This document shows positions 1-59,278 of a DNA stretch of 59,278 nt, piece by piece. Source of the stretch: SAR86 cluster bacterium (GTDB lineage: Bacteria; Pseudomonadota; Gammaproteobacteria; Magnimaribacterales; D2472); assembly GCA_018607365.1 (NCBI GenBank), contig JABBBT010000033.1, forward strand, positions 1 through 59,278. Reading direction: 5' to 3'. The notes under the pieces were generated by a model. The model saw only the letters and a list, made by a program, of their open reading frames with translations, had not been told where the DNA came from and ran no database searches. Position numbers and translations under genes: made by a program. Every line of letters begins with the position of its first letter. Within the stretch, counting starts at the first letter, position 1.

Positions 1-60
1 GCTGAAGAAGTTGTAGCTGAAGAGGCTCCTGCTGAAGAAGTTGTAGCTGAAGAAGCTGAA
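1..60 (+). repeat. In-frame tandem repeat with 30-bp period encoding AEEVVAEE(AP)
   Basis: gctgaagaagttgtagctgaaga occurs at 1-23 and 31-53. Confidence 0.9.
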
Positions 61-447
61 GAAACAGCGCCTGTCATATCAACTGTTGAAAGGTCACCTG
101 CCCAGATTGTTAGTGATTTTGAAAAAAAACAAATTAAAACAGATCTTCCTTCATTTAGACCTGGTGATACTGTTGTTGTATCTGTAAAGGTTAAAGAAGG
201 AGACAGAACAAGACTCCAGGCTTTTGAGGGTGTTGTAATGGGTGTTAAACAAGGCGGCCTCAATGCATCTTTTATTGTTAGAAAAATTTCTAGCGGTATT
301 GGAGTTGAGAGAACATTTCAAACGCATAGCCCAATGATTGATTCTATTGTAGTCAAAAGAAAAGGCGATGTTCGTCAAGCAAAATTATTTTATCTAAGAG
401 ATAGATCAGGTAAATCTGCAAGAATCAAAGAAAGACTCGATAAGTAA
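1..447 (+). CDS. rplS: 50S ribosomal protein L19 (5'-truncated by window edge) with acidic N-terminal repeat extension
   Basis: Frame 1 is open from base 1: [27 protein letters not shown]...[31 protein letters not shown]...GVERTF...[21 protein letters not shown]. The ORF-track ATG at 238 is internal to the L19 domain. Confidence 0.95.
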
Positions 448-1338
448 ATGCCAAAAGATATCAAAAAGGATCATTTAATTGAATCCTTTTTAGATTCTTT
501 ATATATTGAAAAAGGGCTTTCACAAAACACCGTTCAATCTTACAAAAATGATATTTCTTCATTTGCTGCTTGGGTTGAAAAGTATCCTGATATACCGCTC
601 GCAAAAACAACCAAAAGTAATATAAATCAATATATAGCTCATTTGTTTAAAAGTGGCTTAAAAAGCTCTTCAGTAAATAGAAAAATATCAACTATCAAGT
701 CTTTTTTCATATTTTTATTAAAAAAGAAACATATTTTATTATCCCCAGTTGAGGATATTGATATGGTAAGGCAGGAAAAGTATTTACCTGTATCTATGTC
801 TGAAAAAGAAGTAGAGCTTCTTTTAAAAAGTCCTAGTCTTGATAGTTTTATTGGAAGAAGAGATAGGGCCATGATTGAAATGCTGTATGCAACGGGTATG
901 AGAATTTCTGAATTGATAAACCTAAAAATTACAGATGTTGATTGTAACAGGCTGATAGCTAAAGTAATGGGTAAAGGTTCAAAGGAAAGATTAATACCTT
1001 ATGGAGAGATAGCTGCAGACCATCTAAATATCTATCTTCAAGACAGAAAAGATATTAATTCCAATGAAATTTTTTTAAGTAATAGAGGAAAGAAGATAAC
1101 TCGTGGTGCTTTTTGGAATAGAATTAAACTTTATTTAAGAAAAGAGAATCTCAAAGAATCTATTTCACCTCACACGCTTAGACATGCATTTGCTACACAC
1201 CTGTTAAATAGAGGTGCGGACCTTAGATCTGTTCAGATTTTGCTTGGACATAGTGACTTATCAACAACGCAAATATATACTCACATTGCTAAAAAAAGAT
1301 TAGGTGAAATCCTTAAAAAACATCACCCTAGAGGTTAA
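448..1338 (+). CDS. xerD: Site-specific tyrosine recombinase XerD
   Basis: LYATGMRISEL, GKGSKER, SPHTLRHAFATHLLNRGADLRSVQILLGHSDLSTTQIYTH, C-terminal HHPRG; next to dsbC. Confidence 0.95.
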   Translation: MPKDIKKDHLIESFLDSLYIEKGLSQNTVQSYKNDISSFAAWVEKYPDIPLAKTTKSNINQYIAHLFKSGLKSSSVNRKISTIKSFFIFLLKKKHILLSPVEDIDMVRQEKYLPVSMSEKEVELLLKSPSLDSFIGRRDRAMIEMLYATGMRISELINLKITDVDCNRLIAKVMGKGSKERLIPYGEIAADHLNIYLQDRKDINSNEIFLSNRGKKITRGAFWNRIKLYLRKENLKESISPHTLRHAFATHLLNRGADLRSVQILLGHSDLSTTQIYTHIAKKRLGEILKKHHPRG

Positions 1339-1340
1339 AA

Positions 1341-2054
1341 ATGAAAATACGTAATTTGTTATATATATTTATATTGTTTAGTAACTTTGCTTTTTCAGAT
1401 GAAGCTTTAATTGCATCTAACTTAAAAAATATCTTACCTCCTGACGCAAGTATTGAGAGCATAGAGCCATCTTCTTTCAAAGGGATCTATAAAGTTTATT
1501 ATGGCGACCTTCAGCCTATATATGTTTCAGAGGATGGTAGTTTTTTTATATATGGTGATATGTATAAAATTGGTGCAAGTGATATCACAAACATCACAAA
1601 AGAAGAAATTAAAGGAAGACGTTCTGATATTCTAAATTCTATCCCATCAAACGAGCTCATAACCTTTAAGTCAAGTAATGAATTATTTTCAATAACTGTT
1701 TTTACTGATGTTGATTGCGGCTATTGTAGAAAACTTCATTCACAAATTGATGAGTACAATCAAGCTGGCATAACTATAAAATATGCAGCTTTCCCAAGAT
1801 CAGGTATTGGAACTCAGACTTTTACAAAGATGGTAGGTGCATGGTGCTCAAAAGATCCTAAGCAAGCCATGACCGACTTAAAAAACGACAAAAAGATGAA
1901 TCTAGAATTTTGTGATGAGCAGCCAATTGCAAGACATTATATTATTGGACAAAAGCTTGGCATCAATGGGACCCCTGCAATAATAACTCCAGATGGAGAT
2001 TTAATTCCTGGCTATGTTTCACCTGAGGAATTGCTTTTACAAATCAAAACGTAA
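1341..2054 (+). CDS. dsbC: Thiol:disulfide isomerase DsbC
   Basis: Signal peptide, FTDVDCGYCRKLH, GTPAI; xerD-dsbC synteny. Confidence 0.92.
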   Translation: MKIRNLLYIFILFSNFAFSDEALIASNLKNILPPDASIESIEPSSFKGIYKVYYGDLQPIYVSEDGSFFIYGDMYKIGASDITNITKEEIKGRRSDILNSIPSNELITFKSSNELFSITVFTDVDCGYCRKLHSQIDEYNQAGITIKYAAFPRSGIGTQTFTKMVGAWCSKDPKQAMTDLKNDKKMNLEFCDEQPIARHYIIGQKLGINGTPAIITPDGDLIPGYVSPEELLLQIKT

Positions 2055-2057
2055 ATC

Positions 2058-3248
2058 ATGCCAGACCAACATTTTACTAATGCAGAAAAGCTACCTCCAT
2101 ATATTTTTGCTCAAATTAATAAGCTAAAACAGATTGCAAGATCAAATGGTGAGGATGTTATTGATTTTGGAATGGGAAATCCAGATCAGGCTACTCCTAG
2201 TGTAATTGTTGAAAAATTAATTGAAGCTGTTAGCAACCCATCAACTCATAGATATTCACAATCAGCAGGCCTGCCAAAATTAAGAGAAGCTATAAGTAAT
2301 TGGTACTCAAGAAAATATTCAGTTGATTTGGATGTTAATAATGAAATTGTTACTTGTATGGGATCAAAAGAGGGTATTGCGCATCTCTCACTTGCAACTC
2401 TTTCAGATAATGATGATGTCTTAGTGCAATCACCCACATACCCAATTCATTCTTATGGGGTGGTAATTGCTGGTGCAAACCTTCGTTCAATACCTTTGTG
2501 TGAAAATCTTGACAGCTTTTTGGTTGATATTGAATCAGCCATTCAAAACGGTATAAAAAAACCTAAAATGATAATTATCAATTTTCCTTCTAACCCAACA
2601 ACACAGTCAGCCGGCCTGGACTTTTTTAAGAAAATTGTTGAAATTGGAAAAAAGTATGATATCTGGATTGTGCACGACTTGGCATATGCTGACATTGTTT
2701 TCGATGGCTATAAGGCGCCATCCATTCTTGAAGTTGATGGAGCTAAAGACATTGCAGTTGAATTTTTTACATTATCCAAATCTTACAACATGCCTGGATG
2801 GAGAGTAGGGTTTTGTTGTGGCAATAAAAAATTAGTTCAAGCGCTAACTAAAATAAAATCCTATATGGATTATGGCACTTTTACTCCTATCCAAGTTGCT
2901 GCTATCAAGGCTCTCAATGACTGTGATCAAGATGTTATTGATATATGCTCTATGTACAAATCAAGAAGAGATGAGCTTTGCAATGGATTAAACAGAATAG
3001 GCTGGGATGTTCAAAAGCCACTTGCTACAATGTTTGTTTGGGCAAAGATTCCTGATAAATATCTTCATCTAGGCTCATTAGAATTTAGTAAGTTACTAAT
3101 AGAAAATGCTAACGTTGCTGTGTCTCCAGGGGCTGGATTTGGAATAAATGGAGATGAGTATGTTCGATTTTCATTAATTGAGAATGAGCATAGAATTAAA
3201 CAAGCAATTAGAGGGATTAAAAACTTTTTTTCAATGGAAATAAAATGA
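2058..3248 (+). CDS. alaC: Class I/II PLP aminotransferase (AlaC-like)
   Basis: DFGMGNPD, NFPSNPT, HDLAY, TLSKSYNMPGWRVG; upstream of hom as in many proteobacteria. Confidence 0.8.
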   Translation: MPDQHFTNAEKLPPYIFAQINKLKQIARSNGEDVIDFGMGNPDQATPSVIVEKLIEAVSNPSTHRYSQSAGLPKLREAISNWYSRKYSVDLDVNNEIVTCMGSKEGIAHLSLATLSDNDDVLVQSPTYPIHSYGVVIAGANLRSIPLCENLDSFLVDIESAIQNGIKKPKMIIINFPSNPTTQSAGLDFFKKIVEIGKKYDIWIVHDLAYADIVFDGYKAPSILEVDGAKDIAVEFFTLSKSYNMPGWRVGFCCGNKKLVQALTKIKSYMDYGTFTPIQVAAIKALNDCDQDVIDICSMYKSRRDELCNGLNRIGWDVQKPLATMFVWAKIPDKYLHLGSLEFSKLLIENANVAVSPGAGFGINGDEYVRFSLIENEHRIKQAIRGIKNFFSMEIK

Positions 3249-4513
3249 AATCATTAAATATAGGTATATGCGGATGGGGTAATGTTGCTACTGGAATGTT
3301 CAAGGCTCTTAATGATAATGCAGATGCAATCAAGTTAAATTCTGGATGTTCTTTTGAAGTAAAAGTCATTGGTGCAAGAAGAGACAATCCTAAATGCAAT
3401 CCTGGAGATACAAAAATATTGAGAGACATATTTGAAGTTGTTGATTGTGATGTAGATGTAATTGTTGAGCTTATTGGTGGTGTTGATGTTGCCCGAGAGC
3501 TAATATTGAAGGCTATAAGCAACAAAAAACATGTAATCACTGCTAATAAGGCTGTCATATTTCATCATGGAGATGAAATATTCAACGCTGCAAATAAAAA
3601 TGGGGTTAAAGTTCTTTTTGAAGCAGCTGTCTGCGCAGGTACTCCAATAATAAAACTTCTTAGTGAAGAATTAGCTGCAAACAATATTTCAAAAATATCA
3701 GGGATGTTGAATGGAACTTCTAATTTTATTCTCTCCAATATGGAAGAAGGAAGTGAATTTAAACCCACGTTAGAATTAGCTCAAAAAGAGGGTTATGCAG
3801 AGCCAGATCCTGCATTTGATATTGAAGGTATGGATGCTGCCCATAAAATTGGAATTTTATCTTCAATAGCTTTTGGCACACCCCTTCCGCCTGAAGATTT
3901 TTATATCGAAGGTATAACAAGCATTGAAAAAAGTGATTTTACATATGCAAGTGATATGGGTTATACGATTAAACATTTGGCGGTGGCTAAACTTGAAAAT
4001 GAGTCTTTAGAGCTTAGGGCGCACCCGGCGCTTATTAGAAAGTCCTCCCATTTAGCTAACTTAACGGGTGTTAGAAATGGAATGGAAATCGATACAGATT
4101 TAATTGGCAAAATTCATATTGCTGGTTCTGGAGCAGGCCAAGAATCAACTGCTTCTGGTCTCATATCTGACTTAGTGCATTTATCTAACTGCCCTGATGT
4201 CTCATCTGATGAGAGTCAAAAAGTTAAAACAACATATAAATTAAATAATTTTAATGATTTAGTTTTTCAATATTATTTTTATCTTGAAGCAGAAGATAAG
4301 CCTGGTGTAATGGCTTCAATAACATCAATGTTGGCATCAAAAAAAGTTGGAATTGAGTCAATAGTTCAAAAAGAAGATCATGGCAAAAATTCTGTACCAA
4401 TTATTTTAATTACAGACCCATTCAAGGAACATGATCATGCTGAATTACAAAAAGAGTTACTAGAGTTAGACTCAGTCAAAGCAGTAAGATCAATAAGAAT
4501 AGAAGCTGAATAG
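3245..4513 (+). CDS. hom: Homoserine dehydrogenase with C-terminal ACT domain
   Basis: GWGNVA, VITANKA, NGTSNFIL, GYAEPDP, DKPGVMA (ACT). Confidence 0.95.
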   Translation: MKSLNIGICGWGNVATGMFKALNDNADAIKLNSGCSFEVKVIGARRDNPKCNPGDTKILRDIFEVVDCDVDVIVELIGGVDVARELILKAISNKKHVITANKAVIFHHGDEIFNAANKNGVKVLFEAAVCAGTPIIKLLSEELAANNISKISGMLNGTSNFILSNMEEGSEFKPTLELAQKEGYAEPDPAFDIEGMDAAHKIGILSSIAFGTPLPPEDFYIEGITSIEKSDFTYASDMGYTIKHLAVAKLENESLELRAHPALIRKSSHLANLTGVRNGMEIDTDLIGKIHIAGSGAGQESTASGLISDLVHLSNCPDVSSDESQKVKTTYKLNNFNDLVFQYYFYLEAEDKPGVMASITSMLASKKVGIESIVQKEDHGKNSVPIILITDPFKEHDHAELQKELLELDSVKAVRSIRIEAE

Positions 4514-4515
4514 TA

Positions 4516-5904
4516 ATGTTATTCCACAGCACCAGAGGCGGAGATAATAACAGGACTTTTGAAGAAGTTTTGATGCAAGGTCTTGCAAGTGATGGTGGAT
4601 TATTTATGCCAAATGAATGGCCTCAAGTAGACTTAGATCATTTGAGAACTTTAAAAACATTTAGCGATATTGCAAATTATATAGTTCCAAAATTCACCAA
4701 ATCATCCTTCTCAGATGAAGAGGTAACTGAGCTCCTAAACTCTACATGGCATAACTTCTCTGAAGAAAATTTAGTAAAAATACAAAATTTAGATGAATCA
4801 AATGCAATTTTAGAGCTTTTTCATGGCCCAACCGCTGCGTTTAAAGATTTTGGCCTTCAACTTGCAGCCGCATTTTTTAATATGTCATTAAATAGACAGA
4901 ATAAAACAGCTATCGTATTTGGTGCCACCTCAGGGGATACCGGTTCTGCCGCAATAGATGCATGTAAAAGGTTTGATTCTATTAAAAGCTTCATCTTATT
5001 ACCCGAAGGCAATATGTCAGACGTTCAAAGAAGGCAGATGACAACGGTAGACAGCCCTAATGTATATACTTTATTAATTGATGGAACCTTTGATGATTGT
5101 CAGACGATCGTAAAAAAAGCCTTTAGTGAAAGGCCATTTCTTAAAAATGATCAATTTCTTCTTGCAGTAAATTCAATTAATTGGGTTAGGATAATTGGCC
5201 AGATTTGTTACTATTTTTACGCATCGTTAAAAATTTCAGAATTTAAAGAACCGCTAAACTTTTCAGTACCAACTGGAAACTTTGGTAATGTTTTTGCTTG
5301 TTACTCTGCTCATAAAATGGGGATGCCATTAAATAAGATCTTAGTTGCTGTCAATGATAATAATATTCTACATAGATTTTTTTCTAATAATGATTACTCG
5401 AAGCAAAAAGTCTCGGAGACTGTGTCTCCAAGTATGGATATTAGTATTGCTAGTAATTTTGAGAGACTGGTTTATGATTTTTACACTAATAGGAATGCTA
5501 AATCATGTATGAAATTTTATTCAGATTTCCCAGAGATTCCTATAAAAATAGAAGATAGTATGTGGAGTAAATCAAAAGACTTATTTTTAAGTTATTGTGT
5601 TGATGATTTTTCTACTGTTAACGCTATGAAAGACTCATATACTGATTTCAATTACTTAATGGATCCTCACACAGCTGTTGCCTCTAAGGCGGTTGAGCAG
5701 CTTAAGGATAAGCTTGAAGGAAAAACTGTAATACTCTCAACAGCTCATCCTGCAAAATTTCCTGATGTTATTCATAATGCAGGTCTTAAAATAAAAGATA
5801 CTCCGGATTCTCTATCTGTTATTTTTGATAAAAAAGAAAAAATATATAATTTTCCAGCATCTAAAGATGCAATTTTTGAATTTATAACCTCGCATAATAA
5901 ATAG
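4516..5904 (+). CDS. thrC: Threonine synthase
   Basis: GLASDGGLF, LELFHGPTAAFKDFG, ATSGDTG, VPTGNFGN, STAHPAKF. Confidence 0.96.
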   Translation: MLFHSTRGGDNNRTFEEVLMQGLASDGGLFMPNEWPQVDLDHLRTLKTFSDIANYIVPKFTKSSFSDEEVTELLNSTWHNFSEENLVKIQNLDESNAILELFHGPTAAFKDFGLQLAAAFFNMSLNRQNKTAIVFGATSGDTGSAAIDACKRFDSIKSFILLPEGNMSDVQRRQMTTVDSPNVYTLLIDGTFDDCQTIVKKAFSERPFLKNDQFLLAVNSINWVRIIGQICYYFYASLKISEFKEPLNFSVPTGNFGNVFACYSAHKMGMPLNKILVAVNDNNILHRFFSNNDYSKQKVSETVSPSMDISIASNFERLVYDFYTNRNAKSCMKFYSDFPEIPIKIEDSMWSKSKDLFLSYCVDDFSTVNAMKDSYTDFNYLMDPHTAVASKAVEQLKDKLEGKTVILSTAHPAKFPDVIHNAGLKIKDTPDSLSVIFDKKEKIYNFPASKDAIFEFITSHNK

Positions 5905-5906
5905 AA

Positions 5907-7004
5907 ATGGATTCCATAGAATTAAAATCAAGTCTTAGTAATTTAAAAAATCGGTTAAATGAAATAAGGGAAGGTATTTTTGATGTTTCATCTAAAGAGC
6001 AAAGGCTTGAACAGATCGAGTCTGATCTTTCAAAAGAAGAGGTGTGGTCTGATCTTGAGCTATCGCAAAAAATTAGCAAAGAAAAAACAGCAATAGAGAA
6101 ATCACTTGTAAATTTTAAATCCGTAGAAGAGAGAGTATCTGATGGCTTGGTATTTCTTGAAATTGCAGAAAGTGAATCTGATATGAAATCAATAGAAGAA
6201 ATAGCTAAGGATTTTTTAGTGCTCGAAGAGGCTGTTTCCAGTTTAGAGTTCAGTAGAATGTTTACTAATAAAATGGATCCAGCATCAGCATATGTAGAAA
6301 TACAGTCTGGCTCTGGAGGGACTGAAGCTCAAGATTGGGCGGAGATGTTATTAAGAATGTATTCCAAATGGGCAGAAAATAGAGGTTTTGATATTGATAT
6401 AACAGAAATATCACACGGAGAAATTGCAGGCATAAAGTCAGCTACTCTTCATGTCAGCGGCGATCACTCATATGGCTGGCTTAGAACTGAAACAGGCATT
6501 CATAGGCTGGTAAGAAAATCACCATTTGATTCTGGTAGCAGGCGTCACACCTCTTTTGCATCTGTTTTTATATCACCCGAAGTTGATGATTCTATTGAAA
6601 TTAATATTAACAATGCAGATATTAGAATTGATACCTATAGGGCGTCTGGAGCTGGCGGACAACATGTTAATAAAACAGATTCGGCAGTTAGGCTTACTCA
6701 CATACCAAGTGGCGTTGTAACCCAGTGTCAAAGTGGAAGATCGCAACATAAAAATAAAGAAAGTGCACTTAAACAATTAAAATCAAAGCTATACGAGTTA
6801 GAATTACAAAAACAGAATGAAGAGAGACAAACACTTGAGGAAAGTAAGTCAGATATAGGATGGGGAAGCCAGATTCGATCTTATGTTCTCGACCAATCAC
6901 GAATAAAAGATTTAAGAACGGGTTATGAAACGGGAAATACATCAGCAGTTCTCAATGGCGATCTTGATGAGTTTATGAAAACAAGTTTAAAAGCAGGAGT
7001 TTAA
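5907..7004 (+). CDS. prfB: Peptide chain release factor 2, single uninterrupted ORF
   Basis: SPF tripeptide (RKSPFD), GGQ motif (GAGGQHVNKT); prfB-lysS synteny; 365 aa with no internal stop. Confidence 0.96.
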   Translation: MDSIELKSSLSNLKNRLNEIREGIFDVSSKEQRLEQIESDLSKEEVWSDLELSQKISKEKTAIEKSLVNFKSVEERVSDGLVFLEIAESESDMKSIEEIAKDFLVLEEAVSSLEFSRMFTNKMDPASAYVEIQSGSGGTEAQDWAEMLLRMYSKWAENRGFDIDITEISHGEIAGIKSATLHVSGDHSYGWLRTETGIHRLVRKSPFDSGSRRHTSFASVFISPEVDDSIEININNADIRIDTYRASGAGGQHVNKTDSAVRLTHIPSGVVTQCQSGRSQHKNKESALKQLKSKLYELELQKQNEERQTLEESKSDIGWGSQIRSYVLDQSRIKDLRTGYETGNTSAVLNGDLDEFMKTSLKAGV

Positions 7005-8438
7005 ATGTCAGAAGAAAATATAGGTGGCGAAGAGGGAATCATTGAGGAAAGAAGAAAAAAGCTTGAAGTCCTTAGAAATAATAAAAAAGCATATGTAAAT
7101 AATTTTTTAAAAGAAAACTATGCTTCAGATATTCACTCTCAAAATAGCACTTTTACTAAAGAAGAGTTGGTAGAAAAAAACATAGAAAATATTTCAGTTG
7201 CTGGCAGAGTAGTTCTTATGCGTGTTATGGGCAATGCAAGTTTTGCAACAATAAGAGACTCTAGTGGAGATATCCAAATATATGTAAGTAAGAATACAGT
7301 TCCCTTAGAACTTTATGAAGATTTCAAAACCTGGGATCTTGGCGATATTATCGGTGTGAAGGGTAAATTATTTAAAACCCGAACTGATGAACTTACGATC
7401 GAGGCTAGTGATGTTATTTTAATTACAAAGTCTATTAGACCTATGCCTGACAAATTTAAAGGCCTTTCAGATATCGAGACCAGATACAGGCAAAGATACT
7501 TAGATTTAATGAGTAATGAGGATTCTAAAGAAGTTTTTATTAATAGAACCAAGATTATTGAATCTGTAAGAAATTCTTTAAAAAATAGAGATTTTATTGA
7601 GGTAGAAACTCCTATGATGCATCCAATCCCTGGAGGGGCTGTTGCAAGGCCCTTTGTAACTAAACACAATGCATTAGATAGAGAGTTATTTTTAAGAATA
7701 GCTCCAGAGTTATATTTAAAAAGGTTGCTTGTTGGTGGTTTTGAGCGCGTTTTTGAGATAAATAGAAGCTTTAGAAACGAAGGTCTTTCTACAAGACATA
7801 ACCCAGAATTTACAATGCTGGAATACTATGAGGCTTTTACAACACTGGAAAAAACAATAGAGTTTACTGAAAATATGATTAAATCAGCTTCAGATGAAAT
7901 CAATGATGGGCATAAAGTGATGTGGGGTAATGATGAAATTGATTTGTCTAATTTTAGAAAATGTAACCTTACAGATCTTGTCCTTGAAGAAAATAAAAAC
8001 ATTAGCAAAGAAGATATAAATAAGCTTGGAGGTAAAGAGCTTTTAGAGCTATTTGAGTCAACAGTAGAAGATAAGCTTATCCAACCAACCTTTGTCATAG
8101 GTTACCCTGTTGAGGTTTCTCCACTATCAAGAAGAAATAATGAAAATCCAAACATAGCAGATAGATTTGAACTATTTATTGGTGGAAAAGAGATTGCCAA
8201 TGGTTTTTGCGAGCTAAATGATCCTGATGATCAGGCTGAGAGGTTTAAAGAGCAAGTAAAAGCAAAAGATACAGGTGATAAAGAGGCGATGTCTTATGAT
8301 GAAGATTACATTATTGCATTAGAGCATGGAATGCCGCCTGCGGTTGGAGTGGGAATAGGCATAGACCGTCTCGTTATGATGATTACCAATCAAACATCAA
8401 TAAGGGATGTTCTTTTATTTCCTCAGCTTAAGTCTTAA
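7005..8438 (+). CDS. lysS: Lysyl-tRNA synthetase (class II)
   Basis: YRQRYLDL, APELYLKRLLVGG, FRNEG, HNPEFT, GIGIDRL. Confidence 0.97.
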   Translation: MSEENIGGEEGIIEERRKKLEVLRNNKKAYVNNFLKENYASDIHSQNSTFTKEELVEKNIENISVAGRVVLMRVMGNASFATIRDSSGDIQIYVSKNTVPLELYEDFKTWDLGDIIGVKGKLFKTRTDELTIEASDVILITKSIRPMPDKFKGLSDIETRYRQRYLDLMSNEDSKEVFINRTKIIESVRNSLKNRDFIEVETPMMHPIPGGAVARPFVTKHNALDRELFLRIAPELYLKRLLVGGFERVFEINRSFRNEGLSTRHNPEFTMLEYYEAFTTLEKTIEFTENMIKSASDEINDGHKVMWGNDEIDLSNFRKCNLTDLVLEENKNISKEDINKLGGKELLELFESTVEDKLIQPTFVIGYPVEVSPLSRRNNENPNIADRFELFIGGKEIANGFCELNDPDDQAERFKEQVKAKDTGDKEAMSYDEDYIIALEHGMPPAVGVGIGIDRLVMMITNQTSIRDVLLFPQLKS

Positions 8439-8445
8439 TATTAAA

Positions 8446-9660
8446 CTAATTCCCAGATGGTATATCTTTAAATGGTAAACCTTTATCTGCTCTTGGGTCT
8501 TGAGGAAGTCCTAAGACTCTCTCAGATATAATATTCTTAAGAATTTCATCTGTACCTCCGGCTATTCTTAAACCAGGGGCTCCAAGCCAAGCATTTTGAA
8601 AACTTTGTATTTCATTATTTTCTGGTTTTAGCATTCCTGCCATATCTAAAGAGTCAATTCCAAAATTACCAATATCTTGAAGCTTATTAGCACTTACTAT
8701 TTTGGTTATAGATGCTTCAGGGCCAGGTGTTTCACCTTTAGAAAGGGCAGACATAGTTCTTAATTTAGTATTTTTAAGACCATTAGCTTCACAATACCAG
8801 TCAGCTATAGATTCTCTAGCAGCCCTATTATTAATTAGATATTCTCCAGAATCATCTTGTTTTTTAGCCCAATTAAATGCTTCTTTTACATCAGCACCAT
8901 TAGCATCTCCAACTGCTAGTCTTTCATTCATTAGAGTTGTAATTGCAACCTTCCAACCATCTCCGATAGCTCCTAGTCTTTGAGAATCAGGTATTACAAC
9001 GTCAGTAAAATACACTTCATTAAAGCTAGAACCTCCAGTTATTTGTTTTATTGGCTTGACCTCAATTCCTGGAGATTTCATATCAACAAAGAAAAAAGTC
9101 ATACCTTTGTGTTTTTCAAGATTTGGATCATGTCTCACAACCAAGATGCCGTAATCACAAAAATGAGCACCAGAAGTCCATACTTTTTGGCCATTTATTA
9201 TCCAATTATCACCATCTTGTGTAGCCTTGCTTCTTAGGCCTGCAACGTCAGACCCTGCAGATGGCTCTGAAAATAACTGACACCATATTTCAGTACCTTC
9301 AGCCATTGATGGTAAAAATCTTTCTTTTTGCTCATCGGTTGCATACTCCATCATTACTGGGCCACACATACCAAGCCCAATTTCAAATATACCTCTTGGT
9401 ACATTAAATTTTGATTCTTCTTCTGCCCAAATAATTCTTTCTATTGGTGATGCAGCAATTCCTCCATATTCTTTTGGCCAATGAAGCATTGCCCAGCCTG
9501 CATCATATTTTTTCTTTTGCCACTGTTTGGCAACCTCTAAAAAATCTATATCAGAAAAACTTTCTCTACTGCTACTTGATTTTGGTTCTGCATTTTGTTC
9601 AAGCCATTCTCTGCAGGTTTTTCTAAATTGAGCTTGTTCTGTTGTGTCATTAAAATCCAT
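8446..9660 (-). CDS. Acyl-CoA dehydrogenase (catalytic subunit of probable alpha2beta2 pair)
   Basis: WCQLFSEPSAGSD, INGQKVWTS, IAGGTDEILKNIISERVLGLP. Confidence 0.9.
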   Translation of the reverse strand: MDFNDTTEQAQFRKTCREWLEQNAEPKSSSSRESFSDIDFLEVAKQWQKKKYDAGWAMLHWPKEYGGIAASPIERIIWAEEESKFNVPRGIFEIGLGMCGPVMMEYATDEQKERFLPSMAEGTEIWCQLFSEPSAGSDVAGLRSKATQDGDNWIINGQKVWTSGAHFCDYGILVVRHDPNLEKHKGMTFFFVDMKSPGIEVKPIKQITGGSSFNEVYFTDVVIPDSQRLGAIGDGWKVAITTLMNERLAVGDANGADVKEAFNWAKKQDDSGEYLINNRAARESIADWYCEANGLKNTKLRTMSALSKGETPGPEASITKIVSANKLQDIGNFGIDSLDMAGMLKPENNEIQSFQNAWLGAPGLRIAGGTDEILKNIISERVLGLPQDPRADKGLPFKDIPSGN

Positions 9661-9669
9661 TTTTACTTC

Positions 9670-10782
9670 CTAATATGTGTTTGATTTTTCTAAGCCGCTA
9701 ACTAATTTTTCTTTCCAGTTCGGCAATGAGCCGATATTTACCGACAGAAGCTTAGACCTTTTGTAATAGAGGTGACAGTCATACTCCCAAGTAAAACCAT
9801 TTCCTCCGTGAGTTTGAATATTTTCTTTTGAACAAAGTTGAAAAGCTTTGGTTGAACTTACTCTTGCAGTTGCTGATGCAACAGATAGATCTGATGAGTC
9901 TGTAGACAAAGCCCATGCTGCATAATATGAATTTGATTTAGCTAATGTTATAGCAACATACATATCAGCTAATTTGTGTTTAATTGCCTGAAAGGAACCA
10001 ATTTGTCTCCCAAATGCATATCTTTCTTTTGCATAACTTGTTGCCATATCTAATGAGGCTTGAGAGCCACCAATTTGTTCAAAACTAAATAAAACTGCTG
10101 CTTGGTCTAAAAGGTTCTCATAGAAATCCCAGCCATTTGAATCATCGCCAATTAGTATGCTTGGAGTATTGTTGTATTCAACTGAAAAATGACCTCTACT
10201 TTCATCTATCGTATCTTGATGCTCAATAATTACTGAATCAGAAGAATGATCAACCAACCTTATGCATATGCCAGAGGTAGAATTTGAAACAACTAGTGAA
10301 TGTGTAGCTATTCCAGCATCAGGAACAGCAATTTTTCTTCCAGTTAAAAGGTTATTATCAGTTAATGTTTTAATATTAGTTTTTGAAGGAGCAAAAAGAT
10401 CTTCTGTTACCGCTAAAGTTCCAATAATATCTCCTGATATTAATCTTGGAAGAATTTCTTGTTTAACTTCTTCACTTGCATATTTAATAATTGCTTCTGT
10501 AAATAAATAAACTGAAGATGAGAAGGGTACAGGAGCTAAGTATCTTCCGAGCTCTTCTGCCACAACACATAATTCAAGGTGACCCAAGCCCAATCCTCCA
10601 TACTCCTCAGGTATTCTTATGCCAGTCCATCCTAATTCAACTATCTTGTTCCATAACTCTTTGTCTATGCTCTGCTTATCCTCAAGAACTTTTCTACTCC
10701 TATTAATAGAGCCTTCTTTTTCTAAAAACTTTCGGGCTTCACTTTGAAGGAATTTTTGGTCATCTGAGAAATCTAAATTCAT
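9670..10782 (-). CDS. Acyl-CoA dehydrogenase (partner subunit)
   Basis: IPEEYGGLGL, RYAFGRQIGSFQAIKHKLADM, IQTHGGNGFTWEYDCHLYYKR. Confidence 0.9.
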   Translation of the reverse strand: MNLDFSDDQKFLQSEARKFLEKEGSINRSRKVLEDKQSIDKELWNKIVELGWTGIRIPEEYGGLGLGHLELCVVAEELGRYLAPVPFSSSVYLFTEAIIKYASEEVKQEILPRLISGDIIGTLAVTEDLFAPSKTNIKTLTDNNLLTGRKIAVPDAGIATHSLVVSNSTSGICIRLVDHSSDSVIIEHQDTIDESRGHFSVEYNNTPSILIGDDSNGWDFYENLLDQAAVLFSFEQIGGSQASLDMATSYAKERYAFGRQIGSFQAIKHKLADMYVAITLAKSNSYYAAWALSTDSSDLSVASATARVSSTKAFQLCSKENIQTHGGNGFTWEYDCHLYYKRSKLLSVNIGSLPNWKEKLVSGLEKSNTY

Positions 10783-10841
10783 ATTTATCTAAATAGTTAA
10801 TGTAAAATATATTATAAAGTAGTTTTTTTAATAATTAATAC

Positions 10842-11492
10842 ATGAATCAAACAATGAAACCAAATAAATCATCGCCGGCATATCTAAAACAAAAGACATC
10901 AGGCGGTCTATTTGTAGGTTTTTTATATGTTTTAGTTTTTATGAGTATTCTAGCGTTGGGTATTTGGCAAAATATTGAATCTAAATCTAATAAAGAATCA
11001 TTAAACTCTATCAATGAAAGACTAATCGTTATCGAAGAGCAAATAAATATTGCTGATGAGATTAACAATGACTCACTTACTGATATATCAGCATCCATTC
11101 AGTTTCTTGATAAAGAGGTAAGAAAACTTTGGGATCTAAGTAATAAAAGAAATAAAGTGAATATAACTAAATTAACAGAAACTACAAATAAAATTAATGG
11201 CTCTATAAAAAATATAGAAATTTCAATAAAAGAAGCATCTAAAAAGATAGAATCTAATAAAGAAGATATCGTGAGCACTTCAAAAGATTTATCAGATCTT
11301 TTAAAAACTAATTCAGAAATTAATGATTTAGAAATAGCTTTAAGAGCGCTCGAAACCCAAATGATTTTGATGGATGATTCAGTAAGAGCTTTAAATAATT
11401 ATAAAACTCAACTAAATCAAACAATCTCTGAAATTCAAACTCAAATTTATTCTGCATCTCAAGAGGTATTAGAAATTGAAAACCAAGATTGA
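10842..11492 (+). CDS. Membrane-anchored coiled-coil hypothetical protein
   Basis: One N-terminal hydrophobic helix followed by a long heptad-like helical region. Confidence 0.75.
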   Translation: MNQTMKPNKSSPAYLKQKTSGGLFVGFLYVLVFMSILALGIWQNIESKSNKESLNSINERLIVIEEQINIADEINNDSLTDISASIQFLDKEVRKLWDLSNKRNKVNITKLTETTNKINGSIKNIEISIKEASKKIESNKEDIVSTSKDLSDLLKTNSEINDLEIALRALETQMILMDDSVRALNNYKTQLNQTISEIQTQIYSASQEVLEIENQD

Positions 11493-11523
11493 CAATAGTT
11501 TTAAATAATAGTTTTATATATTC

Positions 11524-11736
11524 ATGAACAAAACTTTACTACAAGTTTTTCTACTGCTTGCCTTTATTCCACTAGCAATTTTAGTTGGTTATGGGGTGCT
11601 AGTGGTTGCTCCAATATTTTGTTGCTTTCTTGCAATAAATTCATATAAGTTCAAAAATTACAAAGAAATGTATATCTGGATGAGTGTTGGAGTTCTTTCA
11701 TTTTTATTAGCTCTTTTTATGCTGGGTGTTCTATGA
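11524..11736 (+). CDS. Small hydrophobic membrane protein
   Basis: 70 aa, 2-3 hydrophobic segments; ATGA overlap with next ORF. Confidence 0.7.
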   Translation: MNKTLLQVFLLLAFIPLAILVGYGVLVVAPIFCCFLAINSYKFKNYKEMYIWMSVGVLSFLLALFMLGVL

Positions 11737-12119
11737 TTTTAAAAGGAATAATTCTTATCCTATCGATTTTTATGCTCTTGTTAGGGTTATTAAATGTTCT
11801 TACTCCAGGAGTAAACAATATTTTCATTCCTATTGAGATCAATGACCTAGATACGCGAATAATGGTTAGAAGCTTATCTGGCATTCTTATTGGAATTGGG
11901 TATTTATCTATTAGATTTATCTTCTCCTCTTCAAGAGTTCAAATTGGAAATGTTTTGCTGTCCATAACATTGTGCGCATTATTTTCAAAAATTTTTAGCT
12001 TTATATATGATGGTTTTACAACTTATTCAGTAACTGTTTTCTTTTTTGTAGTCTGTTATGGCATATGCTTATATTACCTTCAGAAAAAAAGAAAAAATCA
12101 GCTTGATTTTAATCTGTAA
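11733..12119 (+). CDS. Four-TM membrane protein (DUF4345-like)
   Basis: 128 aa, four hydrophobic helices; family call tentative. Confidence 0.65.
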   Translation: MILKGIILILSIFMLLLGLLNVLTPGVNNIFIPIEINDLDTRIMVRSLSGILIGIGYLSIRFIFSSSRVQIGNVLLSITLCALFSKIFSFIYDGFTTYSVTVFFFVVCYGICLYYLQKKRKNQLDFNL

Positions 12120-12174
12120 TTCCTGCCATAAAACCTCCCAAATAATTAATATTATCTATATAATGCTCCCATCT

Positions 12175-12259
12175 GGGGATGTGGTGGAACTGGTAGACAC
12201 GCTTGGCTTAGAACCAAGTGCCGCAAGGCGTGGGGGTTCGACTCCCTCCATCCCTACCA
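12175..12259 (+). tRNA. tRNA-Leu(TAG)
   Basis: Acceptor GGGGATG/CATCCCT, anticodon arm CTTGG-CTTAGAA-CCAAG, long variable arm, GTTCGA, CCA end; TATAAT at 12159-12164. Confidence 0.96.
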
Positions 12260-12331
12260 ATTAAGTAGATTGACTCTTTAGTTAAAAGCCCAAGAGACCT
12301 ATAATCCAATTACACACTTAATAATATTTAC

Positions 12332-13483
12332 ATGACATATTCAAAGAAAGATGAATCTATAAATAATCACTTTTTAAATGAATCCGATGCAATAGAAAGG
12401 ATTTTTAATCATATCGATAATGGAACCACCGATCTTGGTGATACAACTTGGAAAGAGCCGGTAAGTAATTATTATTCAAAAGATCGTTTTGATGCTGAAA
12501 TTTCTTTACTGAGAAGATCTCCTATTCCTTATTGTCCCTCAGCAGGGTTACCTGAAAATGGAAGCTATATAGCTAGAAGGGCATCAGGAACACCCTTGTT
12601 AGTGGTTAGAGGTGAGGATGGTATCGTTAGAGCCTTTATAAATGCATGCAAACATCGTGGTATGAAAGTTGCTGATGGAAGTGGGTGCAAAAAGAAAGCT
12701 TTTGTTTGTCCATATCATGCATGGGCTTATGGCTTAAATGGAAAGCTTAAAAACATTCCAGGCCAAGAGGCCTTTCCAGATTTAGATACCAATGATTTGG
12801 GGCTTACAGAAATAAGCGCAATTGAAAAGGGTGGAATTGTATATGTAATGCAGGAAGGAAAGATAGAAGATCATATGTTAGAAAACGCTATTGATTTTTT
12901 TGAACCTGAACAAAAAATGTTTAGTTATGGCGAGGTTGTCGATGAGGCTAACTGGAAACTATTAACAGAAACTCTTCTAGAGGGCTATCATATAAAATCT
13001 CTTCATAAAGATACTTTTTATCCTTTTGGCCTAGATAATATCAATCTTGTAGAGATATCTGGCTCCAACTCACGAGTTATTTTTCCTTTCAAAAGAATAG
13101 AAAAAATAAGGCATATAGATCCAAATGAAAGAAAATTAAATGGTGTTGCTACTTCAGTATTCCATCTATTTCCTAATGCAAGCGTTTCTATTTTATCAAA
13201 GCATTCAAGTCTAACAATCATGGAGCCCTTATCACCATCCAGTGTAAAAATAGTTAGTTATCTTATATACAATCCAAAATTAAATGGCAAAAATATATCC
13301 CTTGAAGAGGCAGAGAAGGATGCTCAGTTTGTTAATGAGTCAGGTCAAAATGAAGACAGAGAAGCTGCCAGAGCAATACAAGAAACAGTCACAACTTCAG
13401 CTAATACATATCTTACTTTTGGTTTTTTTGAAAAAGCAATTGTTAACTTTCATAAACATCTGACCCTAAGCCTTAATAAATAG
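12332..13483 (+). CDS. Rieske non-heme iron oxygenase alpha subunit
   Basis: Rieske motif NACKHRG...CPYHAW; mononuclear iron motif NWK...EGYHIKSLH...ED. Confidence 0.9.
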   Translation: MTYSKKDESINNHFLNESDAIERIFNHIDNGTTDLGDTTWKEPVSNYYSKDRFDAEISLLRRSPIPYCPSAGLPENGSYIARRASGTPLLVVRGEDGIVRAFINACKHRGMKVADGSGCKKKAFVCPYHAWAYGLNGKLKNIPGQEAFPDLDTNDLGLTEISAIEKGGIVYVMQEGKIEDHMLENAIDFFEPEQKMFSYGEVVDEANWKLLTETLLEGYHIKSLHKDTFYPFGLDNINLVEISGSNSRVIFPFKRIEKIRHIDPNERKLNGVATSVFHLFPNASVSILSKHSSLTIMEPLSPSSVKIVSYLIYNPKLNGKNISLEEAEKDAQFVNESGQNEDREAARAIQETVTTSANTYLTFGFFEKAIVNFHKHLTLSLNK

Positions 13484-13496
13484 AGTCACTGACAAG

Positions 13497-13524
13497 TTTA
13501 CAAACTATTATTTATATATATACT
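13497..13524 (+). promoter_or_regulatory. Putative sigma70 promoter of the arg leader/operon
   Basis: TTTACA (13497-13502), 16 nt, TATACT (13519-13524); predicted start at about 13531-13533. Confidence 0.55.
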
Positions 13525-13532
13525 GATTTGCA

Positions 13533-13577
13533 ATGATTAACACAAATACACGATTAAGACGGGTTCCCGCTTTATAG
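13533..13577 (+). CDS. Putative arginine attenuator leader peptide MINTNTRLRRVPAL
   Basis: ATG ATT AAC ACA AAT ACA CGA TTA AGA CGG GTT CCC GCT TTA TAG: three Arg codons within four codons, directly upstream of the arg operon. Confidence 0.8.
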   Translation: MINTNTRLRRVPAL

Positions 13578-13628
13578 CTGGGTCTTTTCTATTGTGAATT
13601 AGACCCAGCTTATGCTGGGTTTTTTTTT
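13556..13628 (+). promoter_or_regulatory. Transcription attenuator (protector, antiterminator and terminator hairpins)
   Basis: AGCTGGGTCT (13576-13585) is the exact reverse complement of AGACCCAGCT (13601-13610), which also forms the terminator stem; CCCGCT-ttat-AGC(t)GGG (13566-13582) is a candidate 1:2 hairpin. Confidence 0.85.
13601..13628 (+). terminator. Intrinsic terminator in the arg operon leader
   Basis: ACCCAGC-ttat-GCTGGGT followed by T8, ending 18 nt before the argF' ATG. Confidence 0.9.
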
Positions 13629-13646
13629 ATAAAAATAAAGGTAATT

Positions 13647-14648
13647 ATGAAAAATTTTATTTCTACGCAGGATTGGTCAAAATCAGATCTACAAGATATT
13701 TTAGATTATGCAAAAGAGCTAAAAGTAAATAAGTTTCAGGATAATTTAAAAAATAAATCTATTGCATTGATGTTTTTTAATCCATCTATGAGAACTAGGA
13801 CTAGCTTTGAGCTTGGCATCCAGCAATTAGGAGGACTTGCAGTAGTCCTTCATCCTGGAAAAGATGCTTGGCCAATTGAATTCAAATTAAATGAAGTCAT
13901 GGATACAGATTCAGAAGAACATATTATAGAAGTTGCAAAAGTGCTCTCTGAATATTGTGATTTAATAGCAATAAGGGCATTTCCTAAATTTATTAATCTT
14001 GAAGAAGATTTATCAGATAATGTTATTAAAAGTTTTGCAAAGTATGCAACTGTTCCAGTAGTTAATATGGAAACTATTACCCATCCTTGCCAAGAGCTTG
14101 CTCATATTTTAACTATGCAAGAACAGCTAGGCGATCTTTCTGGAAAAGATTACTTATTAACTTGGACATATCATCCAAAACCTTTAAATACTGCAGTAGC
14201 AAATTCATCCTTATTAATTGCAAGCAAGTTTGGTATGAACGTTAAGTTGCTTTGTCCCACAGAAGATTATTTACTTCATGATACATATATGCAGAATGCA
14301 GAAGAAAACTGTAATGCTAATGGCACCTCATTCTCAATAACTCATGACATCAAAGAAGGTTATAAAAATGCTGACGTTGTTTATGCTAAGAGCTGGGGTG
14401 CTCTTAGTTATTATGGAAATCCTGAGGATGAAAAGTTAATCAGAGATAGATATAAGCATTTTATTGTTAATGAAGAAAAAATGGCAATGACTAATAATGC
14501 TAAATTCAGTCACTGTCTTCCTCTAAGAAGAAACATCAAAGCAACAGATGGAGTTATGGATTCTGATTATTGTGTTGCCATACAAGAAGCAGGAAATAGA
14601 ATGCACGTTCAAAAATCACTACTATCAACTTTATTAAAGGATAAATAA
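13647..14648 (+). CDS. argF': N-acetylornithine carbamoyltransferase (AOTCase, Xanthomonas-type ArgF')
   Basis: FFNPSMRTRTSF (not STRT), SEEHIIEVAKVL, HPCQELAH, LTWTYHPKPLNTAVANS, HCLPLRRNIK. Confidence 0.9.
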   Translation: MKNFISTQDWSKSDLQDILDYAKELKVNKFQDNLKNKSIALMFFNPSMRTRTSFELGIQQLGGLAVVLHPGKDAWPIEFKLNEVMDTDSEEHIIEVAKVLSEYCDLIAIRAFPKFINLEEDLSDNVIKSFAKYATVPVVNMETITHPCQELAHILTMQEQLGDLSGKDYLLTWTYHPKPLNTAVANSSLLIASKFGMNVKLLCPTEDYLLHDTYMQNAEENCNANGTSFSITHDIKEGYKNADVVYAKSWGALSYYGNPEDEKLIRDRYKHFIVNEEKMAMTNNAKFSHCLPLRRNIKATDGVMDSDYCVAIQEAGNRMHVQKSLLSTLLKDK

Positions 14649-14651
14649 AAA

Positions 14652-15842
14652 ATGAAAAAAATTGTATTAGCTTTTTCAGGCGGATTAGACACAAGTTTCT
14701 GTGTTCCATACCTAATTGATAAAGGTTTTGAGGTTCATACTATATTTGTAAATACTGGGGGAACACCAAAGAAAGAGGAGGAAAAAATTACCAAAAGAGC
14801 AAATGAACTCGGAGCGAAAAAACATATTAATGTAAATGTTGATAATCTTTTATGGAATCAAATTATCAAGCCATTAGTTTGGTCTGGCGCTTTATATCAA
14901 GATAAATATCCAGCACTATGCTCGGATAGGTATCTTATAGTTTCAGAAGCAATAAAGCTCTGTAAAAAATTAAATACCAAATATATTTCTCATGGCTGCA
15001 CAGGAATGGGTAATGATCAGGTAAGGTTTGATCTCTCAATTCAAGCATTTGGCAAATACAAGACCATTACTCCTATAAGAGAAATACAAAATAAAGTTAA
15101 TGATGTAAGGGGGTATGAGCAGAAATATCTAGAAGATAAAGGTTTCAAGGTGTCATCTATACACTCGAAATATAGTATCAATGAAAACCTTATGGGGGCT
15201 ACTGTTTCTGGATCTGAAATAGACGAATGGAAAGAACCTTCCAAAGAAAGCTATATCCTTTGCAATACACCAGACAAATACCCCTCTAAATTAAAAAAGA
15301 TAGTAATAGAATTCTCAAAGGGTGAGGCTAAAAAAATTGATGGTGTTGCTATTAAAGGCCCAGAGCTATTAAGAATACTAAACAAGTTAGGTGGCAAGTA
15401 TGGCATTGGGAGAGAAATTTTTGCCAGCGACACGATTATAGGAATTAAGGGAAGATTTCTTTTTGAGTCTCCTGGTATAAATATACTTCAGTCTGCACAT
15501 AGAGCTTTAGAGGAATCTATTTTTACTGATAAACAAAACTTTTTTAAGCCTATTGTCGGTAAAAAATGGGTTGAATTAGTTTATGGTGGCTTTTATTTTG
15601 ACCCTTTAGCAAGAAATCTCGAAAATTTTTTACAAGATATTGAACTGCCTGTGAACGGCAAAGTAACAATGTTACTTTCACCAGGAAAGTCAGAAGCAGT
15701 AGCTGTTGAAGCTAAAAAAATACTAGTTAGTAAAGAAGCCATATATGCTCAGTCTGCCTCATGGGGTGTCGAAGAGTCAGCTGGTTTTATTAAATTACTT
15801 GGTCAAAGCACTGCAACTTGGACAGATATAAATAAAAAGTAA
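14652..15842 (+). CDS. argG: Argininosuccinate synthase
   Basis: LAFSGGLDTS, HGCTGMGNDQVRF, YSINENL. Confidence 0.96.
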   Translation: MKKIVLAFSGGLDTSFCVPYLIDKGFEVHTIFVNTGGTPKKEEEKITKRANELGAKKHINVNVDNLLWNQIIKPLVWSGALYQDKYPALCSDRYLIVSEAIKLCKKLNTKYISHGCTGMGNDQVRFDLSIQAFGKYKTITPIREIQNKVNDVRGYEQKYLEDKGFKVSSIHSKYSINENLMGATVSGSEIDEWKEPSKESYILCNTPDKYPSKLKKIVIEFSKGEAKKIDGVAIKGPELLRILNKLGGKYGIGREIFASDTIIGIKGRFLFESPGINILQSAHRALEESIFTDKQNFFKPIVGKKWVELVYGGFYFDPLARNLENFLQDIELPVNGKVTMLLSPGKSEAVAVEAKKILVSKEAIYAQSASWGVEESAGFIKLLGQSTATWTDINKK

Positions 15843-15843
15843 A

Positions 15844-17154
15844 ATGAACCAAAACTTTACTAAAGACACTATTTTAAAACTCCTCAGCGGGATGAGCAGT
15901 GAAAAAGAGATAAGAAAGTACTTAGATAGATTTTCTTCTGATGACTTTAGGTTTGCTGTAATTAAAGTTGGTGGAGCGGTAATAGAAAATGATTTAGAAA
16001 ATTTAATATCCTCTTTAGTATTTTTAAATGAAGTTGGCCTTAGACCAATTATTGTTCATGGAGGTGGTCCTAAGCTTTCAAGAGCACTAGAGGAAAAAAA
16101 AATACAGTTTTCATTTAAAGATGGCCAAAGAATTACTTCTAAAGAAGTACTAGATGAAGCTATTGATGTATTTAAGGCTGAAAATCAAAAAATTACATCT
16201 GCCTTGATTGAAAAGAATGTATCGGCTGTATCTTTGATTGATGATATTTTTAAGTGCATCATTCAAGATGAAGAATTGGGATTCGTTGGGTCTATTATTG
16301 AAACTAATTCAAATAAAATTAGGGATATTATTTCAAATGGAGGAGTTCCAGTAATAGCTCCAATGGGATATACAGATAAAAAACAAATAGTAAATATTAA
16401 TGGCGACAAGGCAACTCAGGCACTGGCAAAAGAAATATCTCCTGATAAAGTGATTTTTTTAAGTGAGATTGGGGGAATCCTTGATGGTTCAGATAACTTA
16501 ATCTCAACGATAAACATTAAAGATGATTATGAGAGATTAATGTCTGAAGGATGGCTCCACTCAGGAATGAAACTTAAGCTTAAAGAGATTAAGCTTCTCC
16601 TTGATCATCTTCCTTCTAACAGCTCGGTATCAATAACAAAACCTCTCTATTTAAATAGAGAACTTTTTACCGATGCTGGCTTTGGAACCTTGGTAAAGGC
16701 GGGCCATCACATAGATAAACTTAAAGAGTTAGATAATGTAAATAAAGACCACATTACCTCAATCCTAGAATCAGCATTTAAAGGAAAACTCGATAAAAAT
16801 TATTTTATTAATCAAGACAAAGAATATTATGTAAGTGGTTGTAGTAGAGCTTTGATAGCGATATCTCACTATCAAAAGATAGCTTATATGGATAAATTCG
16901 CAGTTAAAGCTGACGCTAGAGGAGAGGGGCTTGGTAATGCTATATGGAATAGGATGACAGCTGACCACAAAAAGGTTTTTTGGAGATCTAGACCAAATAA
17001 TTCAATAAACTTCTTTTATAAGAATGTTTGTGATGGCTTTCAAAAAACCAATGAATGGAATATCTTTTGGATTGGTATTAATAATCTAGATGAGCTTACC
17101 GAATGCATAAGAATGGCATCTAATCAACCTGAAACAATTGCATATGAAAAATAA
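15844..17154 (+). CDS. argB: Bifunctional-type N-acetylglutamate kinase/synthase (NAGS-K; kinase plus C-terminal NAT domain)
   Basis: FAVIKVGG, VHGGGP, NINGD, ELFTDAGFGTLV; C-terminal YMDKFAV...GEGLG...FWRSRPNNSINFFY. Confidence 0.9.
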   Translation: MNQNFTKDTILKLLSGMSSEKEIRKYLDRFSSDDFRFAVIKVGGAVIENDLENLISSLVFLNEVGLRPIIVHGGGPKLSRALEEKKIQFSFKDGQRITSKEVLDEAIDVFKAENQKITSALIEKNVSAVSLIDDIFKCIIQDEELGFVGSIIETNSNKIRDIISNGGVPVIAPMGYTDKKQIVNINGDKATQALAKEISPDKVIFLSEIGGILDGSDNLISTINIKDDYERLMSEGWLHSGMKLKLKEIKLLLDHLPSNSSVSITKPLYLNRELFTDAGFGTLVKAGHHIDKLKELDNVNKDHITSILESAFKGKLDKNYFINQDKEYYVSGCSRALIAISHYQKIAYMDKFAVKADARGEGLGNAIWNRMTADHKKVFWRSRPNNSINFFYKNVCDGFQKTNEWNIFWIGINNLDELTECIRMASNQPETIAYEK

Positions 17155-18085
17155 AATCAATATAGCGATGATTGGTGGTAGAGGTTTTGTAGGTCAGGAG
17201 ATAATTTCTATACTAAATGACCACCCAATATTTATGCTAAGTAAAGTTTTTTCTAAAACAGCTGCAGGTAAAGTAGTAGAGGGCTACAAGAAATCATCTA
17301 ATCTAAAGTACTGCCTTCTTGATATATCAAATTTGCAGTTAGAGGATATTGATATAGCAATCATGGCATTGGCTAATGATGAATCTGAATCCTATATAAA
17401 CATTATTAAAAAAGATTATCCAAATATAATATTTATTGATCTAAGCTCTGACCATAGATTAGATAAAACATGGGATTATAGGGTTCCCGAGCTTGCAACA
17501 AAAAAAGCAACTAAATTCATCAGTAATCCAGGATGCTATGCATCTGCAATACAATTTTCTTTGGCACCAATCAAAAATCTTATTTCTGGAAGAGTTAGTT
17601 CTATAGGCATCTCTGGTTATAGTGGAGCTGGAGCCTCACCAAATGACAAAAATAACCCTGTCAATCTTAAGAATAATATTATTCCATACTCTCTTACAAA
17701 TCATCTTCATGAGCAAGAGGTTTCAAAGCAATGCTATGAAGAAATATCTTTTAGCCCTCATGTCGGCAATTTTTTTAGAGGTATTCTTATAACATCTCAT
17801 ATACAACTTAAAACAAGTCAAACGAATCAAGAAATTTTAGGAACCTTTATTGATTTTTATCAAAACTCTAAATTAATCGAAGTTCTAGATGATATACCTA
17901 TGATTAATAAGGTTGCTAATACCCACAAGGTTTTAATAGGCGGAATATCTATTGATAATTCAGGAGTAAACTTAACAGTATGTTGCGCTCTTGATAACTT
18001 GCTTAAGGGAGCTGCTACACAAGTTATACAAAATCTTAATTCAGCATGTAGCCTAGATGAATTAATAGGAATAAATTATGAATAA
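17144..18085 (+). CDS. argC: N-acetyl-gamma-glutamyl-phosphate reductase
   Basis: GGRGFVG, DLSSDHR, ISNPGCYAS, SGYSGAG, DNLLKGAA; ATG 17144 preferred to TTG 17138. Confidence 0.95.
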   Translation: MKNKINIAMIGGRGFVGQEIISILNDHPIFMLSKVFSKTAAGKVVEGYKKSSNLKYCLLDISNLQLEDIDIAIMALANDESESYINIIKKDYPNIIFIDLSSDHRLDKTWDYRVPELATKKATKFISNPGCYASAIQFSLAPIKNLISGRVSSIGISGYSGAGASPNDKNNPVNLKNNIIPYSLTNHLHEQEVSKQCYEEISFSPHVGNFFRGILITSHIQLKTSQTNQEILGTFIDFYQNSKLIEVLDDIPMINKVANTHKVLIGGISIDNSGVNLTVCCALDNLLKGAATQVIQNLNSACSLDELIGINYE

Positions 18086-19361
18086 AAAACTATGGAATAA
18101 CAAAACAAGTAATATATCTGAGGAAATTACGTCTTTTTTAGCTGGTGAAGATATTGAGTTGGACAAATTTATATTCATTTATGATGTCGATGCATCTCTA
18201 GCCCATGTCAAAGCTCTGCAGTCTATAGGGATAATAAAAAAAAATGAGCTAACAAAGCTTAGTAAAGCTCTTAAAGTTCTAAGAACGAAGTTTATTAACG
18301 GCACATTTAAGTTAACTAATAAATATGAGGATTGTCACTCAGCCATTGAGTTCTATTTGACTAAAGAGCTTGGCGATCTTGGTAAAAAAGTTCATACAGG
18401 TAGAAGTAGAAATGATCAGGTAATGGTGGCAATGAGATTATTTGCTAAAAAAAATCTTATTGAATTTAAAATAAAGAATAAATTAATTGCTGAAACTTTT
18501 TTAAACTTAGCAAAGAAACACAAAGATTTACCAATGCCAGGATATACTCATCTTCAAAGAGCCATGCCTTCTTCATGGGGCTTGTGGTTTTCTTCATATG
18601 CTGAATCCTTCATTGATAATGTAGATCTAATTAACAATACTATTGATTGGGTTGATTCAAACCCATTGGGAAGTGCGGCTGGTTATGGAGTTGCAATACC
18701 ATTAAATAGAGACTTAGTAACCAAGGAGTTAGGTTTTAGTAGAACTCAGTTAAATAGTTTGTATGTCCAGAATAGCAGAGGTAAGTATGAGATGCAGATA
18801 CTTAATACCTTGAAGCAATCAATGTTAGATATAAGAAAATTTTCATGGGATATGAGTTTATTTTTATCACAAGAATTTGATCTATTATCTATTGATAGTA
18901 AGTATTCAACAGGATCGTCAATTATGCCTAACAAACACAACCCAGATGTCATAGAGATATTAAGAGCAAATTATTCAATTTTAGCTGGCTTTTCATCGGA
19001 ACTGGAAAATTTACTCTCTCTTCCTAGTGGTTATCATAGAGACCTTCAATTAACTAAAAGAAGTCTAATAAATGGTTTTCACACTTCACTTAAATCATTA
19101 GATATTATCCCAGCTTTACTAAAGACAATTAAGATAAACAAAACTAACTCCAACAAATATATAGATAATGAAATGAAAATGACTGACAAAGTTTACTCGC
19201 TTGTTTCTGATGGAGTTCCTTTTAGAGATGCATACAGTCTAGTAAAAAATTCTGATGACCATTCTTTATTACCTGAAAGAAAATCTTTAAATCACTCTAT
19301 GGGATCGCCAGGAAATTTGAATCTCAATTTGTTAGAGAAGAGACTAAAAAAGCAAAAATAA
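18078..19361 (+). CDS. argH: Argininosuccinate lyase
   Basis: HTGRSRNDQ, MPGYTHLQRA, STGSSIMPNKHNPD. Confidence 0.96.
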   Translation: MNKKLWNNKTSNISEEITSFLAGEDIELDKFIFIYDVDASLAHVKALQSIGIIKKNELTKLSKALKVLRTKFINGTFKLTNKYEDCHSAIEFYLTKELGDLGKKVHTGRSRNDQVMVAMRLFAKKNLIEFKIKNKLIAETFLNLAKKHKDLPMPGYTHLQRAMPSSWGLWFSSYAESFIDNVDLINNTIDWVDSNPLGSAAGYGVAIPLNRDLVTKELGFSRTQLNSLYVQNSRGKYEMQILNTLKQSMLDIRKFSWDMSLFLSQEFDLLSIDSKYSTGSSIMPNKHNPDVIEILRANYSILAGFSSELENLLSLPSGYHRDLQLTKRSLINGFHTSLKSLDIIPALLKTIKINKTNSNKYIDNEMKMTDKVYSLVSDGVPFRDAYSLVKNSDDHSLLPERKSLNHSMGSPGNLNLNLLEKRLKKQK

Positions 19362-19408
19362 AATATATAAGTTACTATGATTTAGTAGTTTTATTGGATA
19401 TTTAGTTT

Positions 19409-20683
19409 ATGCAAATACCTGTTAGATTCAGAGTTATTTTTATGTCATTCTTGGCTGTTTTTATTTGCTACATAGATAGAGTGAATATTTCAGTTGCCAT
19501 TATCCCAATGCAAGAACAGTTTGGCTGGAGTGAGTCTCAGGTAGGCATTATTTTTTCTTCTTTTTATCTAGGTTATATTTTTACTATGACTATTGGTGGA
19601 TTTTTAGCTGATAGATATGGTGGCAAAATAGTGCTTGGGTATGGCCTTCTTCTTTGGTCATTATTTACAGTTTTAACTCCAGCATTTGCATATAATGGAT
19701 TTTTTGCAATCTTAACAATAAGAGTCTTAATGGGTCTAGGTGAGGGCATAACCTTTCCTTCTTGGCATGCCTTATATGCTAGATGGATTCCTTTTGAAGA
19801 GAGAACAAGATCAATTGCAATTACAAATAGTGGTATTTCTGTTGGGACTGTTTTTGGATATCTTGTAACAAGTTTAATAATTGCTAGCTATTCATGGGAG
19901 TGGGTCTTTTACTCTTTTGGAATGTTGGGAGTAATTTGGTTCTTTTTTTGGCAGCAAAACGTTACATCATACCCAAGTGACCATAAAGATATATCCTCCA
20001 AAGAGCTTGATTTTATAATTAGAAAGGCACCTGCAAACTCTTCAGCCCCAAAAATTTCTATATTAAAAGTAATAACAAATCTTCCTTTTCTGGCGATAAC
20101 AGTAGCTACCTTTTGTCATAATTGGGCATTATTTATCTTTCTTTCTTATTTACCAAAATTTATTAATAGCCCTGAATCATTAGGAGGATTAGGAATAGCT
20201 TTAGATTCTAGTGTTTTTATCTTTTTAATTTTAATTCCAAGTTTTTTTTCAGTAGTCTCCCTTATTGCTGGAGGTTTTTTAGCAGACAACCTTATAAAGA
20301 AAAAATATCAAGTCATTAAGGTGCGCAAAGTTCTTAACTCTATCGGTTTCTTTGGATCTGCCTGTTGTTTATTTTTAATACCATTTCAAGATTCACACCT
20401 TTTTATAATTTCTCTTTTATGTGCAACAAATATTTGTACTGGAATTGCTGCTGGAGGTTTTGGAGTCAATCATGCTGATTTAGGTCCAAGATATACAGGG
20501 ACATTGGTTGGTATCTCTGGAAGTCTAGGCATGATCGCAGCAGTGATTGGTCCATTAGCTGCAGGCTTCATACTTGATATAACTAATTCTTGGGAATTAA
20601 TATTTCATATATGCTCATACATGTTGTTGTTTGGTGGTATTTTCTATCTGATTTTTGCAAGTACTGATAAGCAATTCGAATAA
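19409..20683 (+). CDS. MFS transporter, anion:cation symporter (SLC17/sialin-like) family
   Basis: ICYIDRVNISVAIIPM, GGFLADRYGGK, RVLMGLGEGITFP; about 12 TM helices. Confidence 0.88.
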   Translation: MQIPVRFRVIFMSFLAVFICYIDRVNISVAIIPMQEQFGWSESQVGIIFSSFYLGYIFTMTIGGFLADRYGGKIVLGYGLLLWSLFTVLTPAFAYNGFFAILTIRVLMGLGEGITFPSWHALYARWIPFEERTRSIAITNSGISVGTVFGYLVTSLIIASYSWEWVFYSFGMLGVIWFFFWQQNVTSYPSDHKDISSKELDFIIRKAPANSSAPKISILKVITNLPFLAITVATFCHNWALFIFLSYLPKFINSPESLGGLGIALDSSVFIFLILIPSFFSVVSLIAGGFLADNLIKKKYQVIKVRKVLNSIGFFGSACCLFLIPFQDSHLFIISLLCATNICTGIAAGGFGVNHADLGPRYTGTLVGISGSLGMIAAVIGPLAAGFILDITNSWELIFHICSYMLLFGGIFYLIFASTDKQFE

Positions 20684-20717
20684 TATTATCACTTATGAAT
20701 TTAAGTTATAATGAACA

Positions 20718-21491
20718 ATGGACACAAAACTAGAGATAGCAAAAAACTGGCTTCCAAGATATACAGGAATGCCATTAGAAATGTTTGGCGATTATATCTT
20801 AATCACTAATTTTAAAGACTATGTTATAAAATTTGCTGATAGATTTAACTGTGATGTTTATGGCGAAGGAAGGGCTATGCAAGCCTCCACTAATAGCGAT
20901 GGACTAACAATTATTAACTATGGCATTGGATCACCCAATGCTGCAACGATAATGGATTTACTTGTTGCTGCAAAGCCTAAAGGTGTTCTTTTTCTTGGAA
21001 AGTGCGGTGGGTTAAAAAATTCTTCAGAAATAGGTAATTTTATTCTGCCAATCGGCGCTATAAGAGGAGATGGAACTTCAAATGATTATTTTCCACCCGA
21101 AGTCCCTGCATTACCCTCATTTAAACTTCATAAATTCGTTTCAGACATCATAATTGAGAAAGAAAGTGATTATAGAACTGGAGTTATTTTCACTACTAAT
21201 AGAAGAGTATGGGAGCATGACAAACGCTTTCTTAAGAGACTTAAAAAGACAACTGCTATTGGTGTTGATATGGAAACCGCAACTGTATTTTCTGTTGGTC
21301 ACTTTAATGAAATTGCAAGAGGGGCATTGCTATTAGTTTCTGATGTTCCATTAACCCCTGAGGGAGTTAAAACAGAAACATCTGATAAAGAAGTGACCCA
21401 AAAGTGGGTAGATTTACATCTAGAAATCGGTATTAAGGCTATGACCGATATTGGCAAAAGTGGAGAAGAGATAAAGCACTTTAAATACTAG
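20718..21491 (+). CDS. amn: AMP nucleosidase, short form
   Basis: NWLPRYTG, GIGSPNAATIMDLL, FLGKCGGL, IRGDGTS, TTNRRVWE, VDMETAT. Confidence 0.88.
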   Translation: MDTKLEIAKNWLPRYTGMPLEMFGDYILITNFKDYVIKFADRFNCDVYGEGRAMQASTNSDGLTIINYGIGSPNAATIMDLLVAAKPKGVLFLGKCGGLKNSSEIGNFILPIGAIRGDGTSNDYFPPEVPALPSFKLHKFVSDIIIEKESDYRTGVIFTTNRRVWEHDKRFLKRLKKTTAIGVDMETATVFSVGHFNEIARGALLLVSDVPLTPEGVKTETSDKEVTQKWVDLHLEIGIKAMTDIGKSGEEIKHFKY

Positions 21492-21495
21492 TTGT

Positions 21496-21996
21496 TTAGA
21501 GAGCTAATCTTTGAAAGTAGTTAAATATATCCTGTAGACTTCTTTCTCTTGCTGTAGTCCACTCTTTTGTAGATGAGCTATTTAGAATATTCATTTCTTT
21601 ATCAAATACAATAACTCTAGGCACTCCTTTTTCTCTAGCAACTCCAAAATAATCCATAAGTTCCATATTTTTATCATATCTTCCAACATCAATATGCATA
21701 ATCTCAAAGTGCTCTGACATAAACTTTTTGATAGAAGGTACTTGCAGTGAACCATCTAATATTCTGCAATCTGGACACCAGTTTCCGCCAAATATTATAA
21801 TTGGTTGCTTTGATTTGCTTGTTGTAGCTTCCATAAATTTTTTAACATCTATCTCAGTACAGATCTCCCCATCATATGGAAGTGGCAGAGGAATACTTAG
21901 CTTATCTTCTGGATTAAGTAGAATTGTTTGTGAATTTAAATCGATAGTCATAAAAATAATTAGTAAAGAAAATATTTTTTTTAATTGTTTTTTCAT
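21496..21996 (-). CDS. Exported thioredoxin-family protein
   Basis: FGGNWCPDCR, GVP; N-terminal signal-like segment. Confidence 0.85.
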   Translation of the reverse strand: MKKQLKKIFSLLIIFMTIDLNSQTILLNPEDKLSIPLPLPYDGEICTEIDVKKFMEATTSKSKQPIIIFGGNWCPDCRILDGSLQVPSIKKFMSEHFEIMHIDVGRYDKNMELMDYFGVAREKGVPRVIVFDKEMNILNSSSTKEWTTARERSLQDIFNYFQRLAL

Positions 21997-22073
21997 GATG
22001 TTAGTTTAATATTAAAAGCATATTGTGAAGATTGTCTTCCGGTATTGCAATAACTTTTAATAATGGCATTTAA

Positions 22074-22496
22074 ATGATTTGGTTAGTAAGATTTTATTTA
22101 TTCTTTATGGGGATTACCTACTTACTAATAGGTTTATGGGCTATTTTAGATCCCTTATTTATCTCCATGGAGATATCCGCTCCTTCTTTTTTAGATGCGG
22201 TTGGATTGAGTATAACTTCAGAAATTGGTTACTCTGAAATTGCGGGATTATATGGTGGTTTAAACATTGGTATTGGTCTAATGTGTATAGTGGGGATTGC
22301 TAAGGAAGCTATTGGTATTTTTTCAATAAAATTTCTTACATTCTTAGCAGGGTCAATTGCGTCTGGTAGAGTACTATTTTCATTACTGCCATCATCACCA
22401 ACTTTCTTTAATAGTTTTTTTGTATTCGAAATTTGTGCAGTAGCTATAGGTTTATGTTTTTTAAGAGTATTAAGTGGATCTAAATCAGATTACTAA
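22074..22496 (+). CDS. Membrane protein (DUF4345-like)
   Basis: Four TM segments; SEIAGLYGGL...GRVLFS pattern. Confidence 0.7.
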   Translation: MIWLVRFYLFFMGITYLLIGLWAILDPLFISMEISAPSFLDAVGLSITSEIGYSEIAGLYGGLNIGIGLMCIVGIAKEAIGIFSIKFLTFLAGSIASGRVLFSLLPSSPTFFNSFFVFEICAVAIGLCFLRVLSGSKSDY

Positions 22497-23430
22497 TATT
22501 TAATATATAAATAAAATATCCTAATACAAAGCAGCAACCAATCAATCTAATAGTCTTTATTCCAAAATACTTAGATGAATACATTGTCGCAACCAAAATA
22601 AATAATAAAGTAACTAACAACATTACTAAATAATCTCTAGAGTAGATTGTTGGATGAAGAGAGGTATTGGAAAAAAATCCAAGAATTGGAACAACCAAGG
22701 CTATATTCATAACATTTGAACCAATTACATTTCCAATTACCATATCATTTTTATTTTTGGTTATTGCTGATATGGTTGCTGCTAATTCTGGCAAGCTTGT
22801 CCCAATTGCAATAATAGTTAATCCAATAATTAATTGAGGGACATTTAATAATATCGCTATAGACTCTGCATGTATGACTGCAAAATGAGATCCTCCTATT
22901 AAAGCTATTAAACCAATAGCAAGAAATAAACTGGTATTACTTATTGGAGAGTCTGGGTCTTCTATTAAGGGGCTAGTGTCTTCATGCGATTTAAATTTAT
23001 ATGTTATTAAAATAAATAAGAAGAATAGTAATACAAAAGTAATACTTTCATATGAAGTGATCTTTAGGTCTTGCAAGCTTAACCCCAATAAAATGGCTCC
23101 TAATAGAAATGGTAGGAACTGAATAAAAGAAGTTTTAGATGGCTTAATACTTATCCCAATGCAAGAAACGCCAAATATAAGAGCAATATTTGAAATATTA
23201 GAGCCAACAACTGTGCCCATGGCTAATTCTTCACTATTATTAATTACTGATGAAATACCTACAAAAATTTCTGGGGCAGAAGTGCCGAGCGCCACTATTG
23301 TTAAACCAATGGTTAATTCACTCATGCCAAGTTTTTTTGCAAGAAGTGATGAGTTATCAACAAATTTGTCAGCACCCCAAACCAAAACTGCTATAGAAGT
23401 AAGAAGGCCGACCAGATGAAATGTAAACAT
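22480..23430 (-). CDS. Calcium/sodium antiporter (CaCA, YrbG-like)
   Basis: Two alpha repeats GTSAPE...GSNISN and GTSLPE...GSNVMN. Confidence 0.93.
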   Translation of the reverse strand: MFTFHLVGLLTSIAVLVWGADKFVDNSSLLAKKLGMSELTIGLTIVALGTSAPEIFVGISSVINNSEELAMGTVVGSNISNIALIFGVSCIGISIKPSKTSFIQFLPFLLGAILLGLSLQDLKITSYESITFVLLFFLFILITYKFKSHEDTSPLIEDPDSPISNTSLFLAIGLIALIGGSHFAVIHAESIAILLNVPQLIIGLTIIAIGTSLPELAATISAITKNKNDMVIGNVIGSNVMNIALVVPILGFFSNTSLHPTIYSRDYLVMLLVTLLFILVATMYSSKYFGIKTIRLIGCCFVLGYFIYILNISNLI

Positions 23431-23564
23431 ATCCTATTTTACATCAGAGAAATGGCTTTAAAAAAATATTTTGTTTAATTATCCGTCAATATATTTTTTA
23501 GGTGGTAGTTTTATAAAAATGCAATATATAATAAGCAGTCAAACATACACATAAGGATAAAATA

Positions 23565-24362
23565 ATGGAAATTAATAGCTTATTTAACGTTACTGGAAAA
23601 GTTGTTGTTGTTACCGGTGGATCAAGAGGAATTGGAGAAATGATAACTGCTGGTTTTTTAGCTAATGGTGCCAAAGTGTATATTTCAGCTAGGAAAGCAC
23701 CACCTCTTATGGAAAAAGCAAAAGAACTATCTGAAAGGTATAACGCAGAATGTATAGCAATACCATGCGATCTTAGTACTTTAGAGGGCATGGATTATTT
23801 CACACAACAAATTACAGAAAAAGAAAATGGTATTGATTTTTTAATTAATAATGCTGGAGCTGCTTGGGGAGAACCCCTAGAAGATTTTTCTGAAACTGGT
23901 TGGGATAAAGTAATGGATCTTAATGTAAAAAGTATTTTCTTCTTAACTCAAAAACTTAAATCACTTCTAAAAACAAATGCAACAATTGATGATCCCTCAA
24001 GAGTCATAAACATAGGATCTATCGATGGACTAAATGTTCCAGCCTTTGAAACATATTCCTACAGCACATCTAAAGCTGCAGTTCATCATTTAACAAGAGT
24101 ACTTGCCAACAAACTTGTAAAGGAAGATATTCTTGTCAATGCAATTGCCCCCGGACCATATCCTAGTGCAATGCTTGGGTCTGCAGTGAATTCGGATTAC
24201 TCTTTCATAGCAGAAGCCAATCCAAGAAAAAGAGTTGGTACCCCTGAGGATATAGCTGGGCTTGCAATATTTTTATGCTCTAGAGCAGGTGCTTATACAG
24301 TTGGTGAGACAATTACATCTGATGGTGGATTAGTAAAGACCGCAGGGCACAAGCTAGGTTAA
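23565..24362 (+). CDS. Short-chain dehydrogenase/reductase
   Basis: TGGSRGIG, NNAG, YSTSK. Confidence 0.93.
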   Translation: MEINSLFNVTGKVVVVTGGSRGIGEMITAGFLANGAKVYISARKAPPLMEKAKELSERYNAECIAIPCDLSTLEGMDYFTQQITEKENGIDFLINNAGAAWGEPLEDFSETGWDKVMDLNVKSIFFLTQKLKSLLKTNATIDDPSRVINIGSIDGLNVPAFETYSYSTSKAAVHHLTRVLANKLVKEDILVNAIAPGPYPSAMLGSAVNSDYSFIAEANPRKRVGTPEDIAGLAIFLCSRAGAYTVGETITSDGGLVKTAGHKLG

Positions 24363-24364
24363 AA

Positions 24365-25267
24365 CTATTTTTTAGCATCTATAAAAGCTTTAATAATAAG
24401 ATCTTTCATCCAAAGGTGACCGCCATCTCCTTCGTCGCTTTTGTGCCATATCAGGAAATATTCCATTGATGGTATTTCTATTGGCACCTCAATAAAAGGA
24501 AGATTATTGGCAATTGCAAAACTCCTAGTGCCCATTAAGACAAGATCTGTTGATCTTAATATTTGAGGGGCAATTAAGAAATGTTGACAGCGAAGGGCCA
24601 CCTCGCGCCTATATCCTATTTTATCTAGCTCTAAGTCAATTAAATGCAAACCTCTTCTTCTGTTAGAGACGTGCAGATGCCTTTGATTTAAGATATCTTC
24701 AATAGTAATATTTTTAATATCAGCGAGATGATGTCCATCTCTATGCATTGCGACCCAATCATCTTCAAATACCTTAAATGAATCAATCTCATCAGATACA
24801 GGAATAACTGGATCCACTACGAAATCTAAATTATTTGTAGCAAGCGCATGAACTTGGTCTGATCTGCTATAAGCATAGCTACCAAGAGATACACTTGAAG
24901 CCTTTTTATCTATCTCATTCATGATAAACGGAAGGACTCTTCCCTCAGAAACATCTCCTAATGAAAGTTTGAATGTTCTCTTTGATATCTTTGGATCAAA
25001 TGTATCAGGCTCATTAACACTTAGTTGCATAAGTGATAATGCATTTTGAATATCTTTAATAATATTTTCTGTTTTCTGAGTTGGAACCATCCCAGAACCA
25101 GTTCTAATAAAAAGGTCATCATTAAATTTTTCTCTTAATCTGGATAGAGCATTACTAACAGCTGGCTGAGTTATACCCACAACTTCTGCAGCTTTGGTTA
25201 AACTGCCCTCGGTGTATATTGCATTCAAAATAACAAATAAATTTAAATCAAATGAACTAATTTTCAT
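24365..25267 (-). CDS. LysR-family transcriptional regulator
   Basis: FDLNL...SLTKAAEVVGITQPAVSNALSRLR helix-turn-helix; divergent from an acyl-CoA dehydrogenase. Confidence 0.95.
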   Translation of the reverse strand: MKISSFDLNLFVILNAIYTEGSLTKAAEVVGITQPAVSNALSRLREKFNDDLFIRTGSGMVPTQKTENIIKDIQNALSLMQLSVNEPDTFDPKISKRTFKLSLGDVSEGRVLPFIMNEIDKKASSVSLGSYAYSRSDQVHALATNNLDFVVDPVIPVSDEIDSFKVFEDDWVAMHRDGHHLADIKNITIEDILNQRHLHVSNRRRGLHLIDLELDKIGYRREVALRCQHFLIAPQILRSTDLVLMGTRSFAIANNLPFIEVPIEIPSMEYFLIWHKSDEGDGGHLWMKDLIIKAFIDAKK

Positions 25268-25418
25268 ATTTACCTCTTTTCAAAATTACTAGCTGATATT
25301 TTGTATTTTTTGATATAGCTTTGTTGTTAACATAGAGCTATTATTAGTTAAATCAATAAACATACTATTCATCAGACTTATAATGGTAACAAATATAAGT
25401 ATATAAAGGGAGATTTAA

Positions 25419-26666
25419 ATGATGTCAGAACTAAGACCAATTGCTCAAGATTTAATAAAAAGAGTTGATGATTTTATTCAGAATGAAATTGCTCATAATG
25501 AAAATTTATACCACGAACAATCGAAAGATGAAAATGGAACATGGGTAGTACCTCCAATTATGGAAGAGATGAAGGCAAAAGCAAAAGCTGCTGGCTTATG
25601 GAATCTTTTTCTACCTGAAAGTAAAAATGGTGCGGGTCTGACTAACTATGAATATGCTCATTTAGCAGAAATTATGGGTGCATACGGTATTGCATCTGAA
25701 GTATTTAATTGTTCAGCTCCTGACACAGGAAATATGGAAGTTTTAGAAAGATATGGAAATGATGAACACAAAGAAAAATACTTAAAACCACTTTTAAATG
25801 GTGACATACGTTCTGCTTTTGCAATGACAGAACCTGGTGTTGCATCATCAGATGCTACTAATATAGCGTCCTCAGCTGTCTTAGATGGTGATGAATACGT
25901 TATCAATGGAGAAAAGTGGTGGACATCTGGGGCTGGAGATCCTAGATGTGAAATATTAATTTTCATGTGCGTAACGAATCCAGAAAATCATAGACACCAG
26001 AGACAATCTCAAATTTTAGTTCCCATGAATTCTGAGGGAATTGAGATTCAAAAGATGATGCATGTATTTGGTTATGATGATGCACCTCACGGTCATGGCC
26101 ATATTAAATTTACAAATGTACGAGTTCCAAAAGAAAATCTATTATTAGGTGAGGGTAGAGGTTTTGAAATTGCTCAGGGAAGGCTAGGGCCGGGCAGAAT
26201 CCATCATTGCATGAGAGCAATTGGTCTCGCTGAAAGAGCTCTAGAAATGATGTGTAGGCATGGTATGGAAAAAGTTGCTTTTGGAAAACCATTAGTCCAG
26301 CTTGGTGGCAATATGGACATTATTGCAAACTCAAGAATTGAAATAGATCAAGCAAGATTGCTTACACTAAAAGCTGCTCAAATGATGGATACAGTTGGAA
26401 ATAAAGTGGCTGCAAGTGAAATAGCTCAAATTAAAGTTGTAGCTCCAAACGTATGTTGTGATGTATTAGATAGGGCTATTCAAATGCATGGTGGCGCTGG
26501 TGTTTCACAGGTATATCCACTTGCACAAATGTATGCCCATATGAGAACTCTAAGACTTGCAGATGGTCCGGATGAAGTTCATAGAAGAGCTGTAGCAAGA
26601 CATGAGCTTGGCAAATATATGGTGAAAGATTCAGGTGTAGAGTCTTCAAACATATCCAGAAGCTAA
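25419..26666 (+). CDS. Acyl-CoA dehydrogenase
   Basis: [52 protein letters not shown]; RBS GGGAG. Confidence 0.94.
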
Positions 26667-26673
26667 CCTTATT

Positions 26674-28083
26674 TTGACAAATAATTTCAATTTAGTTTTT
26701 TACGACACTGAAACGACTGGGATTCAGAAAGACTTTAGTCAAATTCTTCAATGCGGATCTGTTCTAACTAATAGTTCATTAGATACATTAGATGAGCAAA
26801 ATATAGGATGTGCTCCTTTACCCTGGGTTATACCTCAACCTATGGCAATGATTACTAACAAAAAGATAGATCTTTTTAATTCAAATATATCTCATTATCA
26901 AATGATGAAGGATCTTCAACTTCAATGGAAAGAATGGTCTGCACAAAACCCATCAATATTTATAACTTATAACGGGCATGCTTTTGATGAAGAGCTGGTT
27001 AGAAGACAGTTTTTTTGGAACCTATTGGAACCTTATACGACTAATACCAATGGTAATGGCAGACTAGATTTAATGTTAATGATTCATAATATTGCTGCAT
27101 ATTTTTCTGATGAAATATCTATGCCATTATTTGAAGGAGGTCCGGGCATTAGTTATAAGTTAGAGCATTTAGCCATAGAGCATGGTATTGATGCAGGTGA
27201 TGCGCATGATGCAATAGCCGATTGTAATCTTATGATTGAGATGTGCAGAATTATCAAGGAAAGACTACCTGAGGTATTTGAATCCTTTGTGAATATTTCA
27301 ACAAAGCCTGGAATTAAATCTTTGCTTTATTCTGAAGAATTTTTAGCATTGGGTGAAATTCATAGAAGGCATACATTTAAGTACCCAGTGGTTTTATGTG
27401 GTGCTGATGCTAGTAGACCTAATGAAATTGTTTTCTATGATTTAAGTTATGATCCTGAAGACATACTCGATTTAGACTTTACGGAAATAAATAAATTAAT
27501 TCAATCAAAAGGCCGAGACGGACCCCTTAAAAAATACAAAATTAACAAAACAATCCCCGTATGTTCTTCAAAATATCTTAAAAATCCAGATGTTTTTGAT
27601 ATAGAATTTTCTGAATTACAAAGAAGAGCAGATTTAGTTAGATCAGATAAAGATTTCCAACAAAAAGTATCTCAAGCTATGGAAGATAGGATGATGAGTT
27701 TTCCTGAGTCTGAGCATATTGAAGGAACCATATATTCAGGTGGTTTTCCTTCATACAAAGATAAAGATTTAATGCAAGAATTTCATATGTCTAAGGATCT
27801 TAATCATTTAGTAAAAATTTCTAGAAACTTCGAAGATGAAAGATTGAGAATTTTTGCAGAAAGAATAATATGTACTGAATATTCAACGAATATACCTGAT
27901 GATATTAACAATAGGTATCAGGAACTCATAGATGAGAGAAATGGAACAGACGGTTTGTGGGGCTCAATAGACAAATCCCTATTACAAATTGAAAAATTGC
28001 TAGTTGAAAGAGACGATGCTGAGAGTCAAAAAATACTTAGCGCTACTAAGATAAAAATTGAGTCTATGAAAGTAGGTTTATAA
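26674..28083 (+). CDS. sbcB: Exodeoxyribonuclease I (DEDDh)
   Basis: FYDTETTG, YNGHAFDEE, YKLEHLA...AHDAIAD, IYSGGF; TTG start. Confidence 0.82.
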   Translation: MTNNFNLVFYDTETTGIQKDFSQILQCGSVLTNSSLDTLDEQNIGCAPLPWVIPQPMAMITNKKIDLFNSNISHYQMMKDLQLQWKEWSAQNPSIFITYNGHAFDEELVRRQFFWNLLEPYTTNTNGNGRLDLMLMIHNIAAYFSDEISMPLFEGGPGISYKLEHLAIEHGIDAGDAHDAIADCNLMIEMCRIIKERLPEVFESFVNISTKPGIKSLLYSEEFLALGEIHRRHTFKYPVVLCGADASRPNEIVFYDLSYDPEDILDLDFTEINKLIQSKGRDGPLKKYKINKTIPVCSSKYLKNPDVFDIEFSELQRRADLVRSDKDFQQKVSQAMEDRMMSFPESEHIEGTIYSGGFPSYKDKDLMQEFHMSKDLNHLVKISRNFEDERLRIFAERIICTEYSTNIPDDINNRYQELIDERNGTDGLWGSIDKSLLQIEKLLVERDDAESQKILSATKIKIESMKVGL

Positions 28084-28110
28084 AAAAATGGAGGACTAAG
28101 TCCTCCATTT
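28082..28110 (-). terminator. Intrinsic terminator, strongest on minus strand (possibly bidirectional)
   Basis: AAATGGAGGAC-taa-GTCCTCCATTT 11-bp stem; the A7 run on its left reads as U7 on the minus strand. Confidence 0.85.
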
Positions 28111-28150
28111 AGACTAGCAAATTCTAATAGGGGGGAGACGTTGCTAGCTG
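28082..28150 (-). ncRNA. Candidate small RNA (~70 nt)
   Basis: Minus-strand TTGATA-16-TACAAT promoter (28183-28156), CTAGCAA/TTGCTAG hairpin enclosing CGTCTCCCCCCTATTAGAAT, then terminator. Confidence 0.55.
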
Positions 28151-28293
28151 CACGTATTGTATTAATACTTTCATTCTTATCAATACAATTTCCTCTAATA
28201 ATCCATTTATCGCTAGGAGATAATATATATATTTAAAGAACATATTTTTTTGGAACACTGAAGATAATAAATTCTGTATAATACTTTTCTCTT

Positions 28294-28372
28294 AGACCCG
28301 TAGCTCAGTTTTGGTTAGAGCGCCGCATTGACATTGCGGAGGTCGATGGTTCGAGTCCATTCGGGTCTACCA
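28294..28372 (+). tRNA. tRNA-Val(GAC)
   Basis: AGACCCG/CGGGTCT acceptor, CCGCA-TTGACAT-TGCGG anticodon arm, GTTCGA, CCA. Confidence 0.95.
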
Positions 28373-28457
28373 CTTTATTTTAAATACCAAGAACCTTTAA
28401 TGACTTGCACTTAAAAGTTATGAGAATGCTAAACTCTTTAAATATTATTATAGGATT

Positions 28458-29222
28458 ATGCCAATAATTAAAGCTAACAACCTTGTAAAAACATACAAGG
28501 ATCCAAAAGATTCAAATAAATACCTTAAAGCTGTTGATGGAATATCTCTGTCTATTAATGCAGGGGAAATTTATGGGATATTAGGTCCTAACGGAGCAGG
28601 AAAAACTACAACACTTGAAATGTTAGAAGGTCTTAAAGATATAGATGATGGAACAGCTTTTATTAATTCAATTAATGTAAGTATTAATCCCTATCAAGTT
28701 AAGCAGGTTATTGGAGTCCAGCTTCAGGCAAATGAGTATTTCGATAATATGAGCTTATCCGAATTACTTAACTTATTTAGTGCCTTATACGGTTCATCAA
28801 ATGATCCCATGGAGCTTTTAAATAAAGTCAATTTAGGGGACAAAGCTAACGCAAAAGCAAACGAGCTATCAGGTGGTCAAAAGCAAAGATTTTCTATTGC
28901 CTGCGCATTGGTTAATAACCCACTAGTATTATTTTTAGACGAACCAACTACAGGGCTCGATCCACAGGCAAAGCGAAGCTTGTGGGACCTAGTCTTAGAT
29001 TTAAATAAAATGGGGATGACCATTGTTTTAACTACTCATAATATGGAAGAAGCTCAAGTATTATGCCAAAGAATAGCCATAATGGATTATGGAAAAATTA
29101 TTGCTGAAGATACTCCTCAAAATTTAATTCTACAACATGCTCCAGACAAGCAGAGAGAGGTCATTAGTGGAAATATGGAAGATGTTTTTATAGCTTTAAC
29201 AGGTCATGGATTAAGGGATTAA
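28458..29222 (+). CDS. ABC-2 type exporter ATP-binding protein
   Basis: GPNGAGKTT, LSGGQKQR, LFLDEPTTGLDP. Confidence 0.95.
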   Translation: MPIIKANNLVKTYKDPKDSNKYLKAVDGISLSINAGEIYGILGPNGAGKTTTLEMLEGLKDIDDGTAFINSINVSINPYQVKQVIGVQLQANEYFDNMSLSELLNLFSALYGSSNDPMELLNKVNLGDKANAKANELSGGQKQRFSIACALVNNPLVLFLDEPTTGLDPQAKRSLWDLVLDLNKMGMTIVLTTHNMEEAQVLCQRIAIMDYGKIIAEDTPQNLILQHAPDKQREVISGNMEDVFIALTGHGLRD

Positions 29223-29223
29223 C

Positions 29224-30312
29224 ATGTTTAATAAACCTCAAGCTTATTTAACAAAGGTATTTATCCAAATTTTTTTAAGAAATAAGCAATATATTATTTT
29301 TAGCCTCATTCTTCCTCTTTTAATTTTAGGAATAGTTGGGCTCAATGAGGGCGATACTGATCCTATAGATATTGGTTTAGTTAACAATTCTGAATCAAAC
29401 TTATCTCAAGAATTTATAGAGCAATTGACTTCGAGTAATCTATTTAATGTTGAACAAGACAGCGAAGATAAATTACGAACAGATTTAATTAATGGTGACT
29501 TGATGGTTGTATTAATTATTCCTAGAGCCATGGATATTGAAGTAGACAATTTAGATATTAAGCTTTTGGTAGATAAATCTCAAACTCAATTTATTCAGAC
29601 CATAGAACCAATTCTTAATCAATCTCTCTTATCTATTGAGCGTCAAATCACGGGTAATATTCCTATGTTTAAATTGGTAGTAGAGGATGTTAAATCAAGA
29701 ACATTAAGTTATATCGATTTTCTTTTACCAGGAATTATGGCTTTTATGCTAATGAACTTGAGTATTGCTGGAAGTGGTTTTAATGTAGTTGAATTTAGGC
29801 GAAGGGGCATTCTTAAGCGTCTTTTTGTTACCCCAATAAAACCTATTGATTTTGTTATAGCTATAGTAATAGCAAGAATGGTAATAGTTTTGGGTCAGTT
29901 GAGTATTATTTTTAGTTTTGCTTTATTTATATTGGATGTAAATGTAGTTGGCAATATTTTTAATTTATATTTCGTGATAGTGTTCGGTATTCTAATGTTT
30001 TTAACTTTAGGTTTTTCATTAGGTAGCTTAGCAAAAACACAAGAAAGCGTTGGAGTTATGGCAACAATATTTATATACCCACAATTAGTATTATCAGGGG
30101 TGTTTTTTCCTTTAGAATCCTTACCAGTATTCATACAACCATTCGCAGAAATTTTACCTCTAACCTTGGTAGCTGATGCAATGAGATCAATTGCTAACGA
30201 CGGACTGCAGCTAATGGATATTTATTCAAACTTTATCGGTATAGCGTTTTGGATAGTTATTGGGATGCTAGTTTCTACAAAGTTATTTGTTTGGAAAGAG
30301 GTGGCTGGCTAA
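29224..30312 (+). CDS. ABC-2 type exporter permease
   Basis: YIDFLLPG, RRGILKRLFVTP, LSGVFFP...ILPLT. Confidence 0.92.
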   Translation: MFNKPQAYLTKVFIQIFLRNKQYIIFSLILPLLILGIVGLNEGDTDPIDIGLVNNSESNLSQEFIEQLTSSNLFNVEQDSEDKLRTDLINGDLMVVLIIPRAMDIEVDNLDIKLLVDKSQTQFIQTIEPILNQSLLSIERQITGNIPMFKLVVEDVKSRTLSYIDFLLPGIMAFMLMNLSIAGSGFNVVEFRRRGILKRLFVTPIKPIDFVIAIVIARMVIVLGQLSIIFSFALFILDVNVVGNIFNLYFVIVFGILMFLTLGFSLGSLAKTQESVGVMATIFIYPQLVLSGVFFPLESLPVFIQPFAEILPLTLVADAMRSIANDGLQLMDIYSNFIGIAFWIVIGMLVSTKLFVWKEVAG

Positions 30313-30327
30313 ATTATATAAATTTTT

Positions 30328-30765
30328 TTACAAGCTATTTATATAAGACTCCAATCTGTCTTTATTCATAACAAATGAAGACTTCTTGATTTCTGCAATA
30401 GCTTTTAATGACTCTAAATTGTCAACATTTTTTCCTACTCTAATTAGCCCTACCATAGCCATCATAGAATGTGGCGTACATTGATAACCGTAAACACCTG
30501 GCACATCAAATGTAACACTTATATTTTTACTTAAAGACCCACTCCAAGACGATGCACCATTTGGGATCATGCCGTCAATTGACTCAGAGTTATGAGCAGC
30601 ATCAGTTGCTTCAAAGATAACAGTATCACCAACATCAACATCAAGAACAGATGGCTCAAAAATCATAATACCTTCAGGGCCTTGATTAAGCATTTTAACT
30701 ATATGAGTTTCAGCCGTTATACCTAGGCTGATAAAAAAAGTTATAGTTATAAATATATTTTTCAT
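30328..30765 (-). CDS. Pseudoazurin-like blue copper protein
   Basis: Signal peptide; HIVKMLN, MIFEP, HNSES, CTPHSMMAM (C-x2-H-x4-M). Confidence 0.9.
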   Translation of the reverse strand: MKNIFITITFFISLGITAETHIVKMLNQGPEGIMIFEPSVLDVDVGDTVIFEATDAAHNSESIDGMIPNGASSWSGSLSKNISVTFDVPGVYGYQCTPHSMMAMVGLIRVGKNVDNLESLKAIAEIKKSSFVMNKDRLESYINSL

Positions 30766-30917
30766 AATAGTTTCTCAGTAATAATTAATAAAATTGTAAT
30801 GATAGATAAGAAAAGAAATCCTAAAATAATAGATGTTATTAATATCTTAAGAGGGGAAGGAGAAAAGCTATCATCACCACCACCAACTCCTATCAAAAGT
30901 TTGAAAACTCTAATCAA
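30762..30917 (-). CDS. Unannotated 51-aa single-TM protein (DUF2970-like, tentative)
   Basis: TTG start overlaps the upstream ORF end; MIRVFKLLIGVGGGDDSFSPSPLKILITSIILGFLFLSIITILLIITEKLL; its TGA overlaps the pseudoazurin ATG (ATGA). Confidence 0.7.
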   Translation of the reverse strand: MIRVFKLLIGVGGGDDSFSPSPLKILITSIILGFLFLSIITILLIITEKLL

Positions 30918-31092
30918 AGACTATTCCAGTAAGCATCATAGAAAATAGCATTAAAGCCAACACAACTACTTGTATAGCAGCAGGTATAACTACAAACATT
31001 ACTAATGGATCAAACTTCATTGCCATAAAATAGTCTGTTTGACTCCATTCTAAAGCCTCTTGAGGGGTGGCGTTCTTAACTTGCGTGTTCAA
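30910..31092 (-). CDS. Small single-TM hypothetical protein
   Basis: 60 aa, TTG start with GGAG upstream, C-terminal hydrophobic helix. Confidence 0.7.
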   Translation of the reverse strand: MNTQVKNATPQEALEWSQTDYFMAMKFDPLVMFVVIPAAIQVVVLALMLFSMMLTGIVFD

Positions 31093-31231
31093 TATATAGC
31101 TCCATATGTTGTTAAAACGTCTTTATTATATATATTTATAATTATATATCAATAAAACTTATAATATTAATTGTATTATTTAATTCATATAGAATAAAAA
31201 AAATATATAATATTTTTTTAAGGAAAATCAA

Positions 31232-32422
31232 ATGGCATCTACTCCCAAATTTTTAATATTTTTTAATGTAATATTTCTTGCCTCATTAAGTTCAAGTGAT
31301 ATGTATTACCCTGAAAACGTATGGGAACTATCATCCCCAGAAAGCCAAAATGTTGACTCAGAAAAAGTTAATAAACTTATAAATCTATCTTTTAATGATC
31401 AGTCTACTTTGGGCGTAGTTATTATAAAAAATGGAAAAATTATTGGAGAAAGATATGCAGATGGTTATGACTCCTCTTCTCATGGAACATCATGGTCAAT
31501 GGCTAAAAGTTACTATGCAGCTCTGATTGGTATCTCTATTGAAAAAGGTGAGATAGGAAGCCTTGATGATAAAGTTGGAAAGTACCTTAACTATTATAAT
31601 GACGAAAGATCAGAGATCACAATTAGGGATCTTTTAGATATGTCTAGTGGTTTAGATTTCCCTGCCCATGAACATGAAAAAATGTTTTTTCAAAGCAATC
31701 ATTTGGATTATGCAAAATCTGTTGGAGTTGAAAAAAATGCAGGTCTTAAATGGGAATATAACAATGTAAATTCAATGATTATTGGTGATATTCTCCATTC
31801 TGTAACTGGAGTTAAAGCGGACAAGCTTCTTTCTAAAAGAATATTTGAACCAATTGGAATGAAAGATTTTAAACTTTGGAAAGATGAATATGGAAATGTT
31901 CTTACTTACTGTTGCGTAGATATGTCTGCCCAAGAGTATTCAAAGTTTGGCTTACTATTTGCTAGAAACGGTCAATGGAACGGAAAGCAAATAATACCTA
32001 AGGCTTTTATAGATGAGACATTTAAAGTTGTTTGGGGCTTCACGCCAGAAAGTCCAAGAAGAGGCTATTCATTGCATTGGTGGATTTCTAAACATGACGA
32101 TGAAAGTAAAATATTTAATACGTCTGGTAAGTTTGGCCAATACACCTTTGTAGATAGAGAAAATGATGTTGTTTTTACAAGAATAACTAAATACGCTCAA
32201 AATAATGATGGCGATATTCAAAAATGGGGGCCGCTAAAATATTTTAGATGGGCAGGAGTATCAACCGCTGTAATGACAGCGAGAACCCTTTTAGACCTTG
32301 GTATTATTAAAGAGGGGACTGATGTAGTAACTCCTATAACTGAAGAAATAGGCGAGTCTAAAGAGTTTTACCAAGATTATGAAAAAATTATAGATGCAAT
32401 GGCAGACTTAAGTAGAGATTAA
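31232..32422 (+). CDS. Serine hydrolase, beta-lactamase/class C-like family
   Basis: SWSMAKS (SxxK), LLDMSSG, WEYNN, SGKFGQ; signal peptide. Confidence 0.9.
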   Translation: MASTPKFLIFFNVIFLASLSSSDMYYPENVWELSSPESQNVDSEKVNKLINLSFNDQSTLGVVIIKNGKIIGERYADGYDSSSHGTSWSMAKSYYAALIGISIEKGEIGSLDDKVGKYLNYYNDERSEITIRDLLDMSSGLDFPAHEHEKMFFQSNHLDYAKSVGVEKNAGLKWEYNNVNSMIIGDILHSVTGVKADKLLSKRIFEPIGMKDFKLWKDEYGNVLTYCCVDMSAQEYSKFGLLFARNGQWNGKQIIPKAFIDETFKVVWGFTPESPRRGYSLHWWISKHDDESKIFNTSGKFGQYTFVDRENDVVFTRITKYAQNNDGDIQKWGPLKYFRWAGVSTAVMTARTLLDLGIIKEGTDVVTPITEEIGESKEFYQDYEKIIDAMADLSRD

Positions 32423-32601
32423 TCTTCTTTCTGTTTTTTTATTAAATAAGCTCCCATATCTTTTTTCCATTCTTCAAGATAGTAGCCGTCATTGCCATGC
32501 TTGTTTAGATATTTAAAAAAAACCCTCCCATCTTCATCTTCAAAACCAGCCTCAAAAGGTTTTCCTGTTAGCTTATTTGGTCTTTTAAAAGAATCATCCA
32601 T
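32419..32601 (-). CDS. Small hypothetical protein
   Basis: 60 aa, start overlaps upstream ORF stop; NKLTGKPFEAGFEDEDGRVF. Confidence 0.7.
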   Translation of the reverse strand: MDDSFKRPNKLTGKPFEAGFEDEDGRVFFKYLNKHGNDGYYLEEWKKDMGAYLIKKQKED

Positions 32602-32893
32602 TATTTTTTATTATTTGTTTAAAAATTAGAGCAACTTCTTTTGTTCTATCTTTAGATCTTTTAGATAAAGAAAAATACTCATCTATTAATGAGTATAAGA
32701 GGTAATGCGGTTGTTCTGAGTATTTTACTCCATCTGCAAATGATACAAATGCAACAGTTTTCTTATTATTAAACTTTTTTAAATTATGCTTTTTGTCATG
32801 CATAGTGATGCAGACTTTTTTAATTTTTTTAAAATACTCTTCAAGACTTTCGTCTTCAAGCATAGTTGGAAATTTCAACCTAAGTCCAGACAA
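32594..32893 (-). CDS. Hypothetical protein (start uncertain)
   Basis: Up to 99-aa ORF that fills the gap in a minus-strand operon. Confidence 0.6.
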   Translation of the reverse strand: MSGLRLKFPTMLEDESLEEYFKKIKKVCITMHDKKHNLKKFNNKKTVAFVSFADGVKYSEQPHYLLYSLIDEYFSLSKRSKDRTKEVALIFKQIIKNNG

Positions 32894-34646
32894 ATAAAAT
32901 CATTGGAATCGAAACAGTAATAATTAGTAAATCTAATGGTAGGCCTAACCTCCAATAATCAGTAAATTTATAGTTACCAGGTCCCATTATTACAGTATTA
33001 CATTGATGACCAATAGGCGTTAAAAATGCACAGCTTGCACCCACTGCCACGACCATTAAGAAAGGTTCAATTGCATAACCTAGCTCTATTGCAATTCCTG
33101 CAGAGATTGGAGCCATTATTACTGCCGTTGCTGCATTATTTATAATATCAGTAGTGGCCATTGTTATGACTAATATCAAAAATAATAACCAAAAGAGACT
33201 CATATCAGCTGCATATAATGAGATGTTTGATGATATTACATCACTCAGGCCGGTTGTCTGAAGAGCAGTTCCAATTGGAATCATTGCAGCAAGCATTATT
33301 ATTATTGGCCAATCAATATCTCTATAGAAATTGCTATCAATAATTTTAATTCTAGCAAAGCCTAAAACACATAAAAGAAATGCTGCTGATGTTGGAAGAA
33401 CATTTAAGGCAACTAAGATAATCGAAGTCGTAAAAAATACTAAACCTTTTAATAATCTACTTCTACTAGGAATTGTTTGAAGTTCTCTCTGTCTTAGAGG
33501 CATTAGGCCAAGATGTTTTATTTTATTAGTTACGTCTTCTTCATCAAGATCCCTAACACCTAAAAGCAACACATCTCCTGCTCTAAATGTTTCTCTAGTT
33601 AGCCTTGTTCTATATCTTGCTCCTTTTCTCCAAAGACCAAGTAGATTGAGCTCTTCATATGCGAGTTTTAAGAAAAAATCATACTTTCTTCCAATTAATC
33701 TAGAGCCTGGGGTTATCATGGCTTCAATTTCTTCTAAATCTTCATCTTTAAAAGAGTGAAGCTCCTCTGGAATAGAAAAACCAAATACATCAAGAATTGT
33801 TCCAATTTCATCGGGTGGGGTTTTAATTACAAGGATTTGATCGGGTTTAATTCTTAAATTATTTTTAACTTTCTTCACACCCCCTGACTCACTTACTATG
33901 CCAATAACTTCTGTATCCTCGCCAGCTTCTTTTTTAAATGCGGATAAGGTCATTCCAATAGCTGAACTGTCTTCATTTACTGATACTTCAAATAAATACC
34001 CCTTAAGATCTATTAACGCTGAGCCTGAATTAGAATTTTCTCTTAGTTGAATAAATTTATTTCCAATAACAGCGATAAATACAATACTTAGAAGTGTAAT
34101 GACGAGACCAACATAGGAAAAATCAAAAAAATTGAAGCCAGCACTTGAAATTGTTGATTTATACTCAGAAATAATTATGTTTGGAGGCGTTCCAATGGTT
34201 GTATTCATTCCACCTAAAATACAGGCAAATGCGAGTGGCATTAAAAATCTAGAAGGGTGCCAGTCCATCTTTTGACAAATATTTAGTGTTATAGGAAGAA
34301 GAATGGCAAGGGCACCAATATTATTAATAAATGAAGATAATATTGCAGCTATTAACAACAGAGAAATCAAAAATTGAAATTTAGTAAAACTCCTTCCGCC
34401 AATAATTTTTCCAACAAGGCCTGTTAGCCCAGAATTTTTTAGGCCTTGGCTAATAATAAGTACCAGTGCAACGGTAATAACGGCAGGATGGGCAAAGCCA
34501 TCAAATGCTTGATTTGAAGGAATAACTCCTAAAATAATAAGTGTGACCAAGGCAGCTGACGCTAAGGCATCATATCTAAATTTACCCCAAATAAATAAAC
34601 CTAATAATGAAACAATTGTTATCGATAATATATATTGGTCACTCAT
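32880..34646 (-). CDS. SLC13/CitMHS-type permease with TrkA-C domains
   Basis: SSFINNIG, IGTPPNIII, TDIINNAA, FLTPIGHQCN, GPGNYKFTDYWRLGLP. Confidence 0.92.
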   Translation of the reverse strand: MSDQYILSITIVSLLGLFIWGKFRYDALASAALVTLIILGVIPSNQAFDGFAHPAVITVALVLIISQGLKNSGLTGLVGKIIGGRSFTKFQFLISLLLIAAILSSFINNIGALAILLPITLNICQKMDWHPSRFLMPLAFACILGGMNTTIGTPPNIIISEYKSTISSAGFNFFDFSYVGLVITLLSIVFIAVIGNKFIQLRENSNSGSALIDLKGYLFEVSVNEDSSAIGMTLSAFKKEAGEDTEVIGIVSESGGVKKVKNNLRIKPDQILVIKTPPDEIGTILDVFGFSIPEELHSFKDEDLEEIEAMITPGSRLIGRKYDFFLKLAYEELNLLGLWRKGARYRTRLTRETFRAGDVLLLGVRDLDEEDVTNKIKHLGLMPLRQRELQTIPSRSRLLKGLVFFTTSIILVALNVLPTSAAFLLCVLGFARIKIIDSNFYRDIDWPIIIMLAAMIPIGTALQTTGLSDVISSNISLYAADMSLFWLLFLILVITMATTDIINNAATAVIMAPISAGIAIELGYAIEPFLMVVAVGASCAFLTPIGHQCNTVIMGPGNYKFTDYWRLGLPLDLLIITVSIPMILFVWT

Positions 34647-34664
34647 TAAGAAGTATTGATATTG

Positions 34665-35750
34665 TTATTTAGGCATACTCTCAACATAAAGTGATGTTGA
34701 TGGGTATGCAAATTCTGAATTATTAGCTTTAACAATTTTCATAATATTAAATATCAGATTTTCTTTCACTTCATTGTATGCTGCAAAGCCCACCGGGTCT
34801 GAGTAGGCAACAATTAAAATATCAATAGAACTAGCACCTAACTCAACAACTCTTACTACTGGATCTAAGTCAGGATCAGATACAAAGTCGTCACTATTGA
34901 TAATATATTCCTTGATTTCTGTTCGTATTAACTCTAATTGCTCAACAGAGGTAGAGTAGATCAAATTGATTTTCCAATTTAGTCTTCTGTTAAACATATC
35001 TCCGTGATTAATAACTTTTACATCAGAGAGATCTTTATTTGGTATTGTCATTGGTGCAGTATCAAATGTTCTTATGACCGTTGATCTAAAACCAATTGTC
35101 TCAACTATTCCATGAAGTTGTCCTGACACCTCTATACGATCTCCTGGTTGAAATCTGTGTTCACCAATTATAAGAATTCCAGCTATTAAATTTTTAAAGA
35201 AATCTTGAGCTCCAAGAGCAACTGCTACAGAAAAAAGTCCCAGTCCGGCTACTAATGGACCAATTTGAATACCAAAAATATCTAAAATTATTGCTATACC
35301 AATTACCCAAACTAAGAAACGTGATGCTCTTTCTAGCCACATTTGCATTGATGCAGTAAGCCAAGCGCTAGTAGATAGAGCAACAAAAATAGGCTTTACA
35401 GCATTAGAAAGGGCACTAAAAATAGTAAAAATGACAAAAGCCTTAACAATGTTTGTAGCAATATCCCCAACAAGACCCTCAATAGGCAAGATTAATGTAC
35501 ACAAATAAAAGGCAATCGTAACGGGTATGAGTCCTATTGGTTTTCGAAGCGCACTCAGTATCTCATCATCAATTTTTGATTCTGTCTTATCAGCTAGCCT
35601 ACCTAATGCATTTAATATTACAGAAATAACGAAACCTCTGAATAAAAATGCTATTAAAATAACAGCTAGTGAGGATATTATTGAGCCTAGGTCTATTCCC
35701 AGAAAACCTCTATTCCAAACCTGACTAACCAGTTCTAAAAAATTGTCCAT
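34665..35750 (-). CDS. Small-conductance mechanosensitive channel (MscS family)
   Basis: AGLGLFSVAVALGAQD, FQPGDRI, IGFRST, IPN, FAYPS. Confidence 0.93.
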   Translation of the reverse strand: MDNFLELVSQVWNRGFLGIDLGSIISSLAVILIAFLFRGFVISVILNALGRLADKTESKIDDEILSALRKPIGLIPVTIAFYLCTLILPIEGLVGDIATNIVKAFVIFTIFSALSNAVKPIFVALSTSAWLTASMQMWLERASRFLVWVIGIAIILDIFGIQIGPLVAGLGLFSVAVALGAQDFFKNLIAGILIIGEHRFQPGDRIEVSGQLHGIVETIGFRSTVIRTFDTAPMTIPNKDLSDVKVINHGDMFNRRLNWKINLIYSTSVEQLELIRTEIKEYIINSDDFVSDPDLDPVVRVVELGASSIDILIVAYSDPVGFAAYNEVKENLIFNIMKIVKANNSEFAYPSTSLYVESMPK

Positions 35751-35815
35751 ATTTAATATTCCATTTTAATTACATTAAAAATCTTTTTGCCATATTAAGC
35801 AAAACTTATTTGATA

Positions 35816-36517
35816 CTATTTAGCCAACTTATCTTTAATAGCATATGGTATATATATTAAATAGAACATTGCTATTGCAAGTGGCGTAGTGATTAAAAGA
35901 TGAAGGGGAGGTTCTGGAAATGCATCCATTAAGCTTGCGCCTGCAGGTTTCGCTATTAAGTACCAATAATTAGCTGGCTCTCCCAGTATAAGATTAATTA
36001 AATATACTATAGGAAGAAGAACAAAGGCTGTTATTGCAGAGACAGTTAATATATCTTTTGCATAAGGACGGTTTCCAAGAGATATTGTTGCATACATAAT
36101 TCCTATAATAATCATTCCGTGACCTATCATAAAAAATGCATAATCAAGATCAATAACTGGAATATCTGGGGTAATAATTGCCATAGATGCTCCAGCTAAT
36201 CCCCAAAAAAATGCACATTTATAAAGAATTTTTGGACCACCTAAAAGAAAAGTTGCTAAAAATATTTCAGATAAATCACACATATGTATTGGTAAAATTT
36301 CTCTCCAGTTATAAGGATTTTGAAGAAGGTATAAATCTTTATAGGGTGAAATAATTACATGCGACAAGATAATAAAAGCAATAATTTTAGAAATTAATGA
36401 CTTGTTTGATGTGGATTGATTTTTGCAAGCTAAAGGGAGGAATATAGCAACAGATGCAATTAAAGCCATTGTTATTAAATGAATATTTCCAAAAAGTATA
36501 AAAGGACTAGCATTCAT
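35816..36517 (-). CDS. YwaF/TMEM164-like integral membrane protein
   Basis: LPIHMCD, AIITPD, FFMIGH, ANYWYL. Confidence 0.82.
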   Translation of the reverse strand: MNASPFILFGNIHLITMALIASVAIFLPLACKNQSTSNKSLISKIIAFIILSHVIISPYKDLYLLQNPYNWREILPIHMCDLSEIFLATFLLGGPKILYKCAFFWGLAGASMAIITPDIPVIDLDYAFFMIGHGMIIIGIMYATISLGNRPYAKDILTVSAITAFVLLPIVYLINLILGEPANYWYLIAKPAGASLMDAFPEPPLHLLITTPLAIAMFYLIYIPYAIKDKLAK

Positions 36518-36596
36518 ACCATCTCTCCCAAAAATAATAATATTCGTGATTATAAATGTTTTTAAATATTATCTCCAAAAAAAACAAGGAAAGGAT

Positions 36597-38576
36597 TTAT
36601 TGGCTGATTATGTCTAGAACAAGATTTTCAGTAAGAATGGCTGGTAAAAGTATAGATTCATCCATTCCTGGCCTCCAAAATACATAAAGAGGCACTCCAC
36701 TTCTTCCATATGTATTTAGAACTTTTAATATTTCTTTGTCTCTATTAGTCCAATCAGCAACGACATATTCGATATTATTGCTTTCCATATAGTCCACAAC
36801 AGATGGTCTTGAAAGGGCAATTTTGTCGTTTGCTTGACAGGTAATACACCATGCAGCAGTGAAGTTAATTAAATAAGCCTGGTCGTTTTCTTTAAATGTA
36901 TCTTCTATATTTAAATTCCATGAGAGCTTGTTGCTGGTATTTTTTGCTTGAACGACGTCGCTAATCTCAGCATTTTTTATTGTATATAATTGGTTTGTTG
37001 TAATGAGAAGCCCAATTAAAATTATTGATATTTTTATGTATTTAATTCTTAACTTGCTAAATACCCAAAAAAGTAGACTTATCATAAGGAGGCTAATTAG
37101 TAAGTTTATTAATGCATCCGTTCCGGCTTGAATGCTAAAAACCCATATTAACCATAGTGATGTTGCAAACATTGGAAAAGCAAAGAACTCTTTTAAAGTC
37201 TCCATCCATTGACCTGGTTTTGGAAGTGCTGAAATTAGCTCAGGCCTTACTGATAGTATTAAGTATGGAATACAAAAACCTAATCCAAGTGATATAAAGA
37301 TAGGTAATGTTACAAAAGATGGTTGAATCAATGCATAACCAATTGCCGCTCCCATGAATGGTGCAGTGCATGGAGATGCAACAATTACAGCTAAAACTCC
37401 AGTTAAAAAAGAACTCGAATAATCTGTTTTATTAGATCCCACACTACCAAGTCTGGTCAGTGATGCTCCGATATTAATATCCGATAGCAGAACAAGACCA
37501 ATCATAAACATTAATATGCTTAAGGTAGCAACTATAAGAGGTGACTGTAATTGAAAGCCCCAACCTATAAATAAACCACTATTTTTTAAAACCAACAAAA
37601 TAACAGCAATAGCTACAAATGACAAAATGACGCCAAGAGAAAATAGCAATGAGTGATTTCTTATTTTATTTTTTGATTCACCGCCCATAGAAATAAAACT
37701 TAATACTTTAAGAGATATGATAGGAAATACGCAGGGCATTAGGTTTAAGATTAATCCTCCTAAAAATGCAAAAAGAATTGCGGAAAGAACTGAAAGTGTC
37801 TCAGGTGATTCATCAGCTTGCGATAATGAGGCACTAATAATAAATGACTCATCATTAACATTTAAAATACCCTCAATAGATTTCGGTGTATCGATACCCT
37901 TATTTAGTGGAACTATGAGCAACCAATTATTTTCTTCTTTTATTAAAGTCTGTTCACTTGCATGAAGAACCGTGTCTCTTTGGTTGATATAAAAATATAT
38001 TTCTTCAACATCTTGATTGAATGAAAACCTCAATTCTAGATCATTATTTTTAAGGGTTGGTAAGACTGGTAAAGTAGTTGATGGTAATTCATTGAACGCG
38101 TCATCAAGTCTAGAATCATATAACAAATCAGCATAGGACGTTTCTATGAAGGCTCTTTCTGGGACGCATATATCATCACAAATAAGGAAATCTATATCGG
38201 CTATAAATCTCTCTGTCTCACTGCCTTGCGGAATATTTATTTTTATTGGAAATATAACAAAATTTTCATAGCCATATGTCATTAATGGTGGGTATGGAAT
38301 TAAGCTAGGTGTAGGCCATAAAATAGGGCCTATTTCGAAACTTTCAGGAACATCCCATGTAATCTCTACAGGTCCCCCTGAGTCTCCAGGATTTTTCCAA
38401 TAGGTATGCCAATGATTTTGCATATCCATCTTGATGCCAATAATTAATTCATTTGCAGCAGTTTGATTGATGGAACTCTTTACAATAGACACTTCAGCAT
38501 GTCCTGTGCTTACGGTATTAGCGAATATAAAGTTCGAGCAAGTAATTAGCAGCAAACAAAGCTTAATCATTTTCAT
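36597..38576 (-). CDS. dsbD: Protein-disulfide reductase DsbD family (start may be 38585, 38576 or 38570)
   Basis: WHTYWKNPGDSG, LICDDICVP, LNLMPCVFP, ASPCTAPF, FTAAWCITCQAN. Confidence 0.9.
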   Translation of the reverse strand: MKMIKLCLLLITCSNFIFANTVSTGHAEVSIVKSSINQTAANELIIGIKMDMQNHWHTYWKNPGDSGGPVEITWDVPESFEIGPILWPTPSLIPYPPLMTYGYENFVIFPIKINIPQGSETERFIADIDFLICDDICVPERAFIETSYADLLYDSRLDDAFNELPSTTLPVLPTLKNNDLELRFSFNQDVEEIYFYINQRDTVLHASEQTLIKEENNWLLIVPLNKGIDTPKSIEGILNVNDESFIISASLSQADESPETLSVLSAILFAFLGGLILNLMPCVFPIISLKVLSFISMGGESKNKIRNHSLLFSLGVILSFVAIAVILLVLKNSGLFIGWGFQLQSPLIVATLSILMFMIGLVLLSDINIGASLTRLGSVGSNKTDYSSSFLTGVLAVIVASPCTAPFMGAAIGYALIQPSFVTLPIFISLGLGFCIPYLILSVRPELISALPKPGQWMETLKEFFAFPMFATSLWLIWVFSIQAGTDALINLLISLLMISLLFWVFSKLRIKYIKISIILIGLLITTNQLYTIKNAEISDVVQAKNTSNKLSWNLNIEDTFKENDQAYLINFTAAWCITCQANDKIALSRPSVVDYMESNNIEYVVADWTNRDKEILKVLNTYGRSGVPLYVFWRPGMDESILLPAILTENLVLDIISQ

Positions 38577-38601
38577 ATAAAACATTTTACCTTATGAATT
38601 G

Positions 38602-38627
38602 AAAAGGGGCGCTTTTTGCGCCCCCTT
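38602..38627 (-). terminator. Intrinsic terminator after hsp20
   Basis: GGGGCGC/GCGCCCC stem followed by TTTT on the minus strand. Confidence 0.8.
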
Positions 38628-38644
38628 AAATATATTTAAAAAAT

Positions 38645-39097
38645 CTATTTGTTACTAATTCTTTTTGGAGATTTGATCTCAATTTTTTTAGATTTTTTTT
38701 CTTCTGGGATTATCTTTTCTAAATTAATAGTCAAAAGTCCATTTATTAATTCCGCACCTTGAACAATGACATCCTCTGAAAGAGTAAATTGTTGTTTAAA
38801 AGCTCTTTGTGCTATACCTTGATATACAACTTCATTCGTTCCATTCACTACTTCAGTTTTAGCTCCATCATAACTTATAGAAAGCACTCCATTTGCGAGC
38901 TCAACATCAATATCTTCTTTTGTAAGGCCTGCAACAGCAATTTCAATTGAAAAAAAGTTACCATCTTTTCTAATATTGTATGGGGGGTAGTTTGAAGATC
39001 TGTCTGTTGATTCAGATAGTCTTTGCAATCTATCAAATAGTGGTTCAAATCCTAGTACTCTTGTTGTAAACAACGGATCAGTAAAATTAAGTATCAT
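38645..39097 (-). CDS. ibpA: Small heat shock protein (IbpA-like Hsp20)
   Basis: LGFEPLFD, YPPYNI, IAVAG, YQGIAQRAF, NGLLTI. Confidence 0.92.
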   Translation of the reverse strand: MILNFTDPLFTTRVLGFEPLFDRLQRLSESTDRSSNYPPYNIRKDGNFFSIEIAVAGLTKEDIDVELANGVLSISYDGAKTEVVNGTNEVVYQGIAQRAFKQQFTLSEDVIVQGAELINGLLTINLEKIIPEEKKSKKIEIKSPKRISNK

Positions 39098-39180
39098 AAT
39101 AGTCCTCCTTTATAAGCGACTGTTAGTAGCACCCCGAAGGCATGCTTATTAAAATATGGAAACCCAAATGGCATTTCCTT
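39098..39180 (-). promoter_or_regulatory. ROSE-like RNA thermometer 5'UTR
   Basis: Minus-strand hairpins GGAAATGCC..GGGTTTCC, AGCATGCC-TTCG-GGGTGCT and AGTCGCT-tata-AAGGAGGACT (UCGCU opposite the SD). Confidence 0.75.
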
Positions 39181-39190
39181 ACAACTAAGT

Positions 39191-39215
39191 TATGGTCATT
39201 TATACTTTTTACAAG
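39191..39215 (-). promoter_or_regulatory. Sigma32 (RpoH)-like promoter of hsp20
   Basis: CTTGTA-13 nt-ACCATA on the minus strand. Confidence 0.7.
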
Positions 39216-39288
39216 TGCATTCGGACTAGTTTCTTTATTCTGCTAAAATATTAGTGAAACTTTAATGAATAACTTTGGTCAAACCTAT

Positions 39289-39693
39289 ATGAATAAAATA
39301 TTACTAACTCTTGCATCTATGTTACTTTTGCCAGCATTAATTTCAGAAGAAACTAAAATACAAAAACCGGCTCTAGGAGATATTTGGCAGTTAGAAACTA
39401 GAAGTAGTAGATTATCTAATTCTGGTAGTGAGGTTTTATATTATTTACCAAGCGATGCATATAATACTTACAGAGCGAGAAAATTTAATGACTGGGATGA
39501 ATTTTCAGTTGTAGATTCTCGTGATATTGAAAAACTTAATACTGGATATAAAATACAACTCATAGAATCAAAATTTAATTCTAAAATTTATAAAGTTAAG
39601 TTGCTTGATGGTATGAATAAAAATAGAAACTACTTTATGATCGCAGAAGAGCTGGAACGTAATTATAAACTTATGGAGAATGTCGATGAATAA
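39289..39693 (+). CDS. Hypothetical exported protein (alternative start 39265)
   Basis: MNKILLTLASMLLLPALIS signal-like N-terminus. Confidence 0.7.
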   Translation: MNKILLTLASMLLLPALISEETKIQKPALGDIWQLETRSSRLSNSGSEVLYYLPSDAYNTYRARKFNDWDEFSVVDSRDIEKLNTGYKIQLIESKFNSKIYKVKLLDGMNKNRNYFMIAEELERNYKLMENVDE

Positions 39694-40147
39694 AAACATA
39701 CTAACCCTATTGATGATTTCATTATTTGCAGCCAGTTGTGTAAATACCTCTTATGCCCCTGATGTTGTTTCAAGAGGTGATGCACAAAAACAACAGTACG
39801 TTGTTTTGGGTAAGGTTATAGATATAACTGAAGTGGTTATCGAAGGTGATAGACAAAAAGGAGCAGTTGCTGGTGCTCTAATTGGTGGTGTTGCTGGAAA
39901 GGGAGTAACAGAATCAGAGACTGAATCTGATATAGCTTCGTTAATTGGTGGCCTGATTGGGTCTGCGGCGGGCGCAGAAATAGGCTCTAAAATAACAAAA
40001 AAAAATGCAATCGAATTGCTTATAGAAACAGATGCTGGAAAGCTTATATCCATCATTCAAGAAACTAGTTCATATAATTTTTTAAAAAATCAAAAGGTAA
40101 GAATTATTAAACGAAATGGTAAATCAAGAGTCGTACCATTTGACTAA
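39680..40147 (+). CDS. Glycine-zipper outer membrane lipoprotein (SlyB-like)
   Basis: Lipobox AASC; GAVAGALIGGVAG and GGLIGSAAG zippers. Confidence 0.88.
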   Translation: MSMNKNILTLLMISLFAASCVNTSYAPDVVSRGDAQKQQYVVLGKVIDITEVVIEGDRQKGAVAGALIGGVAGKGVTESETESDIASLIGGLIGSAAGAEIGSKITKKNAIELLIETDAGKLISIIQETSSYNFLKNQKVRIIKRNGKSRVVPFD

Positions 40148-40588
40148 ATGACTTTAGAAATAGAATCAAATATTTATAACAAAGCTCTGGATATTATCTC
40201 AAGAAGGGAGCATTCTGAAAAAGAGCTAGAAAATAAACTTTTAAAAAAATTTGAGTTCCCTGATGAAATCTATTCGGTTATTGAAAGGCTAAAAATAAAT
40301 AACCTTGTTAACAATGAGCGCTATGCAGAAATGTATGCTCGTATAAGAAAAAGAAAAGGTTTTGGACCAAAGAGGATTGGTTATGAGCTATCTAGCAGGG
40401 GTATAAATGATTCCATATCATCTGTAGCTCTTGATGAAGTTGGCGGTTGGAAGGGTGCGGCTCTAGATGCGTTTAATAAAAAGTATAGAGATGGTGTTGC
40501 TAGTGACTTTAAGAGTAGATCAAAGCAAAAAGTTTTTTTACAAAATAGGGGCTTTAGTTTTCAAGAAATTGACTCAGTTTTTAGCTAG
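40148..40588 (+). CDS. recX: Regulatory protein RecX
   Basis: SRREHSEKELENKL, GFGPKRIGYELSSRG, FLQNRGF. Confidence 0.9.
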   Translation: MTLEIESNIYNKALDIISRREHSEKELENKLLKKFEFPDEIYSVIERLKINNLVNNERYAEMYARIRKRKGFGPKRIGYELSSRGINDSISSVALDEVGGWKGAALDAFNKKYRDGVASDFKSRSKQKVFLQNRGFSFQEIDSVFS

Positions 40589-40609
40589 GTCATGTTATGA
40601 TTTATCGCT

Positions 40610-42229
40610 ATGTCCTATGAGGTTTTAGCAAGAAAATACAGACCAGCAAACTTTGAAGAAGTTGTTGGCCAAGAGCATATTGTTCAAGCCATATCTAACG
40701 GCATTTCTCAAGAAAGAATACATCAATCATATATTTTCTCTGGCACAAGAGGTGTTGGAAAAACGACTCTTGCAAGAATTTTAGCTAAATGTTTGAATTG
40801 CCTTTCTTTTGAAAATCCCACTTCAAAACCTTGTGATGAATGCACAAATTGTAATGAAATAAAATCAGGTCGAAATCTAGATTTCCTTGAAATTGATGCT
40901 GCTTCCAAGACTGGAATAGATGATATGAGAGATCTGTTAGAAACTGTTCCCCAGTCACCATCGAGTGGGAGATATAAAGTTTATTTAATAGACGAGGTGC
41001 ATATGCTATCTAAAAGTAGTTTTAATGCACTTTTAAAAACATTGGAAGAACCTCCTTCTCATGTTGTATTTATATTTGCGACAACAAATCCAGAAAAAAT
41101 ACCAAAAACAGTTCAATCAAGATGCCTGCAACTTAATCTCAAAACTGTTGGAGGATCAACTCTTACCAATCATCTTCAAAAAATTATTGAATTAGAAGAT
41201 ATTTCTTATGATCAAGAAAGTATTGAACTTATTGCATCTTCAGCATCTGGATCTGTTAGAGATGCCTTAACGCTTCTTGATCAGGCAATAGCCCATGGAA
41301 ATGGCATTCTAGATTCAAATAACGTTAATAAGTTATTAGGAACAATAGATAATACACTTTTGATTTCTTTGTTAGATTCTATTATTGATGGACGCGGCGA
41401 AGAAGCGTTTAATTATTTATATAAAATTGAAGAATTATCTCCAGAATATGAAGTAATTTTAAAGAATATTATTTCAATAATTCATCAAATATCACTGTAT
41501 CAGGTTCTAGGAGATTCAAAAGACCAATCAATACAAGCATTAGCCAATAAAATTGATGCTGAGTTTTGTCAATTACTGTATGAGATAGCTGTAAATGCGT
41601 ATTCAAAATTTAGCGTTCATCCCAATGGAAAAGAGGCACTAGAAATATGCATACTAAGAATGCTTGCTTTTAACCCACTTCATAAAATAGAAGAAAGCGG
41701 TGTCAAGACAGCCCCTATAGCTGGTGAAAAAAAAAATTTAAAAATTGATACTCTTAAAGTACAAAATATTAAAGAAGATAAAATAGAAAAAGATAGTCAT
41801 ATATCGCAAAATAAGATACCTAGTTCTTCAGGTAATCAGGCAGTAAAAATTACTACAAAAGATGAATGGATTATTTTTTTTAATACCTTAGATTTAAGTC
41901 CTTTTGCTAGAAATTATTTTGGATACTTATCTTTTAAGGAACTGTCTGGAAATATTCTGATTTTAAATACTAATGATGAAGAAAACAGTATTCCTGAGAA
42001 TGTTTTTAAAGAATTTAATTTGATCTGTAGAGAAAAACTAGAATGCGATATTGAGATAAAAATTGAGCATGGCGATACTTCATCATCGCCAATAAATTTA
42101 CATAATAAACAACAAGCTGACACCCAAAAAATTGCAGAAAAATCTATTTCTTCAAATCAATCGATTCAAAACTTTCTAAAAAAACATAATGGAAATATTG
42201 ATGAAGGCTCAATAAAGCCAAGAGGATAA
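40610..42229 (+). CDS. dnaX: DNA polymerase III subunit gamma/tau
   Basis: LARKYRP, GTRGVGKTT, zinc-binding Cys cluster, IDEVHML, SRC, GSVRDAL. Confidence 0.97.
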   Translation: MSYEVLARKYRPANFEEVVGQEHIVQAISNGISQERIHQSYIFSGTRGVGKTTLARILAKCLNCLSFENPTSKPCDECTNCNEIKSGRNLDFLEIDAASKTGIDDMRDLLETVPQSPSSGRYKVYLIDEVHMLSKSSFNALLKTLEEPPSHVVFIFATTNPEKIPKTVQSRCLQLNLKTVGGSTLTNHLQKIIELEDISYDQESIELIASSASGSVRDALTLLDQAIAHGNGILDSNNVNKLLGTIDNTLLISLLDSIIDGRGEEAFNYLYKIEELSPEYEVILKNIISIIHQISLYQVLGDSKDQSIQALANKIDAEFCQLLYEIAVNAYSKFSVHPNGKEALEICILRMLAFNPLHKIEESGVKTAPIAGEKKNLKIDTLKVQNIKEDKIEKDSHISQNKIPSSSGNQAVKITTKDEWIIFFNTLDLSPFARNYFGYLSFKELSGNILILNTNDEENSIPENVFKEFNLICREKLECDIEIKIEHGDTSSSPINLHNKQQADTQKIAEKSISSNQSIQNFLKKHNGNIDEGSIKPRG

Positions 42230-42230
42230 A

Positions 42231-42827
42231 ATGCATCAAGACTTATTAAATGACCTAATTAATGCTCTAACCATTCTTCCTGGTGTTGGTAAAAAGTCTG
42301 CTCAAAGAATGGCATTATATTTGCTCGATAAAAACAAAGATGGAGCAAGTATTCTTGCCAAGACGATGCAGGAGGCTGTAGAAGAAATTAGCAGGTGTAA
42401 TAGATGTAGAATGCTTACGTCTAATGACTTATGTAAAATATGTGCAGATACTTCTCGTGATGAGGACAATATATGTGTTGTTGAAAGCCCCTCAGATGTT
42501 CTTGCAATAGAATCAACAGGAGGTTTTAGAGGTAAGTATTTTGTTTTACTTGGAAGACTTTCTCCTATAGAAGGAGTTAGTCCTGAAGACCTAGGCATTA
42601 ATGATTTTCTAAATTTAATTGCTAAAGAGCAAACAAATGAGGTAATCCTTGCAACAAGCTCTACAGTTGAGGGGGATGCAACCGCAATGTTTATAAAAGA
42701 TCATATCAATAATATAAAAGTTTCTAGGATATCTTATGGTATTCCTATAGGTGGAGAGTTAGAGTACGTTGATGGAAATACTATTGCTAGGGCAATTCAA
42801 GGGAGAACAGAAATAAATGACGATTAA
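42231..42827 (+). CDS. recR: Recombination mediator RecR
   Basis: [12 protein letters not shown]4 zinc finger, [22 protein letters not shown]. Confidence 0.96.
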
Positions 42828-43386
42828 ATCAGATAAGTGGATTACCAAAATGTCTGCTGAGTATAAAATGATAGAGCCTTTCTCAAAAAATCAAGTAAGG
42901 CTTGATGAGAATGACCAAAAACTTATTTCATATGGAGTTTCTAGTTACGGATATGACGTCAGATGCTCCAGCGAGTTTAAGGTTTTCACAAATATACATT
43001 CAGCTGTTGTTGATCCAAAATTCTTTGACGAAAAAAGCTTTGTAGATATCCAATCCGATGTATGCGTTATTCCACCAAACTCTTTTGCATTAGCAAGAAC
43101 CGTTGAGTATTTTAGAATACCTAGAAACGTGCTCACCATATGCCTTGGGAAATCTACTTATGCAAGATGTGGAATTATTGTAAATGTAACTCCTCTTGAA
43201 CCTGAATGGGAAGGACATGTAACTCTTGAATTCTCAAATACAACCAATTTGCCTGCTAAGATTTATGCAGGTGAGGGCGTGGCCCAAATGTTATTTTTTG
43301 AATCAGATGAAGAGTGCGAAACAAGTTACAAAGATAGAGATGGTAAGTACCAAGGCCAAACTGGCGTTACATTACCCAAAACTTAA
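42817..43386 (+). CDS. dcd: dCTP deaminase
   Basis: [35 protein letters not shown]. Confidence 0.96.
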
Positions 43387-44055
43387 TATTTCTATAAGTT
43401 CTAAGGTTTGATTTCTATCTTTTCCCGTATCCACTATCTTAAGAAACATAAAATTTAAATCTGGTGCGATGTAATAGATTGTTTCTCTATCGTCTGTTTT
43501 TCTTATCCTCTTTAAAATAATACATTCGTAATCGGTCTCATTAAAAGTATAAATATCTTTTCCTGTCACCTCATAAAAATTTTTTTCTACTTTACCCGAT
43601 TCTATTTCTAGAAGATTTATGGAAAACTTATCAAGACCAGATATTAGGTTAATCCTGATCTTAATTTGAGCATTTAATGGATCAAGTATCTCTTTATTTA
43701 TATCAAATTCTTCTTGCCACTCTTCTCTTCCAGTTGATTGAATAGTATTACCTGCATAATCAAATACAATATCTTGATCTCTATTAACAAAACGAGGTTT
43801 TACTCTAATTGTATAGCTGTTAGTTTTTAGAATCCCCTCATTAATATTAAATTCTGAACCAATCATCATGCTTGCTAGCAAGTTTTTAGCTTTGAAATTT
43901 AATGAATATTTACCATCATTTATTTCAAGCTTTCTAATTCCCTTGATTGAAATCTCATCTGATGTATAAAAATATTTAGCAGAGTATTCATTGATTGATT
44001 CTGCGTTCATATTAAAAAAAGTAAAAATTAATAAAAAGATTAAATTAAATTTCAT
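43372..44055 (-). CDS. Exported protein, DUF3108-like
   Basis: Signal peptide, [13 protein letters not shown]; position after purN. Confidence 0.7.
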
Positions 44056-44692
44056 AAGAATTACAAATATATCCTCTTGGATGACTATTATTTTTAAAAT
44101 TCACATTACCATTTTCCATATATATATCATTTTTACAGATAAGGTTTATTATTTTAGGATAAATAATATGCTCAACCTGATGGATTCTATTAATTAATTC
44201 TTCGATATCTGCATGGGCATTAACATCAATTCTTCCTTGAGCAATTATAGGGCCAGCGTCCAACTGTGATGAGACATAATGTATCGTAACGCCATGAATT
44301 ATATCTTGATTTTTTACCACCTTGCTATGAGTATTCAATCCTGGATATTTTGGCAAAAGAGATGGATGTATATTTATTATTTTTCCATAGAAATGATCTG
44401 CTGTTTTCTTACTAAGTATTTTCATAAAGCCAGCCAATACAATCAAATCAGCTTCGATTTCCATTAAGGAGCTAAATAGTGTTTTATCAAATTCTTCTCT
44501 GGAATTAAAAGAGTCATCACTAATTATTTTTGTTGTTATGCCTGCTTTCATAGCTCGTTGAATGCCATAGGCATTTTCTTTATTGCTAATAACACTTACT
44601 ATTTCGCCATCAATATTGCCAGATTTACACGAATCGATAATGGCCTGTAAGTTAGAACCGTTACCAGAGATCAAAATAATAATTTTTTTCAT
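44045..44692 (-). CDS. purN: Phosphoribosylglycinamide formyltransferase
   Basis: SGNGSNLQA, LAGFMKIL, INIHPSLLP, LDAGPII. Confidence 0.96.
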   Translation of the reverse strand: MKKIIILISGNGSNLQAIIDSCKSGNIDGEIVSVISNKENAYGIQRAMKAGITTKIISDDSFNSREEFDKTLFSSLMEIEADLIVLAGFMKILSKKTADHFYGKIINIHPSLLPKYPGLNTHSKVVKNQDIIHGVTIHYVSSQLDAGPIIAQGRIDVNAHADIEELINRIHQVEHIIYPKIINLICKNDIYMENGNVNFKNNSHPRGYICNSYEI

Positions 44693-44695
44693 TAT

Positions 44696-45730
44696 TTAAA
44701 GGTATTTAACAGGATAATCGGTATTTTTTTTAACGACCTCACCAATTATAAAGTTTTTATACCCATGATCACTAATATCTTTTTGAATAGAATCCACATC
44801 ATCTCTATTTACAATCAAAACCATACCGATACCACAATTGAAAACTCTATACATGTCTTCCTCTTTAAGATTTCCCTTTTCTTGCAGCCATAAAAATATC
44901 TCAGGCATTTCCCATGCATTTTTATTTATTGTTACAGAAAAATCTTTTGGTATGGATCTGGGAATATTTTCTGTTAAGCCGCCACCGGTTATATGAGCCA
45001 TCCCATTAATATTATGATCTGCTAGTATCTTCATTATTAAAAAAGGGTATAGATGTGTTGGCTTAAGAGCCATTTCTGTAATTTTATTAAATTCTTTATT
45101 ATTTAAATTAGATTCACTTATTATTTTTCTTATTAATGAAAACCCATTAGAGTGCGGGCCGCTGGATTCAATTCCTATAAGGATATTCCCAGAATCTATC
45201 AATTTATTTGTTAAGATATTTTTCTCATCAACACACCCAACAGAAAAACCGGCTAAATCAAAGTTATTACCAACGTAATGACCAGGCATTTCAGCAGTTT
45301 CTCCACCTAAAAGTGCACACCCTGAATCACGACAGGCTTTTGCAATACTTTTAATAATTACAGCAGCTTCTTCAACGTCAAGCTTTGATGATGCAAAATA
45401 GTCTAAAAAAAATAGAGGCTTTGCACCACATACAATAAGATCATTTACACACATCGCAACTAGATCTTGGCCAATATAGCTTAGATTCTTTGTTTCTTGA
45501 GCAAGAGCTACCTTGGTCCCAACACCATCTGTGCATGCTACCAAAACAGGATTTTCATAATCTTTATCAAGCTTAAACATACCAGCAAAGCCACCAATGT
45601 TACCTAAGACATTTGGACCATGAGAAGATGCAACATCATCCTTAATTTTGTCAACCAAATTATTGCCAGCCTCAATATCAACACCTGCAGATTTATAAGG
45701 ATCATTATTATCTATAATTTCTTTTGTCAT
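44696..45730 (-). CDS. purM: Phosphoribosylformylglycinamidine cyclo-ligase
   Basis: YKSAGVD, TDGVGTK, GGETAEMP, HSNGFS, HITGGG, FNCGIG. Confidence 0.97.
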   Translation of the reverse strand: MTKEIIDNNDPYKSAGVDIEAGNNLVDKIKDDVASSHGPNVLGNIGGFAGMFKLDKDYENPVLVACTDGVGTKVALAQETKNLSYIGQDLVAMCVNDLIVCGAKPLFFLDYFASSKLDVEEAAVIIKSIAKACRDSGCALLGGETAEMPGHYVGNNFDLAGFSVGCVDEKNILTNKLIDSGNILIGIESSGPHSNGFSLIRKIISESNLNNKEFNKITEMALKPTHLYPFLIMKILADHNINGMAHITGGGLTENIPRSIPKDFSVTINKNAWEMPEIFLWLQEKGNLKEEDMYRVFNCGIGMVLIVNRDDVDSIQKDISDHGYKNFIIGEVVKKNTDYPVKYL

Positions 45731-45744
45731 TTAGAATACCTAAT

Positions 45745-46779
45745 GTGAATCAATCGAAAAGCAAATTGCCTAAACATTTATTAGTAATCTTTATTATCTT
45801 TTCTAATTTCTCCTTTGGGAAGGAATTTAATGAACTTTTTACTGTTTATGAGCCTATTAAGGAATCTTCACAAATTGAAAAATCAATTAATTCCTCATTT
45901 AATAATATGGTTTATAGACTAAGTGGATCATCATCCCCATCAAATGTATGGAAAATTATAAATTCGGGTGTAAAAAGAAAAGACCTTATTCTTAGCTACT
46001 CTATAAAAAAGATTGATAATCAATCATATTTACAAGTCGTATTTGACCAAAAAAAGTTTATAAATCAGCTAGCAGCATTGTCTATACCAATAGTTAACTA
46101 CTCAAGGCCTGTTTTATTTTTTTTAATAGAAGTTGATTCGGGCTCAAAACGCCCATATTTTTTAACTGATACTACTGAGCTTAGTGAGATAGACAAAGTA
46201 ATCATAGAATCACTTAACAAGTTTTCTACCAATAGAGGGATATTTTTAGAGCTACCAGTATTTGATCTGCAAGACACACAAGACCTATCTTCATTAACGA
46301 TCTTATCTAATCCTGTTAATAGAATTTCATCTAAATATAATTTTGATCAACTGATAAAAATAAAATTTACAAAAAGTGGAATTAATAATTGGTATGCTTC
46401 TGGTGATTTAGAATACTCAACATCATCTGAAAATTCTACCGATGAAATCTTAGCAGTTTTTGATAAATACTTGAGCGAATTAATAGACTCTAATTTAAGT
46501 AAACTAAACATCAAGCCTGAAAAAAAATCTTCATTAGATATTTTCATAAATGATGTTTATTCATATGAGGATTACATTAATTCAAGGGATAGGCTCAATA
46601 AAACTATTGGTATATCATCAATTGATATTATGAGTTTTCAGAATAATACAATCGCATACAAGGCAAACACTATTGGTAATTTAGATAATCTTATCAATGA
46701 GTTTGAGGATAGTAATTATTTTAAAATCCTTAATCTAGATAAAAATAAAAAATTAATTTTTTTAAAGCATCAAAGATGA
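45745..46779 (+). CDS. Exported protein, DUF2066-like (start uncertain: GTG 45745 or TTG 45766)
   Basis: Signal-like segment, VYRLSG, RPVL, RGIFLELPVFDLQD; divergent from purM as is usual for this family. Confidence 0.7.
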   Translation: MNQSKSKLPKHLLVIFIIFSNFSFGKEFNELFTVYEPIKESSQIEKSINSSFNNMVYRLSGSSSPSNVWKIINSGVKRKDLILSYSIKKIDNQSYLQVVFDQKKFINQLAALSIPIVNYSRPVLFFLIEVDSGSKRPYFLTDTTELSEIDKVIIESLNKFSTNRGIFLELPVFDLQDTQDLSSLTILSNPVNRISSKYNFDQLIKIKFTKSGINNWYASGDLEYSTSSENSTDEILAVFDKYLSELIDSNLSKLNIKPEKKSSLDIFINDVYSYEDYINSRDRLNKTIGISSIDIMSFQNNTIAYKANTIGNLDNLINEFEDSNYFKILNLDKNKKLIFLKHQR

Positions 46780-47327
46780 GCAAATACTTCATATTTATAC
46801 CGAACCTCTTATCCCTTCTAAGGATTGGTTTAGTCTATCCAATTTTGAACAACATCTTTCTAGGTGAGTTTGTTATTAGTTTTATTTATTTCATGGTTGC
46901 AGCTTTTACAGATGCTTTAGATGGGTTCCTTGCTAGAAAAATGCATTGGCAAACTTATCTTGGAACTATTCTAGACCCAGTAGCTGACAAGTTACTTCTT
47001 TCAGGTACTATTTTTATATTGTGGCTCAATGAATATATTCCTCTTTATATTTTTATTATTTTTTTTGGAAGAGACCTTGTTATTCTCCTCGGTGCAGCAG
47101 TTCATATGACGTTAATTGAAACTGAAACGCCTTCACCAAATATTTTAGGAAAAATTACAACCACTCTTCAGGTCATTTATATTCTTTTAGTCATGCTCTT
47201 ACAGATACTTCAATATAATATTTCTTTGATTGGATTAGATATTTTTATAATTTTAATAACTATTTTAAGCCTTATTGTTTACTCTAAAGACTGGTTCATC
47301 AGCCTTAATAAATACCATAATGAGTAA
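46776..47327 (+). CDS. CDP-alcohol phosphatidyltransferase
   Basis: IPNLLSLLR, TDALDGFLAR...GTILDPVADK. Confidence 0.92.
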   Translation: MSKYFIFIPNLLSLLRIGLVYPILNNIFLGEFVISFIYFMVAAFTDALDGFLARKMHWQTYLGTILDPVADKLLLSGTIFILWLNEYIPLYIFIIFFGRDLVILLGAAVHMTLIETETPSPNILGKITTTLQVIYILLVMLLQILQYNISLIGLDIFIILITILSLIVYSKDWFISLNKYHNE

Positions 47328-48006
47328 CCCCAAACAATTAACATTTCCATGGAATAAATCCTTTCATTCTTCTTTTGAAAGTTTCTATGTTGATCCTCAA
47401 AATGAGCAACTAATATCAAGTCTTAAAAATATTTCGATAAATGAAAATATTTATATTTATGGTTTAAAAAATTCTGGGAAGACTTACTTACTCCAATCAC
47501 TGTGCAATGAATACAGTAAGAGTAATAAATCTTCATTATTTTTACCCTTAATAGATGTTATTAAGCATGGAATTGAAATTATTGATTCTATTGAAAATAT
47601 GGATTTAGTTTGCATTGATGGGTTAGAAATCATTTCTCACAACAAAGAGTGGGAGGTTGGACTGTTTAATTTAATTAACAATGCTCTTCAGACAGGCTGT
47701 AGGCTTGTTTTTACTTCATCAAGTGAAGAGGGCAAAATTAATTTTTCTTTGGCTGATCTTGATTCAAGAATTAGAAAATTTCAAAGCTATGAAATTTTTT
47801 CTATAAGTGACGAGCATCTTTTCAAAGCATTAAAAAAAATATCGAATCTTAGGTCTATAACTCTTGGTGAGAAGGAAGCTCAGTATTTAATTACATATAC
47901 CAAAAGAAATATAGCCGATCTTGTTAACATCCTTGAGAGCCTCGATCAGCTATCAATAGAAAATAAAAGGAGGATCACCATCCCCCTTATAAAAGAATTA
48001 CTCTAG
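47320..48006 (+). CDS. hda: DnaA regulatory inactivator Hda
   Basis: Clamp-binding QLTF at the N-terminus, GKTYLLQ, WEVGLFNLIN, LADLDSR, ITIP. Confidence 0.9.
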   Translation: MSNPKQLTFPWNKSFHSSFESFYVDPQNEQLISSLKNISINENIYIYGLKNSGKTYLLQSLCNEYSKSNKSSLFLPLIDVIKHGIEIIDSIENMDLVCIDGLEIISHNKEWEVGLFNLINNALQTGCRLVFTSSSEEGKINFSLADLDSRIRKFQSYEIFSISDEHLFKALKKISNLRSITLGEKEAQYLITYTKRNIADLVNILESLDQLSIENKRRITIPLIKELL

Positions 48007-49827
48007 ATCACACTCAAAGCAATAAGCTAGTACACTTTTTTCTTTAGGATTGATTAACTTGAAGTGTTTCGGTAGGACTGAGTTAAGAAAATCAATTCTT
48101 GGATCAGAGCTAATTTTAAAATCTACTTTTTCCAGAAGCCCATTAATAAATAATTCAAATGGATCCATTGGTTTTTCATACGTCTTCAGATTATAGTCAG
48201 TTATCTCTGCCATATTTGCAGCAGATGATATGGCTTCCTCTAAACCACCAATAGCATCTACAAGCCCTAGTTCGAACGCTTTATTTCCAGCCCAAATTCT
48301 TCCACCAGCTATAGGAAGAACATCTTCATATGCCATGTCTCTATTATTAGCTACTTTAGTAACAAATTTGAAATAAGTGTTATCAATACTGGCTTGAATC
48401 ATAGTTTTGACATTATCTGGCATTGCTAATCTTTCATCCCATTCTCCAGCTTTTGTTGAACTAACCCCGTCCACTCGAATTTCAGCCCAATCATATAAGC
48501 CATCTAAAGTTGGAACAATTCCATAAACCCCAATCGACCCAGTAAGAGTATCGTTTTCTGCCCATATCTCATCTGAGTTTGTTGTAACCCAGACTCCACC
48601 AGATGCAGCTATATCTCCCATTGAAGAAACAATTGGTCTTCCTGTATTTTTAAATTCATCTAATGCATTAGTAATTAATTCACTTGCCCAGACATCACCA
48701 CCAGGACTATTCACTCTTAACACCATTGCTTTAACTGAATCATCGTCTGTAGCATCTTGTATATTCTTTACAATAGTATCTGAGCCAGCAACACCATAAG
48801 CTACCTCACCTGTCATAATCGCACCCTCTACATTTATAACAGCAATATTATTAGAAGATTTATTTTCTTTTTCATCTAATGTGGAAAGGTAGTCATATAT
48901 TGAAATGCTATCAGGAAAAGAGAACCTATCATCTTCATTATTTGGATATTCACTGAACATCCAAGCTTTTAGCTCTTCCCTTGTAACAACATGATCAACA
49001 AGGCCTAAGTTTTTTGCAACTTCAGCTGTTTCAGGGTTAGTAGTCATCATTTCCATGGCATTGTCGCCATAATTTTGGATAGACCCTTTAGGTAAATCTC
49101 TACCTGTTTCCATAATAGAAGTCATTTTTTTCCACATAGGGTTTGCAAACTCATTCCAAGCTAATTTATCAGCATCTGACATTGAATCTCTTGTATATGG
49201 CTCTGGACCAGATTTAAAATCTCCTGCAGTAAAAATATTAAAATTTAGTTTTATATTCTCATAAAAATCTACGTAATATTCTCTTTTTCTAGAAAAACCA
49301 AAAGCTTCAACACCGCCATAGTTGTTAACAAAAACTTCATTAGCTTGCGAGCTAATAAGATATGCATTATTTCCATAACCTTCAGCGTAAGCGATTACTC
49401 TTTTCCCACTATCTTTAACATGCTTAACAGCATCTGCAAGCTTAAATGCTGAAGACCAATACATTCCCAGTTCAGAAACGTTTAAATATACCGCGCTTAA
49501 ATCATCATCAGTTGCTGCATTATTTAACACATCTAGTAAATCCTGAAGTTCATGTTGCTCAACTTGCCCACCTCCAGAAATAATTTGATCTAATGAAATA
49601 TCACTACTGTTCACTCCTGAGTCAACAACAACGCCAATAGGCTTAAACCAAAGAATCTTATCTTTTGTATCTACTTTTTCTTCCCCACCAAATGAAGATG
49701 CTAGTCCACCCAAGATTGAAAAGGTCAGAACAACAAGAACTATTGCGGTCACACTGTTTAGTAATATTTTTCTTGTTAACGCTAGGAAATCACTAGCCTT
49801 ATTCCATATTGATTTATTGTTACTCAT
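47998..49827 (-). CDS. sppA: Signal peptide peptidase SppA (long form)
   Basis: LRVNSPGG, SMGDIAASGG, TGSIGV, GGRIWAG. Confidence 0.94.
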   Translation of the reverse strand: MSNNKSIWNKASDFLALTRKILLNSVTAIVLVVLTFSILGGLASSFGGEEKVDTKDKILWFKPIGVVVDSGVNSSDISLDQIISGGGQVEQHELQDLLDVLNNAATDDDLSAVYLNVSELGMYWSSAFKLADAVKHVKDSGKRVIAYAEGYGNNAYLISSQANEVFVNNYGGVEAFGFSRKREYYVDFYENIKLNFNIFTAGDFKSGPEPYTRDSMSDADKLAWNEFANPMWKKMTSIMETGRDLPKGSIQNYGDNAMEMMTTNPETAEVAKNLGLVDHVVTREELKAWMFSEYPNNEDDRFSFPDSISIYDYLSTLDEKENKSSNNIAVINVEGAIMTGEVAYGVAGSDTIVKNIQDATDDDSVKAMVLRVNSPGGDVWASELITNALDEFKNTGRPIVSSMGDIAASGGVWVTTNSDEIWAENDTLTGSIGVYGIVPTLDGLYDWAEIRVDGVSSTKAGEWDERLAMPDNVKTMIQASIDNTYFKFVTKVANNRDMAYEDVLPIAGGRIWAGNKAFELGLVDAIGGLEEAISSAANMAEITDYNLKTYEKPMDPFELFINGLLEKVDFKISSDPRIDFLNSVLPKHFKLINPKEKSVLAYCFECDLE

Positions 49828-49889
49828 ATTTTTTTCTCCAAAAATTGATAATCATATTAGTAGATGTATTTAATATTGTAAAGTTAACT

Positions 49890-50219
49890 TTACATATTTC
49901 TTAATGTTCTAGGACCATAAAGACAATGAATAAAGAACAAAATTATTAAAATTATCTCACTAAGATCAAGAAAATGAGGAACTATTCCAAATACTCGCAA
50001 CGATGCTGATAGAAAATAAATTAACAGAATAAAACAAAAGCTTTGATACGACTTTACAGAGTTGATCTTTGCAAAGAAATAAAAAACTATAAAAGGGGAA
50101 ACCCAGATAATAAAAAAAATAAAATTAATCTTGTAGCTCACTAATGCAAGCAACTTTATAGAAACTAAAAGCAATATAAAAATATTAGTAATTTTTTTGT
50201 ATTTAGAAACACTAAGCAT
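49890..50219 (-). CDS. Membrane protein, DUF2069-like
   Basis: Four TM segments, YQSFCFILLIYF; immediately downstream of wrbA. Confidence 0.65.
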   Translation of the reverse strand: MLSVSKYKKITNIFILLLVSIKLLALVSYKINFIFFIIWVSPFIVFYFFAKINSVKSYQSFCFILLIYFLSASLRVFGIVPHFLDLSEIILIILFFIHCLYGPRTLRNM

Positions 50220-50808
50220 TAAAAACCTTAATAAGATTTGTTATTCTTTTTCCTGTCTCTTTGGCAATCAAATACTCCTCAGGCGTTAATGAATTGGAAT
50301 TATTTACACTTTCAACATGAGAGGGCCCATAAGGCGTTCCTCCAGATTGGGTTTCTCCAAGCTCTTTTATTGAATAGGGTGTTCCATGAATAATCATTCC
50401 ATGATGCAGCATGTATGTAATTAGATTATATAGAGTTGATTCTTGACCTCCATGCATTGAGCTTGTTGATGTAAATGCAAATCCAGGTATTCCTTCAAGT
50501 GCATTAGCTGCCCAAAGGTCACCAGTTGTATCAAGAAAATATTTCATGGGCGCAGCCATAGAACCAAACCTAGTTGGAGACCCAAGTGCTAGACCACTGC
50601 AGTTAATTAGATCTTCTTTTGTGCAGTAGACTTCATCTTGATCTGGTATTTTTGATTCTGTAGCCTCACTTACCGCAGACACTTTTGGAACAGTTCTAAT
50701 CTTAACCTCTACTCCACCTGATTCAGCGCCATCTGCTATTGCATGAGCTAGGTTTCTAACAGAACCACCAGCTGAATAAAAAAGAATTAGTAAATATTTA
50801 TTTTCCAT
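50212..50808 (-). CDS. wrbA: NAD(P)H:quinone oxidoreductase WrbA
   Basis: LGSPTRFG, FTSTSSMHGGQE, GGTPYG. Confidence 0.93.
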   Translation of the reverse strand: MENKYLLILFYSAGGSVRNLAHAIADGAESGGVEVKIRTVPKVSAVSEATESKIPDQDEVYCTKEDLINCSGLALGSPTRFGSMAAPMKYFLDTTGDLWAANALEGIPGFAFTSTSSMHGGQESTLYNLITYMLHHGMIIHGTPYSIKELGETQSGGTPYGPSHVESVNNSNSLTPEEYLIAKETGKRITNLIKVFNA

Positions 50809-50835
50809 ATCTGATAATTAGCCTAAAATGTCTGA

Positions 50836-51288
50836 ATGAATAATAAAATTATAACCTTCTTCTGTCTTATCTTTTTAATGGGATGTCAAAATAATGACAT
50901 TGAGGTCCTCAACGGGTCTGATACATCTTTTGGCAAACTTCAGGGTAAATGGATTGTTGTTAATTATTGGGCAGACTGGTGCGCGCCATGTATAAAAGAA
51001 ATTCCAGAGTTAGTAGAATTTGCTGAAGAAAATAAAGATATCCTTGTTTATGCCTTTAACTTTGATGAGTTAGACTCTGACGATCTTGCTCCTATTGCTA
51101 AAAAATTTAAAGTAGATATCCCATCACTGATATCTCATCCAAGAGAGATTTGGGGGATTCAAACGCCGCCAGCAGTTCCAGCTACTTTTTTTATTAACCC
51201 CGAAGGAGTTTTAGTAAAATCATTTTTTAGACCCCAAACAAAAGATAGTCTCAATGAAATCTTAGATGGACTCCAAAAGAGTGCTTAA
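50836..51288 (+). CDS. TlpA-family thiol-disulfide reductase lipoprotein
   Basis: Lipobox LMGC, NYWADWCAPCIKEIP, VPATF. Confidence 0.9.
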   Translation: MNNKIITFFCLIFLMGCQNNDIEVLNGSDTSFGKLQGKWIVVNYWADWCAPCIKEIPELVEFAEENKDILVYAFNFDELDSDDLAPIAKKFKVDIPSLISHPREIWGIQTPPAVPATFFINPEGVLVKSFFRPQTKDSLNEILDGLQKSA

Positions 51289-52059
51289 ATAATTGTCTTT
51301 TAGCAAAGATTCTGGATTGATTCTTATCTCGTTTAAATAAACAGTCCAATGCAAATGTGGTCCTGTAACTCTTCCTGTTGAGCCAACTTTACCTATGAGA
51401 TCTGATTGTTTAACAATATCCCCTTTGTTAACAAGAATTTCAGAAAGATGGCTATAAGATGAAAGCAACCCATAGCCATGATCTAGAATTATATAATTCC
51501 CTCCATAAAAAAAATTACCTGTAAGAATTACTTTTCCATATGCAGGAGCAATAATTGGCGACCCCTCTGGAGCTGCTATATCTAATGCTAGGTGTGGAGA
51601 TCTAGGAGAGTTATTGATGAATCTTTTTTTACCATATCGACTAGAGATTATTCCCTCAACAGGACTTATAAAATCAAGAAGTGGCTTAAAGTTATTAGAG
51701 TAGGTTTTTACAGCATCTTTTATAAGTCTAGATTCTTTATAAGCTCTAGCTGCATCCTCATTATTTAGGTCTACTTGAGAAAGGTTATCTATTGTTATTC
51801 TTGACTCTCCAAAATCTTTTTTTTGAATATTGATCTGTATGTCATACAAGTCCAAAGATAGATTGGTATTGTTATAAGGAATTGGAATAATAATAACTTT
51901 ATTAAGATCATCCTCAACAACCAATTCATTAGAGATTATATTTTCAGTAGATTTTTTTAGCTTAATTGCAATTAATTCACCAGGTATTGCAGAATATTCA
52001 GCATTAATTAGCAAAGTAAAAGTATATAGAAAACAGAGTAAGAGTTTATTTTTTATCAC
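51262..52059 (-). CDS. M23 family metallopeptidase
   Basis: HLALD (HxxxD), TGRVTGPHLHW. Confidence 0.92.
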   Translation of the reverse strand: MIKNKLLLCFLYTFTLLINAEYSAIPGELIAIKLKKSTENIISNELVVEDDLNKVIIIPIPYNNTNLSLDLYDIQINIQKKDFGESRITIDNLSQVDLNNEDAARAYKESRLIKDAVKTYSNNFKPLLDFISPVEGIISSRYGKKRFINNSPRSPHLALDIAAPEGSPIIAPAYGKVILTGNFFYGGNYIILDHGYGLLSSYSHLSEILVNKGDIVKQSDLIGKVGSTGRVTGPHLHWTVYLNEIRINPESLLKDNYLSTLLESI

Positions 52060-53413
52060 TAGTATTTTTAACCTCCATATCTAGAAAACCCTCACTAAGT
52101 CTTGCGGTAAGATTTTCGCCTACAAGAACATCAGAGTTAGTTTTTATAGCCTGGCCATTTTTATTTTGGATAATGGCATAACCTCTATCAAGAATTGATA
52201 ATGGATTTAAGATAAGCAGGTTTTTATTTGATTCTTTTATTTTTAGCTCTTTAATAGAGAGCTTATTTTTAATATTAATCTCAATTAGTTTTGATATATT
52301 TTTAATTCTAGAATCTAGCTTTTGAAGAAGGTTTTTAGGGTTGCGCTCCATCAATCTAGAATAATAAGTATTTAATTTTTGAAATTCTGTTTTAGTATTA
52401 AATTGTATATTCTGTTTTAACCTAAGCTCAAAGCTATCTAGCTTTTGGTTTTGTTCTCTTAGCTTTATTAGTGGGCTTTTTAAATCAGACTTTATTGAAT
52501 TTATTGCATGTCTCTTCAATTTAAATAAGTGAGATGCTCTGGATACTAATTTTTCAAAATAATCTTCAAGCCTGTCAAAGGCTTTAAAATTAAATTCAGT
52601 AACTAATTCTGCTGCTGCTGTTGGTGTTGGAGATCGTGTATCTGAAACGAAGTCGCAAATTGTAAAATCTATTTCATGCCCTACGCCTGATATTGTTGGT
52701 ATTGGAAACGCAAATATCTCTCTAGCAAGCTCTTCATTGTTAAAACACCATAAATCCTCTATAGAGCCACCGCCGCGTGAAAGTATGACCACATCAATTG
52801 GGTTGTCTTTGTTATTCTCATTGAATAACAATATTCTGTTTAGTGCTTTTATCATTGTTCTAGGAGCAGTATCACCTTGGACAACAGATTTACTTAAGGT
52901 GACTTGAGCTGAAGGGGCTCGTCTTTGAATAGTGCTTAATATATCTTGAAAAGCTGCTGTTGACGATGATGTTATTACTCCAATATGTTTTGGTGAGTCT
53001 GGGAGATGAAGTTTATTTTCTAAATCAAACAAACCTTCGTTATCAAGTTTCTTTTTAAGATCTTCGAACTGCTGCATTAGGTTGCCAGAACCTGCTTGTT
53101 CAATAGATTTAACCATTAACTGATATCTACCTGAGGCCGGGTATATGCTTACCTGCCCTTTAAGTATGCACTTGTCTCCATTTTCAGGATTAAAATTTAG
53201 TTTTGATGCTTGAGATCTCCACATTGCACATCCAATGGCACCATCTTCATCTTTTAATGTGAAATAAATGTGACCTGAACTAGGTCGAGACATGTTGGAT
53301 ATTTCACCAACAACCGAAATATTGTTAAACGCATTTTCTAATAAATATTTCGCAGATCTATTTAACTCTCCTACAGAGATAATTTCTATTTTCTGATCTA
53401 CAATGTTATTCAT
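52046..53413 (-). CDS. xseA: Exodeoxyribonuclease VII large subunit
   Basis: GEISN, SGHIYFTLKD, RGGGSIEDLWCFN, GVGHEIDFT, TPTAAAE. Confidence 0.96.
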   Translation of the reverse strand: MNNIVDQKIEIISVGELNRSAKYLLENAFNNISVVGEISNMSRPSSGHIYFTLKDEDGAIGCAMWRSQASKLNFNPENGDKCILKGQVSIYPASGRYQLMVKSIEQAGSGNLMQQFEDLKKKLDNEGLFDLENKLHLPDSPKHIGVITSSSTAAFQDILSTIQRRAPSAQVTLSKSVVQGDTAPRTMIKALNRILLFNENNKDNPIDVVILSRGGGSIEDLWCFNNEELAREIFAFPIPTISGVGHEIDFTICDFVSDTRSPTPTAAAELVTEFNFKAFDRLEDYFEKLVSRASHLFKLKRHAINSIKSDLKSPLIKLREQNQKLDSFELRLKQNIQFNTKTEFQKLNTYYSRLMERNPKNLLQKLDSRIKNISKLIEINIKNKLSIKELKIKESNKNLLILNPLSILDRGYAIIQNKNGQAIKTNSDVLVGENLTARLSEGFLDMEVKNTSDKK

Positions 53414-53430
53414 TTTCAAATTATAACTTC

Positions 53431-54312
53431 ATGATTAATAATTTTCAGCGTTCAAATTATTTTCTTATGCTAGCAACAGGCGCAATGCTAATTGGTTTTG
53501 CTCCAATATTTGTTAAATGGAGTGAATTGTCCCCATCTTCTATAATGTTTTACAGAATGGTGTTTACATTACCATTCTTATTTATCTTAAATTTTTACCT
53601 CAATAAAAAAATCTCATTTAGCTTAAAAAATAAAAAAACTATATTTTATTCTGCGATAGCATCCATGGCTTTTACCTTTGATTTAGTTTTGTGGCACTAT
53701 GCAATGGATATAACCTCAGTTTCAAATGCAACAATTATTGTAAATTCTGCACCCATACTAATAGCTATCTTGAGCTATATCTTTTTTAAAGAGAAGCCCT
53801 CTAAAGGTTTTGCATCATCATTTTTCATCACCTATATTGGTATTATTGGACTAATAATCTTTTCAAATAATTATCTTAACGGAAAAATACTAGGGGATAT
53901 TTTATGTCTATTTGCTGCACTTGGTTATGCGGTATATTTGTTAATAATATCTAAGCTTGGAAAAGAAACTGCATTAAACATAATATTTTATACAACCTTA
54001 TTTTGTAGTATTTTTGCTCTTATACCAATGCTTCTTGAATCTGGTAACAAATTTCCAACAACAAGTTTTGAATGGAAGAATTTATTCTTGCTAGCTTTTT
54101 TATGTCAGTTTGGGGGACAATTTTTAATTACATATGGTATTGCAAATATATCAGCATCTAGTGGTTCCATAGGTTTATTAATGCAGCCATTAACAGCAAC
54201 AATTTTAGCCTCATTTATCTTTTCAGAAATATTAAATACCAATCAAATACTATTTGTACTCATTACTCTTTTTGGTATTTATAGAGCTAGAATAAGCCTT
54301 TCAAAAAATTAA
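53431..54312 (+). CDS. DMT/EamA family transporter
   Basis: About 10 TM helices, two EamA-like repeats. Confidence 0.88.
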   Translation: MINNFQRSNYFLMLATGAMLIGFAPIFVKWSELSPSSIMFYRMVFTLPFLFILNFYLNKKISFSLKNKKTIFYSAIASMAFTFDLVLWHYAMDITSVSNATIIVNSAPILIAILSYIFFKEKPSKGFASSFFITYIGIIGLIIFSNNYLNGKILGDILCLFAALGYAVYLLIISKLGKETALNIIFYTTLFCSIFALIPMLLESGNKFPTTSFEWKNLFLLAFLCQFGGQFLITYGIANISASSGSIGLLMQPLTATILASFIFSEILNTNQILFVLITLFGIYRARISLSKN

Positions 54313-54421
54313 ATTGTCATCAATTAAGCATATTATTTTTATAAATATAATAGTATTATTAGCAGCCTAATTTAATGGTTAAAAATTAATACCAAGTTTT
54401 GAACTTTAATTAGACAAAAAA

Positions 54422-54498
54422 GGGTGATTAGCTCAGTTTGGTAGAGCATCTCGTTTACACCGAGAGGGTCGGCAGTTCGAACCTGTCATCACCCACCA
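54422..54498 (+). tRNA. tRNA-Val(TAC)
   Basis: GGGTGAT/ATCACCC acceptor, TCTCG-TTTACAC-CGAGA, GTTCGA, CCA. Confidence 0.97.
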
Positions 54499-54546
54499 TT
54501 TGAGTTGAATTTTTATTATTTATATATATTATTCACTCAACTAAGT

Positions 54547-54621
54547 GGTCCGGTAGTTAAACGGTTATAATTCCGCCCTGTCACGGCGGTGTTCGGGGTT
54601 CGATTCCCCGTCAGACCGCCA
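54547..54621 (+). tRNA. tRNA-Asp(GTC)
   Basis: CCGCC-CTGTCAC-GGCGG anticodon arm, GTTCGA, G discriminator plus CCA; one acceptor-stem mismatch. Confidence 0.93.
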
Positions 54622-54628
54622 CTTTATT

Positions 54629-55036
54629 ATGAATATTATTACTTTAAGCCTTTTAATACTTATCTACTCTTTGGTTTTAGGTATTATATTTGCCCAAGTA
54701 ATACTTACAGCACCTGTGGTATTCAAAGTTCTCGATAATCAAAACGCATCTTTATTTCTTAGAAAAATTTTTCCTAGATATTATTTATTGCTAACACTTT
54801 TAACTCTCCTAGCGCTATTAATCTCATATCTTTTTTTTGACACTATTGATATTTATTTAGCCTTAACGGCTGTTTCTTTTTCTTTTCTTGGTTATATTAT
54901 TATTCCAGTAACAAATGCATCTAGAGACAGAGGCTGGGACAAGTTATTTAAAGGGCTTCATAACTTGAGTGTGCTTAATACTCTGATAATCTTATTAATA
55001 TCTATCACTCAAGTTGTTAGAGTTTCTTTTTTATAA
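54629..55036 (+). CDS. Membrane protein, DUF4149-like
   Basis: APVVFKVL, FLRKIFPRYY, FKGLHNLSV. Confidence 0.78.
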   Translation: MNIITLSLLILIYSLVLGIIFAQVILTAPVVFKVLDNQNASLFLRKIFPRYYLLLTLLTLLALLISYLFFDTIDIYLALTAVSFSFLGYIIIPVTNASRDRGWDKLFKGLHNLSVLNTLIILLISITQVVRVSFL

Positions 55037-55048
55037 TTCTACCCAACA

Positions 55049-55076
55049 CTTGAATTTTATAATTTCAACACCAATT
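55049..55076 (+). promoter_or_regulatory. Sigma32 (RpoH)-like promoter of htpG
   Basis: CTTGAA-14 nt-CACCAATT upstream of AAGGAG RBS and htpG. Confidence 0.7.
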
Positions 55077-55099
55077 AATAGCTAATTAAAGGAGTTAAT

Positions 55100-56923
55100 A
55101 TGGCTAGAGCAAAAACAAAGACATTTCAGACAGAAACTAAGCAGCTGTTAAAGCTGATGATTCACTCTTTATATTCAAATAAAGAAATCTTCTTAAGAGA
55201 GCTTGTATCTAATGCATCAGATGCGATTGATAAATTAAGATTCAAATCGGTAGAGGACAAATCAATTTCAAAAATGAACAATGATTTAAAGATCGATGTA
55301 AAAATTTTTAAAGATGAAAATAAAATTGTTATTTCTGATAATGGAATTGGGATGTCAGAAGAAGAAATTATCCAAAATATTGGAACAATTGCTAGATCTG
55401 GTACATCATCTTTTCTTGACAATATTACAGGCGATAAACAAAAAGATTCAAATCTTATCGGTCAATTTGGTGTGGGTTTCTACTCTGTGTTTATGGTGGC
55501 AGATAGAGTACAAGTCCTATCAAAATCTGCATATGAATCGTCTAATGAGGCCATATTATGGGAAAGCTCTGGTGAAGAAAAATATAAACTTGAGCAATCA
55601 ACTAAAGAATCTAATGGCACAGATATTATTATATATTTAAACGAAGACAATCATGAGTTTGCTGAAGAAGGTAGAGTTAAATTTTTGCTAGAAAAATATT
55701 CCCAATATATAAATTTCCCTTTAAATCTAATTTCCGAATCAGGTGAGGTAAATAGAATAAACGATTCAGAGGCTTTATGGTTAAAACCAAAAAGATCAAT
55801 AAAAGATGAGGAATATAATGACTTTTACAAATTCACTACATTTGATCAAGAAGATCCTTTGTTTTGGGTGCATAACAAAGTTGAAGGTAAGAGTGAATAT
55901 ACTAATTTATTATATGTTCCATCTAAACCGCCTTTTGACTTATGGAATAGAGAGTCACCCAGAGGTGTAAAACTTTATATACAAAGAGTATTTATAATGG
56001 ATGATGCATCACATTTCCTTCCTTTATATTTAAGATTTGTTAGAGGTATCATCGATACCAGCGACCTTCCATTGAATGTTTCGAGAGAAATTCTTCAAGA
56101 GCATCACTTGGTTGATACGATTAAAAAAGGCGTTACAAAAAAGATACTAGACTCGTTGGTAGCATTAAAGAAAGACTCTTTTGATAAATATAAAAATTTC
56201 TGGAAAGAGTATGGCTTGGTTCTCAAAGAGGGAACTGCCGAGGATTTTGAAAATAAAGAATTAATTGCAAGCCTTTTATTGTTTTCATCAACTTATTCCG
56301 AAAAGGATTCTCCAGAAAACACACTAGATGACTATATCGCGAGAATGACAGAGGATGATAATAAAATATATTATTGTGTAGCTGATACATATCAAGCAGC
56401 AGCTAATTCTCCTCACATAGAGGGCTTAAAATCTAAAGGGAAAGAAGTTTTATTATTAACTGATAGAATTGATGAATGGCTAATGACTGGTCTTATTGAA
56501 TATAAAGGTAAGGAGTTGGTCAATGCAGCAAAAGAGGAGATAACCGAAGCGGAACAGAAAAAAGTTTCAGAGTCAGATCAAGATCTAGTTTCTAAAATAA
56601 AAAAACATCTGGATAGCAAGGTTTCTGAGGTTATAGTAAGTTCTAGATTAACAGATTCTGCCTCATGTTTAGTTGTCCCTAAAAATGAACCAGGGGCTCA
56701 ATTAAGAAGAATTTTAGAGGCCTCAGGACAAACCATGGAAGCGTCTAATCCAATTTTTGAAATTAACTCAAAACATAAGCTATTAAAAAAGCTTAAAGAT
56801 CTTAAGGGTAAGCAATTTAACTCATTTGTAGATTTCCTATATGACTATGCTGTTATTGCGGAAGGTGGATCTCCTCAAGACCCTTCAAAATACCTAAGAC
56901 AGCTTGATAAATATTTATCATAA
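55100..56923 (+). CDS. htpG: Molecular chaperone HtpG (Hsp90)
   Basis: YSNKEIFLRELVSNASDA, DNGIGM, IGQFGVGFYS, LPLNVSRE. Confidence 0.97.
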   Translation: MARAKTKTFQTETKQLLKLMIHSLYSNKEIFLRELVSNASDAIDKLRFKSVEDKSISKMNNDLKIDVKIFKDENKIVISDNGIGMSEEEIIQNIGTIARSGTSSFLDNITGDKQKDSNLIGQFGVGFYSVFMVADRVQVLSKSAYESSNEAILWESSGEEKYKLEQSTKESNGTDIIIYLNEDNHEFAEEGRVKFLLEKYSQYINFPLNLISESGEVNRINDSEALWLKPKRSIKDEEYNDFYKFTTFDQEDPLFWVHNKVEGKSEYTNLLYVPSKPPFDLWNRESPRGVKLYIQRVFIMDDASHFLPLYLRFVRGIIDTSDLPLNVSREILQEHHLVDTIKKGVTKKILDSLVALKKDSFDKYKNFWKEYGLVLKEGTAEDFENKELIASLLLFSSTYSEKDSPENTLDDYIARMTEDDNKIYYCVADTYQAAANSPHIEGLKSKGKEVLLLTDRIDEWLMTGLIEYKGKELVNAAKEEITEAEQKKVSESDQDLVSKIKKHLDSKVSEVIVSSRLTDSASCLVVPKNEPGAQLRRILEASGQTMEASNPIFEINSKHKLLKKLKDLKGKQFNSFVDFLYDYAVIAEGGSPQDPSKYLRQLDKYLS

Positions 56924-56925
56924 TT

Positions 56926-57951
56926 ATGATTACAAACAAAGTTGCAGTTTTAGGTGGAGGAAGTTTTGGAACAGTTCTTGCAAATATTGCAGCTTCCAAT
57001 GGAAGTGATGTATATCTTTGGGTCAGAGATTCAGAACAGGCATTAAGAATCAACTCCGAAGGCGCAAACTCTGTTTATCATCCGGAATTACAGTTATCTT
57101 CAAATATCCATGCATCTGAAGATTTAGATGAGGTCATCAAAGGCTCATCAATTATTTTAGTTGCGACCCCAAGTCTAATATTTGAGAATATTATTCAAAG
57201 AATAGCACCTAAAATTAATAAAGGGGCTCATATCATTTCATGTACCAAAGGTATTAAATTAGATCCATTCAGATCTATGTCAGATATTATTTCAACAAAC
57301 ATAAATATCAATGATAATCAGATCGGGGTTTTAAGCGGTCCTAACTTAGCAAGAGAGATAGCTGAGAACAAAGTATCTGGAACTGTTATAGCCAGTAGCA
57401 GTAAAGATTTAATAAATGATGTTAAAGAAATTCTCTCCTCAGAAACATTTAAGGTTTATTCAAGTGATGACTTACAGGGTGTTGAATTAGCAGGAGCATT
57501 AAAGAATATCTATGCCATTATATGTGGCATGGCAGATTCCATGGAAGTTGGAGAAAATGCATTAGGATTAATTTTAACTAGAAGTATGGCAGAAATGAGT
57601 AGGTTTGCAGTAGCGAAGGGAGCAAACCCAATAACTTTTCTAGGTCTTGCAGGCATGGGCGACTTAGTCGCAACATGTACTTCTAACCTTTCAAGAAACT
57701 ACCAACTTGGGTATCATCTAGGAACTGGTTTAAATTTAGAAAGCGCAAAAGAAAAAGTAGGTCAAGTAGCAGAGGGCATCAGAACACTTGAAGTTATAAA
57801 AAATGAATCATCGAGCCTTGGTATTAAAATGCCACTTGTCGATTCTTTGTATAATATTATTTATGAATCAGCTGAAACCAAGACATTGATTGATGATCTT
57901 GTTAATAATCCGAACGAAGTTGATGTAGAATTTAAACATAGAGGAAATTAA
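56926..57951 (+). CDS. gpsA: NAD(P)H-dependent glycerol-3-phosphate dehydrogenase
   Basis: GGGSFGT, SGPNLA, GALKN, GMGDLVATCTSNLSRN. Confidence 0.95.
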   Translation: MITNKVAVLGGGSFGTVLANIAASNGSDVYLWVRDSEQALRINSEGANSVYHPELQLSSNIHASEDLDEVIKGSSIILVATPSLIFENIIQRIAPKINKGAHIISCTKGIKLDPFRSMSDIISTNININDNQIGVLSGPNLAREIAENKVSGTVIASSSKDLINDVKEILSSETFKVYSSDDLQGVELAGALKNIYAIICGMADSMEVGENALGLILTRSMAEMSRFAVAKGANPITFLGLAGMGDLVATCTSNLSRNYQLGYHLGTGLNLESAKEKVGQVAEGIRTLEVIKNESSSLGIKMPLVDSLYNIIYESAETKTLIDDLVNNPNEVDVEFKHRGN

Positions 57952-57954
57952 ATT

Positions 57955-58371
57955 ATGGAAATTAATAGAGAAGAAGTTAAAGAAGAAGTTTTTAAATTAG
58001 GAAAATGGACTCGTTTTGTCTTTATGTTTTTCTATGCATTTGTATTAAATTTTGTTATTTCTGTATCTATTGGTCTTGCTTTTATTCAGTTCTTATTTTA
58101 CTTATTCACCTCTAAGGTTAATGAGTCCTTATCTGATTTTAACAATCACTTATTTTTGTTTGTAAGTGATACTCTAAAATTTCTTCTGTTTGAAACAGAT
58201 GATAAGCCTTTCCCTTTTAAGAAGTCGAAAGAGTCTGAAGAAGATTCACATGAAGTTGTTGATGGCGAGGTAAATGAAGTACAAGATGCCTCTGAAGATG
58301 TTATTGAATCAGATGAGGTTGAAGAAGTATCAGAAGAAGTCGTTCAGGCTGAAGAGGACTCTAAGTCTTAA
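57955..58371 (+). CDS. DUF4389-like membrane protein with acidic C-terminal tail
   Basis: WTRFVFM...IQFLFYLFT...[13 protein letters not shown], then about 45 Glu/Asp-rich residues. Confidence 0.78.
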
Positions 58372-59200
58372 TTTTTTGTGCGGACTGAAGAGTTTGCAAT
58401 ATTAGAGTATTGATCGTCATAGGGCCCACACCGCCTGGCACTGGCGTATATGCAGACGCTTTAGATTCAATATTCTCCAAATCAATGTCACCACATTTTT
58501 CTGGGTGATAACCAGCGTCTATAACAACGGCATTATCTTTAATCCACTCATATTTGATAAATTCAGGAATTCCAACAGCCCCAACCAAAATGTCTGCTTG
58601 CTTAATAATTTCTTCTATTTTTTGAGTTCTTGAGTGACAAATAGTTACTGTTGCATTTTTATTTAGTAGCATCATAGCCATTGGTTTTCCAAGAATTGGA
58701 CTTCTTCCAACAACAACGGCATTCTTTCCTTGAATTTCTATTTCATAGTGCTCAAGCAGTCTCATTATTCCTGCAGGAGTACATGAGCCAAAAGCAGGCA
58801 AACCCATTGCCATATTTCCAAAACCAAGGCATGTAACACCATCAACATCTTTATTAATATCTATCGCATCAAAGCATTTTCTTTCATCAATTTGAGAAGG
58901 TACAGGGTGTTGAAGAAGTATCCCATGAACCCCTTCATTATTATTAAGGCTATTTATTGAGCTGAGTAACTCCTCAGTGGTGGTCGACTCAGGTAGCTCA
59001 ACAGCAATAGACTCCATACCGACTCTTTTACAAGTATTTCTTTTCATTCGAACATATGTCTCAGAGGAGGGGTCACTACCAACAAGAATTGTTGCTAATG
59101 TTGGGTTAATGCCCTTATTTTTTAGATCAGATACTTCATTTTTAATACTATCTTCAGAAATATGAGCTAAGTTTTTACCATCTAATATAATTGCTGCCAT
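58361..59200 (-). CDS. folD: Bifunctional methylenetetrahydrofolate dehydrogenase/cyclohydrolase
   Basis: [42 protein letters not shown]. Confidence 0.97.
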
Positions 59201-59278
59201 AGAAATATTATGTCATTAATAAATATTTATGCATATGATGATTGCTTATTTTATCTATTAACTTTAATATTTGCACCT

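What the first reader, a model, noticed from the sequence alone, without database searches (positions are those of the whole stretch)
13497..13646. Arginine-sensing leader-peptide attenuator ahead of the arginine biosynthesis operon
Seen: a 14-codon ORF missing from the ORF track (13533-13577, MINTNTRLRRVPAL) with three different Arg codons clustered (CGA, AGA, CGG at 13551-13562). Segment 2 AGCTGGGTCT (13576-13585) overlaps the leader TAG and is perfectly complementary to segment 3 AGACCCAGCT (13601-13610). Segment 3 alternatively pairs with GCTGGGT (13614-13620) before T8, a terminator ending 18 nt before argF'. A weaker 1:2 hairpin CCCGCT/AGC(t)GGG is also present. Established: this is the trpL/hisL/thrL architecture, whereas proteobacterial arg genes are classically repressed by ArgR at ARG boxes. 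Inference: a ribosome at the stop codon masks segment 2 and allows termination; one stalled on the Arg codons 13-25 nt upstream frees it and allows readthrough. I know of no characterised Arg-codon transcription attenuator for a bacterial arg biosynthesis operon, but could not check the literature.
Basis: partly seen in the sequence, partly recalled or inferred. Interest (0 to 1): 0.92.

Follow-up and report, generated by a model that had tools for sequence, protein, structure and literature searches.

The report
Arginine-codon attenuator before arginine operon
A tiny translated leader containing a very rare arginine codon, followed by switchable RNA hairpins and a terminator, most likely turns the arginine-synthesis operon on only when arginine runs short, a control mode not described for arginine genes and shared with Xanthomonas relatives.

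Summary
The attenuator reading is strongly supported by comparison, but no experiment tests it.

- **Anatomy:** promoter (13497-13524), RNA 5' end at 13532 (one metatranscriptome contig), ATG at 13533, a 14-codon ORF with CGA, AGA and CGG.
- **Structures:** a covarying stem sequesters segment 2. Segment 2:3 is an antiterminator. Segment 3:4 plus T9 is a terminator, 18 nt before argF'GBCH.
- **Conservation in the family:** 57 distinct homologous leaders all keep an in-frame CGG. CGG is 0.7% of this genome's Arg codons. In a closed relative it can only be read by wobble, by tRNA-Arg(UCG).
- **ORF test:** frame 0 has no stops in 0 of 19 leaders, against 14 and 15 of 19 in the other frames.
- **ArgR:** not found in any of the 11 genomes searched.
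- **Distant relatives:** Arg-codon leaders with the same GCTGGG/CCCAGC/GCTGGG logic precede argF' in 75 of 80 loci. The Xanthomonas form is Rfam's "sRNA Xoo5", never read as an arginine leader in the papers I could search.
- **Rewiring:** in relatives where argG was not found, the leader precedes a TonB-dependent receptor.

Verdict: a real, new variant of leader-peptide attenuation.

The parts
13497..13502 (+). -35 hexamer TTTACA of the leader promoter
   Evidence: Consensus scan, 10 of 12 matches, 16-nt spacer. GTTTACAAA is kept in the argF'-linked relatives although their upstream genes differ.
13519..13524 (+). -10 hexamer TATACT
   Evidence: The start codon lies 7-10 nt behind it in the argF'-linked relatives read by eye.
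13532..13532 (+). RNA 5' end, 1 nt before the ATG (leaderless leader mRNA)
   Evidence: Metatranscriptome run X5: contig 13532-14005 with a 19-letter adaptor-like loose end directly before 13532 (tables 7 and 8). One contig in one run.
13533..13577 (+). Leader ORF, 14 codons plus TAG (MINTNTRLRRVPAL)
   Evidence: Frame 0 is open in 19 of 19 distinct relatives, while 14 and 15 of 19 have stops in the other frames.
13551..13553 (+). Arg codon CGA (codon 7); not conserved, CAA in most relatives
13557..13562 (+). Arg codons AGA CGG (codons 9-10). CGG is the invariant sensor codon.
   Evidence: In-frame CGG in 55 of 55 distinct leaders and 2 more. CGG is 70 of 9713 Arg codons in the genome.
13549..13563 (+). 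5' strand of the sequestering stem (segment 1), inside the ORF
   Evidence: Minimum-energy fold. Pairs 13549-54 with 13591-96 show compensatory changes.
13566..13582 (+). Inner hairpin CCCGCT/AGC(t)GGG that ties up the start of segment 2
   Evidence: 81% of cells paired in relatives, with one-sided changes only.
13576..13585 (+). Segment 2 AGCTGGGTCT, overlapping the TAG stop
   Evidence: Pairs with segment 3 in 85% of cells in 19 relatives. Forms the antiterminator in 55 of 55 stalled, truncated folds.
13584..13596 (+). 3' strand of the sequestering stem
13601..13610 (+). Segment 3 AGACCCAGCT (terminator 5' arm and antiterminator 3' arm)
13614..13628 (+). Segment 4 GCTGGGT(TT) and the T tract of the intrinsic terminator
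   Evidence: 9-bp stem, 4-nt loop, T9
13647..14648 (+). argF' (N-acetylornithine carbamoyltransferase), first regulated gene
   Evidence: NF003384, 540.2 bits, cut-off 288
14652..19361 (+). argG, argB (long form), argC and argH, tightly packed or overlapping behind argF'

Best explanation
This is a ribosome-mediated transcription attenuator that senses charged tRNA-Arg.

Transcription starts at 13532 and a 70S ribosome starts on the AUG one base later (leaderless).

With arginine plentiful, the ribosome runs to the TAG and covers segment 2 (13576-85). If the leader is not translated at all, segment 2 stays locked in the stem 13549-63/13584-96. In both cases segment 3 pairs with segment 4, and RNA polymerase terminates at the T tract (about 13625-13628), before argF'.

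With arginine scarce, the ribosome waits with the rare CGG (13560-62) in its A site, helped by AGA (13557-59) and here also CGA. It then melts segment 1 and the 5' arm of the inner hairpin but leaves segment 2 free. Segment 2 pairs with segment 3 before segment 4 is made, and polymerase reads into argF'GBCH.

Shown: the anatomy, its conservation, covariation of the stems, the RNA 5' end, read-through RNA, the rarity of CGG, and that ArgR was not found.

Inferred: translation of the ORF, stalling at CGG, and the response to arginine.
For: - **ORF under selection:** 0 of 19 distinct leaders have a stop in frame 0, against 14 and 15 of 19 in the other frames. Shuffles give a mean of 12.3 and a minimum of 5 in 2000. 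A 1-nt deletion in L006 is followed by a new in-frame TGA.
- **Codon-level conservation:** CGG is in frame in 55 of 55 distinct leaders and in L090 and L094. The three bases before it vary freely.
- **Rarity of CGG:** CGG is 0.7% of Arg codons, 0.25 per 1000 codons. The closed same-genus genome G017 has 33 tRNAs with Arg anticodons ACG, CCT, TCG and TCT, and no CCG.
- **Sequestering stem covaries:** 3 pairs have both-side changes in 19 sequences, and 92.6% of cells pair against at most 54% when the partner is slid. In the wider, model-fitted alignment 6 of 6 pairs have both-side changes, and 0 of 500 shuffles reach the score.
- **Switch logic by folding:** free RNA gives the terminator in 53 of 55. 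A ribosome at the stop gives it in 55 of 55. A stall at CGG before segment 4 exists gives the antiterminator in 55 of 55, at mean -12.9 against -13.5 kcal/mol for the terminator.
- **Independent lineages:** 75 of 80 distant argF' loci have Arg-motif leaders: Xanthomonadales ..SRARRPEPHIFAG*, Kangiella ..RRRSR... Genus g9 has 38-42-codon uORFs, five ending ..RRRRSI* or ..RRRRRSI* and two ..RRSRSI*/..RRLRSI*, in 7 of 22 loci.
- **Triple covariation:** the segment 2/3/4 position is T/A/T in 55, C/G/C in 8, and unparsed in 11.
- **RNA evidence:** 5' end at 13532, and the same contig reaches 14005. The Xanthomonas homologue is a 124-nt RNA by 5' RACE and Northern blot (PMC3039613, passages read), and it starts 2 nt before its uORF ATG.
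- **ArgR not found:** own genome, 5 relatives, and 4 Stenotrophomonas plus 1 Kangiella. The positive controls rang.
Against: - There are no data on the response to arginine, on ribosome occupancy, or on the 3' end at the terminator. The runs are contigs and cannot show ends.
- The number of Arg codons is small (1-3). Most receptor-linked leaders keep only CGG. Classical attenuators usually carry more (recalled).
- There is no Shine-Dalgarno sequence. Leaderless translation is thought to be inefficient in Gammaproteobacteria (recalled). 8 of 55 leaders have GTG at the start position (alignment).
- At equilibrium, with the full transcript and a stalled ribosome, the antiterminator is the best fold in only 14 of 55 (7 of 31 argF', 7 of 24 receptor-linked). 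The switch must therefore be kinetic.
- In free truncated RNA, segment 3 already pairs upstream in 30 of 55.
- Inside the window's own family, segment 2:3 shows no compensatory change: 0 pairs, and 49 of 500 shuffles reach the observed values for cells paired and for the covariation score. Segment 3 is invariant there.
- The 8 C/G/C loci may descend from few events. One locus (L225) has a mismatching C/A/T combination.
- Contig X1 13200-13563 bridges from the upstream gene into the leader. Read-through from upstream, or DNA in the library, cannot be excluded.
- Homology between the window's leader and Xoo5 is inferred from architecture only. RF02242 does not hit the window, and my model R1 hits only the terminator in distant loci.
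Confidence: 0.8

Rival explanations
1. It is a translation-coupled attenuator, but it reports general translation speed or the state of one tRNA (tRNA-Arg UCG: its abundance or wobble modification), not arginine supply as such.
For: Only the single codon CGG is universal. Codon 9 is Arg in the window's genus but Ile, Ser, Asn, Lys, Glu, Val or Leu elsewhere. The same leader precedes a TonB-dependent receptor with no evident arginine link. CGG depends on one wobble-reading tRNA.
Against: Four sequence-unrelated leader types upstream of argF' share nothing but Arg codons, often 3-5 of them, with various codons: AGA, CGT, CGC, CGA. The regulated genes are the arginine pathway. The receptor-linked copies occur in genomes where argG was not found (0 of 5). 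That fits arginine hunger as the signal.
Confidence: 0.08
2. It is a structured RNA bound by a protein or small ligand (riboswitch-like or antiterminator-protein site). The ORF is incidental.
For: CGGG and TAGCTGG are conserved at the nucleotide level with no synonymous change. There is no Shine-Dalgarno sequence. Conserved terminator stems can mark protein-controlled leaders.
Against: The open frame is kept in an AT-rich leader. The distance from ATG to CGG is fixed at 8 codons in 51 of 55 and 9 in 4. The stop codon always touches segment 2. The conserved triplet coincides exactly with a codon. Distant lineages share Arg codons but not the CGGG motif. No Rfam riboswitch or T-box family matched.
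Confidence: 0.05
3. It is mainly a trans-acting small RNA gene (as Rfam files Xoo5). Its position before argF' is not regulatory.
For: The Xanthomonas homologue accumulates as a discrete RNA of about 100-130 nt (PMC3039613). Rfam types RF02242 as sRNA.
Against: The linkage to argF' is kept in 75 of 80 distant loci and 25 of 26 family loci. A contig from the same 5' end runs into argF'. The alternative pairing 2:3 is conserved, and a plain sRNA would not need it. A trans role of the terminated leader, in addition, is not excluded.
Confidence: 0.03
4. It is a nascent-peptide sensor of free arginine, like the fungal arginine attenuator peptide or SpeFL/TnaC. The peptide arrests the ribosome at the stop codon when arginine is bound, which holds segment 2 covered.
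For: The stop codon overlaps segment 2, so a ribosome held there would favour termination at high arginine, which is the right sign. Arg 10 lies 4 residues from the C-terminus in every family member.
Against: Apart from Arg 10 the peptide is not conserved. Known arrest peptides need many fixed residues (recalled). The distant leaders have other lengths and sequences.
Confidence: 0.03

Closest known systems
Leader-peptide attenuators of enterobacterial trp, his, leu, thr, phe and ilv operons (trpL, hisL etc.; textbook, recalled)
   Same: A short ORF with codons for the end-product amino acid; segments 1:2, 2:3 and 3:4; an intrinsic terminator before the first structural gene; the stop codon placed so that a terminating ribosome covers segment 2.
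   Different: The amino acid is arginine, for which I found no described leader in 10 literature searches. The mRNA is leaderless, with no Shine-Dalgarno sequence. The sensor can be a single very rare, wobble-read codon. No Rfam leader family matches.
Rfam RF02242 'Xoo5', Xanthomonadaceae sRNA (sRNA-Xoo5 of Liang et al. 2011, PMC3039613)
   Same: It lies directly upstream of argF' in Xanthomonas, Stenotrophomonas and Lysobacter (101, 91 and 53 bits). It has the same GCTGGG / CCCAGC / GCTGGG-T-run triple, a uORF starting 2 nt from the RNA 5' end, and Arg codons R-A-R-R.
   Different: The window does not score against RF02242. The uORF there is about 33 codons, and the stop lies after, not before, the GCTGGG core. 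The invariant Arg codon is CGA, not CGG. Rfam files it as an sRNA. The two papers I searched use neither 'arginine' nor 'leader' / 'leader peptide' (0 occurrences each). In them 'attenuat' occurs only in PMC3039613 (2 passages, neither on Xoo5).
Salmonella speF leader orf34 (Ben-Zvi et al. 2019, PMC6386406; abstract read)
   Same: Two consecutive Arg codons in an upstream ORF sense arginine through ribosome pausing and choose between alternative mRNA structures.
   Different: It controls ornithine decarboxylase, not arginine synthesis. The output is Rho termination, RBS access and RNase G decay, not an intrinsic terminator.
Leaderless polycysteine short ORFs of mycobacteria (bioRxiv 10.1101/834739; title and start of abstract seen)
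   Same: A leaderless short ORF acts as an amino-acid-responsive attenuator of the downstream operon.
   Different: The amino acid is cysteine, the organisms are Actinobacteria, and the ORFs carry runs of Cys codons. I did not read the mechanism in detail.
ArgR / ARG-box repression (classical arginine regulon; recalled)
   Same: Same physiological task: shut off arg genes when arginine is plentiful.
   Different: It is a DNA-binding repressor. Neither ArgR domain was found: PF01316 in the own genome and in 5 Stenotrophomonas/Kangiella genomes, and PF02863 in 5 relatives.

Membership tests
Ribosome-mediated leader-peptide transcription attenuator | Short ORF in the 5' leader of a biosynthetic operon | tested here: met
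   ORF 13533-13577. It is conserved and open in 19 of 19 distinct relatives and in 57 distinct leaders in all.
Ribosome-mediated leader-peptide transcription attenuator | Codons for the pathway's own amino acid at a fixed place in the ORF | tested here: met
   CGA, AGA and CGG in the window. CGG is in frame in 55 of 55. Arg runs are present in three other leader types before argF'.
Ribosome-mediated leader-peptide transcription attenuator | Intrinsic terminator between the leader ORF and the first gene | tested here: met
   9-bp stem plus T9 at 13601-13628. The stem core is invariant in 19 relatives. A compensated CCTAGC/GCTAGG variant occurs in L090 and L094.
Ribosome-mediated leader-peptide transcription attenuator | Antiterminator (2:3) mutually exclusive with the terminator | tested here: met
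   10-bp perfect pairing in the window. 85% of cells pair in relatives. It forms in 55 of 55 stalled, truncated folds. Triple covariation is T/A/T 55 against C/G/C 8 in distant relatives. There is no covariation inside the window's own family.
Ribosome-mediated leader-peptide transcription attenuator | Structure (1:2) that sequesters segment 2 when the ribosome is absent or released | tested here: met
   Stem 13549-63/13584-96 plus the inner hairpin. Compensatory changes are seen.
Ribosome-mediated leader-peptide transcription attenuator | The leader ORF is translated | tested here: inconclusive
   The frame and stop-codon pattern argue for it. The RNA 5' end 1 nt before the AUG fits leaderless initiation. 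There are no ribosome or peptide data.
Ribosome-mediated leader-peptide transcription attenuator | Read-through rises when the cognate amino acid or charged tRNA is scarce | not testable with these tools
   This needs reporter or Term-seq experiments.
Rfam RF02242 Xoo5 | Score at or above the gathering threshold (50 bits) | tested here: not met
   No Xoo5 match on window 13300-13800 even at E up to 10. It is met by L218, L181 and L179.
ArgR / ARG-box regulon | Genome encodes ArgR (PF01316 / PF02863) | tested here: not met
   0 of 1 in the own genome, which is 89% complete. 0 of 5 relatives, including two single-contig genomes. The controls rang in 9 and 8 of 14 genomes.
T-box leader (Arg-specific T-boxes of Firmicutes) | Match to the T-box covariance model | tested here: not met
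   The T-box family is not among the 31 weak matches.
Ligand-sensing arrest peptides (AAP, SpeFL, TnaC) | Extended conserved peptide sequence | tested here: not met
   Only Arg 10 is invariant among the family's peptides.

The most novel reading that the evidence does not exclude
The element is the marine, minimal form of an ancient, leaderless arginine attenuator that replaces ArgR across argF'-type Gammaproteobacteria, and Xanthomonas 'sRNA Xoo5' is its terminated leader. In the streamlined lineage the sensor has shrunk to one wobble-read hungry codon (CGG). In relatives that appear to be arginine auxotrophs, the same sensor has been re-wired onto a TonB-dependent receptor. That would mark the orphan receptor (with its neighbouring P450 and MFS genes) as an arginine-starvation-induced system for scavenging arginine or an arginine-containing compound.
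Probability: 0.35. Interest if true: 0.85.

Novelty: new variant of a known kind. Interest (0 to 1): 0.72.

Why it matters
- **A textbook gap.** Arginine is the classic case of repressor control (ArgR and the regulon concept). It is among the amino acids for which no leader-peptide attenuator is on record in the literature I could search. If this reading holds, a large ArgR-less block of Gammaproteobacteria controls arginine synthesis by attenuation. That block includes Xanthomonadales (with crop pathogens and Stenotrophomonas), Kangiella, and abundant streamlined aquatic lineages.
- **An orphan RNA explained.** It would give a function to the Rfam entry Xoo5.
- **Sensor design.** It offers a natural test of the idea that attenuators pick the most starvation-sensitive or slowest codon: CGG here, CGA in Xanthomonadales. 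It also shows a leaderless leader peptide in Gammaproteobacteria.
- **A lead on an unknown receptor.** It gives a handle on a TonB-dependent receptor of unknown substrate in uncultured marine bacteria that seem unable to make arginine.

Tried and rejected
- **Rfam on the window.** 31 weak matches, all far below gathering scores and all driven by the terminator hairpin. None was used.
- **Literature.** None returned an arginine leader-peptide attenuator of an arg operon. One search was largely wasted, because the prefix 'argl' matched ARGLU1 papers. The phrases 'arginine-dependent attenuation', 'arginine-mediated attenuation', 'arginine-responsive attenuator', 'arginine attenuation' and 'arg operon leader' had 0 occurrences in all 25 papers listed of the 69 that held a term. 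Subscription journals are not covered. Supplements were not opened, including Additional file 4 of PMC3039613, which holds the 5' RACE data.
- **Equilibrium folding of full-length leaders with a stalled ribosome.** The antiterminator is the best fold in only 14 of 55. I do not use this as support, and I report it as evidence against a purely thermodynamic switch.
- **RNA contigs.** X2 has no cover over 13453-13619 and X3 none over 13466-13721. Contigs cannot show ends or absence, so nothing is concluded from these holes. No termination site could be read.
- **Model R1 on distant loci.** Only the terminator part matches, so covariance-model-level homology to Xoo5-type leaders is not shown.
- **Genus g9 leader fold.** z = -2.15 and no clear terminator, so its mechanism is left open.
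- **Scan of the own genome for other amino-acid-run leaders plus terminators.** The scan was crude. The Arg leader was the only convincing case, and absence of others is not claimed.
- **Ortholog of the leader-linked receptor in the own genome.** Only plug-domain matches of 33-36% identity were found.
- **Strict perfect-stem terminator parser.** It missed most loci and was replaced.
- **Rows dropped.** L027 (contig cut, no upstream DNA). L064 (contains N). Identical leaders (L012, L014-L018 and others). L070 plus strand, L077, L078 and L079 (terminator only, no leader ORF). L139 (start of argF' mis-placed by my motif). L090 and L094 were missed by my regex and were examined separately.
Full report
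**1. Observation**

- ATG 13533 to TAG 13575-77 encodes MINTNTRLRRVPAL.
- The Arg codons are CGA (13551-53), AGA (13557-59) and CGG (13560-62).
- Segment 2, AGCTGGGTCT (13576-85), overlaps the stop codon. It is the perfect complement of segment 3, AGACCCAGCT (13601-10).
- Segment 3 also pairs with GCTGGGT (13614-20), which is followed by T8 up to 13628. That is 18 nt before the ATG of the next gene (13647).

The stretch folds far better than shuffles: -35.3 kcal/mol, z = -4.14, 0 of 200 shuffles as good. A consensus scan finds one promoter (TTTACA 13497-502, 16-nt spacer, TATACT 13519-24). It also finds the terminator 13601-13622.

The small CCCGCT/AGC(t)GGG hairpin sits inside a longer stem, in which ORF codons 6-11 (13549-63) pair with 13584-96. 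Segment 2 is therefore locked when no ribosome is present.

The genes behind the terminator are:
- argF' (N-acetylornithine carbamoyltransferase, 540 bits against a cut-off of 288);
- argG;
- a long argB;
- argC;
- argH.

**2. Setting**

The window lies in a 1.18-Mb draft genome with 34.1% G+C that is 89% complete. The tools give the organism no name. RNA runs that hold the stretch are aquatic, seawater, estuary and freshwater metatranscriptomes. The nearest named record is labelled only "Gammaproteobacteria bacterium".

ArgR was not found:
- PF01316 in the own genome;
- PF02863 in five relatives of at least 90% completeness, two of them single-contig.

The same searches rang in 9 and 8 of 14 control genomes.

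**3. Conservation in the family**

Among 60 relatives, 27 places hold a close argF'. One is cut by a contig end.
- 25 of the 26 others carry the same leader. It is a 14-codon ORF (15 in L006), with AGA CGG at codons 9-10, the stop codon on segment 2, the stems and the terminator.
- The 26th (L026, another genus) has a different leader (see section 7).

The 25 give 19 distinct sequences (alignment A1). The tests on them:
- **Frame test.** No stop in frame 0 in 0 of 19, against 14 and 15 of 19 in the other frames. Mononucleotide shuffles give a mean of 12.3 of 19 with a stop and never fewer than 5, in 2000 trials. These sequences are kin, so this is not a probability. In an AT-rich leader it is still a clear sign of an ORF under selection.
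- **Repair after an indel.** L006 has lost one base near the stop and has a new in-frame TGA three bases on.
- **Sequestering stem.** It shows compensatory changes, with C-G changed to U-A in 4 sequences and two further pairs. 92.6% of cells pair, against at most 54% when partners are slid.
- **Segment 2:3.** It pairs in 85% of cells but shows no compensatory change. Segment 3 is invariant within the family.

**4. Wider search and a surprise**

A covariance model of A1 (R1) matched 69 of 138 genomes of the family at E up to 0.001. A few of these matches are terminators only: no leader ORF in L077, L078 and L079.

After removing duplicates and one sequence with N, I had 55 distinct leaders. Two more (L090, L094) were missed by my pattern, because their terminator carries a compensated CCTAGC/GCTAGG change.
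- 31 distinct leaders precede argF'.
- 24, plus those two, precede a gene of about 790 codons for a TonB-dependent receptor (Plug PF07715 and barrel PF00593). These come from a genus the tool codes g5.

Five g5 genomes of at least 90% completeness with the receptor-linked leader gave no match to argG (0 of 5). Two of them (G027, G034) had no close argF' either. These bacteria probably cannot make arginine, although this is "not found with this query" and not proof.

In G027 the receptor is followed by a hypothetical gene, a P450 and an MFS transporter. That transporter is of the same family as the one that follows argH in the window. This suggests that the arg genes were replaced behind a retained leader.

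The own genome has no close ortholog of the receptor.

**5. What is invariant**

Across all 57 leaders the only coding feature that never changes is an in-frame CGG. It is codon 10 in 51 of the 55 leaders and codon 11 in 4.
- The codon before it is AGA in the window's genus. Elsewhere it is ATT, AGC, AAC, AAA, ATA, GAG, GTT, CTT or ACA.
- Some leaders have AGA after it instead.
- The conserved triplet coincides exactly with a codon.

CGG accounts for 70 of 9713 Arg codons (0.7%; 0.25 per 1000 codons) in 643 long ORFs of this genome, while AGA makes up 70%.

The closed genome of a same-genus relative (G017, 95% identical argF') has 33 tRNAs. Its Arg anticodons are ACG, CCT, TCG and TCT, with no CCG. 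CGG can therefore be read only by wobble, by tRNA-Arg(UCG). The own draft shows 26 tRNAs and lacks that one, which I attribute to incompleteness.

A rare, slowly read codon is what one would choose as a sensitive sensor. That leader peptides prefer such codons is recalled from the selective-charging literature and was not checked here.

**6. Switch logic**

I folded all 55 leaders with the part covered by a ribosome forced single-stranded.

| Condition | Result |
|---|---|
| No ribosome, full transcript | terminator in 53 of 55 |
| Ribosome with the stop codon in the A site | terminator in 55 of 55 |
| Ribosome with CGG in the A site, transcript ending before segment 4 | segment 2:3 in 55 of 55 |
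| Ribosome with CGG in the A site, full transcript at equilibrium | antiterminator best in only 14 of 55 |
| No ribosome, truncated transcript | segment 3 already pairs upstream in 30 of 55 |

- The third row is the moment of decision. The mean energy there is -12.9 kcal/mol, against -13.5 for the terminator hairpin.
- The last two rows show that the switch must be kinetic, as in the trp attenuator (recalled).

**7. Independent lineages**

*Genus g9 of the same family.* 7 of 22 argF' loci have a 38-42-codon uORF. Five of them end ..RRRRSI* or ..RRRRRSI* (AGA AGA CGT/CGA AGA). Two end ..RRSRSI* and ..RRLRSI*. The rest of the peptide varies.

*Distant relatives.* A scan of named genomes with argF' returned 80 distant loci (62-76% identity): Stenotrophomonas, Xanthomonas, Lysobacter, Pseudoxanthomonas, Rhodanobacteraceae, Kangiella, SAR92 and others.
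- 75 of the 80 have an Arg-motif uORF upstream.
- Xanthomonadales have ..GMTSRARRPEPHIFAG*. The codons are TCG CGY GCN CGY CGA, and the last Arg is always CGA.
- Kangiella has ..QQRRRSRI.PAG..
- In all of them GCTGGG lies in or at the end of the uORF, and CCCAGCC-loop-GGCTGGG-T-run follows. These are the same three segments as in the window.

*The five loci without the motif.*
- One (L154) has the window's own type of leader.
- One is g9-like.
- Three are SAR92/Porticoccaceae.

*Triple covariation.* The position that is T in segment 2, A in segment 3 and T in segment 4 in 55 loci is C, G and C in 8 loci. 11 loci were not parsed. By eye, those 11 split as follows:
- 4 are T/A/T;
- 6 are T/G/C, which still pairs through G-U;
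- 1 (L225, which also lacks a T tract) is C/A/T.

This is the covariation for 2:3 that the window's own family could not give. The 8 may descend from few events.

*ArgR in these genomes.* PF01316 was not found in four Stenotrophomonas genomes and one Kangiella genome with such leaders.

**8. The link to a known RNA**

Rfam RF02242, "Xanthomonadaceae sRNA Xoo5", matches exactly this leader in an uncultured Xanthomonas (101 bits), S. maltophilia (91 bits) and Lysobacter arvi (53 bits; gathering score 50).
- The model's first base lies 2 nt before the uORF's ATG.
- Liang et al. 2011 (PMC3039613; passages read) found sRNA-Xoo5 as a 124-nt RNA. They used 5' RACE, cloning and Northern blot (bands of about 130 and 100 nt).
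- Their text contains neither "arginine" nor "leader" (0 occurrences each). "Attenuat" occurs twice, in neither place about Xoo5.
- Schmidtke et al. 2012 (PMC3300014; one passage read) note only a transcription start for its homologue.

So a short terminated RNA starting at the uORF has been seen experimentally in a distant relative, without the arginine reading.

The window itself does not score against RF02242. R1 recognises only the terminator in the distant loci. Common descent is therefore an inference from shared architecture.

**9. RNA evidence for the window**

Four metatranscriptome runs from four studies were laid on 13200-14700. All are contigs, so they cannot show expression level or 3' ends.
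- **X5.** One contig covers 13532-14005 and carries a 19-letter loose end directly before 13532 (tables 7 and 8). I recognise those letters, from memory, as the tail of a template-switching cDNA adaptor. That marks an RNA 5' end. Base 13531 is C, so the adaptor's terminal Gs cannot hide further template.
- **What that implies.** The end lies 7 nt behind the -10 box and 1 nt before the ATG, so the leader mRNA is leaderless. The same contig runs through the terminator into argF'. RNA from this start can therefore read through.
- **Limits.** This is one contig in one run.
- **X1.** A contig bridges 13200-13563. Transcription from upstream, or DNA carry-over, is not excluded.

**10. Mechanism, and how sure**

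The best explanation, at about 0.8, is an arginine attenuator of the classical kind, with three peculiarities:
- a leaderless start;
- a sensor that can be one rare wobble-read codon;
- re-use before a receptor gene in likely auxotrophs.

Steps shown:
- the anatomy;
- conservation of the ORF, the codon and the stems;
- covariation;
- the RNA 5' end and read-through RNA;
- the codon's rarity and the tRNA set;
- that ArgR was not found.

Steps inferred:
- translation of the ORF;
- the stall;
- the response to arginine.

The rivals and their odds:
- a sensor of general translation or of one tRNA (0.08);
- a protein- or ligand-bound RNA (0.05);
- a purely trans-acting sRNA (0.03);
- an arginine-binding arrest peptide (0.03).

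Each is set out with its own test in the rival explanations.

**11. Novelty**

The kind is textbook. The instance is not on record in what I could search: 10 full-text searches, Rfam 15, and the two Xoo5 papers. Subscription journals and supplements were not covered.

The closest described cases are:
- the two Arg codons of Salmonella speF orf34 (PMC6386406, abstract), which control another pathway by other outputs;
- the leaderless polycysteine ORFs of mycobacteria (bioRxiv 10.1101/834739; title and start of abstract).

I file it as a new variant of a known kind.

Noticed in passing
L026:1345-1464 (genus g9); also L132, L137, L138, L140, L141, L143: A different, longer leader before argF'. 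It is a 38-42-codon uORF whose start lies about 9 nt behind a CATACT -10-like box. Five of the 7 uORFs end ..RRRRSI* or ..RRRRRSI* and two end ..RRSRSI*/..RRLRSI*. It is followed by a hairpin without a clear T tract (fold z = -2.15). The mechanism is unclear and may be translational.
   Followed up: partly
L134, L135, L142, L144-L147, L152 (genus g9), last 40 nt before argF': Here the gene upstream of argF' looks like panD (recalled from its C-terminal sequence, not tested). It runs on into a tail ..IPTQR[LI]RS[LV]* that resembles the end of the g9 leader peptide. It looks as if the leader ORF had been fused to the preceding gene.
   Followed up: no
L057 (G109:C2), behind the leader at about 1500-1600: A leader identical to that of L010 is followed directly by the interior of an MFS transporter gene, with no arg genes. 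This may be a deletion of the whole arg operon or an assembly or binning artefact (the genome is 59% complete).
   Followed up: no
window 19409-20683 and L098:2739-4013: The MFS transporter after argH in the window and the one after receptor-hypothetical-P450 in G027 hit the same families with near-identical scores (TIGR00894, 262 and 263 bits). This suggests that the leader and the transporter flank a replaceable cassette.
   Followed up: partly
G000:C45:644-707 (L077); also G014:C3:142045-142127, G013:C20:9074-9157, G017:C1:410258-410347: The same CCCAGC/GCTGGG stem occurs elsewhere as a two-way terminator without any leader ORF. Model R1 hits it on both strands at 35-39 bits.
   Followed up: partly
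G017 (closed same-genus genome), tRNA loci L100-L131: The genome has only 33 tRNA genes. There are four tRNA-Arg (ACG, CCT, TCG, TCT) and no CCG anticodon.
   Followed up: yes
L181:329-450 (Stenotrophomonas maltophilia T2-6): The long uORF is out of frame with the MTSRARRPEPHILAG part in this strain, whereas other Stenotrophomonas have one continuous 33-codon ORF. This is either a real frameshift or a sequencing error.
   Followed up: no
window 13619-13628: Metatranscriptome contigs of X1 and X5 carry one or two extra T in the terminator's T tract. The length varies between strains.
   Followed up: no
window 12332-13483: The gene upstream of the leader is a Rieske-type oxygenase with only weak likeness to the glycine-betaine monooxygenase GbcA (98.8 bits, cut-off 670). 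In several relatives a tRNA gene or other genes lie there instead, so it is not part of the unit.
   Followed up: no
L154-L233, codons of the S-R-A-R-R motif: In the Xanthomonadales loci that carry this motif (about 70 of the 80) the last Arg codon is CGA and is followed by CCG (CTG in L208, CGC in L225). As recalled, CGA is read through inosine wobble and is slow. This parallels the CGG of the window's family.
   Followed up: partly
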